NCBI GenBank assembly: GCA_002269645.1
Contig: NIVC01003258.1
Span: forward strand, 1-64,000
Direction: 5' to 3'
DNA from: Macrostomum lignano
Lineage: Eukaryota
DNA length: 64,000 nt
Shown here: one piece after another, positions 1 through 64,000 of the stretch
Numbering within the stretch: the stretch's first letter is position 1
Layout: the number at the start of each line of letters is the position of its first letter
Position numbers and translations under genes: made by a program
The notes under the pieces: generated by a model
Database searches by the model: none
What the model was told of the DNA's origin: nothing
The model's input: the letters and a program-made list of their open reading frames with translations, nothing else

Positions 1-573
1 TCTGGGGTTGGATGGGTGCGTCGCGGCCTGTCGGGATGGGTGGTAGTGGGGCCGTGTATTGTGCCAGCCTCGCCTTGTCTCGCTTATGTGCGTTTTATTT
101 TTTAATCTCTAGTTTTTAGCTCGCGATCATCCATGCACTTGCTTACTCATCGCATCACAATCACATAGTTTTTTCGCTTCATTAGAATTGTTTTATTAGC
201 AAAATATACTCGTATTTTGTACTCTTCGCATACAGGACAGTAGGTTGTTGTTGTGCTCTGCAATATCGCTGTCTACTGCTTTCGCATTTTATTATATAGT
301 TTTGCATTAGAAGTCAGGGGGATTGTTGTCAGGAGTATTCAAGATTCATTGAAGTAGTACGATTACTGGATTCCACCTAGACTATATCGACAGACATGGC
401 GGCACTCCATTTGACAAGATAATTTTTCAAAAACCCACCAACCCCATAACCAAAATGATTGTCTATAAAGCTTAGCAACCATTTTATCTGTACTATGAAG
501 TCAGAGATCTATACTAGAAGCAATATAGTGTTCCGGTCTGGTCTTTTCATATCCGATTACCCAACACGTCAAA

Positions 574-2212
574 ATGAGAATTCTACTGGTTGCGTTTGTC
601 CTTGCTGCGTTCGTCATCAGTGAAACATTCGCCTTTTGTAAGTATACATGTACATTATACAGTTTGCATATCATGTACTCGCATGCGTACGAATCTTTCT
701 GCAGCGCTTTGGTACAGAATCCTTGATCACAATTTGCAGGCAGCTTAGGGCATTTAAAAAATGAACGCTACAGTCACGCTCATTGACTCTGTCACGATTA
801 TTGGTGTTGAGGCTATGACCCTTAGAAGGGCCGTTTTACGAGAGTTGCCGTAAGTCGTAGTCCCAAAATGAATCGAGTCAAGTCTTGAGAAGCGGATTGT
901 GTAGCGGAGCACTTGCATACAAGGCAGGTAACTGTCGTAGTTGTTTATTGTTTAAATCAATATTCAAATTTGGTTAACGTTAATACAGAACTTATGTACT
1001 TTTGGGGCACTGGCGGCTGCAACAATGGTTTTGAATTGAAGGTGAATTAGAAATTGTAGTCGAGTGGTAGGCGATTGATGCAGGGCGATGCAACGTGGTG
1101 AGTAGCGGCGATGAGCACAGAAGAGGCAGATGCGTAGTGGTGAGATTGGCGTTAGCCGTGGCAGACAGTGCAGTGTAAACAGGCTGGCCCAGACAGCGGA
1201 GCCGTGGCGAGAGATAAGGCGGCAGACAGAAGGCAGGAGAAGGAAAACAAGAGCCGCGAAGAACAGACAAGCACAGAACGAAGGAAAGAAAGAAAGGTGA
1301 AAAAACCAGCCCGCCGCCAGACGGGGGGGGCTAATAAAGAGCGAAAAAGGGGGTAGCGCAAACACGGAGAGTTTTCATTGGCTGGCGAGAGAACTTGAAA
1401 ATTATCGATCGTGCCAATTTTATACGGTCGCGAGAGAGGATAGTAAAATATAGGGCCTTTTCATATTACCAATTCCAGAACCAGAATCGGTTCGGAATTC
1501 CAAGAAAAACAGCAGTATAACTATTAAACTCTGTTAATATTTGACTGCCTTAACAACCTAACTTAGCACAATTTTTCACTTTCTTCTTGGCGATTGTCAT
1601 TCAATAATAAAAACTTTATAGCACGTATCTCCCTCTAGTTATGGAGACAAAAAGTTATACTCACAAATTGGTTCTGGTTCTGGAACCAGAGCAAGCAATA
1701 TGAAAAGGCCCATACAGTGAATTAGAAATTGCCACAAAATCGTTGGGCACTACTACAAGTAAACGTCGCAATAAACAAATGGAAAAGTTTAGTTGAAACG
1801 GTGAAACTGAAGGGTTGAAACTATAGAGAAACAGCAGTCCAACGGCCCTTTTCGGGACCACCTTAAACTGACAACGTCACAACTCTGTAACTCTGCCCAC
1901 TTGCTAGTGTCGATATCCGCAGTGTATTTTTTTAGGAAATTGGCCTTCAAAGATATTAAACGAGCTTCGAGTTTTTCGTCCTTGTCATACCTGGTCTTTG
2001 ACTACTACCACTAACAGCACTACATGTCGCATATTCCAGATTGCCCACGCGGCAAAGAGTTGAAGGGGAACGACGTAAGCCGCTACCAAAATCTGATTGG
2101 CAAATGCCGCACCATCCGCTTGAGAGGAACGCCGAGGCAAACTCTATATGGATTTGGAGTCTACAGAGCCACGTCGTGTATGGTCAAGCTGCAGTCCAAA
2201 TTGGCCTGCTGA
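574..2212 (+). CDS. Candidate small secreted protein, tentative join(574..637,2040..2212)
   Basis: ATG 574 opens a signal-peptide-like stretch MRILLVAFVLAAFVISETFAF ending in a phase-1 GTAAGT donor at 638. A phase-compatible acceptor (CTAAC branch point, TTCCAG ending 2039) leads into CPRGKELKG...SKLAC*. An internal GTAAGC at 2075 and nearer acceptors (e.g. 704) make the 3' structure uncertain. Confidence 0.3.
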
Positions 2213-3906
2213 GGCTTGGCCAGAGCAAGTTCTTCGAGTTCAGTTCCTGGCTGGACAGGATTCCTACAAGTCGGCAACTAAGCATGGTATTGTCAGTGAC
2301 GCGGCTCAGGGCTACAGCATGTCGTTTAGATTTGTCGATGCCTAAATTAATTACCTGAACGGTAAGATGCGTCTACCATAGTAGCACATTCTTTTGTCAG
2401 CGTCCATTATTTTTCGTACATCAAATCGTAAAGCTCAACATGAATTCCAACAGTCAATTGTTTCATCAGAAAACTAAAACTAAAGATTCTGCTCGAGCTG
2501 CTGATTAAAAATACGAGTAAAAACCTAAGTGAAATTTGGTGATGGTAACTAAAAACTAAGCAGGAATTTAAGACTCAATTATAAGTTTAATAAATAAATA
2601 TAACAAAAAGCTTTTGACTGCATTGTAAATGCAGACTTGAAATTCAACAGATCCGACTCTAACTTATATTTGGTAGCATATACATGTACTTTTGTTTTTT
2701 TAATTTGCTCTTTACGTATACTTCAGACATGATCCGGCATCCTAAATATAAATTGTTATGCATTAATGCACATACATGTATTATTCAATACTATTGAAAT
2801 CCTCCAAGCATTCTACTTACAGCAGAATACTGGTTTATTTGCAAATTTGTTTTAATTTGTTCATTTTTTGACTAACTCAAATGCGAGCATGTTTTCTGGA
2901 ACAGAGTGCAAGAAACAATTATTCCAATGAATAATGTTTACTGTAGATGCACAATCATTGATAGAATGTGAAAAATAAAGGAAAGTGGCGTTACAAACAC
3001 AGAAACACAAGAATTCGATTACAATATTCTTCTTACTTACACCCCCGAAGTTCTTAGCACTAGACTTTTATCACACAGCACTTGCTTGTCACTTTCGACT
3101 CTTAATAAGATTTTAGTTTTTTGCGAAGGCTTGTTCTGGCATCAAGTTCAATTAAGAATAATCTAGAATTAAACCTGAGAATAAATCAGTGCTAGCCAAG
3201 TGCTCAAGAATCAAGATTGATAATTAGAATGCGATATTCAATTATGGGGTTTTGAGCTACCGCTGTTTGCTTGCGTTGCTATGAGCGTCGCAATGGCTCC
3301 ACTTAATCGCACACTCCTAGACCCTCGTTCAAATGAAAAGTGCAGCTTCGCTAACAATGCAATTCACAAGAACTTATTATACCAGTAACCATAATCTAAT
3401 TATTGAACTCTTTCTCTTGAGAATAATTGCAAAGTCTGATTGCAAAGCACAACAAAAAATCACTTCCAATCTATTTAATGGAAATGTAGTTCTACAAGCT
3501 GGGACAAATAATCATTTCTCATCAAGGTTGGCTGAAATTCATGTAAATTATCAGCGTAATCGGACGTGACACGGTGGCCGCCAGTTCTCTAATATGATTG
3601 CTAGTCTAGCAAACTGCAGATAGGCACTGTAAATGAAGAGAATAGGCTTGTTCATTTACTTAATCTCGCTTAATTAAACGAACCAGCGCTTCTGATAACA
3701 TTTGTCACAACGACAGCGAATCAATACGAGTTAATTTAAAAGCGTTGAGAGTACCGAGTCAGTGAATGTAGGCTAATCCGACGTAATCTCATTTGAGCAG
3801 CAGTCAGTGCCTGCTGTGTGGATATAACGGAGCTCGTCGACAAACTGAGCTGCACAGAGCCAGGAGTAGCTCATAACTAGTTTTGCAGCACTCAGATATC
3901 TTTAAA

Positions 3907-5879
3907 ATGTTTGAGCTAATTCTTAACAACGGGCAACTGTCAAAGGCAGATCTGCACACTCAAAACGACATCACAAGCTTCCTGCAGGGCCCCAAAGAGT
4001 GGCTTACATTCGTCAATTGTATAGCCAACGATGATGTCGAGGACTTGCGAGTAGCTTCAAAGAGTTTTAATTGGAAAGAGTTTCTGAAGAGCTCCGACAT
4101 TAATGCCATCTGGTCTGATTGCGAATCGAACTTTGCGCATCCATCAGCGATTGGTAACTCAAAGCATCCGTTTCCTACTAATCCGTTTTTTATTGCCATC
4201 TTCTACAATGCCCAGCGCTGTCTCCGGTTTATGAACGAATCCGATGTCGACTTCTCTAGGATCAGCGATAACGGCTTTACGGCGTATCACGTGCTGATGA
4301 GCGCGATTCGCTTCATGACTGACGAGAGCGCCGATTCCGCATCAGGCTCGGGCATAACCGAAGAGTGCAAAAGTCTGTTAGCTCTGTTTCACAAGACTCT
4401 ATTCACGGCAGAGCAGCAACGCCGCATGCTAAATGTAACCTGCAAGCTCGGCATGGCCCCACTCAGTTGGGGAGTGTTTCTCGGCCTGGCAAACTACGTC
4501 GAGTACATCATGACATTCTGCGTTCCAGCCCCCGTCGTGAATTCCGACGCTGCTGGACTAAATGAACGCGTCAGCATTGACGTGTCCGAAATGACCGGCG
4601 ATGATTCCAGCTTTTTCACTAGCCCAATTTGTGTCCTGGTCGACATGTACGGACAGAGCACTTTAGCGGAGATCAAGGCTCTTGGAATTTTCCGGACTGG
4701 CTTTATTTGGAAGCAGTGGGCCGAAGTGTTGTACATGCGCAACCGCTTCTTCACCGCGCTGCTTCTGTCCAACGTAATTTTCCTCACCGCGCAACGGTGT
4801 CAGTTGTTGGCGGCGGTGTCAACGATTTTCTTAAGGCCAGGTGTTCAGGTCGGGATTTTCCATTTCCAATAGGAGTGTTCATCATCTTGGTTTACTGGTT
4901 CTTTTATGCTACATTTGGAACTGCCGCCAGCGGCTACAGTCTCTGGCGCAAAGAGCAGTACAGGTAAGTATAGCAACTTTAAATACGCTCGTACTCCTGA
5001 AGAGACACTTAATTATAACGGTATTTAACCAATGTTTCTTCCAGAAGAAAAGTTGGCTATCCGATTGCGCCTAGGCATGCGCACGTTGACATGCTGTTTT
5101 GGTTCCTGCCGTGGATGCTGTCTATTCCCATCTCAACATTTCTCTTATGGCTTTACTCGGACACTGGCAACAGTTGCAGACTGCTGGGCGATCACATCTG
5201 CTCTGTGAGCGGCTGCTGCATTCTACTGTTGCTGCTTACTAGTGTATCGCTAATCGTTGCCTATCTCCGACTGGTCCCATCGCTTACAACCCTGATGACC
5301 AGCATGTACAAGAGCATTGGTACATTCAACGTGTTCATCATGCTCTACTTGGTACTAACTGGCGTCTTCACACGCGTATTTCAAGTGCGCCTGTTCTCTG
5401 CTAGCAGCGATTATGTAGTTAGAAACAGCACCTCAATATCGGAGGAGAATAGTGGCCCAAAATCTGTCAACTTCTTCACCGCCTTTTATCGAACGTTTCT
5501 AGTGTCGCTAAACATTATCGATTCGAGCATGCTTTCACCAACGGATGATCGAATCGACATGAGCATCACGCATATGATCTACATCCTGTTTGTACCTGTT
5601 CTGTTTCTAAACTTTGCGATCGGCATTCTGACATCGGTTGTAACGCACGTTCACGAGCACAGTCCAGAGAATCGCTACCTTCTCATATTGTCGGTGGCGG
5701 AGTTCTCCGAGATGATTTTGTCGCCAACTCGGTCGGCGATAAGGAAACTAGTGGGAAGCAGCGGTGAGCAGTTGGTGCTTCGTTGCTGCCGTCCAGTGAG
5801 TAGGCACAGCCGACTTCTGGCAGCCAACAATGAACGGCTCTCGGCTGTGCTTGAGGCCAAAAATTGTCAGCAGAACTGA
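3907..5879 (+). pseudogene. TRPV-like channel copy 1, join(3907..4963,5045..5879), with an apparent 1-bp deletion near 4789 (pseudogene or assembly error)
   Basis: Clear paralog of copies 2 and 3. Ankyrin-like NGFTAYHVL and GMAPLSWG motifs, pore segment FYRTFLVSLNIID, S6/TRP-helix-like LFLNFAIGILTSVV. An 81-nt GT-AG phase-2 intron lies at the same position as in the paralogs. Homology switches frame at ACC-GC-GCA-ACG (4786-4796). Confidence 0.75.
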
Positions 5880-6464
5880 TTTCACTGTTACTAACTAATA
5901 CAGGCGACAATACTTGCTTGAATGAAAAAATGGGTCGCTTTCATAGGCTCAAACTTTTACATCGTCGAAGTCGGTACAGACGGAAAAATTATTTTGTCGA
6001 TAAGCCAGTTTTTTTTACTTTCCTAACCTAGAAAATCAACCACTTCAACGATTCAAAACGATGAGTTTTTGAAATGCCCCACGACTTTCAAAAGTGTATT
6101 TACGCTCGTATAAAGACAAAGTTCTGAAACATTTTAAGCGAATGCCCTTATTAAAAATATTTAAAGAGCTATAACCTATTAGATAGTTTTCATGACTGCA
6201 AGAGAAAATGTAAAGCTACACTCGAAAAGTAACCTGCTGTTTTATGCCCCAACATGAAATTCTGGCATAAAAATCAGACATTACTGGTCAGCAGCAAATC
6301 AAATTCTGTCAGTGTATCAATATTGAACGGAGGGAGCTTTGAACCAATGAGACAGAAACGCAATAAATCTAATGCTTGCTCCAATTTTTTTGTCCCTCTC
6401 TGATTGCTGGAGTGCAGCAGAGCAAAGTGAACGAGTTCTCCCAGCTATTAGAATTAGCTTATAA

Positions 6465-8457
6465 ATGACGGCAAAAGTAGCACCAAAATCTATAGATGGT
6501 AAAGAGACAGCCAAATTGCTAATGGATATTAAAATAATTGTCAATAGCCGTTCGGAATGGCTGGCATTTGTAAAGTGCATCGCGACCGACAATGTTGACG
6601 ACTTAAAAGCGGCCTCTCGGCGACTCAATTGGAAGAAGTTCTTACAGAGCTTCGAAACTTCTGGTACCTGGTCGGATTGCGATCCAAACTTTTTGCACAC
6701 GTCATCGATCGGTAACTCAAAGCACCCGTTTCCGACAAATCCGTTTTTTATTGCCATCTTCTACAATGCTCAGCGCTGTCTCCGGTTTATGAACGAATCT
6801 GGCGTCGACTTTGCTGAGATTAACGACAACGGCTTCACTGCGTATCACGTGCTGATGAGTGCGATTCGCTTCATGACTGACGAGAACGCCGGTTCCGCCT
6901 CAGGCTCGGGTATGACTGAAGAGTGCAAGAGTCTGTTAGATCTGTTTCACAGGACCCTGTTCACGACAGAACAGCAACAGCGAATGATTCAGACCTTGTG
7001 TAGGTTTGGAATGGATCCGATGAGCTGGGGCGTGTTCCTAGGCCTGGCGAATTACGTTGAGTACGTCCTGATCTACTGCTCTCCAACTACTCTGGCTCAC
7101 TCAGACACTGAAGGTCTTAATGAACGCATCTCGTTTGATGTGTCAGATTTTACTGCCGAGAATTTCTGCTTTTTCACCAGTCCTATCAGCGTTCTTGTAG
7201 ATATCTACAGCCAGAGCACCTTGGCTGAGATCAAAGCGTTAGGAATCTTTCGTACCGGCTTTCTCTGGAAGCAGTGGACCGAGGCATTGTACTTGCGCAA
7301 TCGAGCGTTCTTTGTTCAATTCTTTTTTGTTGCACTTATTTTTACATTCGCAAGTGCATTTTTCGCCGGATCGAACGTGTACGAATATTTAAATGATCGG
7401 TGTTCTGACAAGCCATTTACGTTTCCATACGGTCTACTTACAATACTAATTGGCTGGATTACGCTTGGTTTCTTTGGCACCGTAGCAGTTATTTACGGTT
7501 ATATGCGCAAGGAACGCTATCGGTAAGCGAATTATTAATTATCACACAGTTTCATCAAATCATTATTCACAAAGTTAAAACTGAAAATAAAAATAAATTT
7601 TATCTCCTTTCAGGCGCTCTGTAGGATATCCCTGCTCGCCGCGAAAGAATGTCGGCGACATTCTTGGCTGGTACCTGCCGTACATCTTGGCCTTCCCGAC
7701 ATCAATTTTTCTACTCTGGATCTACCTTGACACTGAGCACAGCTGCGCCTTGCTAGGTCAGCAAATTTATCCAGTTAGCGGCTGCGGCATCATGCTGCTT
7801 CTAATAGCGGGTTTCTCTCAGATGATCAGCTTCTTGCGGCATTTGCACTGCCTAACAGCAATGATGAGTAGCCTCTATCGAAGCATGGTGACGTTCTCGT
7901 GGTTCTTCCTTCTCTACGTACTGCTCACTGGAGTTTTCGCTAGAATTTTTCAGTCTAGCTTTGCCTTCTCTAGAGCAGAAAATTCGACCACAACCCGACC
8001 GGATAATCTGGCCGAGTTTCTCAAGTCATTCTATCAAACCTTTCTGGTTTCGCTTAACATCGTCGATGCAGAAAAGTTTTATCCGGCTAGCGATCGTATT
8101 GACCTAAACGTGACACACGTATTCTACGTCCTGTTTGTTCCTGTGCTCTTCATCAACTTTGTAATCGGCATTTTATCATCGATTGCCGCTCACGTGCAGG
8201 AACATAGCGTTGAGAACAGGTACATGCTGATGCTATCCGTGGCAGAGTTCGCTGAGACCACTTTCTTCCTAATCCACAAGCTATTAAGTAAGTGCTTTCG
8301 TCGGCGAGAGGTTCGTATAAAACTCTGCGGTCCTATTCGAAAGCAGAGCAGGCTTATAGTGAACTGCTATTGCTCATTCGAATCAGCAATCGATGCGCCA
8401 TCTGACATCTGCACGACAGGACACAGAGACAACGAGAGTCGAAGCAGTCTGTTTTAA
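6465..8457 (+). CDS. TRPV-like (TRPV5/6-type) cation channel copy 2, join(6465..7522,7614..8457)
   Basis: Ankyrin-like N-terminus; pre-S1 FLWKQW; several hydrophobic helices; pore FYQTFLVSLNIVD; S6 LFINFVIGILSSIAAHV. A 91-nt intron (GTAAGC...TTTCAG) joins in frame to give ERYR-RSVGYP. Confidence 0.8.
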
Positions 8458-9339
8458 CAATATCATGGCGTCGAAGAAACCGAGATCTCCTCCGATAGTT
8501 TGTCCGCATTGAAATTGATAATAGACATGCCATGTTTATGCAACCTGCATTCAATCTAAGCTGGCTAAATTAACCATACGTAATACATAGTCCATGCAGA
8601 TTTTTTGAAAATTTCTTGAAAATGTTTTTGTTTAACTATTAATCCCGACGATATAAAATGACATAAATATACCGCTATTCTGAATTATTTCCTTAAAACA
8701 CTGATTTTAAAAAAACAATTAGCACAGTCCTAACTCGAAAGGTCAGTTTATATACTATTGATTTGTCTGAATAATGTTTCTACTTTAAAATGTTAATGTT
8801 TGACTTTTCCACTAATCCGCTTGACTATTTACAATGTGTCTCTGTCACCCACTAATCAGATCGTTGCTGCATGCATATAAAGTCAATGGTATTAAGCAAA
8901 CTTTTTTCGTAGCTTTAGCAATCGATAAAAATCTGATTTATGCAAAATCCCTCTTTATTAGCAATCCCTTCCTCAGTGAGCTTCTGTAAACTCAATTATG
9001 CAAAACTGGGACAATACAATAGCCATTGGCTTTGGTTTTGCTTGATTTACTTTCCATGAAAGTCTGTTTGCACTAGTCTTCACTGTATGCACCAGTGGTT
9101 AGAACTAAAAATAACAAAATTTGTCTCCGTCACTTTGCTCTCCGTCAAGGGGATGACTTTATACTTTTTATTCATGTAGATGCATGATGCAATACAGTAT
9201 TATTACCACTGCAATTAGTGAAACACAAATTTTGCTAATGTTGATGAATCAGCTAATGCATATGCTACGTTCACATAAGCGCTGTGAGAATTACCTGAAG
9301 AAAAAATTACCACCCGCTTGGTCAGGAAAAGCAATAATT

Positions 9340-9540
9340 GGGGGCCGTCGTCTAGGGGTCCAGCGCGCGCGGCGCTTTTATGTGCCAGCGGCCCAGTTTC
9401 GATTCCAAAAGCAGTCACATTAATTTGGGGCTAAATTGGAATCGCGGTTTGGCTCTGCTTGTGCAATTAACGTCCTTGAGGGCAAACCCCAAGGCGCAGT
9501 GAAGTGTACATGCCTAACGATAAATAAAGTTAGGACCGCT
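9340..9540 (+). mobile_element. Degenerate tRNA-derived SINE-like copy
   Basis: A-box-like GGGGCCGTCGTCTAGGGG at 9340, B-box-like AGTTTCGATTCC near 9395, and a downstream GTCCTTGAG motif shared with the SINE at 18125-18330. Confidence 0.4.
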
Positions 9541-11325
9541 GCAAACTCCTGTGTGAGTGTGTGCCTGTGCGTATGACTGCGTACGTATCCGCGCGCTTGT
9601 GTGCCTGCTCAAGGGGAGTCCGCGGAATGGGAAGCAATGCCTCTCGCCGGTTGTGTGACAATGTCGCTTAAAGTGCACACAGCCCCTGCCTCAGCTAACT
9701 AACAGGAAAAACAGTCGACAGGAAAGGAGGCGACGGACACAGTGTACGACGCTAAATCACGCGCAGGACACTAGAAAATGTCATGCAGAAACTTAAGCCG
9801 TTGTTGAAGCAAAATGGTCTCGAGCACCGTCTGAAACAAACGGAAGATGCTACTCAGAAGATTATCTGTCATACAGAGAACGAAGCAACAAAGAAAATTA
9901 GTTCTGGAGCTAAAGCGATGCAGTCAGCCATGAGTAGCCCTATCTGGCACAGATTTCTCAGGTGAACAGCCATGCCCTTATCTTGTATCTTTAAGTCAAC
10001 ACTTCTCATCTCTCGTCAAGTCTTTTTTCTTCACAAATAAAGAGAAAATCTTTAAAAAGCTTCAGTTCTATTTTAGCAAACAAATAATATTGAATTTCTG
10101 GTCACGTTCTGCAATAGTTCAAGTTGCGTAAATATGGTTTCAACTTCAGTTTTCTTCTGAAGTGACTCGATGAAATGGGCCGCAAAAGCGGCACTGCATG
10201 GGTTCGAGTTGGAAAGTATATAATCAGAATTTAAGGAGAAATATTCCCCAAAGATTTTTGCTTCTGTTTGCTCAGTTCTCTTTGCCGCTAGGTAAATAAA
10301 AGAATTCTCTGTGATGTGAAGCCTTGTTGCAACATGATTGAATTAATCAACCCGCATTCATGCTATGCTGATACTCAGTTTCCTACAGTTTGCAGAGTCG
10401 CTATAAAGTACAATTGCAAGCCACAGTGCTTGTATGCATAACAAATATTTAATGGAAGAATCCACAGTTATCTGGATATTATTTACAGTTGCAAAACAAT
10501 TGATATTTTCGTAGATTTATAGCTTTCGTACATGTGCGACTACCCGTAGAATTAGAGGCATCTGGCAAGCCTATTGAAGCATCCTTCAAAAAATCCGAGT
10601 GAAAGCTGCAAGTCCTTAACAAACCGCTACAGCAAACGATATGCATCCAGCAAAGAAAAAGGCTTCAGGTACAAAACTCAGTGTTCAAAAGCACTAGTAA
10701 ATGCAGCAACCTCAGGGCTAAACACCTCTGGCCCCTCGTTCGGTTCTACAGTATATCCGCGGTAGAATTAATTTGGGACTTTACCCAAGAGGGCCCAACC
10801 TCAAGGCACACAGCGAGTGTACGCGTGCTGACGATTAGAAAGTCTGGACCGCAGTAACACCGTGTGGTCGTTGTTGTTATTTTCAAGTTTGTTCACGAGA
10901 GCACTTGGCAGACTTGTAAAACCTCGCATAAAAAACAATGTACCAGGTGAATATATAATCTGCATCTGCAGCTCTATACTGAACATTTAGTATACTCAGC
11001 AACATTGAAAAGTCGCCACCTTTTGCCCCAGTGAGCAGTGTCTTTCGACCAGTGTCTATCACCTGGTAAAACCGTTTTGATATTAAAAAATGCTTGAAAA
11101 AATGCAATAAAACCGGGCGCGGAAGCTTCATCCCATCCGATCCCTCCTCACCCAGCCCAACTCTGGGTTTCGTGGCGCAAGTTGCGTCACTCAAAAGTCA
11201 CCAGCTACTAAACTAGAATTTTCTGCGCAGTCTCAAAGGATCGTAACTTTTTCATGCTGTTGAGTATACCTTACGTAAGAAAGAGCAATTTTAGTCGCCT
11301 GTACCAGTTACTAATACACACGAAT

Positions 11326-13122
11326 GGGATAGCGACGTTTGCCTGCGGGACGTTTGCCAGCCGACGTTTGCCTGCGGGACGCTTGCCAGCCGACATTTGC
11401 CAGCCGACGTTTGCCAGCCGATGTTTGCCAGTGGGACGTTTGCCAGCCGAAGTTTGCCTGCCGGACGTTTGCCAGCCGACGTTTGCCTGCGGGACGTTTG
11501 CCAGCCGACATTTGCCAGCCGACGTTTGCCAGCCGACGTTTGCCAGCCGACGTTTGCCAGCGGGACGTTTGCCAGCCGAAGTTTGCCTGCCGGACGTTTG
11601 CCTGCCGAATGTTTGCCAGCCGACGTTTGCCAGCGGGACGTTTGCCAGCCGAAGTTTGCCTGCCGGACGTTTGCCTGCCGAATGTTGGCCAGCCGACGTT
11701 TGCCAGCCGACGTTTGCCTGCCGGAAGTTTGCCAGCCAAAATTTGCTAGCCAATATAAAGCCAGTCAGTGAAAAATTTGATACTGAAACATTCGCAGTTT
11801 AGCGGTTTGACAAAAACCGTTTTTACTCCAACTTTTTGACGGTTATTCGCATGTATACAAGTTTGAAAGCAAAATATATAAATTATGCAGTTCATCAGTC
11901 TAACGTCTAATATCTAGTTTAACAACGATTTTGGCACAACATATCAAAAGATGAACATTGGTTTGCCTCGTATGAAAGCAATAACAATTGTTGTGATGAA
12001 AAGATGAAAACTTCCTATCTCCCTATGGCCGTCAAAACATTTTTCATAGATTTCGAGTGCTGCGTACTTCTACTTTAGTAGTCCTTGGCATGACTAAGCT
12101 TTGCATACGTAGTGTCTAGCGCTTGCTATTCTACTAGCTTGCTACTGGTGGCTTGTCTGGCTATTCAGCTATATAGCTTACTATAAAAACGTACCGCATT
12201 CGACTCGTCTACACATGTACGTTGAGATCGCGGTTTCCTTGCTTACTTGAGTAGTAATACAACAGCATTGGAATCAATTTGCTTACTTTTAGATCTCCCA
12301 ATGAACTGAGAAATATATGAGCCAGAATTACCGCTCAGCAGCTCTTTTTGTTTGCCTCATAACTTAATCGCTGGAGATTCCCGTTGTAATCTGCGCGTCT
12401 TCTTTCGCACATCAAAAATCAAACATCTCAAACTGGGAAAAACGATACACAATTGTCAAAAGTAAACAATATTTTCACATTCAAAGAAAATCGTTGTTAA
12501 ACTGGATATTAGACGTAAATCTATATAAATTGCATAATTTATTTAGATTTTGCATAAATTTCATTATTTATAGATTTTGCTTTCAAACTTGTATATATGC
12601 GAATAACCGTCAAAAAGTTGGAGTAAAAACGGTTTTTTTCAAACCGCTAAACTGCGAATGTTTCAGTATCAAATTTTTCACTGACTGGCTTTATATTGGC
12701 TAGCAAATTTTGGCTGGCAAACTTCCGGCAGGCAAGCGTCGGCTGGCAAACGTAGGCTAACAAACATCCGGCAGGCAAACGTCGGCTGGCAAATGTCGGC
12801 TGGCAAACGTCCGACTGGCAAACGTCCCGCTGGCAAACATTCGGCTGGCAAATGTCGGCTGGCAAATGTCGGCTGGCAAATGTCGGCTGGCAAATGTCGG
12901 CTGGCAAACGTCGGCTGGCAAATGTCGGCTGGCAAACGTCCCGCAGGCAAACGTCCGGCAGGCAAACTTCGGCTGGCAAACGTCCCGCTGGCAAACGTCG
13001 GCTGGCAAACGTCGGCTGGCAAATGTCGGCTGGCAAACGTCCCGCAGGCAAACGTCGGCTGGCAAACGTCCCGCAGGCAAACGTCGGCTGGCAAACGTCC
13101 CGCAGGCAAACGTCGTAGACCC
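11326..13122. mobile_element. Non-autonomous foldback/Mutator (MULE)-type DNA transposon
   Basis: About 600-bp inverted arms (11326-11932 and 12487-13122). Each arm is an outer tandem array (CGACGTTTGCCAGC-type units) plus a ~190-bp inner unique segment. Termini GGG...CCC; exact 9-bp flanking direct repeat CACACGAAT at 11317-11325 and 13123-13131; ~550-bp non-coding spacer. Confidence 0.85.
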
Positions 13123-13903
13123 CACACGAATTTGACAGTTTGATTTGAAGAATTCCACACTTACTTTAGCAGTAGCTACTACGAGCCGTACCCTTTTTTA
13201 ACAAAACATCATATCTATTTATTGATTCCTTCAGTTCGATTAAAATTGACACTCTTCATCTTTTGTTTAAGCCTTGTTTATTCCCAGATGATAAGAATTA
13301 GCACCACTAGCTGGGAATCCTAGTTCACTGTGGCCTTATCAACACTAGTCCGGATTTCTGTTCACATATCGTGCTTTTGTCTCCAAGATGCATCGGTCAT
13401 CTCAACTTCAGACTATTCAGACTTCAAAGCGTAAATGTACATATTGGAGAACAAATGCTACAAGTGCAGCTCCTCCCAAAGTGTGCATAAGCATCCTGTT
13501 TCTGTTTTCATTGAAATTTAATTTGCCTCGACGTGAAGCCGTGAAAGATTGAAGTTGTAGCTTCTCAGATACTATATGCATTCAAATTGAATTTCAATAT
13601 TTGGCCAAGCCAAGTGCAAGCGTAGGAAGTGGAATAATAAAAGTTTTGTAAAAGAATCAGTTAACAAGAATTCGTATGGGGAAGCAAAGCAAATGGCTCA
13701 TAAAACTTGGATATTTCCAGTCTTGGGGAAGAAATTGAAGATATCCTACTCAATATAAGGACTGCTCGGCCCTGTGACGTACAAACAATCCGATTGGTTG
13801 CAGCGGCACTTAGCAGCTACAGCTACCACCTTAAACAACCGATAGACAGGCAACCTACTGACTGAAAAAGACAAAAAATAACTAGGCGTTAAAAAATCGC
13901 GTC

Positions 13904-15847
13904 ATGAAAGTCAAAGTATCACCTGCTACTGCGATCCAACATTGCCTGGAGGAAGATACGAGTACCAAAAATGAGCCAGGTCAGTTTGACATCAAAGAGT
14001 TTCTACCAGGTCACCGACAATGGCTTGCATTTATAAAGTGCATCGCGACCGACAATGTTGACGACTTGAAAGCGGCTTCGAAGAAATTGAATTGGAAAGA
14101 GTTTCTGAAGAGCTCCGACATTACTGGCGCCTGGTCGGATTGCGATCCCAACTTTTTGCACACGTCATCGATCGGTAACTCAAAGCACCCGTTTCCGACC
14201 AATCCGTTTTTTATTGCCATCTTCTACAACGCTCAGCAGTGTCTCCGGTTCATGAACGAGTCTGGCGTTGACTTTTCTGAGATTAACGACAACGGCTTCA
14301 CGGCGTATCACGTGCTGATGAGCGCAATTCGCTTCATGACTGACGAGAGCGCCGATTCCGCCTCAGGCTCGGGTATGACTGAAGAGTGCAAGAGTCTGTT
14401 AGATCTGTTTCACAGGACCCTGTTCACGACAGAGCAACAACAGCGAATGATTCAGACCCTGTGTAGGTTCGGAATGGATCCGATGAGCTGGGGCGTGTTC
14501 CTAGGCCTGGCGAATTACGTTGAGTACGTTATCATTTACCTTGCTCCAAGCCCGCAAGTGCTCTCGGAACCATTAGGGCTGAGTGAGCAAATTACTTACG
14601 ATGCTTACATCACCGGAGGCAGTCCTCAGTTCATGACGGGCCCGATCAACGTGCTTCTAGACTTGTACAGCCGCAGCGATTTGGCTGAACTAAAAAAGCT
14701 GGGCATCTTCCGCTACGGTAGGCTTTGGCGTCGATGGGCTGAGCTGCTGTTCCATCGTAACCAGGTAGTGTTCGGTGTGTATCTATGCATTTCACTGTTC
14801 ATGACCTTCGCCACGCTGATGTTCTCCGGACCGGATCTCAATGACTACCTGCGAAGTCGGTGCGGCGGAAGCGATGCGGCGATGCCAACTGGTTTCAAGT
14901 TCATTCTATTCATCTGGATATTTGTAAATCTTTACGGAGTAGCGCACGCCAGTTTCTGGTATTTGCGGAAGGAGACCTATCGGTGAGTTACAATTGAGCC
15001 GCAATGTGACAATTTATATTAAAACCTTGCAATGAATGCAATGATCGGTTCATTTTTTTGCAGACGAAAGGTTGGCTACCCACAACGTCCGAGAAAGAAC
15101 GTGATGGAAATAGTCAGCTGGATGACGCCCTGTATGATGTCATTTATTGTCGCCGCGTTGCTTCTGTGGCTCTATATGGATGCAGGGCGGAACTGTTTGC
15201 TGCTTGGCGAATTTATCTACCCAGTGTGTGGCTGCTGCGTCATGCTGCTCATGCTAGCCAGTGTCTCTAACATCATCTGCTATGCCAGACTCATTCTGCC
15301 AATAACAACACTTATGAGCAGTTTCTATACGTGCATCTCCAGTTCAATAGTATTCATTTTCTTCTATCTTATGATGACTTGTTTCTACACCCGGATGTTC
15401 CAGTCGAGTTTTACTTTTTCACGAATCGGTAATTCGTCAGATACTCGAATGGATACTGCAGACGAATTTTTCAAAGCTTTTTACAACACGTTTCTAATAT
15501 CGTTGAGCATAGTGGACTCGGATATTTTTGTACCCGGAATCGACCGCATTGACCTCAATGTTACGCACGTATTCTATGTTCTATTTGTCCCCGTTCTATT
15601 CATTAACTTTGTTATTAGCATTCTGACTTCGATTGTAGCTTACGTTTACGACCACTGCGTTGAAGATCGCTACCTGCTGATGCTGTCGGTAGGTGAGTTT
15701 TCCGAGACCGGCACCTACTATATTCATAACCTAATTGCTAAATTCCGAGGAAGCCGGCAGGCCAAGATTAACATCTGCCAGCCAATTTGCAAGAAGAGTC
15801 GTCTATTGGCGCTCAGTTTGGATTCTATCGCTTCGGTTTTGAAGTAA
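13904..15847 (+). CDS. TRPV-like (TRPV5/6-type) cation channel copy 3, join(13904..14982,15064..15847)
   Basis: Same architecture as copy 2. An 81-nt phase-2 intron (GTGAGT...TTTGCAG) gives ETYR-RKVGYP; pore FYNTFLISLSIVD; S6 LFINFVISILTSIV. Confidence 0.8.
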
Positions 15848-16734
15848 TTGAGACGACAAATTTGTTTCTTTTGTTTCTCTCTATACGAGCGTTAGTTTCA
15901 CTGTGATGGCGAAAAACGATACTGATAATGAACTTATTGGCACACTATATAATACATGACATGCCATGCATGGCTATGACATGCATCGAATTTCTGCTAA
16001 CACCTCCTGCTTAATTTAAACCTATTTTTTAAGTCTGTTCGATTTTGTTTTACTGCGTGATAATTGTAGTTTGTTTTTCTAGTCAGACGTCAAACTGGAC
16101 GCTCTGTACTGAGTCTTACTTAGTAGCTGCAACATGTTAATTATTGCACATATTCTTTGACATACTCGCACATGCAAGTTTCATAGTTTAGTTTATTTAG
16201 TTATAGAAGTTTAATTCGTAAAATTCGTTAAGTCTAATTCGTTTTATCGGTTCTTTCTCACAAAAATCTGCGTAAAAAATCAGATTTTTCATCGAAGTTT
16301 TGCTATACACATGCAACTATAATTTTTACCTCTACACCCCCTGTTACTATAAAAGCAAGCTCCGAGTGGTAAAATTTTCAAAAGTGAAAATTTCCTGCTG
16401 TTGAATCAACAGCGCTGTTTAAACACCGAAAATCGGCTGGTTGAGCAAACAAATTCCTACCAAGTTGAATAAAAGCACTGCTTTTCCACCCCCTCTTTTT
16501 ACACTGGTTTTTGACAGATAATTTTTTTTAAGAACTAATATTAGCTCTCGCTGTAAGTTTTGCTCCTTTCTCATTTTTCATGGAATTCGCGTCGAATGCG
16601 AAGTAAAATGCAAATTTGTGCACAGAAACGTTTTTGCAGCGATTAAATTGTAGCTTGGGGCATATGCGGAACTTTAATTCGAGGAATTTTAATTGGCACG
16701 TATGGGCGCCAATATTTGGTGTTTTCGTGGGCAC

Positions 16735-17838
16735 GGCGTCCCTGTCTCTTGGTGGGCGCCTCTGTCTCTTGGTGAGCGCCTCTGTCTATTGGTGGGCGCC
16801 CCTGTCTCTTCTTGGTGGGCGCCCCTGTCTCGGTGGGCGCCCCTGTCTCGGTGGGCGTCCCTGTCTTGGTGGGCGCCCCTGTCTCTTGGTGGGCGCCCCT
16901 GTCTCTTGGTGGGCGACCCTGTCTCTTGGTGGGCGCCCCTGTCTCTTGGTGGGCGTCCCTGTCTTGGTGGGCGCCCCTGTCTCTTGGTGGGCGCCCCTGT
17001 CTCTTGGTGGGCGCCCCTGTCTCTTGGTGGGAGCCCCTGTCTCTTGGTAGGCGCCCCTGTCTCTTGGTGGGAGCCCCTGTCTCTTGGTGGGCGCCCCTGT
17101 CTCTTGGTGGGCGCCCCTGTCTCTTGGTGGGCGCCCCTGTCTCTTGGTGGGCGCCCCTGTCTCTTGGTGGGCGCCCCTGTCTCTTGGTGGGAGCCCCTGT
17201 CTCTTGGTGGGCGCCCCTGTCTCTTGGTGGGCGCCCCTGTCTCTTGGTAGGCGCTGTCTCTTGTTGGGCGCCCCTGTCTCTTGGTGGGCGCCCCTGTCTC
17301 TTGGTGGGCGCCCCTGTCTCTTGGTGGGCGCCCCTGTCTCTTGGTGGGCGCCCCTGTCTCTTGGTGGGAGCCCCTGTCTCTTGGTGGGCGCCCCTGTCTC
17401 TTGGTGGGCGCCCCTGTCTCTTGGTGGGCGCCCCTGTCTCTTGGTGGGCGCCCCTGTCTCTTGGTGGGCGCCCCTGTCTCTTGTTGGGCGCCCCTGTCTC
17501 TTGGTGGGCGCCCCTGTCTCTTGGTGGGCGCCCCTGTCTCTTGGTGGGCGCCCCTGTCTCTTGGTGGGCGCCCCTGTCTCTTGGTGGGCGCCCCTGTCTC
17601 TTGGTGGGAGCCCCTGTCTCTTGGTAGGCGCTGTCTCTTGTTGGGCGCCCCTGTCTCTTGGTGGGCGCCCCTGTCTCTTGGTGGGCGCCCCTGTCTCTTG
17701 GTGGGCGCCCCTGTCTCTTGGTGGGCGTCCCTGTCTCTTGGTGGGCGCCCCTGTCTCTTGGTGGGCGTCCCTGTCTCTTGGTGGGCGCCCCTGTCTCTTG
17801 GTGGGCGTCCCTGTCTCTTGGTGGGCGCCCCTGTCTCG
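16735..17838. repeat. Minisatellite, 20-bp unit GGTGGGCGCCCCTGTCTCTT, about 55 copies
   Basis: Direct inspection; highly homogeneous units. Confidence 0.95.
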
Positions 17839-18124
17839 CTGAATAGGTGGCAAAATTTAGGATTCTGACATTCTTCAAAGTCATGGCCGGTTAACTCTTT
17901 CAAATATTTTCTGGAGGAGCGCAACTTATTTGGAGACCATTAATTGGAGGTAAGGGGTGCATGCGATCCCCTGAAACATTTCTGCTTACACCATTTATGG
18001 AAGCAAAGAAACGTTTGCTGAAGAGGAAAAATTACAGAGTTAATATTTACTAGGCTTATATACATGCAATACTAATACGACTTCTAATATAACAGATTGC
18101 ATGCAACTGCTCTAATGGGCAGAT

Positions 18125-18330
18125 GTTCATCTGAAGGCTGCGTACGGCTGTTCAGTCCAAGGACTGGGAGCTCGCCACACAGTCTCCTTACCCCAGCTAA
18201 TGCAGAGTTGCAGAGTTAAGACTCTTGCTCAAGGACATAAATTGTTCCAAGTTGGTCGAGAATCGAACCCCCCGATTATTTAATTAGTCGTTAGCCCGAC
18301 GCTCTCGTAACCCCTAGGCTACAAAACCCC
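18125..18330 (-). mobile_element. tRNA-derived SINE
   Basis: Minus strand reads GTAGCCTAGGGGTT (A box) ... GGTTCGATTCT (B box) ... TGTCCTTGAGCAAG. Its 3' segment CTGAAGGCTGCGTACGGCTGTTCAGT (+ strand 18131) recurs identically at ~34994. Confidence 0.65.
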
Positions 18331-18670
18331 TTGATTGTAGCTATAGTTTTAACGTTAACAAAACCTCCTGTTAATCAAATATTTTATTATCATGATAGGA
18401 TTGCGTTTGACAACAGAAATGCATAAAATAATCTGTGGTTTGCGCAGCTCTGTCACGACTGTTAGATCTACAAGGAGCTAGTAGTACAAATTTGCTTGAG
18501 TAGCAGAACAGAGGTAACTCAGAGGCGTCTTTTGACTTAAATTACTTTTGTTGCATAAAAAACTGCAAAATGGATCGAAGAAGACAATTCTAGAGTGATT
18601 CTTAGCTTTTGAAGTTGTAAAAGCAAAAAGAGGTTTATAGGTTGGTTCGTCAGTTTTGCAGGAAAAAAAT

Positions 18671-19692
18671 TCAGGTCCTATAATCGGGTTGCGGCAGTTT
18701 GCAGCTTCTTGGATGCGGACGGTTCGCGATTGGCAGCTCCCCCGCACCGGCTGCGGCCGGTGGCTCCGCGGGTGCTGGAGCGGCCGTCGGGTCGCCTTCT
18801 GAACCGCCGGTCTCGTCTGGTCCGTCTCCTGTTGCTGCCGCTTGTGCTCTCCAGGATGACAGAGTCGCCTTTGACCTCCGTAATCGTCCAGGGCTGAATT
18901 TCAAATGGCGTGTCCGTTTTCGATGGCTGGATTTTTCTGCGGAGGACTTTATCGCCAGCTTGGATGCGATGCTCTGCGGCGGATCTTGTCGGTCGGCGTA
19001 GTGCTTCATGGCGGCCTTGTACTGACGGTCTCTGTTCCTGACCGTCTTTGCTGAAGCCTGCGGCTTGACTCCTGGAATGCAGTCTTGGACTGGTCTCCCG
19101 AACATCAGGTCGGCTGGGGCGACTCCTGTGGCCGTGTGCGGAGTGCTGCGGTACGCGGCGAGCCACTCCTGCAATGCCGTCCTCCAGTCGGTTCCTTGGG
19201 CGTTGGAGATGTGGAGAGCAGCTTGTTCAGGGACCTGTTCATTCGCTCGGTAATGCCATTTGCCTCAGGATGGTACGGTGTGATGCGCCGGTTGGTGATT
19301 CCGTGGATTGTGACGAAACTCCTGAAGGCTTCTGATGTGAATGTCGGACCGTTTTCCGTCACGATCCGCTGGGGAATCCCGAAGGTCGGGAAGACCTGCT
19401 GTAACTGTCAGGTGGCGCGGTTAGCTGTGATCGACTTCATCGCCACGACTATGAGGTAGCGCGAGTTGTGGTCTACGATCATCAGGAAATGCCGGCCTTT
19501 GGCAGGTCCAAGAGAGTCGATGCCGATGGTGGACCAGGCAGACTCCGGCAGCTCAGTCGGTTGCAGTGGGGGCTGCCGGAACTTCCGCTTGATGTTTGGT
19601 GGCCGCACATTCCAGGCAATTTGCTACCAGTTGCTTGGCCTCAGCTGACATTCCTGGCCACCAGACCTTGGAATTGAGTCGGCGCAGTGTTT
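18671..19692 (-). mobile_element. Frameshifted Ty3/Gypsy LTR-retrotransposon integrase relic
   Basis: Successive frames give the zinc-binding region (SKVWWPGM...CLEC), the core (WSTIGIDSLGP, IVDHNSRY, TENGPTF, TPYHPEANGITERMNRSL), AYRSTPHTATGVAPADLMFGRP and a GDKVL C-terminal part. At least four frame changes; no LTR or RT seen. Confidence 0.85.
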
Positions 19693-20063
19693 TGGTCTCG
19701 CAATACCGTAAAAATTCTGGCGCGCTTTCAAATACTTTATCTTTTACAATAACGAGTTCGTCAAATCGTCGTCAAATCGTCTTTATAAACTTCTATTTCG
19801 AAAATTTTTCCAAATACATAGCTCTATAATATATTGGCCAAACAGGCTAATTGCCTGAGCCAAATTCTTACTAAATTCTTACTACTACTAACTTCAGAAT
19901 ATCGTATATTTACACGCATACAATTATCGCCAAATATTATGAGCAATCCTTTTACTCGATATTTTTTCGTAAAAACCGCAAAAAATCCTATTCGCTCTTT
20001 CAAATATTATATTTTATACAAGTTTGTTATCACCTGATTAATATCTATATAACTTATTTTTAT

Positions 20064-21317
20064 CAGTGTTGCATTGGGCACTTCCGTTACCGAGTAACTT
20101 GTAAATGGTAACGCAAGTTACTTTTTCGTAAAGCGTTCCTTACGCAAGTTACTTTCCTATTTTGGTAACGGAGTAACGGTAAGTTACTCAAATTTCGGAA
20201 GTCCGTTACAGTTACTTTGCAACAATCGCAATATTTAAATTTAAAACTGATATGCTTAGCTATTACGCCAGTTGTCACATTTTTAGCATTTTTCATTCCT
20301 AAATTCAAAACTAAGTGAATAATATCATACGGTTACGCTGTAATTAATAAAGAAATACTTGAAACATGTTTTTACTTTGTTATTTTCGGTAAAATATTTT
20401 TGCTTTTCGTTTTTAAGTTAATAAAAATATTTTGTTTAGTTCTTAGAAACAAACAACCAAAGAAAGAAATTCATCTGTAGTCTCCACAAATCCACTCAGT
20501 GATCGACGTAGCCAGGAATTTTAATTGGGGGGGGGGCGGGTTGGCCTGGCTGGCCATGCCTCATGCCATTGCCACTTTTAGCGCCGCAGGCACTCATTTT
20601 AGCGCCGCAAGCACTCATTTAAGCGCCGCAGGCACTCATTTAAGCGCCGCAGGCACTCAATCGCCTCATGGTTTTTGGTACCCGCCACGCCCAACCCCAT
20701 CCCAGCTAGGTGGGGTGTCTTGCAGGTGGGGTGAAGTTGCCGCCCCAACGATTGTTAAGGCGGCCTCCCTGGCTACACCACTAAAGTCCACTGGCACTGC
20801 ACTGCACAATAATTTAATATTAGTGATAATAATTGAAAATAAATAAAAAGACTAGTAAAGCAGACCGTAGAGTGGAGTAAAGCCAGGTACTTATTACGAG
20901 CGATGTATTATCAAGGACAACTGAAGTTACGTTAAGTTGTCCTTGTGTATTATAACTTATAATGTTATTAAAAATTAAATTGCGTTTTGCCTTTAACGTT
21001 TCTGACCTTCAGCTTCTCTTCTTTTTACGCAAAGGGCCTAAAGTGATTAAAATTTAATACAGTTACTGAAATTGATGTTGTTGTATTCTTCCTCCTGGCT
21101 TTCGCGATCATTTGTGCTGTTCCATCACATTTGCAATGTTAAAAAAGCAGAAAATTTTGTTAATAACATAGGTAACGGAAGTAAGTAACGGAAGTAACTT
21201 AAAAGTTACCGGGTTTTTGTTCAAAGTTACTAGGCTAACGTAAGTTACTTTTTAAAAAGTGGTAACTTAAGTTACAGTTAACGCAAGTTACTTTTTTGAG
21301 TAACTTGCCCAACACTG
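20064..21317. mobile_element. Non-autonomous hAT-type element (MITE)
   Basis: Termini CAGTGTTG...CAACACTG; exact 8-bp TSD ATTTTTAT at 20056-20063 and 21318-21325; clustered subterminal GTAAC/GTTAC motifs at both ends. Confidence 0.85.
20497..20783. mobile_element. Small hAT-like MITE nested in the 20064-21317 element
   Basis: Imperfect TIRs CAGTG..CGTAGCCAGG / CCTGGCTACACCACT; near-TSD AAATCCAC vs AAGTCCAC; internal ~21-bp tandem (AGCGCCGCAGGCACTCATTT). Confidence 0.55.
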
Positions 21318-21600
21318 ATTTTTATAACCTATGGGCTAAACTGTTTTGCGCAATATCGCCAACTACACACATAAATTTCACGCAATACTTTTTAACTCCC
21401 TGCTTTTTCTTTCACCTCGTTAGTCGTCCAAAGTTTCGTCAACAAAATCTACGCGTTATTTCAAATACCATATTGCCAAACTCGTACTTTGTAATCGTAG
21501 TAGTAAATAAGTAATGCTAAAATATTGCTTTCTGTTCCTGAAATAATCTTAAAATACACAGATATATTTTGGCCAAACAGGCTTCTTGCCTGAGCCAACT

Positions 21601-21632
<32 letters not shown>

Positions 21633-24600
21633 ACTGAAAAACTGGTCATGGGTCAATGGGTCATGGCATGGTCTAGCTAACTTACTTATGCTCGTACTTA
21701 ACTTGACCACGCACGGTGATGTCATGGCATGCGATAGACAAAGACAATAGGTGCCTATCATTGACATTATGCTGCACTAGCCTGCGCCAGCGCTTTCTCG
21801 GAACTTATCATCACATTGGGCCTAATCCTGTTTCTGTTTTAACAATTTTGACAAATTAATTATCTTGAAGTCTTGATTTCTTGCTTTAAAACTCAAACTC
21901 AAGAGCTAAATCTTAATTTGAAAATTACTCACCCAAATTCTTAGATCTTGTAAATTAAACCAATAGGCCCCCTAACTGTACTTCAGTGAATTTTTTCTAG
22001 CTTTTTCAACTTCAACCTATATCTATATATTGCAGGTGTCAGCAACCTTTTTCCACTTGAGGGCCAGATGCAGGGTTTATAGGCCTATGTATATCTAGTT
22101 TTTATTTGATTGGGTTAATAACAACTATAAATTATTTATCATGGGAAATGCTAATTACAATGATGACAAAAATTGAATTTTTGAATTAAATTGAATTAAA
22201 AATTGAATAAAAATAATAAATTGTAGGCCTGAGATAGAATGTCATTATAAATACAGAGCCAATATAATAAGCTATTTTTTTTAATTCTTAACCAAAATTT
22301 TATAAAGCCTATATTTAACAATTTCTTTGCATTTTATTGTCTTTTCTTTTTAGCAAGGTAGCTTTATTTTATGCAATTAAAAAACAATTTATAATATGCT
22401 AAAGTATATCTGACTACAATTTAAAGAAGTGAATGAAACTTTTTATCTATAGAGTATAGGTAAAAAATAGCATAAAGTATTTTTCTTTAATTCCTTAATA
22501 TATCTTAGACATATGCTAACTTGTAAGTATTATCTAAAGAGATTTTGTCTATATTAGGCCTTAGACATTTATACCAATGGACAAAAATAATTTTGGCATA
22601 AAAACTGTAAAGGTAAAATTAAATAGTCCACATTATAATTGATGTTTCTGAAGTAGTTATTGGCAATCATAGTTAAATATTATAAATTTTCCATTTCAAG
22701 GTATGTCTATGTCTAGTTCTTGGCTAAAGAATGCTTAAAAAGGACCCAAAAAAAGCCATTTATTAGTGAGCAATTTAGTATACTTTTTTGAGTATATATG
22801 TAATGACCTTCATTTATTCTGGAAAATTCCATTTACTATAATGATTGAACATTCTAGAAATCATAAATCCAAATGTATGTAACAATCTTTCTAGAAATTT
22901 CTCTTTGCTTAATGATATTCTAATTTCAACCATTTACTAATGGTTAATAATTAGTTTATTTTATTTAAATGGCATCAGAAAAAAATATCTTCAATTTGAA
23001 TGCAATTACAATTTGTTATACTGTGAGAAATATTTCTAGAACTTTCTGGAAAACCAAATCATATCTATAAATTTAGAGTCTCAACTGTCTTGTATTAAGC
23101 AACTCTCTTAGTAAAAGCCAACAAAATCTTTCGTACTGCACCATGTGTGCTAAATAGTGTCATAGTAAAAGATTGTTGCTATGATATGGGTAAATACAAA
23201 AATGGTTTGCCAGTTACATACACTTTAGATATACTATTACTAGCATCAAAATACAATACTTGCATCTTGTGCATGCTATCAAGGATCATTCTGAGTTGAC
23301 CTTTAGAGAGCATAGTGAGCTCAAAAAGATCTTGGCATTCTTTCATCTTACAATGCCCAAAATTGTATCTGTTTTGTCTTACGATACCCATGTTAAATAA
23401 GCAAGAAGGCTTTAAAAATTTATACTTTACGACGGAAGAGTGCAGTGTTTCAGAGGTCTTAAATTGAGTCACACAGTTGATTTGTACTTCTGACTTTATT
23501 TCCACGCAAATGTCACGACTCATGCGCTTTAACATTGTGTCCACCCTCATTAGCAACTAAAGCTATCGAGCCATTATAATCCATTTCGTTTTATAATGCC
23601 TTATGAATAATTACAACGTCTGGGGCATTGCAAAACAAATCGGATATTATAGGCCTGGTGGGCGATTATAAGAATGATCCTGGTGAGCGCTTCGTAGCCA
23701 TGGCTGAAGAAGCGGTAAACCAATTTAAGGACCCAAAGTAACCCCCCCCCCCTCACTTTCGTCTTACGATGCCCAATGTATAATTCTAACACTTGTGGCA
23801 TCGTAAAATGAAATGGAATATATAGCTTGACTTTCATTAATGAACAACAATCTGTCAAGTATACAAAATACAAAATACGTGTATAGCCATAAAATGAAAA
23901 TTATACAGAAACTACACCATCACGCTTACACCATATGCTTTCTATGGGCATTGTAAAACGAATGGAGGCCATCCCATTGAAATGCATAGCAGGCATCGTA
24001 AGACAAAAGAATGCACTATAATGGTTTGAATATTCTGTTAAAAGTTTTCCAAACTGGCACAGTGGATCCTTATTTCTCTGAATTGTATTACTGATTATTG
24101 AATGTAGTCAGCTAGCAATCAGATTCATCTTTATGCTTTTTATTTTGACTTGCTTAAAGTTCTTTGCTTTTAGCAGACACTTGTCCACTTTAATGAGATT
24201 GTCAAAAAAGACCTTCTTGCTATTTTTTAGAATTTTAGTGGTTATTGTTAAGCTATAGTTTGACTATCATTTTATTGGTTTGCTGATAAAATTCCAGCAA
24301 CAGAGCATTGTGTTTATCACCTGCTTTATAGATATAGACCATGTGTTCTATAGATAGGTGAGTCAGCAGATATCTTTTAAAAACTATTGTTTCAAAAGTT
24401 TTATACCTTGGGTGCAGACAGTGCATAACCTGTTTTATTTATAGTGAAGCATTGTAGGAAACATATTATATATATATACATGTTATGTATGTAGATAATA
24501 TCTCTTGTCAAAAATGATTGAACATATTGTGTGCTTCTCTAGTTTAGTTTGAAGAAAGTGCCTCCATTGGGTGGCCAATGGTTCTAAGAATGTCTGCATT

Positions 24601-25772
24601 TTAAGTGCATCTTTCAAAATGCTAGACCAAAAATAGCAACATATAATTTAAATGTTACACAAGTGCTTTTATTCACTATGCAAGGCTTCATAAGAAACAG
24701 ATGTGTGACAATATTTGATAGTGCAGTCTTAAATTGTCACTTATAAGTAAGGCTATTGCTGCCTATACAGCTATCTAGGCTATCACTGCCAGCCTCAAAG
24801 ACTTCTTTGTGGCTATATATATATATATATGTATATAGCTCCCAGATTCATTCTTAGAGGCATTGAGATACAATTAGATGCATTTTTTTGCATGTTAGGT
24901 CTACTTGGTCTTAATGCATAACATATATAATAACAATAGCTAGAACTGCTTTGCCAATTGTGTATATGACATACAACTACAAACTACAAGCATGCTCCAG
25001 TACTTGATCCTTGAGCATTAAGCATCTCAATGATTTGCTTAGCAATTAGAGCATCATCTTAGCAGCATCATTAAGCTAAGTAACAATTTTCAAAAGTCCA
25101 CTAAAATTCAACAATGAGTAATATTGCAGAAATATAAGCTTTTCAAAAACTCTATAAACTCTAAAAAACTGCCGTTTCTACCATTAAAGATAAAAAAGTT
25201 TTGTAACATCTACTATTTTTACTTTAACTAGTTTTCTTAAGTTATGTGTCTTTTTTGAGGCCAGTAAGATTTATCAAATGGAATAAAAATGCTAAAAATA
25301 CTTAAAAAATCTTATTAGAGTCTTTTATATTTAAAAGTTGCCTTGTAATCATATAAATAAAAAGACTATCATGTAAAAATCAATATTTGGGTATTCCAAT
25401 TTAGGATCCTAAATGATTATTTATTCTGTAAAAATTTTTATTCCAAAAATCTTACTTTTTGTAACTTAAATAAGATTATTTTTTAAATCAATACAATTTG
25501 AAATGATTAGGCCTAATTTGATTAGATTTTTTGCATGTTGTCTTGGCTTAAGTACTTATTAGTATATCATTCATAGAATCTAATAAAACCAGAAATAATC
25601 TAGAATTATATAGAAATCAGTTTCTTAATTTATTATTTTAAATCATCAAATAAGTAGTTATAAATTGACTAATCATAGCACTGATTTGTTAAGAAAGTGT
25701 CTTGTTAAACCCATATTTTATGCCTTGATCTGCTGCATATATGCTTATCTGCTACACCTCAATGTGGCAATC

Positions 25773-28700
25773 ATGCCACCTAACAGTCGGTGCATTGGAG
25801 ACAGAAAATCATTTAAACGCATTGTATGGCAGTATTTTTGGCGAACTCATCAATATTGTCGACTAGCAGTCCTGCTGCCATTGATTTGTGCATTTGTGCT
25901 TGGACTAACATTCGGTATTTGGATTTGTCAGTTGGATTCTAGGGCTGCCTCCAATGGGAATATCTTACCAACTATCTATGTTGTGACAGCTACTTACAAG
26001 TAAGGTTATAACACAGTTGGACTTTAGCCTAAACACAATAATAGCAACAATGTAAATTTACCCCAAGTACAAATTTCATCACATGACTGCTTTTGCACAT
26101 TTATTATCCGTTCGAACAATGCATCGATTGCACTCTCAGCAACATGTTATAGTTTCCAACCGAAATCAGATTATAAGGACTGAGAATTGAGACTGGTAGC
26201 TTTAATACAACGCTAGCCATTACTTCTCACTCTCTCCTCACAGCCTATGCTAGGGCCTCCTTGTGACGCAAATTGCATCATCCCTATTTGAGACGAAAAC
26301 TACGGGCGTGGCTTTAATTGGTTAAATTAGTGTTAGTGGGGGTCTATATATCCGAAATTTCATATCTCTGACACTTCAGTTCAGCAGAATCTCACAGTTC
26401 TGACACCATATCTTCGAGACATCATTTCTCCGTTAGGGTTAAGTTGGTTGGAGACATGAATTGTCGGAGATATGAAGTGTCGGAGATATGAAGTGTCGGA
26501 GATATGAAGTGTCGGAGATATGAAACTGTTGGAGACATGAAGTGTCGGAGATATGAAACTGTTGGAGACATGAAGTGTCGGAGATAGGAAAGTGTCGGAG
26601 ATAGGAAAGTGTCGGAGATAGGAAAGTGTCGGAGATATGAAAGTGTCGGAGATATGAAAGTGTCGGAGATATGAAAGTGTCGGAGATAGGAAAGTGTCGG
26701 AGACATGAAGTGTTGGAGACATGAAGTGACGGAGATATGAAAGTGTCGGAGATATGAAAGTGATGGAGACATGAAGTGTTGGAGATATGAAGTGTCGGAG
26801 ACATGAAGTGTCGGATATATGAAAGTGTCGGAGACATGAAGTGTCGGGAGTTATGAAGTGTCGGAGTTATGAAGTGTCGGAGTTATGAAGTGTCGGAGAT
26901 ATGAAAACAAGCTGCTTTTCGGAGTTATGAAACCCCCGTTTCGGGGTGGAAACTTTAACACGTTGCCAAGTGTACACTGGTAAAAAAATTTAAGCGTTTC
27001 CCTACGGACTTCTGCCTTAGTTACGCAACAATGTCTCAACCTTAACTCTAGGCGACCTGAGCAGCGAGCTGAACTCACTAGACTCTGCAACACCCTCGCC
27101 AGAGTGCCTGCAATTCACTGGCTAGTTGTAGAAGACGCCGATTCTCCATCGTCTCTGGTTGCCGACACCATTGGGAACTGCGGTGTGCTTTCTTATACTC
27201 ATCTATACGTGGCCACACCAGAGGATGAGAAGCTCAAGTCAACTGAGCCCTATTGGTGGCGGCCGAAGGGTGTCAGACAGCGCAATTTGGCTTTCGAATG
27301 GTTACGCAACGATCCGTCTAGAACTGGCGTTATGTACATAGCTGACGATGACAATACCTATGATGTGCGATTGTTTGACGAGATTAGGGCTACTCGGCGA
27401 GTATCGGTATGGCCTGTAGCCTTTGCTGGCGGCCTGCTGTACGAGGGAATTCGCTGTGCTCATGGTCGAGTACTAGTAAGCCGGCGTTGGTTTATTGCGT
27501 TATTAAAAGTACATTCTGTTCTTTAAGGCATCGTTTTTCATATTATTTAGCTACAAAATAGCTAGCTCTTACTCTACCAGAATAGTCATTAGGCTACCAG
27601 AATAGTCATTAGGCTACCAGAATAGTCATTAGGCTCCCAGAATAGTCATTAGGCAACCAGAATAGTCATTAGGCTCCCAGAATAGTCATTAGGCTACCAG
27701 AATAGTCATTAGGCTACCAGAATAGTCATTAGGCTCCCAGAATAGTCATTAGGCAACCAGAATAGTCATTAGGCTCCCAGAATAGTCATTAGACTACCAG
27801 AATAGTCATTAGACTACCAGAATAGTCATCAGGCTACCAGAATAGTCATCAGGCTACCAGAATAGTCATTAGGCTACCAGAATAGTCATTAGGCTACAAG
27901 AATAGTCATTAGGCTACAAGAATAGTCATTAGGCTACAAGAATAGTCATTAGGCTACCAGAATAGTCATTAGGCTACCAGAATAGTCATTAGGCTACCAG
28001 AATAGTCATTAAGCTAACAGAATAGTCATTAGGCTACCAGAATAGTCATTAGGCTACCAGAATAGTCATTAGGCTACCAGAATAGTCATTAGGCTACAAG
28101 AATAGTCATTAGGCTACCAGAATAGTCATTAGGCTACCACACTCTCACAGCTATTAGGCTACCACACTCTCACAGCCATTAGGCTACCACACTCTCACAG
28201 CCATTAGGCTACCACACTCTCACAGCTATTAGGCTACCACACTCTCACAGCCATTAGGCTACCACACTCTCACAGCCATTAGGCTACCACACTCTCACAG
28301 CCATTAGGCTACCACACTCTCACAGCCATTAGGCTACCACACTCTCACAGCCATTAGGCTACCACACTCTCACAGCCATTAGGCTACCACACTCTCACAG
28401 CTATTAGGCTACCACACTCTCACAGCTATTAGGCTACCACACTCTCACAGCCATTAGGCTACCACACTCTCACAGCTATTAGGCTACCACACTCTCACAG
28501 CTATTAGGCTACCACACTCTCACAGCCATTAGGCTACCACACTCTCACAGCCATTAGGCTACCACACTCTCACAGCTATTAGGCTACCACACTCTCACAG
28601 CCATTAGGCTACCACACTCTCACAGCTATTAGGCTACCACACTCTAACAGCTATTAGGTTATCACACTTCCACAGCCATTAGGCTACCACACTCTCACAG

Positions 28701-29603
28701 CCATTAGGCTAGCACACTCCCACAGCCATTAGGCTACCACACTTCCACAGCCATGACGTACTCACAAATGCATTTGAAAAGTACACAAAGAACTGGCATT
28801 AAAAACTCCACAACCTCAAAAACAGGGTTGGATTGTCGCGTTCAAGCCGCACCGCCAGTTTCCCCTGGACATGGCCGGCTTCGCCATCAATTTGCAGCTG
28901 CTGCATGAGCGACCGGCAGCCAAACTGGCCTACAAGGTTGAAAGAGGATTTCAGGTATCGGATTTGCTCGCATTAGCTAGCTCTAGTCATTTGAGTATCC
29001 ATTTGAAATTGTATAATTGGATATCTGCTGATTTGGGATATCTACTGATTTGGGATATCTGCTGATTTGGGATATCTACTGATTTGGGATATCTGCTGAT
29101 TTGGGATATCTACTGATTTGGGATATCTGCTGATTTGGGATATCTACTGATTTGGGATATCTACTAATTAGGGATATCTGCTGATTTGGGAAATCTACTG
29201 GTTTGGGATATCTACTGGTTTGGGATGTCTGCTGATTTGGGAAATCTACTGGTTTGGGATATCTACTGGTTTGGGATATCTGCTGATTTGGGAAATCTAC
29301 TGGTTTGGGAAATCTACTGGTTTGGGATATCTACTGGTTTGGGATATCTGCTGATTTGGGATATCTACCATGCGCAGATTCTTAATAGTATGTAATTAAA
29401 ATAATTACGCCGTTTCAACGCATCAACAGGAGAGCCTGCTGTTAACCAGCCTGGGCGTCCGTCAGTCTGACCTGGAAGCTCGGGCCAACGATTGCAGCAG
29501 AATTCTTGTCTGGCACACCAGAACAGCGCCGCCAAAGCTTAATAATGTTGCCCTGCTGGCTGAACGGGGGCTGACACTGCCGCCAGTGATTGGCCATGTG
29601 TGA
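25773..29603 (+). CDS. B3GAT: Beta-1,3-glucuronyltransferase (GlcAT-I/P family, GT43), join(25773..25999,27052..27475,28826..28954,29430..29603)
   Basis: Family motifs PTIYVVT, QRAELTRL, HWLVVED, QRNLA, YIADDDNTY, VSVWPV, FPLDMAGFA, ILVWHTRT. N-terminal transmembrane segment; all junctions GT-AG and phase-compatible. The start codon is the least certain part. Confidence 0.9.
26338..26937. repeat. Intronic 16-17-bp tandem array (GTGTCGGAGATATGAA) with partial inverted ends; possible foldback/MULE relic
   Basis: Left end GGGGGTCTA...TTTCATATCTCTGACACTTCA is the reverse complement of the array unit; right end ...AAACCCCC; no matching TSD found. Confidence 0.6.
27585..28755. repeat. Two abutting intronic minisatellites: 20-bp GGCTACCAGAATAGTCATTA then 25-bp GGCTACCACACTCTCACAGCCATTA
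   Basis: Direct inspection; both share the core ATTAGGCTACCA; switch near 28135. Confidence 0.95.
29020..29365. repeat. Intronic 17-bp minisatellite TACTGATTTGGGATATC
   Basis: Direct inspection; B3GAT intron 3. Confidence 0.9.
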
Positions 29604-29604
29604 T

Positions 29605-30380
29605 TGATTAGGGGATGTCTGTCTATTAGAGAATTGTCGATTAGGGGATGTCTGTCTATTAGAGAATTGTCGATTAGGGGATGTCTGTCTATTAGAGAAT
29701 TGTCGATTAGGGATGTCTGTCTATTAGAGTATTGTCGATTAGGGAATGTCTGTCTATTAGAGAATCGTCGATTAGGGGATGTCTGTCTATTAGAGGATTT
29801 CTGATTAGGGGATGTCTGTCTATTGGAGGATTTCTGATTAGGGGATGTCTGTCTATTAGAGGATTTTTTATTAGGGGATGTCTGTCTATTAGAGGATTAC
29901 TGATTAGAGGATGTCTGTCTATTAGAGTATTACTGATTAGGGGATGTCTGTCTATTAGAGGATTTCTGATTAAGGGATGTCTGTCTAATTAGAGGATTTC
30001 TGATTAGGGGATGTCCGTCTATTGGAGGATTACTGATTAGGGGATGTCTGTCTATTAGAGAATTGTCGATTAGGGGATGTCTGTCTATTAGAGAATCGTC
30101 GATTAGGGGATGTCTGTCTATTAGAGAATCGTCGATTAGGGGATGTCTGTCTATTAGAGAATCGTCGATTAGGGGATGTCTGTCTATTAGAGAATCGTCG
30201 ATTAGGGGATGTCTGTCTATTAGAGAATCGTCGATTAGGGGATGTCTGTCTATTAGAGAATCGTCGATTAGGGGATGTCTGTCTATTAGACGATTTCTGA
30301 TTAGGGGATGTCTGTCTAATTAGAGGATTTCTGATTAGGGGATGTCCGTCTATTGGAGGATTACTGATTAGGGGATGTCT
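29605..30380. repeat. About 33-bp minisatellite GATTAGGGGATGTCTGTCTATTAGAGAATCGTC starting right after the B3GAT stop codon
   Basis: Direct inspection. Confidence 0.9.
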
Positions 30381-30859
30381 GCTGATTACGGGAAATCCAC
30401 CATTACTTTTGACGTTAAGTGCCCTTTAAAAAGTTCAAATTAATCTCGTTGCTTCTCCCTCGTATTTGACTTGGCATGTAGCTTTGCGAACTCTCATAAA
30501 CGCTTAACTACTTTTCAGTAGCATAGTTCCGCTTTTTTAACTATCTGTTAGACTATTTTGCAAGAATATAATTTATATAATCGCACGGTTCTGTATGCAA
30601 TCGTTCACTTCCTTTGTTTATGAAATCAGACGCATGTGCATTTTAAGCTTATAGCATATATATACCCATGTATGCTATTCTATAGCTATTTATGATTTCT
30701 CCTTTGACTTTTTTACATACATCTCGCAGCTTCCAAACACCAAGTTTGCACCCGTGCTCTGCTGCTTAGCAAGCGAAAATAAACTCTTAATGCGCATATC
30801 CATACACGATAGATTTGTTTGGTGATTGTGCTTGCTTTTTACTAAATTAGTTACAACTA

Positions 30860-31737
30860 CTGATTTTAGGGATATCTGCTGATTTTAGGGATATCTGCTG
30901 ATTTTAGGGATATCTACTGATTTTAGAGATTTTAGGGATATCTACTGATTTTAGGGATTTTAGGGATATCTACTGATTTTAGGGATTTTAGGGATATCTA
31001 CTGATTTTAGGGATTTTAGGGATATCTACTGATTTTAGGGATTTTAGGGATATCTACTGATTTTAGGGATTTTAGGGATATCTACTGATTTTAGGGATTT
31101 TAAGGACATCTACTGATTTTAGGGATATCTACTGGTTTCAGAGATATCTACTGATTTTAGAGATATCTACTGATTTTAGGGATATCTACTGATTTTAGGG
31201 ATTTTAGGGATATCTACTGATTTTAGGGATTTTAGGGATATCTACTGATTTTAGGGATTTTAGGGATATCTACTGATTTTAGGGATTTTAGGGATATCTA
31301 CTGATTTTAGGGATTTTAGGGATATCTACTGATTTTAGGGATTTTAGGGACATCTACTGATTTTAGGGATATCTACTGATTTTAGGGATTTTAGGGATAT
31401 CTACTGATTTTAGGGATTTTAGGGATATCTACTGATTTTAGGGATTTTAGGGACATCTACTGATTTTAGGGATATCTACTGATTTTAGGGATTTTAGGGA
31501 TATCTACTGATTTTAGGGATTTTAGGGATATCTACTGATTTTAGGGATTTTAGGGATATCTACTGATTTTAGGGATTTTAGGGATATCTACTGATTTTAG
31601 GGATTTTAGGGACATCTACTGATTTTAGGGATATCTACTGGTTTCAGAGATATCTACTGATTTTAGAGATATCTACTGGTGTTAGGGATATCTATTGGTG
31701 TTAGTGATATCTACTGAATTTAGGGATATCTACTGAT
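30860..31737. repeat. 19/28-bp minisatellite TACTGATTTTAGGGA(TTTTAGGGA)TATC
   Basis: Direct inspection; related to the 29020-29365 unit. Confidence 0.9.
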
Positions 31738-31803
31738 CTATCAATAAAGGCATTTAAAACATTAGGATATAAACTTTCTGCCATACAAAGCTACTTGGCC
31801 GTG

Positions 31804-34800
31804 ATGGAAGTGACAGTGCCATCAAGTGCCTATTGCGGCTTCTATAACAAGCCAAGCGGGCCCGGGACAAACCAGCAGAGTGTGTCCGATCTCATGCTTC
31901 AGCAGCAGGGTCAGCAGATTTCTGCTAAACGGCAGTACCGCGGCGGGCCGCCGCCACCCCACATGCTGCAGCCGTATCGACAGCAACAGCCGCAGTTTAA
32001 ACGAAAATTTAACAACGGTCTTGGTAGGAACAATAGTAGCGTTGTTGTTGCACCGCAGCGGCCGCCTGTGCAGCAGTTTCACTGCGAATTGTGCGACGCG
32101 AAATGCACTGGCGAGGCGATGTTTAAATTGCACAGAGAGGGTTCCAAGTACGTTTGAATTTTGTCTGCCAGTATGCCCGTCAGTATGCGGGTCTTAAAGT
32201 TTAAAAGTACAAAGTACCATTGACGCTGCTCTTCCATTGGTCCTTCAGTTGGTCCTGCTTGATTCCTTCAGTCACTTCAGTTGGTCCTGCTAGATTCCTT
32301 CAGGTACTTCAGTTGGTCCTGCTTGATTCCTTCAGGTACTTCAGTTGGTCCTGCTAGATTCCTTCAGTCACTTCAGTTGGTCCTGCTAGATTCCTTCAGG
32401 TACTTCAGTTGGTCCTGCTTGATTCCTTCAGGTACTTCAGTTGGTCCTGCTAGATTCCTTCAGTCACTTCAGTTGGTCCTGCTTGATTCCTTCATGTACT
32501 TCAATTGGTCCTGCTTGATTCCTTCAGGTACTTCAGTTGGTGCTGCTTGATTCCTTCAGGTACTTCAGTTGGTCCTGCTTGATTCCTTCATGTACTTCAA
32601 TTGGTCCTGCTTGATTCCTTCAGGTACTTCAGTTGGTGCTGCTTGATTCCTTCAGGTACTTCAGTTGGTCCTGCTAGATTCCTTCAGTCACTTCAGTTGG
32701 TCCTGCTTGATTCCTTCAGGTACTTCAGTTGGTGCTGCTTGATTCCTTCAGGTACTTCAGTTGGTCCTGCTAGATTCCTTCAGTCACTTCAGTTGGTCCT
32801 GCTTGATTCCTTCATGTACTTCAGTTGGTCCTGCTTGATTCCTTCAGGTACTTCAGTTGGTGCTGCTTGATTCCTTCAGGTACTTCAGTTGGTCCTGCTA
32901 GATTCCTTCAGTCACTTCAGTTGGTCCTGCTTGATTCCTTCATGTACTTCAGTTGGTCCTGCTAGATTCCTTCAGTCACTTCAGTTGGTCCTGCTTGATT
33001 CCTTCATGTACTTCAGTTGGTCCTGCTAGATTCCTTCAGTCACTTCAGTTGGTCCTGCTTGATTCCTTCATGTACTTCAATTGGTCCTGCTTGATTCCTT
33101 CAGGTACTTCAGTTGGTGCTGCTTGATTCCTTCAGGTACTTCAGTTGGTCCTGCTTGATTCCTTCAGGTACTTCAGTTGGTCCTGCTAGATTCCTTTATG
33201 TACTTCAGTTGGTCCTGCTTGATTTTTCGGCTCCTACTCTTGTTTTAAATGGAACTTTCAATTGCTTATGTATTTTCGCTTGCCAGGCACCTCAAGAAGG
33301 AAAAGGAGAAGAAATTCCGCGAACTAAGCGAAGCCAAAGACCCGGAAGTGTACTGCGACATTTGCAATTTAACACTGCACCCGGAGCTCATGAAATCGCA
33401 TCGGGCCGGGGTCAAGCATCGCAAAGCTGCTGCTGGGGCGCTCAACCGAGGCGGCAGCGGTGCTAAGAAATCGCCAACTGGAAAGTCTGCTCTACCACCT
33501 GGCATCTATCGATTGGACCCAGCGAAGAGTGCCGCGGATAAGGATAAGGTGAGTGCAGACTTTTATTACCGTGTAATTAGCTATGTAGCTTTATTTTATT
33601 GTTAACTTTACGGTAGTATTTTTTAGATTTTGTGTTTTGAGTTATCAGATATGTAGATGTGACTTATCAGATATCGGGTGTGACCTGACAGATATCAGGT
33701 GTGACCTGTCAGATATGCAGGTGTGACCTGTCAGATATGCAGGTGTGACTTGTCAGATATCAGATGTGACCTGTCAGATATGCAGGTGTGACCTGACAGA
33801 TATCAGGTGTGACCTGTCAGATATGCAGGTGTGACTTATCAGATATCAGATGTGACCTGTCAGATATGCAGGTGTGACTTGTCAAATGTCAGGTGTGACC
33901 TGTCAGATATCCAGGTGTGACTTGTCAGATGTCAGGTGTGACCTGTCAGATATGCAGGTGTGACTTGTCAAATGTCAGGTGTGACCTGTCAGATATCCAG
34001 GTGTGACTTGTCAGATGTCAGGTGTGACCTGTCAGATATCAGGTGTGACCTGACAGATATCAGGTGTGACCTGTCAGATATGCAGGTGTGACTTGTCAGA
34101 TATCAGATGTGACCTGTCAGATATGCAGGTGTGACTTGTCAAATGTCAGGTGTGACCTGTCAGATATCCAGGTGTGACTTGTCAGATGTCAGGTGTGACC
34201 TGTCAGATATGCAGGTGTGACTTGTCAGATGTCAGGTACGACCTGTCAGATATCAGGTGACCTGTCATGTATGCAGCGGTGACACCTGTCAGATGTCAGG
34301 TGAGACCTGTCAGATGTCAGGTGTGACTTGTCAGATATGCAGGTGTGACTTGTCAGATATGCAGGTGTGACCTGTCAGATATGCAGATGTGACCTGTCAG
34401 ACATTAGGTGTGACCTGTCAGATATGCAGATGTGACCTGTCAGACATCAGGTGTGACCTGTCAGACATGCAGGTATGACCCGTCAGATATGCAGGTGTGA
34501 CCTGTCAGACATGCAGGTATGACCTGTCAGATATGCAGGTGTGACCTGTCAGACATGCAGGTGTGACCTGTCAGATATCCAGGTGTGACCTGTCAGACAT
34601 GCAGGTGTGACCTGTCAGATATGCAGGTGTGACCTGTCAGATATGCAGGTGTGACCTGTCAGATATGCAGGTGTGACCTGTCAGACATGCAGGTGTGACC
34701 TGTCAGATATGCAGGTGTGACCTGTCAGATATGCAGGTGTGACCTGTCAGACATGCAGGTATGACCTGTCAGATATCCAGGTGTGACCTGTCAGACATGC

Positions 34801-37800
34801 AGGTGTGACCTGTCAGATATCAGGTATGACCTGTCAGGTATGCAGGTGTGACTTGTCAGACATCAGGTGTGACCTGTCAGACATCAGGTGTGACCTGTCA
34901 GACATCAGGTGTGACTTGTCAGACATCAGGTGTGACCTGTCAGACATCAGGTATTGATTAAAATTAAACAAACCAGCTATTGCGCAGCGCGTCTGAAGGC
35001 TGCGTACGGCTGTTCAGTTGAACTACCGATCATAAATTTCTCCTATCCTCACTGCAGCCTCCCGGCGGTGCCACTGAAGCCTCATCATCATCGGCTGCTA
35101 ACGAAACTGCTGCTACAGCTGATGCCCAGAATGGCACCCAGCAACAGGCAGTCACTGTGCAGTCAATAGAGCAATATCTGAGCAGCCTAACTAAAGAACA
35201 ATTGATTAAAAAACTGCTCAAACAATACCCAATGCGTTGCTCAGTTTGCAATGCAGATTTCGACGCGTTCAAAGAGGCCGAGTTGCATTTCAATTCTAAA
35301 GCTCACCGGATGGCCTTTCAAAAGCTTCAACGCGACCAGAGTGGGTGGTGCAGTGCATTGAACTTATTTAGCATAATTTCTTATATACTCGTATATATAT
35401 CTAATAATGCTCCGTATTTGCAGTTGTTGGCCTCAGCTCCTCAACAATTCCCGGAGCTTTGGGAAAACAACATTAAAATTACAATTCAAAAAAAGGTAAT
35501 TTAATGTCGTTATAGATTCGAATAATTACCGACACTGCTTTCTTCATCCTGTCCTTCCTAATTCCATTGCTGTTTATAAAACTCCTTTTTAATTGACAGC
35601 AAGGGTCCGCTTGAGGACAAGATTATTAGTTTAAAGGCTTCCAACTATCCTAGAACTGGGTCTAATGACTCATTGGTAGACCAACTCTTGGACGCGGAGC
35701 AAACATTGTTTACGTATTTAAAATATATACATCAGAGCGTTCGTCCTTCCTAATTCCCTTGCTGTTAGTATAATCTCTAAGTGACAGCAAGGGTTCGCTT
35801 GAGGACAAGATTAGCTTTCGGCTTCCAACTATCCTAGAGCTGAGTCTTTATAAATATTGGTAGACCAGCTCTTGGACGCGAAGCGAACATCTGAATTGAA
35901 ATTCTTATTAATTTTTAAACTCTCCCACCTGTCCTTCAGTAGTTGCCGTTGTCTCCCACCTGTCCTTCAGTAGTTGCCGGCTGTCTCCCACCTGTCCTTC
36001 AGTGGTTGCCGGCTGTCTCCCACCTGTCCTTCAGTGGTTGCCGGCTGTCTCCCACCTGTCCTTCAGTTGTTGCCGGCTGTCTCCCACCTGTCCTTCAGTG
36101 GTTGCCGGCTGTCTCCCACCTGTCCTTCAGTGGTTGCCGGCTGTCTCCCACCTGTCCTTCAGTAGTTGCCGTTGTCTCCCACCTGTCCTTCAGTGGTTGC
36201 CACTCTTTACCACCTGTCCAGTGGTTGCCACTACCACCTGTCCTCCAGTGGTTGCCGCTGTCTCTTACTGTGGTTGCCGCTGTCTCTTATCTGTCCTTCA
36301 GTAGTTGCCGCTGTCTCCCACCTGTCCTCTTTGGAAACGTGTCATCACTTTTAATAATAATTCTAAGGCTAAAACTACTCAATTTAGTTGTCAATGTCCT
36401 TCCTAATTCTCTCGCTGTTATAAACTCCTAAGTGACAGCAAGGGTTCGCTTGAGGACAAGATTATATTTAACAGGCTTCCAACTATCCTAGAACTGATTC
36501 TTTATGATTGAATGGTAGACCAGCTCTTGGACGCGAAGCGAACATTGAAATATCTTGATTTAATTTTAACTTCTTGCTCTGAGCTCTTTAGTTAAAGGAA
36601 ATACTTGTAGTCTAACTACAAAAGAAAGTTTAATTATTAGTTTATATAGGGTAATTATTCCAATCTGTATCGGTGTCAGTGGAGGGTAATTATTCCAATC
36701 TATATCGGTGTCAGTGGAGGGTAATTATTCCAATCTGTATCGCTGTCAGTGGAGGGTAATTATTCCAATCTGTATCAGTGTTAGTGGAGGGTAATTATTC
36801 CAATCTGTATCGGTGTCAGTGGAGGGTAATTATTCCAATCTGTATCAGTGTCAGTGGAGGGTAATTATTCCAATCTGTATCAGTGTCAGTGGAGGGTAAT
36901 TATTCCAATCTGTATTAGTGTCAGTGGAGGGTAATTATTCCAATCTGTATCAGTGTCAGTGGAGGGTAACGGTCTTCCTGTTTGTCAGTTTTATGTAGTT
37001 TCCCACATATAGGTCTTGGACTTTGACAGGAGTGCATGCAGGAACCTCAGTCCTTCCTAATTCCCTTGCTGCTATGGGAACTCCAATTGACAGCAAGGGT
37101 TCGCTTGAGGACAAAATTAGATTTAGGCTTCCAACTATCCTAGAACTGGATCTTGATGTGCGATCAGTAGGCCAGTTCTTGGACGCGAAGCAAACATACA
37201 CAATGTTGGAATGTTACCTGCTACTACTAGTGATGTACTATTGTTTCAGTATAGTACTGAATCAAGGCTGTAATACTGTATAATACTGTATCAAGGCTTG
37301 TTTCAGTGTAAGCCTTAATTGGAGTCGTGTCATAACTTTCCATATTTTTCAAAGGCTTAATCTACTCAACCTGATTGTCAATGTCCTTCCTAATTCCCTC
37401 GCTGTTATAAACTCCTAAGTGACAGCAAGGGTTCGCTTGAGGACAAGATTAGCTTTCGGCTTCCAACTATCCTAGAACTGAGTCTTTATAAATATTGGTA
37501 GACCAGCTCTTGGACGCGAAGCGAACATCTGAATTGAAATTCTTATTCACTTTTTTCAACTCTCATAACTGCTGTCCTTCAGTAGTTGCCGCTGTCTCCC
37601 ACGTGTCCCTCAGTGGTTGCCGCTGTCTCCCACGTGTCCCTCAGTGGTGCCGCTGTCTCCCACGTGTCCCTCAGTGGTTGCCGCTGTCTCCCACCTGTCC
37701 TTCAGTGGTTGCCGCTGTCTTCCACCTGTCCTTCAGTGGTTGCCGCTGTCTTCCACCTGTCCTTCAGTGGTTGCCGCTGTCTCCTACCTGTCCTGCAGTG

Positions 37801-38937
37801 GTTGCCGCTGTCTCCCACCCGTCCCTCAGTGGTTGCCGCTGTCTCCCACCTGTCCTTCAATGGTTGCCGCTGTCTCCTACCAGTCCTTCAGTAGTTGCCG
37901 CTGTGTCCCACCTTTCCTTCAGTGGTTGCCGCTGTCTCCTACCTGTCCTGCAGTGGTTGCCGCTGTCTCCCACCCGTCCCTCAGTGGTTGCCGCTGTCTC
38001 CCACCTGTCCTTCAATGGTTGCCGCTGTCTCCTACCAGTCCTTCAGTAGTTGCCGCTGTGTCCCACCTTTCCTTCAGTGGTTGCCGCTGTCTCCTACCTG
38101 TCCTGCAGTGGTTGCCGCTATCTTCTACCTGTCCTGCAGTGCTTGCCGCCGTCTCCCACCTGTCCTTCAGTGGTTGCCGCTGTCTTCCACGTGTCCCTCA
38201 GTGGTTGCGGCTGTCTCCCACTTGTCCTTTAGTGGTTGCCGCTATCTCCCACCTGTCCTCCAGTGGTTGCTGCTGTCTCCCACCTGTCCTTCATTAGTTG
38301 CCGCTGTCTCCCACCTGTCCTTCAGTAGTTGCCGCTGTCTCTCACCTGTCCTTCAGTGGTTGCCGCTGTCTCTCACCTGTCCTTCAGTGGTTGCCGCTGT
38401 CTCCCACCTGTCCTTCAGTGGTTACCGCTATCTCTCATTTGTCTTTGATTGGAAACATGTCATAATTTTCGATAATTCTAAGGCTAAAGCTACTCAATTT
38501 GGTTGTCAATGTCCTTCCTAATTCCCTCGCTGTTATAAACTCCTAAGTGACAGCAAGGGTTCGCTTGAGGACAAGATTAGCTTTCGGCTTCCAACTATCC
38601 TAGAACTGAGTCTTTGAATTATTGTTAGACCAGCTCTTGGACGCGAAGCGAACAATTAAATTTTATCTTAACTTACTTTCATTCCCCAATTCAATCCCCT
38701 CTTAATGCCCCAATTTTAATTCCCTGTGTTTAATTCGCAGTTCGCAGCAAAGGCTTCGTGTGCGAAGTGTGCGATATAGCTGTTACCTCCCAAGACCTGA
38801 TGGAGGCGCACCTGAAAGGCTACAGGCACGCTCTGCGCCAGCACGGTGGCTACATACCCGAAGGTCACGAGTTCTATGCTAAATACATGAAGCGGCAAGA
38901 GGCCATGCTTAGTTATCGTAAAATTAGAATCAACTAA
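31804..38937 (+). CDS. Matrin/U1-type C2H2 zinc-finger protein with four fingers (ZNF346/ZNF385-like RNA-binding protein), join(31804..32147,33287..33548,35058..35340,38741..38937)
   Basis: Four fingers with long His-His spacing: CELCDAKCTGEAMFKLHREGSKH, CDICNLTLHPELMKSHRAGVKH, CSVCNADFDAFKEAELHFNSKAH, CEVCDIAVTSQDLMEAHLKGYRH. Junction phases are compatible; the exon 3-4 junction is the least certain. Confidence 0.75.
32240..33225. repeat. Intronic 32-bp minisatellite CTTCAGTTGGTCCTGCTTGATTCCTTCAGGTA
   Basis: Direct inspection. Confidence 0.95.
33660..34952. repeat. Intronic 21-22-bp minisatellite CAGGTGTGACCTGTCAGATATG
   Basis: Direct inspection. Confidence 0.95.
35550..35708 (+). ncRNA. 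Box H/ACA snoRNA, copy 1 (variant)
   Basis: Hairpin TGTCCT...TTGCTGT/ACAGCAA...AGGACA, H box AGATTA, second hairpin GCTTC...GGAGC, ACA plus 3 nt; one substitution in the first pocket (TCCGCTT). Confidence 0.75.
35743..35892 (+). ncRNA. Box H/ACA snoRNA, copy 2
   Basis: Perfect 10-bp upper stem CCCTTGCTGT/ACAGCAAGGG; lower stem GTCCT/AGGAC; H box AGATTA 14 nt below the upper stem; second hairpin ending GAAGCGA-ACA-TCT. Confidence 0.85.
35925..36330. repeat. 31-bp minisatellite CAGTGGTTGCCGCTGTCTCCCACCTGTCCTT (array 1)
   Basis: Direct inspection; lies between snoRNA copies 2 and 3. Confidence 0.9.
36395..36547 (+). ncRNA. Box H/ACA snoRNA, copy 3
   Basis: Same two-hairpin fold, H box AGATTA, terminal ACA-TTG. 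Confidence 0.8.
36648..36968. repeat. 35-bp minisatellite GGAGGGTAATTATTCCAATCTGTATCAGTGTCAGT
   Basis: Direct inspection; about 9 copies. Confidence 0.9.
37050..37199 (+). ncRNA. Box H/ACA snoRNA, copy 4
   Basis: H box AAATTA; second upper stem fully paired (AGAACTGG/CCAGTTCT) with a different loop; terminal ACA-TAC. Confidence 0.8.
37382..37530 (+). ncRNA. Box H/ACA snoRNA, copy 5
   Basis: Near-identical to copy 2; H box AGATTA; ACA-TCT. Confidence 0.85.
37570..38440. repeat. 31-bp minisatellite CAGTGGTTGCCGCTGTCTCCCACCTGTCCTT (array 2)
   Basis: Same unit as 35925-36330; lies between snoRNA copies 5 and 6. Confidence 0.9.
38510..38657 (+). ncRNA. Box H/ACA snoRNA, copy 6
   Basis: Same fold and boxes; ACA-ATT ends about 83 nt upstream of the acceptor at 38740. 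Confidence 0.85.
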
Positions 38938-39144
38938 TTTATTATAGTGCATACTCTGCGTGCTGTGTCCCCGTGCGTAGGAGACTTGACTTTTCAAAAT
39001 TAATCTAGCAATGATGGTTTGTATTCTTTATTCTTTATTTGCTAAAAACTACTTATGCGATGGAGTTGAAATTATGCTTATTGTCTATCTGTGTGCTTAG
39101 CCTTTGGCTCTGTGATTAACATAGATATGTGTTGAGAATGCTCC

Positions 39145-39362
39145 CACATCCTCAGTTGCTGGGCCAGCCTCTCAGATCATCAGTTGCTAGGCCAGCCTCC
39201 CAAATCCTCAGTTGCTGGGCCAGCCTCCCAGATCCTCAGTTGCTGGGCCAACCTCCTAGATCCTCAGCTGCTAGGCCAGCCTCCCAGATCCTCAGTTGCT
39301 GGGCCAACCTCCCAGATCCTCAGTTGCTAGGCCAGCCTCCCAGATCCTCAGTTGCTGGGCCG
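39145..39362. repeat. 28-bp minisatellite CCAGATCCTCAGTTGCTGGGCCAGCCTC
   Basis: Direct inspection; reverse complement of the 61120-63240 unit. Confidence 0.9.
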
Positions 39363-39959
39363 CCCAAGCAAATTAACACAACACCTCACAGTAATACACA
39401 CTTTATATTCATAAATTAAGTTGCATAAAAATTTGAGACTTTGGCTAAGCTCGATAGTGAAAATGTGTTTAGGGTTTAAATTTAGATGATAGAGTTTAGT
39501 ATTTAATAATTTAATACTTTCCCTTGCATCTTGAAGCTTTGTTATTCGATGCGAACACGTTTTAAAGTAGTGCGGAATTAACGTATTTAATTAAAATCGA
39601 TAATATAAAATTTTGTACAAGGCTACAAGATGATAAAAATGCGTTCTGTTTGTTAACGTTTTTGCCTATTATAAATTTTGTAAGTATTTATATTGCTATT
39701 AGTAAGCAAGCGTATAGTTGCTTAAGATTATTAATAGACAAGTTGTTTTTCTATAATTATGTTCAAAGCAATTTTTGTATGAGTGTTTTTCTGCCTGGCC
39801 TCCGCTATTCAAGGAGTTGGTTTGTTTTTTGCGCTTAATAAATCATTGAATGTTGTAACTTTATTAGCTGAATATATAATTATACAGACTGAAAATAGTA
39901 AGTAAGTGCGTTATTGTTTTCTGTTTTATAGTCCTATACTTTGACTCCCTCTGTATCAC

Positions 39960-41660
39960 GCCTCTTCATCTATCTCCCTCTCCTACCCATCTCTATCTCC
40001 CTTTCCATCTCCCCATCTCTATCTCCCTCTCCTACCCATCTCTATCTCCCTTTCCATCTCCCCATCTCTATCTCCCTCTCCTACCCATCTCTATCTCCCT
40101 TTCCATCTCCCCATCTCTATCTCCCTCTCCTACCCATCTCTATCTCCCTTTCCATCTCCCCATCTCTATCTCCCTCTCCTACCCATCTCTATCTCCCTCT
40201 CCTACCCATCTCTATCTCCCTCTCCTACCCATCTCTATCTCCCTTTCCATCTCCCCATCTCTATCTCCCTCTCCTACCCATCTCTATCTCCCTTTCCATC
40301 TCCCCATCTCTATCTCCCTCTCCTACCCATCTCTATCTCCCTCTCCATCTCCCCATCTCTATCTCCCTCTCCTACCCATCTCTATCTCCCTCTCCTACCC
40401 ATCTCTATCTCCCTCTCCATCTCCCCATCTCTATCTCCCCTCTCTATCTCCCTATCCATCTCCCCATCTCTATCTCCCTCTCCTACCCATCTCTATCTCC
40501 CTCTCCTACCCATCTCTATCTCCCTCTCCTACCCATCTCTATCTCCCTTTCCATCTCCCCATCTCTATCTCCCTCTCCTACCCATCTCTATCTCCCTTTC
40601 CATCTCCCCATCTCTATCTCCCTCTCCTACCCATCTCTATCTCCCTTTCCATCTCCCCATCTCTATCTCCCTCTCTTACCCATCTCTATCTCCCTCTCCT
40701 ACCCATCTCTATCTCCCTCTCCATCTCCCCATCTCTATCTCCCCTCTCTATCTCCCTTTCCATCTCCCCATCTCTATCTCCCTCTCCATCTCCCCATCTT
40801 TATCTCCCTCTCCATCTCCCCATCTCTATCTCCCTCTTCATCTCCCCATCTCTATCTCCCTCTCCATCTCCCCATCTCTATCTACCTCTACATCTCCCCA
40901 TCTCTATCTCCCTCTTCATCTCCCCATCTCTATCTCCCTCTCCATCTCCCCATCTCTATCTACCTCTACATCTCCCCATCTATATCTACCTCTACATCTC
41001 CCCATCTCTATCTCCCTCTCAATCTCCCCATCTCTATCTCCCTCTCCTACCCATCTCTATCTCCCTCTCCATCTCCCCATCTCTATCTCCCTCTCCTACC
41101 CATCTCTATCTCCCTCCCCATCTCTATCTCCCTCCCCATCTCCCCATCTCTATCTCCCTCCCCATCTCCCCATCTCTATCTCCCTCTCCATCTCCCCATC
41201 TCTATCTCCCTTTCCATCTCCCCATCTCTATCTCCCTCTCCATCTCCCCATCTCTATCTCCCTCTCCTACCCATCTCTATCTCCCTCCCCATCTCCCCAT
41301 CTCTATCTCCCTCTCCTACCCATCTCTATCTCCCTCCCCATCTCCCCATCTCTATCTCCCTCCCCATCTCCCCATCTCTATCTCCCTCTCCATCTCCCCA
41401 TCTCTATCTCCCTTTCCATCTCCCCATCTCTATCTCCCTCTCCATCTCCCCATCTCTATCTCCCTCTCCTACCCATCTCTATCTCCCTCCCCATCTCCCC
41501 ATCTCTATCTCCCTCCCCATCTCCCCATCTCTATCTCCCTCTCCATCTCCCCATCTCTATCTCCCTTTCCATCTCCCCATCTCTATCTCCCTCTCCATCT
41601 CCCCATCTCTATCTCCCTCTCCATCTCCCCATCTCTATCTCCCTCTTCATCTCCCCTCTC
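39960..41660. repeat. Pyrimidine-rich satellite (CCATCTCTATCTCCCTCT-type units)
   Basis: Direct inspection; + strand is almost devoid of G. Confidence 0.95.
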
Positions 41661-42479
41661 TATCTCGCACATGTCTCTCCTCTCTTTCTTTCCTTCGACC
41701 CCCGCTGTCTATTTTCTTTCTTTTTATCACCTAACTAAAGTGTTTAACTGTCTTTGCGTCTAAATCATTTGCTAAACTATTCGTTTTCTTTTAATTAGCA
41801 ACCTAGTACAAAAACACTGACATAAAAGATAAATAAACACAATAAAAGTTAATGTATTCATTTTTCGTTACGTATTCTAAATGGCTAATTTGTCATTTAT
41901 TGACCATGAAGGCCAACATTTAAGGCAACTCCGATGTGTACAGTTACAGCGCTCAGGACATATCTTAGTTTTACATAGTACATATCTATCTATCTATTCA
42001 CATATTTATCTAGCTAGAATTCATATTTTCGGAATTGCCCAAAGTATTGCCTGAAGGGATTTGCCATTGATACTTGAGGGAATCCGTCTAAAAGAACATC
42101 GTCCTAATAAATACTCGTAGCAGAGATAGGTCGAGTTTTGATTTTGCTGGTTTGACAGCCTTTGGATCTCAGCAAATACTGGTACTGGAAGCAGATCAAA
42201 TTTTGGTCTTTAAATATCAAATTGTTGCTAGGTAAATAGGTGAATAAGTAGATAGATGCATAGATAGATAGATACATAGAAGATAGATAGGTAGATACAT
42301 AGGTAGATACATAGGTAGATAGATAGATATAGATATAAAAACAAAGGAAAAATTCACGCACACAGTTCGACTAGGTTTATTGGAACCGATATTACGGCCT
42401 AGACTAGGCTTTCTTTAGGGTTTAATTATTTATTTAATAACAACAAAAATGCAAAAAAGCTAATTAAAAGAGTCAAAGA

Positions 42480-42573
42480 TAGATGGATAGATAGATAGAT
42501 AGATAGATAAGGTAGATAGATAGATAGATAAGGTAGATAGATAGATAGATAGGTAGATAGATAGATAGGTAGG

Positions 42574-42615
<42 letters not shown>

Positions 42616-42763
42616 TATAGATAGATAGATATGTAGATAGATAGATAGATAGGTAGATAGATAGATAAGGTAGATAGATAGATAGATAAGGTAGATAGAT
42701 AGATAGATAGATAGGTAGATAGATAGATAGATAAATAGGTAGATAGATAGATAGGTAGGTAGG

Positions 42764-42845
<82 letters not shown>

Positions 42846-42967
42846 TATAGATAGATAGATATGTAGGTAGATAGATAGATAGATAGGTAGATAGATAGAT
42901 AGATAGGTAGATAGATAGATAGATAGGTAGATAGATAGATAGATGGATAGATAGATAGATATGTAGG

Positions 42968-43000
<33 letters not shown>

Positions 43001-43005
43001 GGATG

Positions 43006-43080
<75 letters not shown>

Positions 43081-43103
43081 GGATAGATAGATAGATATGT
43101 AGG

Positions 43104-43140
<37 letters not shown>

Positions 43141-43205
43141 GGATAGATAGGTAGATAGATATTGGCGGATGGATAGATCTTAATGTAGCATAATAGATAG
43201 GTAGA
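42480..43205. repeat. (GATA)n microsatellite
   Basis: Direct inspection; a shorter tract also lies at ~42245-42335. Confidence 0.95.
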
Positions 43206-43419
43206 ATGAGTAGGCAAGCAGTCATGCTGTATAGTTATCGCGCTCAGACAGGGTGTACAGCGGTCCTGACTCCAATCGCCAGGCATGTACACTGTGCCAA
43301 GGCATTTGGCTCACATAGGTGTGAATCGTGCACAGAATCAAACCCGGGTACTCAGGCTTCAATGTTCGCTAATAGCAATCCACAAAGTTGAATTTAGTTA
43401 ATAAACTAATTAATAATTC

Positions 43420-46400
43420 ATGGCCAGCCACATTGTTGCCACAAGTCGCAGGCACCAGCTTGACAGGTGGGGCGTGTTCAGCCTGATTGAACCGGAGCTG
43501 TGGGATCAGATTTCCTGGGCAGTTGTGTTTGGAAACAACGGCAGCGAAGCAATCTTAGTTGCTAACAGAGAGCAGGGCTCAGATTGTCGAGTGCTAAGCG
43601 TTGGCACCAATTCTAGCGGATGCCTTGGATTGGGAGATGCTCAGAGTTGTCTGAATCCGACTGAGGTATGTACTGTTCTCATTGGGTGCAGCTGCTATTA
43701 GTCAGGACTTGTTATGAAGATTTGATTGGTTGGGAAAAGACAGCATGCGTTTTTATTAGTCAACGCGGATCTCAGCATGGGTTCTGATTGGTCAGAGAAA
43801 ATCAGCATGGGTTCTGATTGGTCAGAAAATCAGCATGGGTTCTGATTGGTCCGGAAAAGTCAGCATGGGTTCTGATTGGTCAGAAAATCAGCATAGGTTC
43901 TGATTGGTCAGAGAAAATCAGCATGGGTTCTGATTGGTCAGAGAAAATCAGCATGGGTTCTGATTGGTCAGAGAAAATCAGCATGGGTTCTGATTGGTCA
44001 GAGAAAATCAGCATGGGTTCTGATTGGTCAGAAAATCAGCATGGGTTCTGATTGGTCAGAAAATCAGCATGGGTTCTGATTGGTCAGAGAAAATCAGCAT
44101 GGGTTCTGATTGGTCAGAAAATCAGCATGGGTTCTGATTGGTCCGGAAAATTCAGCATGGGTTCTGATTGGTCAGAAAATCAGCATGGATTCTGATTGGT
44201 CAGAAAATCAGCATGGGTTCTGATTGGTCCGGAAAAGTCAGCATGGGTTCTGATTGGTCAGAAAATCAGCATGGGTTCTAATTGGTCAGAGAAAATCAGC
44301 ATGGGTTCTGATTGGTCAGAGAAAATCAGCATGGGTTCTGATTGGTCAGAGAAAATCAGCATGGGTTCTGATTGGTCAGAGAAAATCAGCATGGGTTCTG
44401 ATTGGTCAGAGAAAATCAGCATAGGTTCTGATTGGTCAGAGAAAATCAGCATGGGTTCTGATTGGTTCTGACTTATCCATGCAGTTAACAGTCGGGTAAC
44501 CTTCCGCAAACCTCTACCTCTACATTCAGATCGAAGCCCTTCGCGGCATCGTGTTAGTCGACTTAGCCTGTGGCTCCGGGCCTCACTGCCTGGCGCTGAC
44601 CGCAGATGGCAGACTCTACTGCTGGGGTCACAATGGCTATGGACAGCTTGGCAACGGTGGCACCGTCCAGTTGCTGACGCCCGCGCCTTGCGCCGGCCTA
44701 GATGACGGTGTTCGGGTGCTGTCGATTGCCTGCGGTGGCAATCACTCACTGGCTTTGGTGGCCTCGTGCTCCAGCGGTGGCAACGGCAACAGTTGCTGCG
44801 TACAGGGCGAAGTGTTCGCCTGGGGCCAGAATAACTACGGCCAGGTGGGCTGCGGCGCGGCCGCGGCTACTCAGGCCACGCCTAGGCGGGCTGGCGGCTC
44901 GCTGGCCAGCGGCAGGCCGGTGCGAATCGTGGCCTGCTGTCAGACTTCCTCTTTTGCCGTGGACGAAGTCGGAGAGGTGAGCAATGTTTCTTTGGGTTTC
45001 TCTGGGTTTCTTTGATGTGCCGCCGCAGTCTCTTATCTCTGGTTTCTTTGATGTGCCGCCGTAGTCTCTTATATCTGGTTTCTTTGATGTGCCGCCATAT
45101 CTTTGGTTTCTTTGATGTTCAGCCGCAGCCTCTTATCTCTGGTTTCTTTGGTGTGCCTCCCATTATCTCTTACCTATATGGTTTCTTTGATGTGCCACCG
45201 TAGTCTCTTATATCTGGTTTCTTTGATGTGCCGCTCCTTATGTCTTATCTCTGGTTTCTTTGATGTGCCGCTCCTTATGTCTTATCTCTGGTTTCTTTGA
45301 TGTGCCGCTCCTTATCTCTTACCTCTGGTTTCTTAGATGTGCCGCCGTAGTCTCTTATCTCGGGTTTCTTTGATGTGCTGCCGTAGTCTCTTATATCTGG
45401 ATTCTTTGGTGTGCCGCCATAGTCTCTTATCTCTGGATTCTTTAATGTGGCGCCCAAATCAACATATACTACCTTATCACTTTCGATCCACCAAGGTGCA
45501 CGCCTGGGGCTTCAACGGCAGCGGCCAGTTGGGCACAGGCGGTTGCGCAAATCAGCCGTTGCCGATCCGACTCGACAACTGGCCCAGGGGAGGCGTCGGA
45601 GGCGTCAGCGGCGCTGGCGGAGGCGTGGCCCGTCTGGCCTGTGGCGCCGGTCACGTGCTGGCTGTGTCCACCAGCGGCCGCCTGTTCGCCTGGGGCGCGA
45701 ACTCGCACGGCCAGCTGGGCACTGGGGGCAAGTCGAACTCGTCGGCACCAACGGCAGTCAATATTCCTTCTGGCGTTGGGGTAAGCCTAGAGACATGGTA
45801 GAGTCATTTGCAAACAACTCTCTAGTGACTCTTGTGCATCTGAGGCGACTCTTGTGACTTTTTAACAACTCAAACGCGTCAAATGCGATGCAGAGGCGAC
45901 TGTTGCATCACAATCGCGTCACGTGAGTTGTAGAATCGTAAATTAGTCGCAAAAAGTCGTCCAAGAATCGTTGTGCTGGCCCGGTTAACTTCCTACAACT
46001 CAGTAGGCTATTTAGAGTGCAATTAGAGTTAAATAGGCTAAAACTGAGTGTTCATTGCCCGATTAAAAGACGCGATCTGCAACGCGTCTGAAATAAACGA
46101 CTTTGGGGCGACGCAAGTGACTCCGGGACGCTTCTTGGCCTCGGTACCGTTTTCATTGGGCTACTGATTTAGGAGTTAATTTTCCGTATAATATAGTGTA
46201 GTGGACTAGCCATCTCAGCCCCCCATGGGGGAAAGTACTAAATGAAGAAATAGAGTTTTCCCTCTTTGTGCCACGACATCTCAGGAACTCCCCTGGGAGC
46301 CTTGTCATTCCCTTATTTTACTCGTAGTAGCATATAACGCATTTCGGTATTTCCATAATTGCCCAGGTTCAAGGTCGGGGCGACGATGTCGCTGCCTATC

Positions 46401-48345
46401 GAGTGCTGGACATCGGGGCGGCGCACTATAGCAATCTGTCCACTGCTCTTGTCGCTTCGCCAAATGGTTCTGGCTGCGGGTCGCCCAACACGCCCGTGGT
46501 GTTCGCCTGGGGCCACAGCCGGGGCCAGTCCTTGTCCGTTCCCGTGCAGACTCGATTCGCTGAGTTGAACGACGCTTTCGCCTGTCTGTCAAGTCCAGCC
46601 GTGACCTGTCGGAGGCTGCTGCTGTCTGGCGGTTGCAGTGAGTTAAGCAGAGTTGGTTGCGGTTAGTATGTACCCTTCAGGTGGTGACGAGTTTCCATAG
46701 CAACCTCTAGAAGCCCTACAGTAAAATCGACTCCATAGCAACCGCTAGCAGCCCTACAGTAAAATCGAGTTTCCATAGCAACCGCTACCTGCCCTACAAT
46801 AAAATCAAGTTTCCATAGCAACCGCTACCTGCCCTACAGTAAAATCAAGTTTCCATAGCAACCGCAATGCAGTTCCACTATATGACTTTGTTTCCTGTCC
46901 CCCCAAACAGAGCCTGCCTCGGACACAGCTGATGAGTCATCAGCCCCGGCCACCGTGGCCGACAGCATTCGCCAGGCATTCGACGATCCTTCAACTAGCG
47001 ACGTCACTTTTCGAGTCGACGGTCGCGACATTCGAGCTCACAGATCGTTGCTCAGGATTCGGTGTAGACATTTCCGAAGCATGCTTAGCGACAGCTGGTC
47101 CGAGCACCGACAGGAGGTTATCGAAGTTCGCGACTACTCCTATAGCGTCTACCGGGCTTTCCTTGAGTACCTGTACAGCGACACCGTCTGTCTGTCGCCT
47201 GAGGACGATCACGACGCTTCGTCAGTTGGACTTCTTGATCTGGCAAACTGCTATTGCGAGACCCGGCTGAAGTCGCTGTGCGAGGAGCTGATTGAGCAGC
47301 GGGTCAACGTTGACAATGCCCTGGAGTTGTACGCTGCCGCGATCCGGTTCTCCGCTCCTGTGAGTTCCTGTGATGACTCATCTGTGTGTGATCAATGCTG
47401 ACCCATCTCTGATCCCCATGCTGACCCATTTGTGTGATACTGATCCCCATGCTGACCCATCTGTGTGATCCCCATGCTGACCCATCTGTGTGATCCCCAT
47501 GCTGACCCACCTGTGTCATCCCCATGCTGACCCACCTGTGTCATCCCCATGCTGACCCACCTGTGTCATCCCCATGCTGACCCATCTGTGTCATCCCCAT
47601 GCTGACCCATCTGTGTGATCCCCATGCTGACTCATCTGTGTGTAATCCCTATGCTGACCCACCTGTGTAATCCCCATTCTGACCCACCTGTGTGATCCCC
47701 ATGCTGACCCACCTGTGCAATCCCCATGCTGACCCACCTGTGTAATCCCCATGCTGACCCACCTGTGCAATCCCCATGCTGACCCATCTGTGTGATCCCC
47801 ATGCTGACCCACCTGTGTAATCCCCATGCTGACCCACCTGTGTCATCCCCATGCTGACCCATCTGTGTCATCCCCATGCTGACCCATCTGTGTGATCCCC
47901 ATGCTGACTCATCTGTGTGTAATCCCTATGCTGACCCACCTGTGTAATCCCCATTCTGACCCACCTGTGTGATCCCCATGCTGACCCACCTGTGCAATCC
48001 CCATGCTGACCCACCTGTGTAATCCCCATGCTGACCCACCTGTGCAATCCCCATGCTGACCCATCTGTGTGATCCCCATGCTGACCCACCTGTGTATTCC
48101 CCTGCTGACCCACCTGTGTAATCCCCATGCTGACCCATCTCTCTGATTCTCTGCTAAGTTTGCAGCAATCCCCAATGCTTTTCGGCGCTGCCTGCCTGTT
48201 GCAGACTCTGGAGCAGTTCTGCTTCAACTTCGCAGTCTACAACCTGAGCGCGGTGGTCTCTGCCGAGTCTTTCAGTCAGCTGGACGAATTTACTTTGAAG
48301 CAGTTCATGCGGCTGGCGGCCAAAGCGGGGGCGTTCAAGTATTGA
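43420..48345 (+). CDS. RCBTB1: RCC1 and BTB domain-containing protein, join(43420..43665,44530..44976,45496..45780,46367..46637,46911..47359,48205..48345)
   Basis: RCC1 repeats (WGHNGYGQLG, WGQNNYGQVG, WGFNGSGQLG, WGANSHGQLG); BTB domain (SDVTFRVDG...HRSLLRIRCRHFRSM...FLEYLYSD); C-terminal LEQFCFNF...AGAFKY typical of RCBTB1/2. Junctions are phase-compatible. Confidence 0.9.
43780..44470. repeat. Intronic 29-30-bp minisatellite GAAAATCAGCATGGGTTCTGATTGGTCAGA
   Basis: Direct inspection. Confidence 0.95.
45010..45440. repeat. Intronic ~35-37-bp minisatellite TCTCTGGTTTCTTTGATGTGCCGCCGTAGTCTCTTA
   Basis: Direct inspection; degenerate. Confidence 0.85.
46700..46865. repeat. Intronic ~40-bp tandem repeat (TTCCATAGCAACCGCTAC...CCCTACAGTAAAATC), about 4 copies
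   Basis: Direct inspection. Confidence 0.8.
47395..48140. repeat. Intronic 25-bp minisatellite CCCCATGCTGACCCACCTGTGTAAT
   Basis: Direct inspection. Confidence 0.95.
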
Positions 48346-48555
48346 TCACAACCAGTAGTAGATAGCGCGTTTTATGGCGTTTTATGAATATTATTTTAAC
48401 TCAAATTGGACCAAGTCATATGGAGTCTGTGTTAATTATATAAACTTCCCTTCACATCAAATGCAGCTGGAAATTCATTGACATTTTTAATGCGAAATTT
48501 ATAATATTCTTTGGTAATATTAATTTATTCTATTTTGTTTATTATTGGATATTTA

Positions 48556-49873
48556 CGAGGGGTGATCAAAAAGTTCTGCAACCTTTTGTTATAGCTTTTA
48601 GTTATAGAATCGGCAAAAGCCAAAAACTTACACATATGCGGCTATATCTGTTTGCTATATTTATATGCATTTTTGGCTTCCAAATGTGCTCCAGTAAAAT
48701 TTCACAGCCATATATTTTCCATGTGTTTTCAGTAGCTGATGGAAACATCAAAAGACAGTGTTCGCTTCTATATCTTTATGCGCATGCAACTTGGTTGCAA
48801 AGTGACTGAGACTCACACCGATCTGGTGAATGTTTTAGCTGACTCTGCTCCATCATTTGACACGGTTGCCCGCTGGCTGCGCCATTTCTTGGAAGGCTGG
48901 GACAGCTTCAACGACGAACCGAGGTCTGGCCGACCCCGGAAATCCGTGACCGAAGATGTCGTGGCCCATGCCGATGCAATAATTCGTGAGGATTGGAGCA
49001 TTATGCTGAGATTCATTGCCTATGAGCTTGGTGTCAGCTATAGAAGTGCCCATAACATCATGCATGAGCAACTGGGCCGCACAAAGACCTGCGCTCGGTG
49101 GGTACCCCATCTTCTCACTCCGGAGCAGCAAGCAGAGAGGGTGCGCATCTGTCGCTTGTGGCTGCAAATGTTTGAGCCCCACGGCCCACGACAACTGTCG
49201 GATGTCATCACAGGAGACGAATGTTGGATCTCCTTCTTTACCATGAAGGATAAGCAGTCCAACATGGTCTGGCTAGCAGAAGATGAGCCAAGGCCTGAGG
49301 TGCTGAAGACCGGATTCCGCAGTCCGAAGCGGATGTTCACCATTTTTTTTAACTCTCAGGGTGTTGTAGCGGTGAACATCCTTCCAGCGGGTGCCACAGT
49401 GACTGCCAGGTACTACACAGACACTGTTCTGCCAGGCGTGCTGCAGGAGCGGCAGGAACGTGCGCGAACTAGGCATGGACCTCGACTCCTGCTGCACCAT
49501 GACAATGCGGCACCGCACAGAGCGGCCTCAACCATGGCGTACCTGGAGCAGCAGGGGGTCCGGCTGCTGCCCCATCCACCCTACTCTCTAGACCTAGCAC
49601 CGTGCGACTTTTGGCTGTTCCCGAGGATCAAATCCGTCATTTCTGGGAGGCCGTTTTCACGCATGCAAGACCTTGCCCAAGCGGTAAATTCAGCTCTACA
49701 GGGTATACCAACTTCGGAGTACCATGACTGCTTTCAGACATGGTGCACACGGATGCGACGGTGCATAGATAGTGGTGGAAAGTACTTTAAGGGAATGTGA
49801 CACTGATTAGACGCCTCGGCTGCTGTAGCACAGAGTTGTGAGGTCACTTGCAGAACTTTTTGATCACCCCTCG
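48556..49873 (+). mobile_element. Full-length mariner (Tc1/mariner, DD34D) transposon, 1318 bp
   Basis: Perfect 26-bp TIR CGAGGGGTGATCAAAAAGTTCTGCAA; TA target duplication at 48554-48555 and 49874-49875; contains an intact transposase ORF. Confidence 0.97.
48739..49800 (+). CDS. Mariner transposase, 353 aa
   Basis: RSGRP, WVPHLL, ITGDECW, LHHDNA, HPPYSLDLAPCDFWLFP; 34 residues between the second and third catalytic Asp. Confidence 0.95.
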   Translation: METSKDSVRFYIFMRMQLGCKVTETHTDLVNVLADSAPSFDTVARWLRHFLEGWDSFNDEPRSGRPRKSVTEDVVAHADAIIREDWSIMLRFIAYELGVSYRSAHNIMHEQLGRTKTCARWVPHLLTPEQQAERVRICRLWLQMFEPHGPRQLSDVITGDECWISFFTMKDKQSNMVWLAEDEPRPEVLKTGFRSPKRMFTIFFNSQGVVAVNILPAGATVTARYYTDTVLPGVLQERQERARTRHGPRLLLHHDNAAPHRAASTMAYLEQQGVRLLPHPPYSLDLAPCDFWLFPRIKSVISGRPFSRMQDLAQAVNSALQGIPTSEYHDCFQTWCTRMRRCIDSGGKYFKGM

Positions 49874-49996
49874 TATAATGTGCAATGAGCTTATTGTTAA
49901 TGTGCAAAATATATGCAGCAGATTAATGGCTATAACTAAATAAACTAAAACTACTGCATTCCCGCCTTTCCAAGTGAATTTATCGACCTTGGCAGC

Positions 49997-50236
49997 ATGC
50001 AAATACTTGAGTACAGTTGGCTGAGCTGGGAGAAGGGCTGTGGGGTTTTCGAGGAAGAGTTTCGCGTGCGGTTGTTGGCCACGGGCTGGGGCTTGCTGCA
50101 CCAGTGTACAGAGGAACTAGCTGCCCTGAGTACTGCACGTCCTGAGCTCTCAGTCTACACGGATGGCTCTGTACGCGGATCTTCTAGCCCTCCGCATGAA
50201 TCCTCTGAGAAGCCGGGACAGACAGACCGACTCTAA
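49997..50236 (+). mobile_element. Possible retroelement RNase H fragment
   Basis: GC-rich island encoding SVYTDGS, resembling the first catalytic motif of retroelement RNase H; nothing else recognisable. Confidence 0.25.
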
Positions 50237-50399
50237 AAGACTGAGCTCACTGAGAGGCCAGCTGTCTGTAGATTAGCATTGTATATTAGCATTATATTGC
50301 TCGAAATTGAGCAGTGCATTTTGGTAAGTTTTGAAGCCTTGAAAATCTCCATTGAATCCACAACAACTGCTCTCAAGATAATCGCTCAGAAACCCACAA

Positions 50400-50760
50400 A
50401 AATCGCCTCTAAACCCCAAAAATCTCCTCTAAACCCACAAAAATCGCCTCTAAACCACAAAAATCTCCTCTAAACCCACAAAAATCGCCTCTAAACCCAA
50501 CAAAAATCGCCTCTAAACCCAACAAAAATCTCCTCTAAACCCACAAATATCCTATAAACCCACAAAAATCTTCTAAAATCTTCTCTAAACCCACAAAAAT
50601 CTCCTATAAACCCACGAAAATCGCCTCTAAACCCCAAAAATCTCTAAACCCACAAAAATCTCTAAACCCACAAAAATCGCCTCTAAACCCACAAAAATCG
50701 CCTCTAAACCCCAAAAATCTCTAAACCCACAAAAATCGCCTCTTAACTCAAAAAATCGCC
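50400..50760. repeat. Degenerate ~19-21-bp minisatellite AAAAATCGCCTCTAAACCCAC
   Basis: Direct inspection. Confidence 0.85.
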
Positions 50761-50850
50761 CCAAACATAATCAACTTACTTCTCTTCACCAAGAAACGCC
50801 CACCTCCACCCATCAGTTGAGTCGCAACTCAACCCCATCCCAGCGAGTCG

Positions 50851-53800
50851 ATGTCCTCAACTTACGGCTTCAAAATCTGCGACGTGGCCAGCAAGCTGAT
50901 GTCGGAGATTGACGCGCCAGGCGGCGGGCTGGAGTACACCCGCTACCTGGCCGACAATCTGGACCTCATCCGCCGGGCGGCCACCTACAAGCTGGAGCGG
51001 ACGGAGCCGGACTGCCGCTACCTGTGGTCGCCGGTGCACGCGGCGGCCCGGCAGGGCAGGCGAGACATTCTCGAGATTTTCCTCCATGCCGCCTGCTGGA
51101 TGGAGGGTCAGGACGAGAGGAAACGGGCGCCTGTGTGGTACGCAGCTCGCTACGGACATCTGGAGGTGAGCCTGGGGAGAGTGGTGCTGCTTGTCCGCTG
51201 TGCATCAGCTCTTTATCTTCTGCCTCTCTGTTTCTCCTCGGCCTCTCCTCATCAGCTTCTACCTCTACCTCAGCCTCTCCTTCTCAGCCTCTCCCTCTCA
51301 GCCTCTCCTTCTCAGCCTCTCCTTCTCAGCCTCTCCTTCTCAGCCTCTCCTTCTCAGCCTCTCCTTCTCAGCCTCTCCCTCTCAGCCTCTCCCTCAGCCT
51401 CTCCCTCTCAGCCTCTCCTTCTCAGCCTCTCCCTGCAGCCTCTCCCTCTCAGCCTCTCCTTCTCAGCCTCTCCCTCTCAGCCTCTCCCTCAGCCTCTCCC
51501 TTTCAGCCTCTCCATCTCAGCCTCTCCCTCTCAGCCTCTCCCTCAGCATCTCCCTCTCAGCCTCTCCCTCAGCCTCTCCCTCAGCCTCTCCCTCAGCCTC
51601 TCCCCTCAGCCTCTCCTCAGCCTCTCCCTCAGCCTCTCCCCCTCAGCCTCTCCTTCTCAGCCTCTCCCTCAGCCTCTCCTTCTCAGCCTCTCCTTCTCAG
51701 CCTCTCCTTCTCAGCCTCTCCCTCTCAGCCTCTCCCTCAGCCTCTCCCCTCAGCCTCTCCTTCTCAGCCTCTCCCTGCAGCCTCTCCCTCTCAGCCTCTC
51801 CTTCTCAGCCTCTCCCTCTCAGCCTCTCCCTCAGCCTCTCCTTCTCAGCCTCTCCTTCTCAGCCTCTCCCCTCAGCCTCTCCTTCTCAGCCTCTCCTTCT
51901 CAGCCTCTCCCCTCAGCCTCTCCCTGTCAGCCGCAGTCAGGCCGCACACTCTGACTCCTTCCTCCATCCAGGCGGTGCAGCTGCTGGTTGACTCCGGCAT
52001 GAAATTCAAATACGGCGACGTCGACGGCTGGTCGCCGCTGCACGCCGCCAGCCGCTACGGCCACCTGGGCATCGCGCAGCTCCTCATCCGGCACGACAGC
52101 CCCGTGAACCACTGCGACGCCATCGGGTGGACGCCTTTGCACAAAGCTGTCTGGGGCGACCACCTGCAGGTGTGCCAGCACCTGGTCCGCTTCGGCGCTT
52201 CGGTCAACGCTACCACCTTCAACGACAGGGTGACGCCGCTGCACCTCGCCTGCTACAGGGTCAACACCAGAGCCGCCCGGCTGTTCATGTCCAAGTCCAC
52301 TGACATTTCGCAGGGCACCGCCAAGGGTGTGACGCCCCTGATGGTGGCCTCCCAGCTGGGCAGTCACGAGCTAGTGGAGTACTTGACCTTCTCGGGGGCG
52401 TCGGTTAACGAGAGAACGGCGTGGCACTCCACTCCGATGCACTACGCTGCGGAAGCCGGCCACACCAGCGTGGTGACCCTGCTGATGCGGAAGGGAGCCG
52501 ATCCCGATAAGTGAGATTTGCTTGCATTTCTACTGTTAGTAGGATAATTCAGGTTGGGCTGGAGATTTCACTGTGCGACTTTTAAGAAGTTTTTCATTTT
52601 TTTAGTTTTCTATTGTTAGTAGGTAAATTCAGGAATTCATCTTTAACTGCCACTGTCATTTCTATTTATATCATGTATATTCTCAGGTCTGTAAGGTTTC
52701 GGGTTTCTGAAGTTTCAGATTTGTGACGATTCGAATCTATATCTGTCTGTGAAGACTCGGATTTGTGAAGATTCGAATTATTGAGGATTCGGGTTTGTGG
52801 AGATTCGGTTTTGTAAAGATTCGGGTCTGTGAAAATTCGGGTTTGTGAAGACCCGGGTTTGCGAAGATTCGGGTTTGTAAAGATTGATCGTGTTTGTGAA
52901 GATTCGGGTTTGTGAATATCCGGGTTTGTGAAGATTCCAGTTTGTGAAGATTCCAGTTTGTGAATATTCGTGTTTATAAAGATTCGGGTTTGTAAAGATT
53001 CGGGTTTGTGAAGATTGATCGTGTTTGTGAAGATTCGGGTTTGTGAAGATTCGGGTTTGTGAAGATTCGGGTTTGTGAAGATTCGGGTTTGTAAAGATTC
53101 GGGATTGTGAAGATTTTTTGTGAAGATTCGGGTTTGTGAAGATTCGGGTTTGTGAAGATTCGGGTTTGTGAAGATTCGAGTGTAACCCTCCCGTCGCCTC
53201 ACGCAGGCTGAACCGTCACGGCTGGACTCCGTTTCTTTTGGCTGCCCGTCACGGCCACCTTCCAGTCTGCAGAGCGCTCCGACTCAAGGGCGCCAACGCC
53301 AGAGCAGTGCTCAGGCCCCACGGCTACACGGCTGTGCACCTGGCCTGCTTAGCCGGTGACCTGGAAACCCTCGCCTACCTGGTCGACAGTCTCGAACTAC
53401 CCGTGGACTCGCGCGACTCCAAGGGTCGAACCCCGGTCCACCTGTGCGCTGTTCGCGGCTTCGACGATTGCCTCCAGCTGCTGTTGAAACGCGGCGCTAG
53501 ACTTGACAATCGGGACCACCGAGGCCGGACTCCCGTGAGTGCTCAGCTCATCTGCATTTTTCTTCAGATTTTCATTTTAAAGATTTTAAAAACTTATGAC
53601 ATTGTCGATGGCCTCAGCTTAGTCTGCGCGGAGCTTTGTTTTGATTGTCTCTTGGGCCGGCCACAAGAGTTGGCAAAAGTTGAGCTTCTGGGAGAGGGTG
53701 TGGCATGATTAGAGAGGGTGTGGGATGATTAGAGAGGGTGTGGGATGATTAGAGGGTGTGGGATGATTAGAGAGGGTGTGGGATGATTAGAGGGTGTGGG

Positions 53801-55056
53801 ATGATTAGAGAGGGTGTGGGATGATTAGAGGGTGTGGGATGATTAGAGAGGGTGTGGGATGATTAGAGAGGGTGTGGGATGATTAGAGAGGGTGTGGGAT
53901 GATTAGAGAGGGTGTGGGATGATTAGAGAGGGTGTGGGATGATTAGAGAGGGTGTGGGATGATTAGAGAGGGTGTGGGATGATTAGAGAGGGTGTGGGAT
54001 GATTAGAGAGGGTGTGGGATGATTAGAGAGGGTGTGGGATGATTAGAGAGGGTGTGGGATGATTAGAGGGTGTGGGATGATTAGAGAGGGTGTGGGATGA
54101 TTAGAGAGGGTGTGGGATGATTAGAGAGGGTGTGGGATGATTAGAGAGGGTGTGGGATGATTAGAGAGGGTGTGGGATGATTAGAGAGGGTGTGGGATGA
54201 TTAGAGAGGGTGTGGGATGATTAGAGAGGGTGTGGGATGATTAGAGAGGGTGTGGGATGATTAGAGGGTGTGAGATGATGAGAGAGGGTCTGAGAGGGTG
54301 TCAGAGAGTGTGAGATGATGATGATGAGAGAGGGTGTGAGAGAGTGTGAGATGATAAGAGGGTGTGAGAGAGTGTGAGATGATAAGAGGGTGTGAGAGAG
54401 TGTGAGATGATGAGAGGGTGTGAGAGAGTGTGAGATGATGAGAGGGTGTGAGAGAGTGTGAGATGATAAGAGGGTGTGAGAGAGTGTGAGATGATAAGAG
54501 GGTGTGAGAGAGTGTGAGATGATAAGAGGGTGTGAGAGAGTGTGAGATGATGAGAGGGTGTGAGAGAGTGTGAGATGATAAGAGGGTGTGAGAGGATGAG
54601 AGGGTGTGAGAGAGTGTGAGATGATGAGAGGGTGTGAGAGAGTGAGATGATGAGAGGGGGTGTATCATGGTGTGACATGATGAGGTGTGAGAGGGTGTAG
54701 GAGGGTATGAGATGATGTGAGATGATGAGATGATGATGATATTAGAGATGCTTAGAGAGAATTGGGTGTCAGAGAGTGAGATCGACAAGCTTCGCATGCG
54801 AGAGTCACAGAGAAGTCGCAGAATTACATGCAGCTGCATCTACACCAAGATGTTAGAAATTGTGACAATTTCAAAAGCAGAGGAGAAAGAGAAGCCGATT
54901 GATGCAAGCCAATCAATCACACTGCCCCGGCAGGTCCACCTGGCCACTCTAGCGGGCTACATCAGCTTGGCAAAGCAGCTCATTCTCAACGGCGCCAGCC
55001 TGTGGGACGCACTCAAGGCGCTGCTGTGGACGGCCAACAAGATTAAAGCCGACTGA
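50851..55056 (+). CDS. Ankyrin-repeat protein (~434 aa), join(50851..51165,51972..52510,53207..53534,54934..55056)
   Basis: Repeated ankyrin motifs (SPVHAAA, WSPLHAA, WTPLHKA, VTPLHLA, VTPLMVA, STPMHYA, WTPFLLA, YTAVHLA, RTPVHLC, RTP-VHLA across the last intron); all junctions GT-AG and in phase. Confidence 0.85.
51240..51925. repeat. Intronic CT-rich satellite (TCTCAGCCTCTCC)
   Basis: Direct inspection; lies in ankyrin gene intron 1 and happens to be stop-free. Confidence 0.9.
52750..53178. repeat. Intronic 16-bp minisatellite GTGAAGATTCGGGTTT
   Basis: Direct inspection. Confidence 0.9.
53700..54660. repeat. Intronic 20-bp minisatellite GGGTGTGGGATGATTAGAGA grading into GAGAGTGTGAGATGAT variants
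   Basis: Direct inspection; switch near 54270. Confidence 0.95.
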
Positions 55057-55169
55057 TTATTGTATTAACGCCAATATTCATTTTTGTTTTCTCGTGCGGC
55101 TGTGCCCCTCTCTCCACCCTACCCACCTCGCTCAACATCCTGCCAACTTCACTTCCCAGTTCCACCGTC

Positions 55170-56190
55170 ACAATTCTACTCTACCCAACTTCTCTCTCCA
55201 CTCTTCCCAAACATCTTCCTACTCTACCCAACATCTCCCCACTCTATCCAATATCCCCCCTTTCTACCCAACATCTCCCTACTCTACCCAACATTTCCAC
55301 ACTCTACCCAACATCTCCCTACTCTACCCAACATCTCCCTACTCTTCCCAAACATCTTCCTACTCTACCCAACATCTCCCCACTCTACCCAACATCTCCC
55401 TACTCTACCCAACATCTCCCCACTCTACCCAACATCTCCCTACTCTACCCAACATCTCCCTACTCTACCCAACATCTCCCTACTTTACCCAACATCTCCC
55501 TACTCTACCCAACATATCCCTACTCTACCCAACATCTCCCTACTCTACCCAACATATCCCTACTCTACCCAACTTCTCTCTCCACTCTTCCCAAACATCT
55601 TCCTACTCTACCCAACATCTCCCCACTCTACCCAACATCTCCCTACTCTACCCAACATCTCCCCACTCTACCCAACATCTCCCTACTCTACCCAACATCT
55701 CCCTACTCTACCCAACATCTCCCTACTTTACCCAACATCTCCCTACTCTACCCAACATATCCCTACTCTACCCAACATCTCCCTACTCTACCCAACATAT
55801 CCCTACTCTACCCAACTTCTCTCTCCACTCTTCCCAAACATCTTCCTACTCTACCCAACATCTCCCCACTCTATCCAATATCCCCCCTTTCTACCCAACA
55901 TCTCCCTACTCTACCCAACATTTCCACACTCTACCCAACATCTCCCTACTCTACCCAACATCTCCCTACTCTACCTAATATCTCCCTACTCTTCCCAACA
56001 TCTCCCTACTCTACCCAACATCTCCCTACTCTACCCAACATCTCCCTACTTTACCCAACATCTCCCTACTCTACCCAACATCTCCCTACTCTACCCAACA
56101 TCTCCCTACTCTACCCAACATCTCCCCACTCTACCCAACATCTCCCTACTCTACCCAACATCTCCCTGTCCCTACTCTACCCAACATCTC
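55170..56190. repeat. 20-bp minisatellite CTACTCTACCCAACATCTCC
   Basis: Direct inspection; downstream of the ankyrin gene stop. Confidence 0.95.
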
Positions 56191-56794
56191 CCACTCAAAA
56201 ACAATTAGAACTGAGGCGCACCGCCTCTGCTTTTCAATGAGCAGTATTTGAAAGTTTTTTCTTTTTGCTCCAATTTCTTTTCAAAATTGTTGTTCAAAAC
56301 TGTTCAAAATATACAAAATCAGTTAGAACAAAGTCAGATAAAAGCAATGAAAGTTTCTGATTTCGCACACCAATGAATTGCAGGTTGGCGTGACTGGCTA
56401 GAAGTGGAGTATATTTGTACAACACTGGGCAACAATATGCAATGCAATTTGTACGCGAATTATAACTAGTTTAGTATGTTTGTCAGAAACACAGAGATTA
56501 CTAACTGTAGTTAGTTTAGTAAAGGACAAATATAACTTTATTAAAGATTGAATACCCGTGAACTATAAAACTAAGCTGTGGGGTTAGTTCACAGTACTTT
56601 TGAATCTCGTGCTTGACTCAGTTACTCTTATTATTTCTAGCACTCACTCAGCACTCATCAATCAGTCACTCCCATCTAGTCACTTTGAATGGGTCACACA
56701 CAGTTGCTATAAATAAGTCCATCTTAACCAGTCACTCTGTCACTCTTATCAACCATTCTAAAAAGTCACTCGCAATCAGTCACTCTAAACAAGT

Positions 56795-56975
56795 CACTCT
56801 CAATCAGTCACTCTAAACAAGTCACTCTCAATCAGTCGCTCTAAACAAGTCACTCTCAATCAGTCACTCTAAACAAGTCACTCTCAATCAGTCACTCTAA
56901 ACAAGTCACTCTCAATCAGTCACTCTAAACAAGTCACTCTCAATCAGTCACTCTAAGCAAGTCACTCTCAATCTG
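56795..56975. repeat. 28-bp minisatellite CAAGTCACTCTCAATCAGTCACTCTAAA
   Basis: Direct inspection; just downstream of the PRPF31 stop. Confidence 0.9.
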
Positions 56976-57015
56976 TCACCCTAAACGAGTCACTCTCCGA
57001 CCAAGTCCCTCGATC

Positions 57016-60000
57016 TCAGCTGGTCCCAGAGGTGGACGGGCCTCCAGCCGCCCTCTTAGCCGCCCCCAGCAGATCCGTGCCAACGTGAAAGAAAGTACTC
57101 TTTGTACCGAAATACTTGGCATTAGCCCCCTCCTCTTCGGCCGAACGCTCCGACGCTCTCGGATTGACAATCTCCAAGCCCTGCACCGGGGTGAAGGCAA
57201 CCGAGGACACGGTGCCGCTGACAGGTCGCCTCATGGTGCTGGCGCCTCCGTGAAGCTGGTTCAGCTGATGCCGCTGCAGCTGCTGCTCCTGACGTTGCAG
57301 CTTCTGGGCGAGCGCTTTGGACACTCGGGCTTTGGTCTTCGCGTCAGCTACCGGGGCGCGGATTCGGCCGCTGGACGAACGGCCGAGATTGCCGAGCGAG
57401 AAACCCAGGTCCTCCTGGTAGGCGTCGTCCTGGGAAGGGAGGGTTGGTTTCTGCCTATGCAGTGCTTGTAGACACCTGACTGCTCACTGTCAGGTAGACT
57501 CCTGACTGCTCACTGTCAGGTAGACTCCTGACTGCTCACTGTCAGGTAGACTCCTGACTGCTCACTGTCAGGTAGACTCCTGACTGCTCACTGTCAGGTA
57601 GACTCCTGACTGCTCACTGTCAGGTAGACTCCTGACTGCTCACTGTCAGGTAGACCCCTGACTGCTCACTGTCAGGTAGACTCCTGACTGCTCACTGTCA
57701 GGTAGACCCCTGACTGCTCACTGTCAGGTAGACTCCTGACTGCTCACTGTCAGGTAGACTCCTGACTGCTCACTGTCAGGTAGACTCCTGACTGCTCACT
57801 GTCAGGTAGACTCCTGACTGCTCACTGTCAGGTAGACTAGTGACTGCTCACTGTCAGGTAGACTCCTGACTGCTCACTGTCAGGTAGACTCCTGACTACT
57901 CACTGTCAGGTAGACTCCTGACTGCTCACTGTCAGGTAGACTCCTGACTACTCACTGTCAGGTTGCCAGGGACTAGAGGAATGGGCGATCCCCTCCGCTG
58001 CATCCGCTGGACAGTACCCCATGCAGCTAAGTCAAGTAAGTACCTGAACATCGCCAAAATTGATGCGATTGGCTGCCTTTCGCATCTCGGTCATGCCAAG
58101 TCGCTCCTTCATCTTGCGGTGCCGACGACCGCCGCGCTTCTTCGACGGCGGATCGATTGGCGCGGTGAGCGGCTTCACCTGTAGCGGCGGGTGGGTCTCT
58201 ACTTGTCTCTACTTGTCTCTACTTGTCTCTACCTGTCTCTGTCTCTACCTGTCTCTACTTGTCTCTACTTGTCTCTACTTGTCTCTAACTGTCTCTACCT
58301 GTCTCTACTTGTCTCTACCTGTCTCTAATTGTCTCTACCTGTCTCTACTTGTCTCTACCTGTCTCTAATTGTCTCTACCTGTCTCTACTTGTCTCTACCT
58401 GTCTCTACTTGTCTCTACTTGTCTCTACCTGTCTCTACTTGTCTCTACCTGTCTCTACCTGTCTCTACTTGTCTCTACCTGTCTCTACTTGTCTCTACCT
58501 GTCTCTACCTGTCTCTACTTGTCTCTACCTGTCTCTACCTGTCTCTATTTGTCTCTATCCGTCTCTACCTGTCTCTATCCGTCTCTACCTGTCTCTATCC
58601 GTCTCTACCTGTCTCTACTTGTCTCTACCTGTCTCTACCTGTCTCTACCTGTCTCTACTTGTCTCTACTTGTCTCTACCTGTCTCTACCTGTCTCTACTT
58701 GTCTCTATCCGTCTCTACCTGTCTCTACTTGTCTCTACCTGTCTCTACTTGTCTCTACCTGTCTCTACCTGTCTCTATTTGTCTCTACCTGTCTCTATCT
58801 GTCTCTACCTGTATCTATCTGTCTCTACATATCTCTAAATGCGTTTAAATGTCTCTATCCCTTCTAGTTGTCTTTACTTGCCTTCCCCTTCGCTTAATAC
58901 CCTTTTCCCAACTACATACATGTAAGCCTTGCTCTCTATTCTGCTCCTTTGTCAACCTCGCACTACTGTCCTTCCTACGGGCTCTGCCCATCAGATCGCA
59001 CCTGTTTGACCGGTGGAGGCTCGGTCAGCTTTTCAAACTTCAATTCTAATTCCATGTTCAGCTGGCGACCCCTGCTCCCGTCGGGAGCCTGATGAAAATT
59101 GTCCACCCTGGCGGCCAGGGTGCACTTGGCCGCAATCAGGCGGACGGCCTTGCTACGGAGGTCCGGCGGCAGCGAGCGGACAGCGGCGCACTCGTACAGA
59201 TGGCCGCGGTGGAGGCCCTGGGTGGCGCTGGAGAAACCAGATAGCTGCTTGCGGGTGGAGCCAAGGACCTGCGGTGGGGTTTTGGGATGTACAAGCTGAA
59301 TTGATTTTGTTGGAAACTGGGGATCTGGGATGGTGACTGCTCAAATTGGGGATATGAGATGGTGACTGCTCAAATTGGGGATCTGGGATGGTGACTGCTC
59401 AAATTGGGGATCTGGGATGATTTGACTGCTCAAATTGGGGATCTGGGATGGTTTGACTGCTCAAATTGGGGATCTGAGATGGTGACTGCTCAAATTGGGG
59501 ATCTGGGATGATTTGACTGCTCAAATTGGGGATCTGGGATGGTTTGACTGCTCAAATTGGGGATCTGAGATGGTGACTGCTCAAATTGGGGATCTGGGAT
59601 GGTTTGACTGCTCAAATTGGGGATCTGAGATGGTGACTGCTCAAATTGGGGATCTGGGATGGTGACTGCTCAAATTGGGGATCTGGGATGGTGACTGCTA
59701 AAATTGGAGATCTGAGAAGCTGACCCATCAACTGAGTACCCAACACTCACCTGAATATTGCAGCTGGGCATTCTAATCAAGGCAGACAGACCACCCGCAG
59801 AGCCCAGCAATTTAGCTGCCACCGAGGCGCCAACAACAGCAGACAAATTCGGTGCAATGAGCTGCATCCTTGACTCAACATAGCTCAATATTCGTTCCCG
59901 TTGAACTAGCAATTTATTAGCCATATCGCAGGCTTCCATAATCCAGTCGAGCTCCTGATCGGACAGCCTAACGCCTTGAGTAGTTGAAGCGGTCACCGAC

Positions 60001-61037
60001 ACCACCATGATGGTGGCAGGAGCCAGGTAAGGCCGGAGGGTGCCGGGGCACTTGGACCGCTCCAAAGGTTCGTTGCCCAACTGCTGTACAGTTTGCAAGT
60101 ACTCAACAGGCGACGGTACAAGGGTCTCTAGCTCCGGGAATCGAGTCGCGTACCTATCCCGGCAGTACCGGTGAATTATGTGAATTTCGTCGTCAATTTT
60201 AACGGCTAAATTGTTGGCCTCGACAATGAGCTGGTATTCGGGGTCCGCTTCGACCTGGCGGGAGAGAAAAACGGGATTCGATAACAAATTCTTTCTAGGC
60301 GAAATTTCAGTCTAGATATTTTTCGAGTTTTCCAAGAAATTAGTCAGAATATTTCTTAGAAATAACTAATCTTCAAAACTAGAAATTGGGCCAAGTTAAT
60401 TTAAACAAATAGGTTTGTCCTTCCAGAAATTAGGGCAATGCCTTAACAGAAAATAGACTGATGTCTTTCTAAGAAATCTAGAATTTTAAAGAAATTAGCC
60501 GATATCTTTTCAAGAAATGAGCGGAATTTTCTAGGAAACGTCGATGTCTTTCTAGGAAATCGGCCAATATCTTTCTAGGAAACGAACCAGAATCTTTCGA
60601 GGAAAAAGCCTATATTTTTCTTGGAAATGAGTTGTAATCTTTCTAGGAAATCAGCCAATATCTTTCTAGGAAAGCAGCCGGATTCATTCTAGGAAATGAG
60701 CCGAAAACATCTGTCCATCAATGCTTAACAAACGGCTCTACCAACTCACGGGCCCTTGAATTTCGCTGGCCTGCCGCTTCGGGCCAGCTTCGAATGCTTC
60801 GATCTGTTCCAGCACCCGGGCCAGTTGCTCGCTGTCGCTCAGCTTGGCAACCGAGTGCACCGGGCCGCTAGCGGCCGAGGCCGCCAACTGCGCGGCGACG
60901 GCAGCTGCGGCCGCAGCCGAGTCCGCGCCATCGCCATTGTTGAACTCCTCGGAGTCAATCGGTTCCTCCTTGATGGCGTCGGCGGCGGCGGCCGCGGTCT
61001 CCTCCAAATCTGCCAGGAGCTCTTCGGTGAGCGACAT
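57016..61037 (-). CDS. PRPF31: U4/U6 snRNP protein Prp31, complement(join(57016..57429,58044..58178,59002..59268,59751..60254,60750..61037)), ~535 aa
   Basis: MSLTEELLADLEE; GP-VEADPEYQLIVEANN; RFPELE; IAPNLSAVVGASVAAKL; MPSCNIQ-VLG; AAKCTLAARVD; EPPPVKQ-VKPL; KKRGGRR...KERLGMTEMRK; SGTVSSVAFTPVQGLEIVNP. All four introns are phase 0 and GT-AG. Confidence 0.97.
57478..57962. repeat. Intronic 26-bp minisatellite CTGACTGCTCACTGTCAGGTAGACTC
   Basis: Direct inspection. Confidence 0.95.
58195..58830. repeat. Intronic 10-bp satellite TGTCTCTAC(C/T)
   Basis: Direct inspection. Confidence 0.95.
59320..59715. repeat. Intronic 29-31-bp minisatellite GGTGACTGCTCAAATTGGGGATCTGGGAT
   Basis: Direct inspection. 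Confidence 0.95.
60470..60710. repeat. Degenerate intronic repeat with core TCTTTCTAGGAAAT
   Basis: The core recurs several times with variable spacers. Confidence 0.65.
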
Positions 61038-61119
61038 GACTCAGTGCGCGAATGACGAGTCTTTGGAGCTGAAGAATGAAGATTTGGATGGATTTTTAAC
61101 TAGAGGGATTAAAGCTGGC

Positions 61120-63240
61120 CCAGCAACTGACACTAGGAGGCTGGCCCAGCAACTGAGGATCTGGGAGGCTGGCCCAGCAACTGAGGATCTGGGACGCTGG
61201 CCCAGCAACTGAGGATCTGGGAGGCTGGCCCAGCAACTGAGCATCTGGGAGGCTGGCCCAGCAACTGAGGATCTGGGAGGCTGGCCCAGCAACTGAGCAT
61301 CTGGGAGGCTGGCCCAGCAACTGAGGATCTGGGAGGCTGGCCCAGCAACTGAGCATCTGGGAGGCTGGCCCAGCAGCTGAGGATCTGGGAGGCTGGCCCA
61401 GCAACTGGGCATCTGGGAGGCTGGCCCAGCAACTGAGGATCTGGGAGGCTGGCCCAGAAACTGAGGGTCTGGGAGGCTGCCCCAGCAACTGAGCATCTGA
61501 GAGGCTGGCCCAGCAACTGAGCATCTGGGAGGCTGGCCCAGCAACTGAGGATCTGGGAGGCTGGCCCAGCAACTGGGCATCTGGGAGGCTGGCCCAGCAA
61601 CTGAGCATCTGGGAGGCTGGTCCAGCAACGAGCAACTGAGCATCTGGGAGGCTGGCCCAGCAACTGAGGATCTGGGAGGCTGGCCCAGCAACTGAGGATC
61701 TGGGAGGCTGGCCCAGCAACTGAGGATCTGGGAGGCTGGCCCAGCAACTGAGGATCTGGGGGGCTGGCCCAGCAACTGAGGATCTGGGAGGCTGGCCCAG
61801 CAACTGAGGATCTGGGAGGCTGGCCCAGCAACTGACACTCTGGGAGGCTGGCCCAGCAACTGACACTCTGGGAGGCTGGCCCAGCAACTGACACTCTGGG
61901 AGGCTGGCCCAGCAACTGACACTCTGGGAGGCTGGCCCAGCAACTGACACTCTGGGAGGCTGGCCCAGCAACTGACACTCTGGGAGGCTGGCCTAGCAAC
62001 TGACACTCTGGGAGGCTGGCCCAGCAACTGACACTCTGGGAGGCTGGCCTAGCAACTGACACTCTGGGAGGCTGGCCCAGCAACTGACACTCTGGGAGGC
62101 TGGCCCAGCAACTGAGGATCTGGGAGGCTGGCCCAGCAACTGACACTCTGGGAGGCTGGCCCAGCAACTGACACTCTGGGAGGCTGGCCCAGCAACTGAC
62201 ACTCTGGGAGGCTGGCCCAGCAACTGACACTCTGGGAGGCTGGCCCAGCAACTGACACTCTGGGAGGCTGGCCCAGCAACTGACACTCTGGGAGGCTGGC
62301 CCAGCAACTGACACTCTGGGAGGCTGGCCCAGCAACTGACACTCTGGGAGGCTGGCCTAGCAACTGAGGATCTGGGAGGCTGCTGACCCAGCAACTGAGG
62401 ATCTGGGAGGCTGCTGACCCAGCAACTGAGGATCTGGGAGGCTGCTGACCCAGCAACTGAGGATCTGGGAGGCTGCTGACACAGCTACTGAGGATCTGGG
62501 AGGCTGCTGACCCAGCAACTGAGGATCTGGGAGGCTGCTGACCCAGCAACTGAGGATCTGGGAGGCTGCTGACCCAGCAACTGAGGATCTGGGAGGCTGC
62601 TGACCCAGCAACTGAGGATCTGGGAGGCTGCTGACACAGCTACTGAGGATCTGGGAGGATGGCCCAGCAACTGAGCATCTGGGAGGCTGGCCCAGTAACT
62701 GAGCATCTGGGAGGCTGGCCCAGCAACTGAGGATCTGGGAGGCTGGCCCAGCAACTGAGCATCTGGGAGGCTGGCCCAGCAACTGAGGATCTGGGAGGCT
62801 GGCCCAGCAACTGAGGATCTGGGAGGCTGGCCCAGCAACTGACACTCTGGGAGGCTGGCCTAGCAACTGAGGATCTGGGAGGCTGCTGACCCAGCAACTG
62901 AGGATCTGGGAGGCTGCTGACCCAGCAACTGAGGATCTGGGAGGCTGCTGACCCAGCAACTGAGGATCTGGGAGGCTGCTGACACAGCTACTGAGGATCT
63001 GGGAGGATGGCCCAGCAACTGAGCATCTGGGAGGCTGGCCCAGTAACTGAGCATCTGGGAGGCTGGCCCAGCAACTGAGGATCTGGGAGGCTGACCCAGC
63101 AACTGAGGATCTGGGAGGCTGGCCCAGTAACTGAGCATCTGGGAGGCTGGCCCAGTAACTGAGCATCTGGGAGGCTGGCCCAGCAACTGAGCATCTGGGA
63201 GGCTGGCCCAGCAACTGAGCATCTGGGAGGCTGGCCCAGT
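61120..63240. repeat. 28-31-bp minisatellite GAGGCTGGCCCAGCAACTGAGGATCTGG directly upstream of the PRPF31 start codon
   Basis: Direct inspection; blocks of unit variants (GAGGATCT, GAGCATCT, GACACTCT, GCTGCTGAC). Confidence 0.95.
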
Positions 63241-64000
63241 AACTAATGAGTCGCACACAAAATAAGGAAAAAATCAGCACGCAAAACTACTGACCCAAAC
63301 AAAAAACACACACTGGGTATCTTTAGTTGGCGAAACATCTTAAAACACAGAAAACAGTAGAAAGAATTGTCACTATTGAGTCATTAAATATATATAGCAG
63401 AGTAAGACTAAATAATAACATTTGCTTCAGACGCTGCATAGCAGACTACTAACTAACGCAGTAGTAAAAATAGAGTATTTTTATTACAATGCACAATAAT
63501 AAAGATTTTATTCGTCGCCGTAGAAAGTTTATACTACTACTGATCAGTATCTTGAGTAGGCATTAGAAAATATGGCTGCATTTGTATCTCTTCTCATCAT
63601 TTGACATTCTGTCGTTACAGGGAGGCGCTATTCTAAACAAAAGAAAATTAAAAAAACCCAACATGTCAGCATCTTGAGGATGAGGCATTGCGTAACACCA
63701 AATTTTACAATAGTATTTTGCATCGGTCACTACTGAAGCTCTACTATAAGGCATATAAGCAGCATTTTCATTTCACAAAAAAATAAATAAAACTTTGATT
63801 AAATATAGAAAACAATTATATTGGAATAACAGATAGAAAAACGTTCGAAGTGAATTACAATTACAGTTGCCTAGTGATTCGTGCACAGCAGAGCACACTA
63901 AATATGAAATGAACAGTCCTAAAAATTCTGGAATATAATATAACAAGCCAGTCTGCAGTGTTCAAGCCAGAAAGAAAAAATACAGATTTAAAACAAATCG

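Follow-up and report, generated by a model that had tools for sequence, protein, structure and literature searches.

The last intron of a zinc-finger gene in the flatworm Macrostomum lignano carries six units laid out like a snoRNA (small nucleolar RNA) of the box H/ACA class. They are probably six paralogous, intron-processed genes for one H/ACA guide snoRNA, the counterpart of fly Psi28S-1192, and the second hairpin of the flatworm RNA most likely guides modification as well. This reading draws on architecture, intron location, pattern of conservation, family resemblance, and complementarity to real eukaryotic large-subunit (LSU) rRNA; we infer expression of the snoRNA, its processing route, and the rRNA modification itself. 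The window (the whole 64,000-nt stretch of DNA analyzed) thereby gains a snoRNA annotation with good support, in a species that serves as a model flatworm for regeneration and stem-cell work and that belongs to a phylum with hardly any description of its snoRNAs.

An earlier note on this DNA had proposed six copies of about 150 nt, and all six are present on the plus strand; with bounds set from the G of GUCC through the third nucleotide after ACA, they measure 147 to 158 nt (Table 1). The order hairpin, H box, hairpin, ACA recurs in every copy, as that note had described. Hairpin 1 of each copy comprises a lower stem (GUCCUU/GAGGAC), a pocket (CCUAAUU / UUCGCUU), and a 10-bp upper stem; hairpin 2 comprises a lower stem (GCUUC/GAAGC), a pocket (CAACUAUCCU / UGGACGC), and an upper stem of 11 bp interrupted by a single bulge, and is followed by the ACA. 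The H box (ANANNA), in a single-stranded hinge, reads AGAUUA in the window copies except copy 4, where it is AAAUUA. According to the guide rule reviewed in PMC7991803, at least 3 bp form on either side of the pocket, and a ruler of 15 to 16 nt applies. The distance of 14 nt claimed between upper stem and box is exact in both hairpins of every copy (UUCGCUUGAGGACA for the H box and UGGACGCGAAGCGA for the ACA), in line with the 14 to 16 nt expected between the top of the pocket and the H or ACA box 3' of it. The RNAalifold consensus of the six copies takes the form hairpin-hinge-hairpin-tail, single-sequence minimum free energy folds have z scores of -3.2 to -4.2, and in the named structure 93.7% of cells are paired, versus 35 to 48% in controls with the partners slid. 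Copy 1 has additional stem mismatches and a longer hinge than the others, and a position of upper stem 2 that is an A.C mismatch in most copies is G-C in copy 2 and A-U in copy 4.

Table 1. Positions (window coordinates) of the snoRNA copies, their host intron and exons, and the spacer minisatellites
Feature	Position	Strand	Remark
Exon 3, coding, upstream	35055..35340	+	zf-met/JAZ-type zinc-finger host gene
Host intron, last	35341..38740	+	3400 nt, GT...AG; contains all six snoRNA copies plus three arrays of minisatellites
H/ACA snoRNA copy 1	35551..35708	+	most divergent; UCCGCUU pocket-1 3' strand
H/ACA snoRNA copy 2	35743..35892	+	best Rfam scores of the six
Spacer minisatellite A	35921..36328	.	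31-32 nt unit; copies 2/3 interval
H/ACA snoRNA copy 3	36396..36547	+	
Spacer minisatellite B	36648..36969	.	35 nt unit; copies 3/4 interval
H/ACA snoRNA copy 4	37050..37199	+	H box AAAUUA
H/ACA snoRNA copy 5	37383..37530	+	reference copy
Copy 5 pocket 1	37389-37395 / 37432-37438	+	
Copy 5 H box	37446-37451	+	
Copy 5 pocket 2	37464-37473 / 37511-37517	+	
Copy 5 ACA	37525-37527	+	
Spacer minisatellite A'	37572..38434	.	31 nt unit, ~28 copies; copies 5/6 interval
H/ACA snoRNA copy 6	38511..38657	+	end 83 nt 5' of 3' splice site
Last coding exon, downstream	38741..38937	+	zf-met finger FVCEVCD...HLKGYRH, then stop

The host is a four-exon matrin/JAZ-type zinc-finger gene, and all six units lie within its last intron. 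With P0001, an annotated M. lignano protein, as the query, the tblastn match stops at 35339 (...QRDQ) and picks up again at 38740 (IRSKGFVCEV); because a codon, A|TT, is split between the two exons, the donor 35340|GTGGGT and the acceptor CGCAG|38741 are fixed. The placement in one intron thus held up: the units share the strand of the host gene inside an annotated GT-AG intron, and with six copies, all on the plus strand, they form an intronic cluster, defined as at least two genes in one intron in host sense. A candidate micro-exon of 72 nt at 35424-35495 was ruled out, since the annotated protein joins 35340 straight to 38741. The region of this intron is extremely repeat-rich, and minisatellite A' is part of a duplicated block composed of snoRNA, satellite A, and snoRNA. 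A search for orthologues of the host gene in other species, intended for intron comparison, matched M. lignano proteins only, so the covariation analysis drew on M. lignano copies.

Conservation among the copies follows the predicted structure. In the six window copies, 3/63 columns vary in lower stems, pockets, and boxes versus 41/53 in loops and hinge (Fisher p = 8e-17); diversity per site among copies is 0 to 0.08 in pockets, lower stems, and boxes and 0.3 to 0.6 in loops, hinge, 3' tail, and flanks. The earlier description of conserved stems, boxes, and pockets with differing loops is therefore apt for the array, except that the pockets are not all intact: in copy 1, a U in the 3' strand of pocket 1 is replaced by C. 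Homology among the divergent copies 1, 2, and 4 ends at the RNA boundaries, fading within a few nucleotides 3' of the ACA. A model built from the copies found exactly six matches in the window and six at a second M. lignano locus, L001, in conserved order; L001 is a second haplotype or homeolog of the window locus. Across both loci, the ACA is present and invariant in 12/12 copies, as are both strands of pocket 2. Substitutions between the window and L001 are marginally rarer in functional elements (3/378) than elsewhere (19/764; p = 0.065), and those in functional elements include pocket changes (window copy 1 and L001 copy 2) and an H-box change (L001 copy 3); the H box of one L001 copy reads AGAUUG. 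The covariation check suggested by the earlier note gave no informative compensatory change, either by RNAalifold on the six copies or by pair counts on the 12, and the values seen were no different from those of shuffles; the similarity among copies is too great for such changes to be informative. The structure is therefore supported by fold energy, by the controls with slid partners, and by a comparison to the Rfam consensus sequences.

At gathering thresholds, a search of the whole window against Rfam gave no match. Family matches appear only in a permissive search of the snoRNA region and all are subthreshold; the same kind of search over 28-46 kb gave no further snoRNA in adjacent introns. 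An Rfam scan, as the earlier note had advised, thus brought out resemblance to two families, SNORA52 and RF00542, with every score below gathering. All six copies match SNORA52 (RF00419) at 27.9 to 34.4 bits (E = 1e-4 to 5e-3), short of the gathering score of 71, and only the 5' hairpin aligns convincingly. That all six independently match this H/ACA family, if below threshold, indicates that the units are no chance pattern. For RF00542 (snopsi28S-1192), the best score is 34.7 bits (copy 2, E = 0.0014) against a gathering score of 44; the other five copies score 19.5 to 30.4, and 2/6 copies reach E < 0.05. In architecture the units are canonical box H/ACA RNAs, and they are akin to these two curated families.

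The likeness to each family is specific. The pocket strands of the SNORA52 (ACA52) 5' hairpin, UCCUAAU / UUCGCUUG, are identical to those of flatworm pocket 1; the lower stem is that of the flatworm RNA save one compensated pair, and the H-box spacing is equal. Within the 5' hairpin, pairs survive two-sided changes relative to the Rfam consensus (for instance, U-A/A-U in the lower stem and U-A/G-C in the upper stem). The 3' hairpin and pocket of SNORA52, in contrast, are unrelated to the flatworm RNA, whose score is far under gathering. The single-copy SNORA52 gene lies in an intron of RPLP2, and the target curated for SNORA52 is 28S U3823. The Drosophila RNA Psi28S-1192 (RF00542) shares the two-hairpin H/ACA form, a lower stem of the type GUCC.../...GGAC, and UAUCC in the second hairpin. 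Its pocket 1, UCUAAU / CUCGCUU, is nearly the same as the flatworm CCUAAU / UUCGCUU, differing by one base per strand, whereas its upper stems and loops have no sequence relation to those of the flatworm RNA, which scores below gathering.

Targets were predicted by scanning four surrogate eukaryotic rDNAs, verified with Rfam, chosen for the U variant AGGAUAGUUGG, and lacking the 3' third of the LSU. On all four, the top-ranked uridine for pocket 1 was GCGAA[U]GAUUAG, with 7+5 Watson-Crick pairs, in agreement with the pairing first proposed; of the 5' strand, CCUAAU takes part in the pairing, and one additional U beside the upper stem stays unpaired. For pocket 2, the top-ranked uridine on the four rDNAs was UUUCCC[U]CAGGAUAG. 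Here, the claimed complementarity of the 5' strand stood, extending over 10 to 11 nt of AGGAUAG(C/U)UGG, while the 3' side, credited with about 3 bp, was corrected to 3 contiguous pairs and 2 more past a mismatch (5/7), with a U.C mismatch beside the target. Shuffled guides reached the observed score in 1/300 cases for each pocket in the corrected scan, which is partly post hoc, since pocket 1 was put in register, and the strands of RF00542 pocket 2 were delimited, with the target already in view. Pocket 1 scans with other registrations or scoring, which treated the additional unpaired U as a pairing base or required contiguous pairs from the top, were not significant (the observed score was reached by 272/300 and 84/500 shuffles). 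The site of pocket 2 was missed by the contiguous-pair scan. The RF00542 consensus pockets rank first the same two uridines that the flatworm pockets choose, and the fly 3' strand of pocket 2, gaGAAAC, pairs with GUUUCCC far better than the flatworm UGGACGC does. M. lignano 28S rRNA presumably carries both sites; hairpin 1 is predicted to target the uridine within AAGCGAAUGAUUAG, and the two predicted pseudouridines are concrete and testable.

The rRNA sequence contexts of yeast Psi1004 and Psi960 are presumably those of the two predicted sites. In yeast 25S rRNA, Psi1004 is assigned to snR5 and Psi960 to snR8 (table in PMC5699541), in agreement with the assignments given in the earlier note. 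These H/ACA guides are functional equivalents for the same two rRNA sites; unlike the flatworm RNA, they are two separate, independently transcribed snoRNAs, each guiding a second site (Psi1124, Psi986).

It is possible, if doubtful, that hairpin 1 alone guides, with hairpin 2 serving RNP assembly or stability and the AGGAUAG(C/U)UGG match being a relic or belonging to another target. The poor pairing of the pocket 2 3' strand (top U.C mismatch, 3 contiguous bp) and the failure of the contiguous-pair scan at this site would fit such a role. RNAalifold, moreover, partly closes pocket 2 by pairing UCC of the 5' strand with GGA of the 3' strand, so that the loop that remains is 6+3 and lies just 10 nt from the ACA; given this internal pairing, invariance of the 3' strand may be structural. 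Against this stand the perfect 10-nt match of the 5' strand, which is top-ranked and equalled by 0/300 and 1/300 shuffles, the invariance of both pocket 2 strands in 12/12 copies, the 14-nt spacing, which suits an open pocket, and the fly consensus, which pairs 7+6 with the same uridine. On balance, pocket 2 most likely acts as a guide.

Other alternatives concern the array as a whole. Duplicated blocks of snoRNA and satellite (families D8 and D9) with mosaic flanks, pocket or H-box changes in some copies, and merely marginal constraint between haplotypes (p = 0.065) would be expected if minisatellite-driven segmental duplication had left most copies as silent pseudogenes, with RNA from one or two at most. 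This is unlikely, as functional columns are near-invariant in all paralogs, the oldest and most divergent ones (copies 1 and 4) included, in contrast to the saturated loops and flanks, and six positions are all retained at both loci. Many nematode intronic snoRNAs are transcribed from their own promoters, and about 35 nt of conserved 5' flank common to copies 3, 5, and 6 might hint at the same here, each unit being expressed without host-intron processing. We consider this very unlikely: block duplication accounts for that flank, the 5' flanks of copies 1, 2, and 4 are unrelated (diversity 0.55 per site), and the four 5'-flank classes have no upstream motif in common, which counts against per-copy promoters. 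Scarcely credible is a dispersed repeat, transposon fragment, or set of coding exons in place of RNA genes. The repeat content of the region is extreme and mechanical open reading frames (ORFs) run across the units, but the annotated protein leaves out the entire interval, the ORFs are not alike from copy to copy, and H/ACA architecture, Rfam resemblance, and rRNA complementarity together are unexpected for a transposon fragment. The earlier note was thus right to call the ORF across the units spurious, and ORFs over 35.5-38.7 kb can be flagged as noncoding.

For six intron-processed genes of one dual-pocket guide, the following course is envisaged. The RNA would correspond in the flatworm to snoRNA Psi28S-1192 of Drosophila, with a 5' hairpin equivalent to that of vertebrate SNORA52. 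All six units would be transcribed within the matrin/JAZ-type zinc-finger pre-mRNA and freed from the last intron once it is spliced out. Because six units occupy one intron, release would have to involve cuts in the spacer minisatellites, presumably with exonucleolytic trimming up to the dyskerin/Nop10/Nhp2/Gar1 core. Hairpin 1 would pair with LSU rRNA as AAGCGAA-[U]G-AUUAG, so that the uridine equivalent to yeast 25S Psi1004 would fall on the 15th nucleotide 5' of the H box, and hairpin 2 would most likely pair with (G)UUUCC(C)-[U]C-AGGAUAG(C/U)UG, targeting the Psi960-equivalent uridine, which would lie 45 to 49 nt upstream of the other in one rRNA domain. The array probably grew by segmental duplication and unequal crossing-over of snoRNA-plus-minisatellite blocks; single copies would be redundant, and a few are probably beginning to decay.

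The novelty of the arrangement had been overstated. Intronic snoRNA clusters are described in PMC7038934 and PMC2656528 and named in the title of Huang et al. (2004, J Mol Biol 341:669), for H/ACA snoRNAs in Drosophila and for rice and Chlamydomonas, along with one Plasmodium intron holding two snoRNAs, and the Drosophila psi28S-1192 consensus has the same pocket pair. Like these clusters, the M. lignano array places several snoRNA genes in one intron in host orientation, departing from the animal rule of one gene per intron; it differs in that its six members are isoforms of one snoRNA, separated by long minisatellites, in a flatworm host. The literature searched yielded no description of snoRNA organization in the flatworm phylum: of 8 papers in which both Macrostomum and snoRNA occur, none names snoRNA in its title. 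Since intronic clusters are known and the fly consensus shares the pockets, the array represents a conserved family in a known arrangement and not a new design. The annotation is sound, but the gene is of an ordinary kind, flies and plants are already known to arrange snoRNA genes in this way, and the current understanding of H/ACA RNPs is left unchallenged.

Because the fly consensus pockets choose the same two uridines, the dual-guide design is probably inherited, which suggests that the dual-pocket design of fly Psi28S-1192 is older than the flatworm-arthropod split. More tentatively, coupling of Psi1004- and Psi960-type pockets may be ancestral in protostomes, possibly in bilaterians, with yeast and vertebrates having since split or replaced it; the ancestral RNA would couple two modifications 45 to 49 nt apart in LSU domain II. 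On the same tentative footing, flatworms, like plants and flies, would free several snoRNAs per intron by endonucleolytic cuts in the spacers, and the minisatellites would both drive copy-number change through unequal crossing-over and supply sequence for cutting or spacing. The vertebrate habit of one snoRNA per intron fails in this flatworm lineage, and the array explains why the order of blocks in the intron is kept between haplotypes despite variation in minisatellite length.

Reading of positions 35300-38900 and alignment of the units bore out the six related plus-strand box H/ACA units described in the earlier note. Each begins with GUCCUU, which leads into the 5' strand (CCUAAUU) of pocket 1, the guide loop of the 5' hairpin; next, a 10-nt stem arm and its complement ACAGCAAGGG enclose a variable loop, and the 3' side returns through the pocket strand UUCGCUU and GAGGAC to a single A and the H box (AGAUUA; AAAUUA in copy 4). 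Beyond a variable hinge, the 3' hairpin runs from GCUUC through the 5' strand of pocket 2 (CAACUAUCCU) and the stem arms AGAACUG(A)GUCU and AGACCAGCUCU, which flank a variable loop, to the pocket strand UGGACGC, GAAGC, 2 nt, the ACA and 3 terminal nt. As had been proposed, the distance from upper stem to box is exactly 14 nt in both hairpins, consistent with the H/ACA molecular-ruler distance (review PMC7991803). Hairpin-hinge-hairpin-tail is the RNAalifold consensus fold of the units, the stability of single-sequence folds lies 3.2 to 4.2 sd above dinucleotide shuffles, and across 12 copies (six from this array and six from a second locus) the named structure pairs 93.7% of cells, compared with 35 to 48% when partners are slid.

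Features of the array, its host gene and the surrounding repeats
Feature	Position	Strand	Basis or repeat unit
Host exon 1	~31783-32154	+	P0001 alignment
Host exon 2	~33282-33548	+	P0001 alignment
Host exon 3	35055-35340	+	P0001 alignment
Host exon 4	38741-38937	+	P0001 alignment
H/ACA copy 1	35551-35708	+	sequence reading and unit alignment
H/ACA copy 2	35743-35892	+	sequence reading and unit alignment
H/ACA copy 3	36396-36547	+	sequence reading and unit alignment
H/ACA copy 4	37050-37199	+	sequence reading and unit alignment
H/ACA copy 5	37383-37530	+	sequence reading and unit alignment
H/ACA copy 6	38511-38657	+	sequence reading and unit alignment
Minisatellite	29606-30381	.	33 nt unit
Minisatellite	32239-33224	.	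32 nt unit
Minisatellite	33645-34952	.	22/43 nt unit
Minisatellite	39141-39361	.	28 nt unit
Minisatellite	43772-44466	.	30 nt unit
Minisatellite	44999-45454	.	36 nt unit
CT-rich array, 1.7 kb	39969-41666	.	composition
(AGAT)n	42477-43161	.	repeat

Stems, boxes and pockets are kept while loops differ, in agreement with the earlier reading: 3 of 63 such columns vary, against 41 of 53 in loops and hinge (Fisher p = 8e-17, a value that overstates the case since the copies are not independent samples, though the pattern is still clear). Outside the units, there is essentially no alignment among copies 1, 2, 4 and the group formed by copies 3, 5 and 6; the conserved unit is therefore exactly the predicted RNA. 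Neither RNAalifold nor pair counts gave informative covariation among the copies. A search of the whole window with Rfam returned no family at gathering score. In a permissive Rfam search, all six copies matched the SNORA52 family (RF00419; 27.9 to 34.4 bits, E = 1e-4 to 5e-3), and the Drosophila snopsi28S-1192 family (RF00542) was matched at best with 34.7 bits (E = 0.0014). The pocket-1 strands of SNORA52 are identical to those of the flatworm, whereas those of RF00542 differ at one base per strand. Pairing in the 5' hairpin is kept across both families despite several pairs changed on both sides, such as U-A in the flatworm lower stem for A-U in human and fly, and U-A in the upper stem for G-C in the Rfam alignments. 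These two-sided changes are the sole compensatory evidence for the predicted structure.

In place of M. lignano 28S, we used four surrogate rDNAs, obtained from a metagenome scan that required the reverse complement of the 5' strand of pocket 2 and, within the next 15 to 45 nt, AAGCGAATGATTAG. The four contigs, confirmed by Rfam as eukaryotic rDNA, were thus chosen because they carry the U variant, and the 3' third of the LSU is missing from them; they read ...GAAGUUUCCCUCAGGAUAGUUGG...GGUAAAGCGAAUGAUUAGAGG..., with target uridines 45 to 49 nt apart. The target proposed for pocket 1, GCGAA[U]GAUUAG, ranked first among all uridines in these rDNAs, in a register set once the target was known; earlier pocket-1 scans that used a different register or scoring did not reach significance. 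Pairing is 7+5 Watson-Crick, with one guide U unpaired beside the upper stem. The site proposed for pocket 2, UUUCCC[U]CAGGAUAG, also ranked first. The 5' strand forms 10 pairs (with the commoner AGGAUAGCUGG, 9 and an A.C mismatch); the 3' strand pairs only partially, giving in order a U.C mismatch, G-C, G-C, A-U, a C.U mismatch, G.U and C-G. For each pocket, 1 of 300 shuffled guides reached the observed score, and a contiguous-pair scan did not recover the pocket 2 site. This 3' strand is invariant in 12/12 copies, which could be structural because in the free RNA its GGA is able to pair with the UCC of the 5' strand (RNAalifold).

The RF00542 consensus pockets pick out the two uridines chosen by the flatworm RNA, the fly pocket 2 making 7+6 pairs at its target within limits set once that target was known. 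The simplest account of the two-site design is therefore inheritance from the flatworm-fly ancestor. We take the yeast 25S pseudouridines Psi960 and Psi1004 to correspond to the two flatworm target contexts; the yeast sites are 44 nt apart, a spacing consistent with this correspondence. Whereas one flatworm RNA carries pockets for both sites, yeast employs a separate guide for each, snR8 for Psi960 and snR5 for Psi1004, as the earlier note stated and a published table lists (PMC5699541).

The join ...QRDQ/IRSKGF... in P0001, an annotated M. lignano host protein, fixes a GT-AG intron at 35341-38740, and all six units lie within it on the host strand, as the single-intron claim required. Copy 1 begins 210 nt past the donor and copy 6 stops 83 nt short of the acceptor. 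No motif is common to the four classes of 5' flank, which argues against separate promoters. On the most likely reading, the host pre-mRNA would be transcribed and its last intron spliced out; each unit would be bound by H/ACA core proteins, spacer cuts would part the units, exonucleases would trim their ends, and RNPs of ~150 nt would isomerise both uridines in LSU domain II. We infer this processing and modification from sequence features only. That the units are H/ACA RNAs guiding through pocket 1 is probable; for pocket 2, we lean slightly toward an active guide.

ORFs flanking the array encode zf-met (matrin/JAZ-type) zinc fingers, and a protein search with the concatenated exons retrieved relatives from M. 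lignano only. Four U1/matrin/JAZ-type zinc fingers are present in the product of the host gene (31783-38937). The relatives detected are five predicted M. lignano proteins, and in several of these the exon joins are frame-shifted or alternative, which suggests several gene copies (hidden polyploidy) together with imperfect gene models. A 72-nt stretch at 35424-35495, with a good acceptor (tatttgcag), a good donor (AAG/gtaatt) and two open frames, resembles a cassette micro-exon and was set aside, as the annotated protein does not use it.

When the six copies were turned into a covariance model, it found only those six in the 64 kb window and six more, in identical order, in the equivalent intron of L001, a second M. 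lignano locus (haplotype or homeolog; NIVC01000027.1). Orthologous copies are 96 to 100% identical, and their spacing differs only at minisatellites (803/582/1033 nt in L001 13169-16261; 653/655/1128 nt in window 35550-38660). Substitutions between loci are only marginally fewer at functional positions (3/378) than at others (19/764; p = 0.065). U to C changes occur in the pocket 1 3' strand of window copy 1 and the pocket 1 5' strand of L001 copy 2, and the H box of L001 copy 3 reads AGAUUG; such damaging-looking changes fit redundancy among copies. Downstream gene order is the same in both loci, with an RCC1-repeat plus BTB protein (RCBTB/RLD-like) on the plus strand at 43420-45015 and beyond in the window and at 20998-25857 in L001. 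Upstream, L001 has a glycosyltransferase family 43 gene.

Single-intron snoRNA clusters are known from plants and Plasmodium (PMC2656528), and our literature search found no description of Macrostomum snoRNAs; the array thus adds a member to a known family, in a familiar type of arrangement, from a phylum with no earlier description of it. As an annotation it is solid and as an evolutionary note modest, rather than a new kind of system.

The spacers between copies are minisatellites with units of 31-32 and 35 nt. Shared flanks reveal that a block of snoRNA, satellite A and snoRNA was duplicated. Copy 5 (37344-37554) is mosaic, resembling copies 3 and 6 (36357-36469 and 38472-38584; 89 to 96%) over the 5' flank and 5' half but copy 2 (35777-35916; 98%) over the 3' half and 3' flank, which suggests that copies have undergone gene conversion or unequal crossing-over with one another. 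Together, block duplication and mosaic point to unequal crossing-over. The minisatellite A unit CTGTCCTTCAGTGGTTGCCGCTGTCTCCCAC (35921-36328, 37572-38434) includes the 8-mer TGTCCTTC, which also begins the snoRNA (TGTCCTTCCTAA); this may be a coincidence, or a snoRNA 5' end may have given rise to the satellite. Across 29019-45454, nearly all introns and intergenic stretches near the host gene are taken up by long minisatellites with 17-36 nt units, many of which produce long spurious ORFs. AT skew reaches -0.44 at 16001-18000, and GC skew is -0.92 at 40001-42000 because of the CT-rich array.
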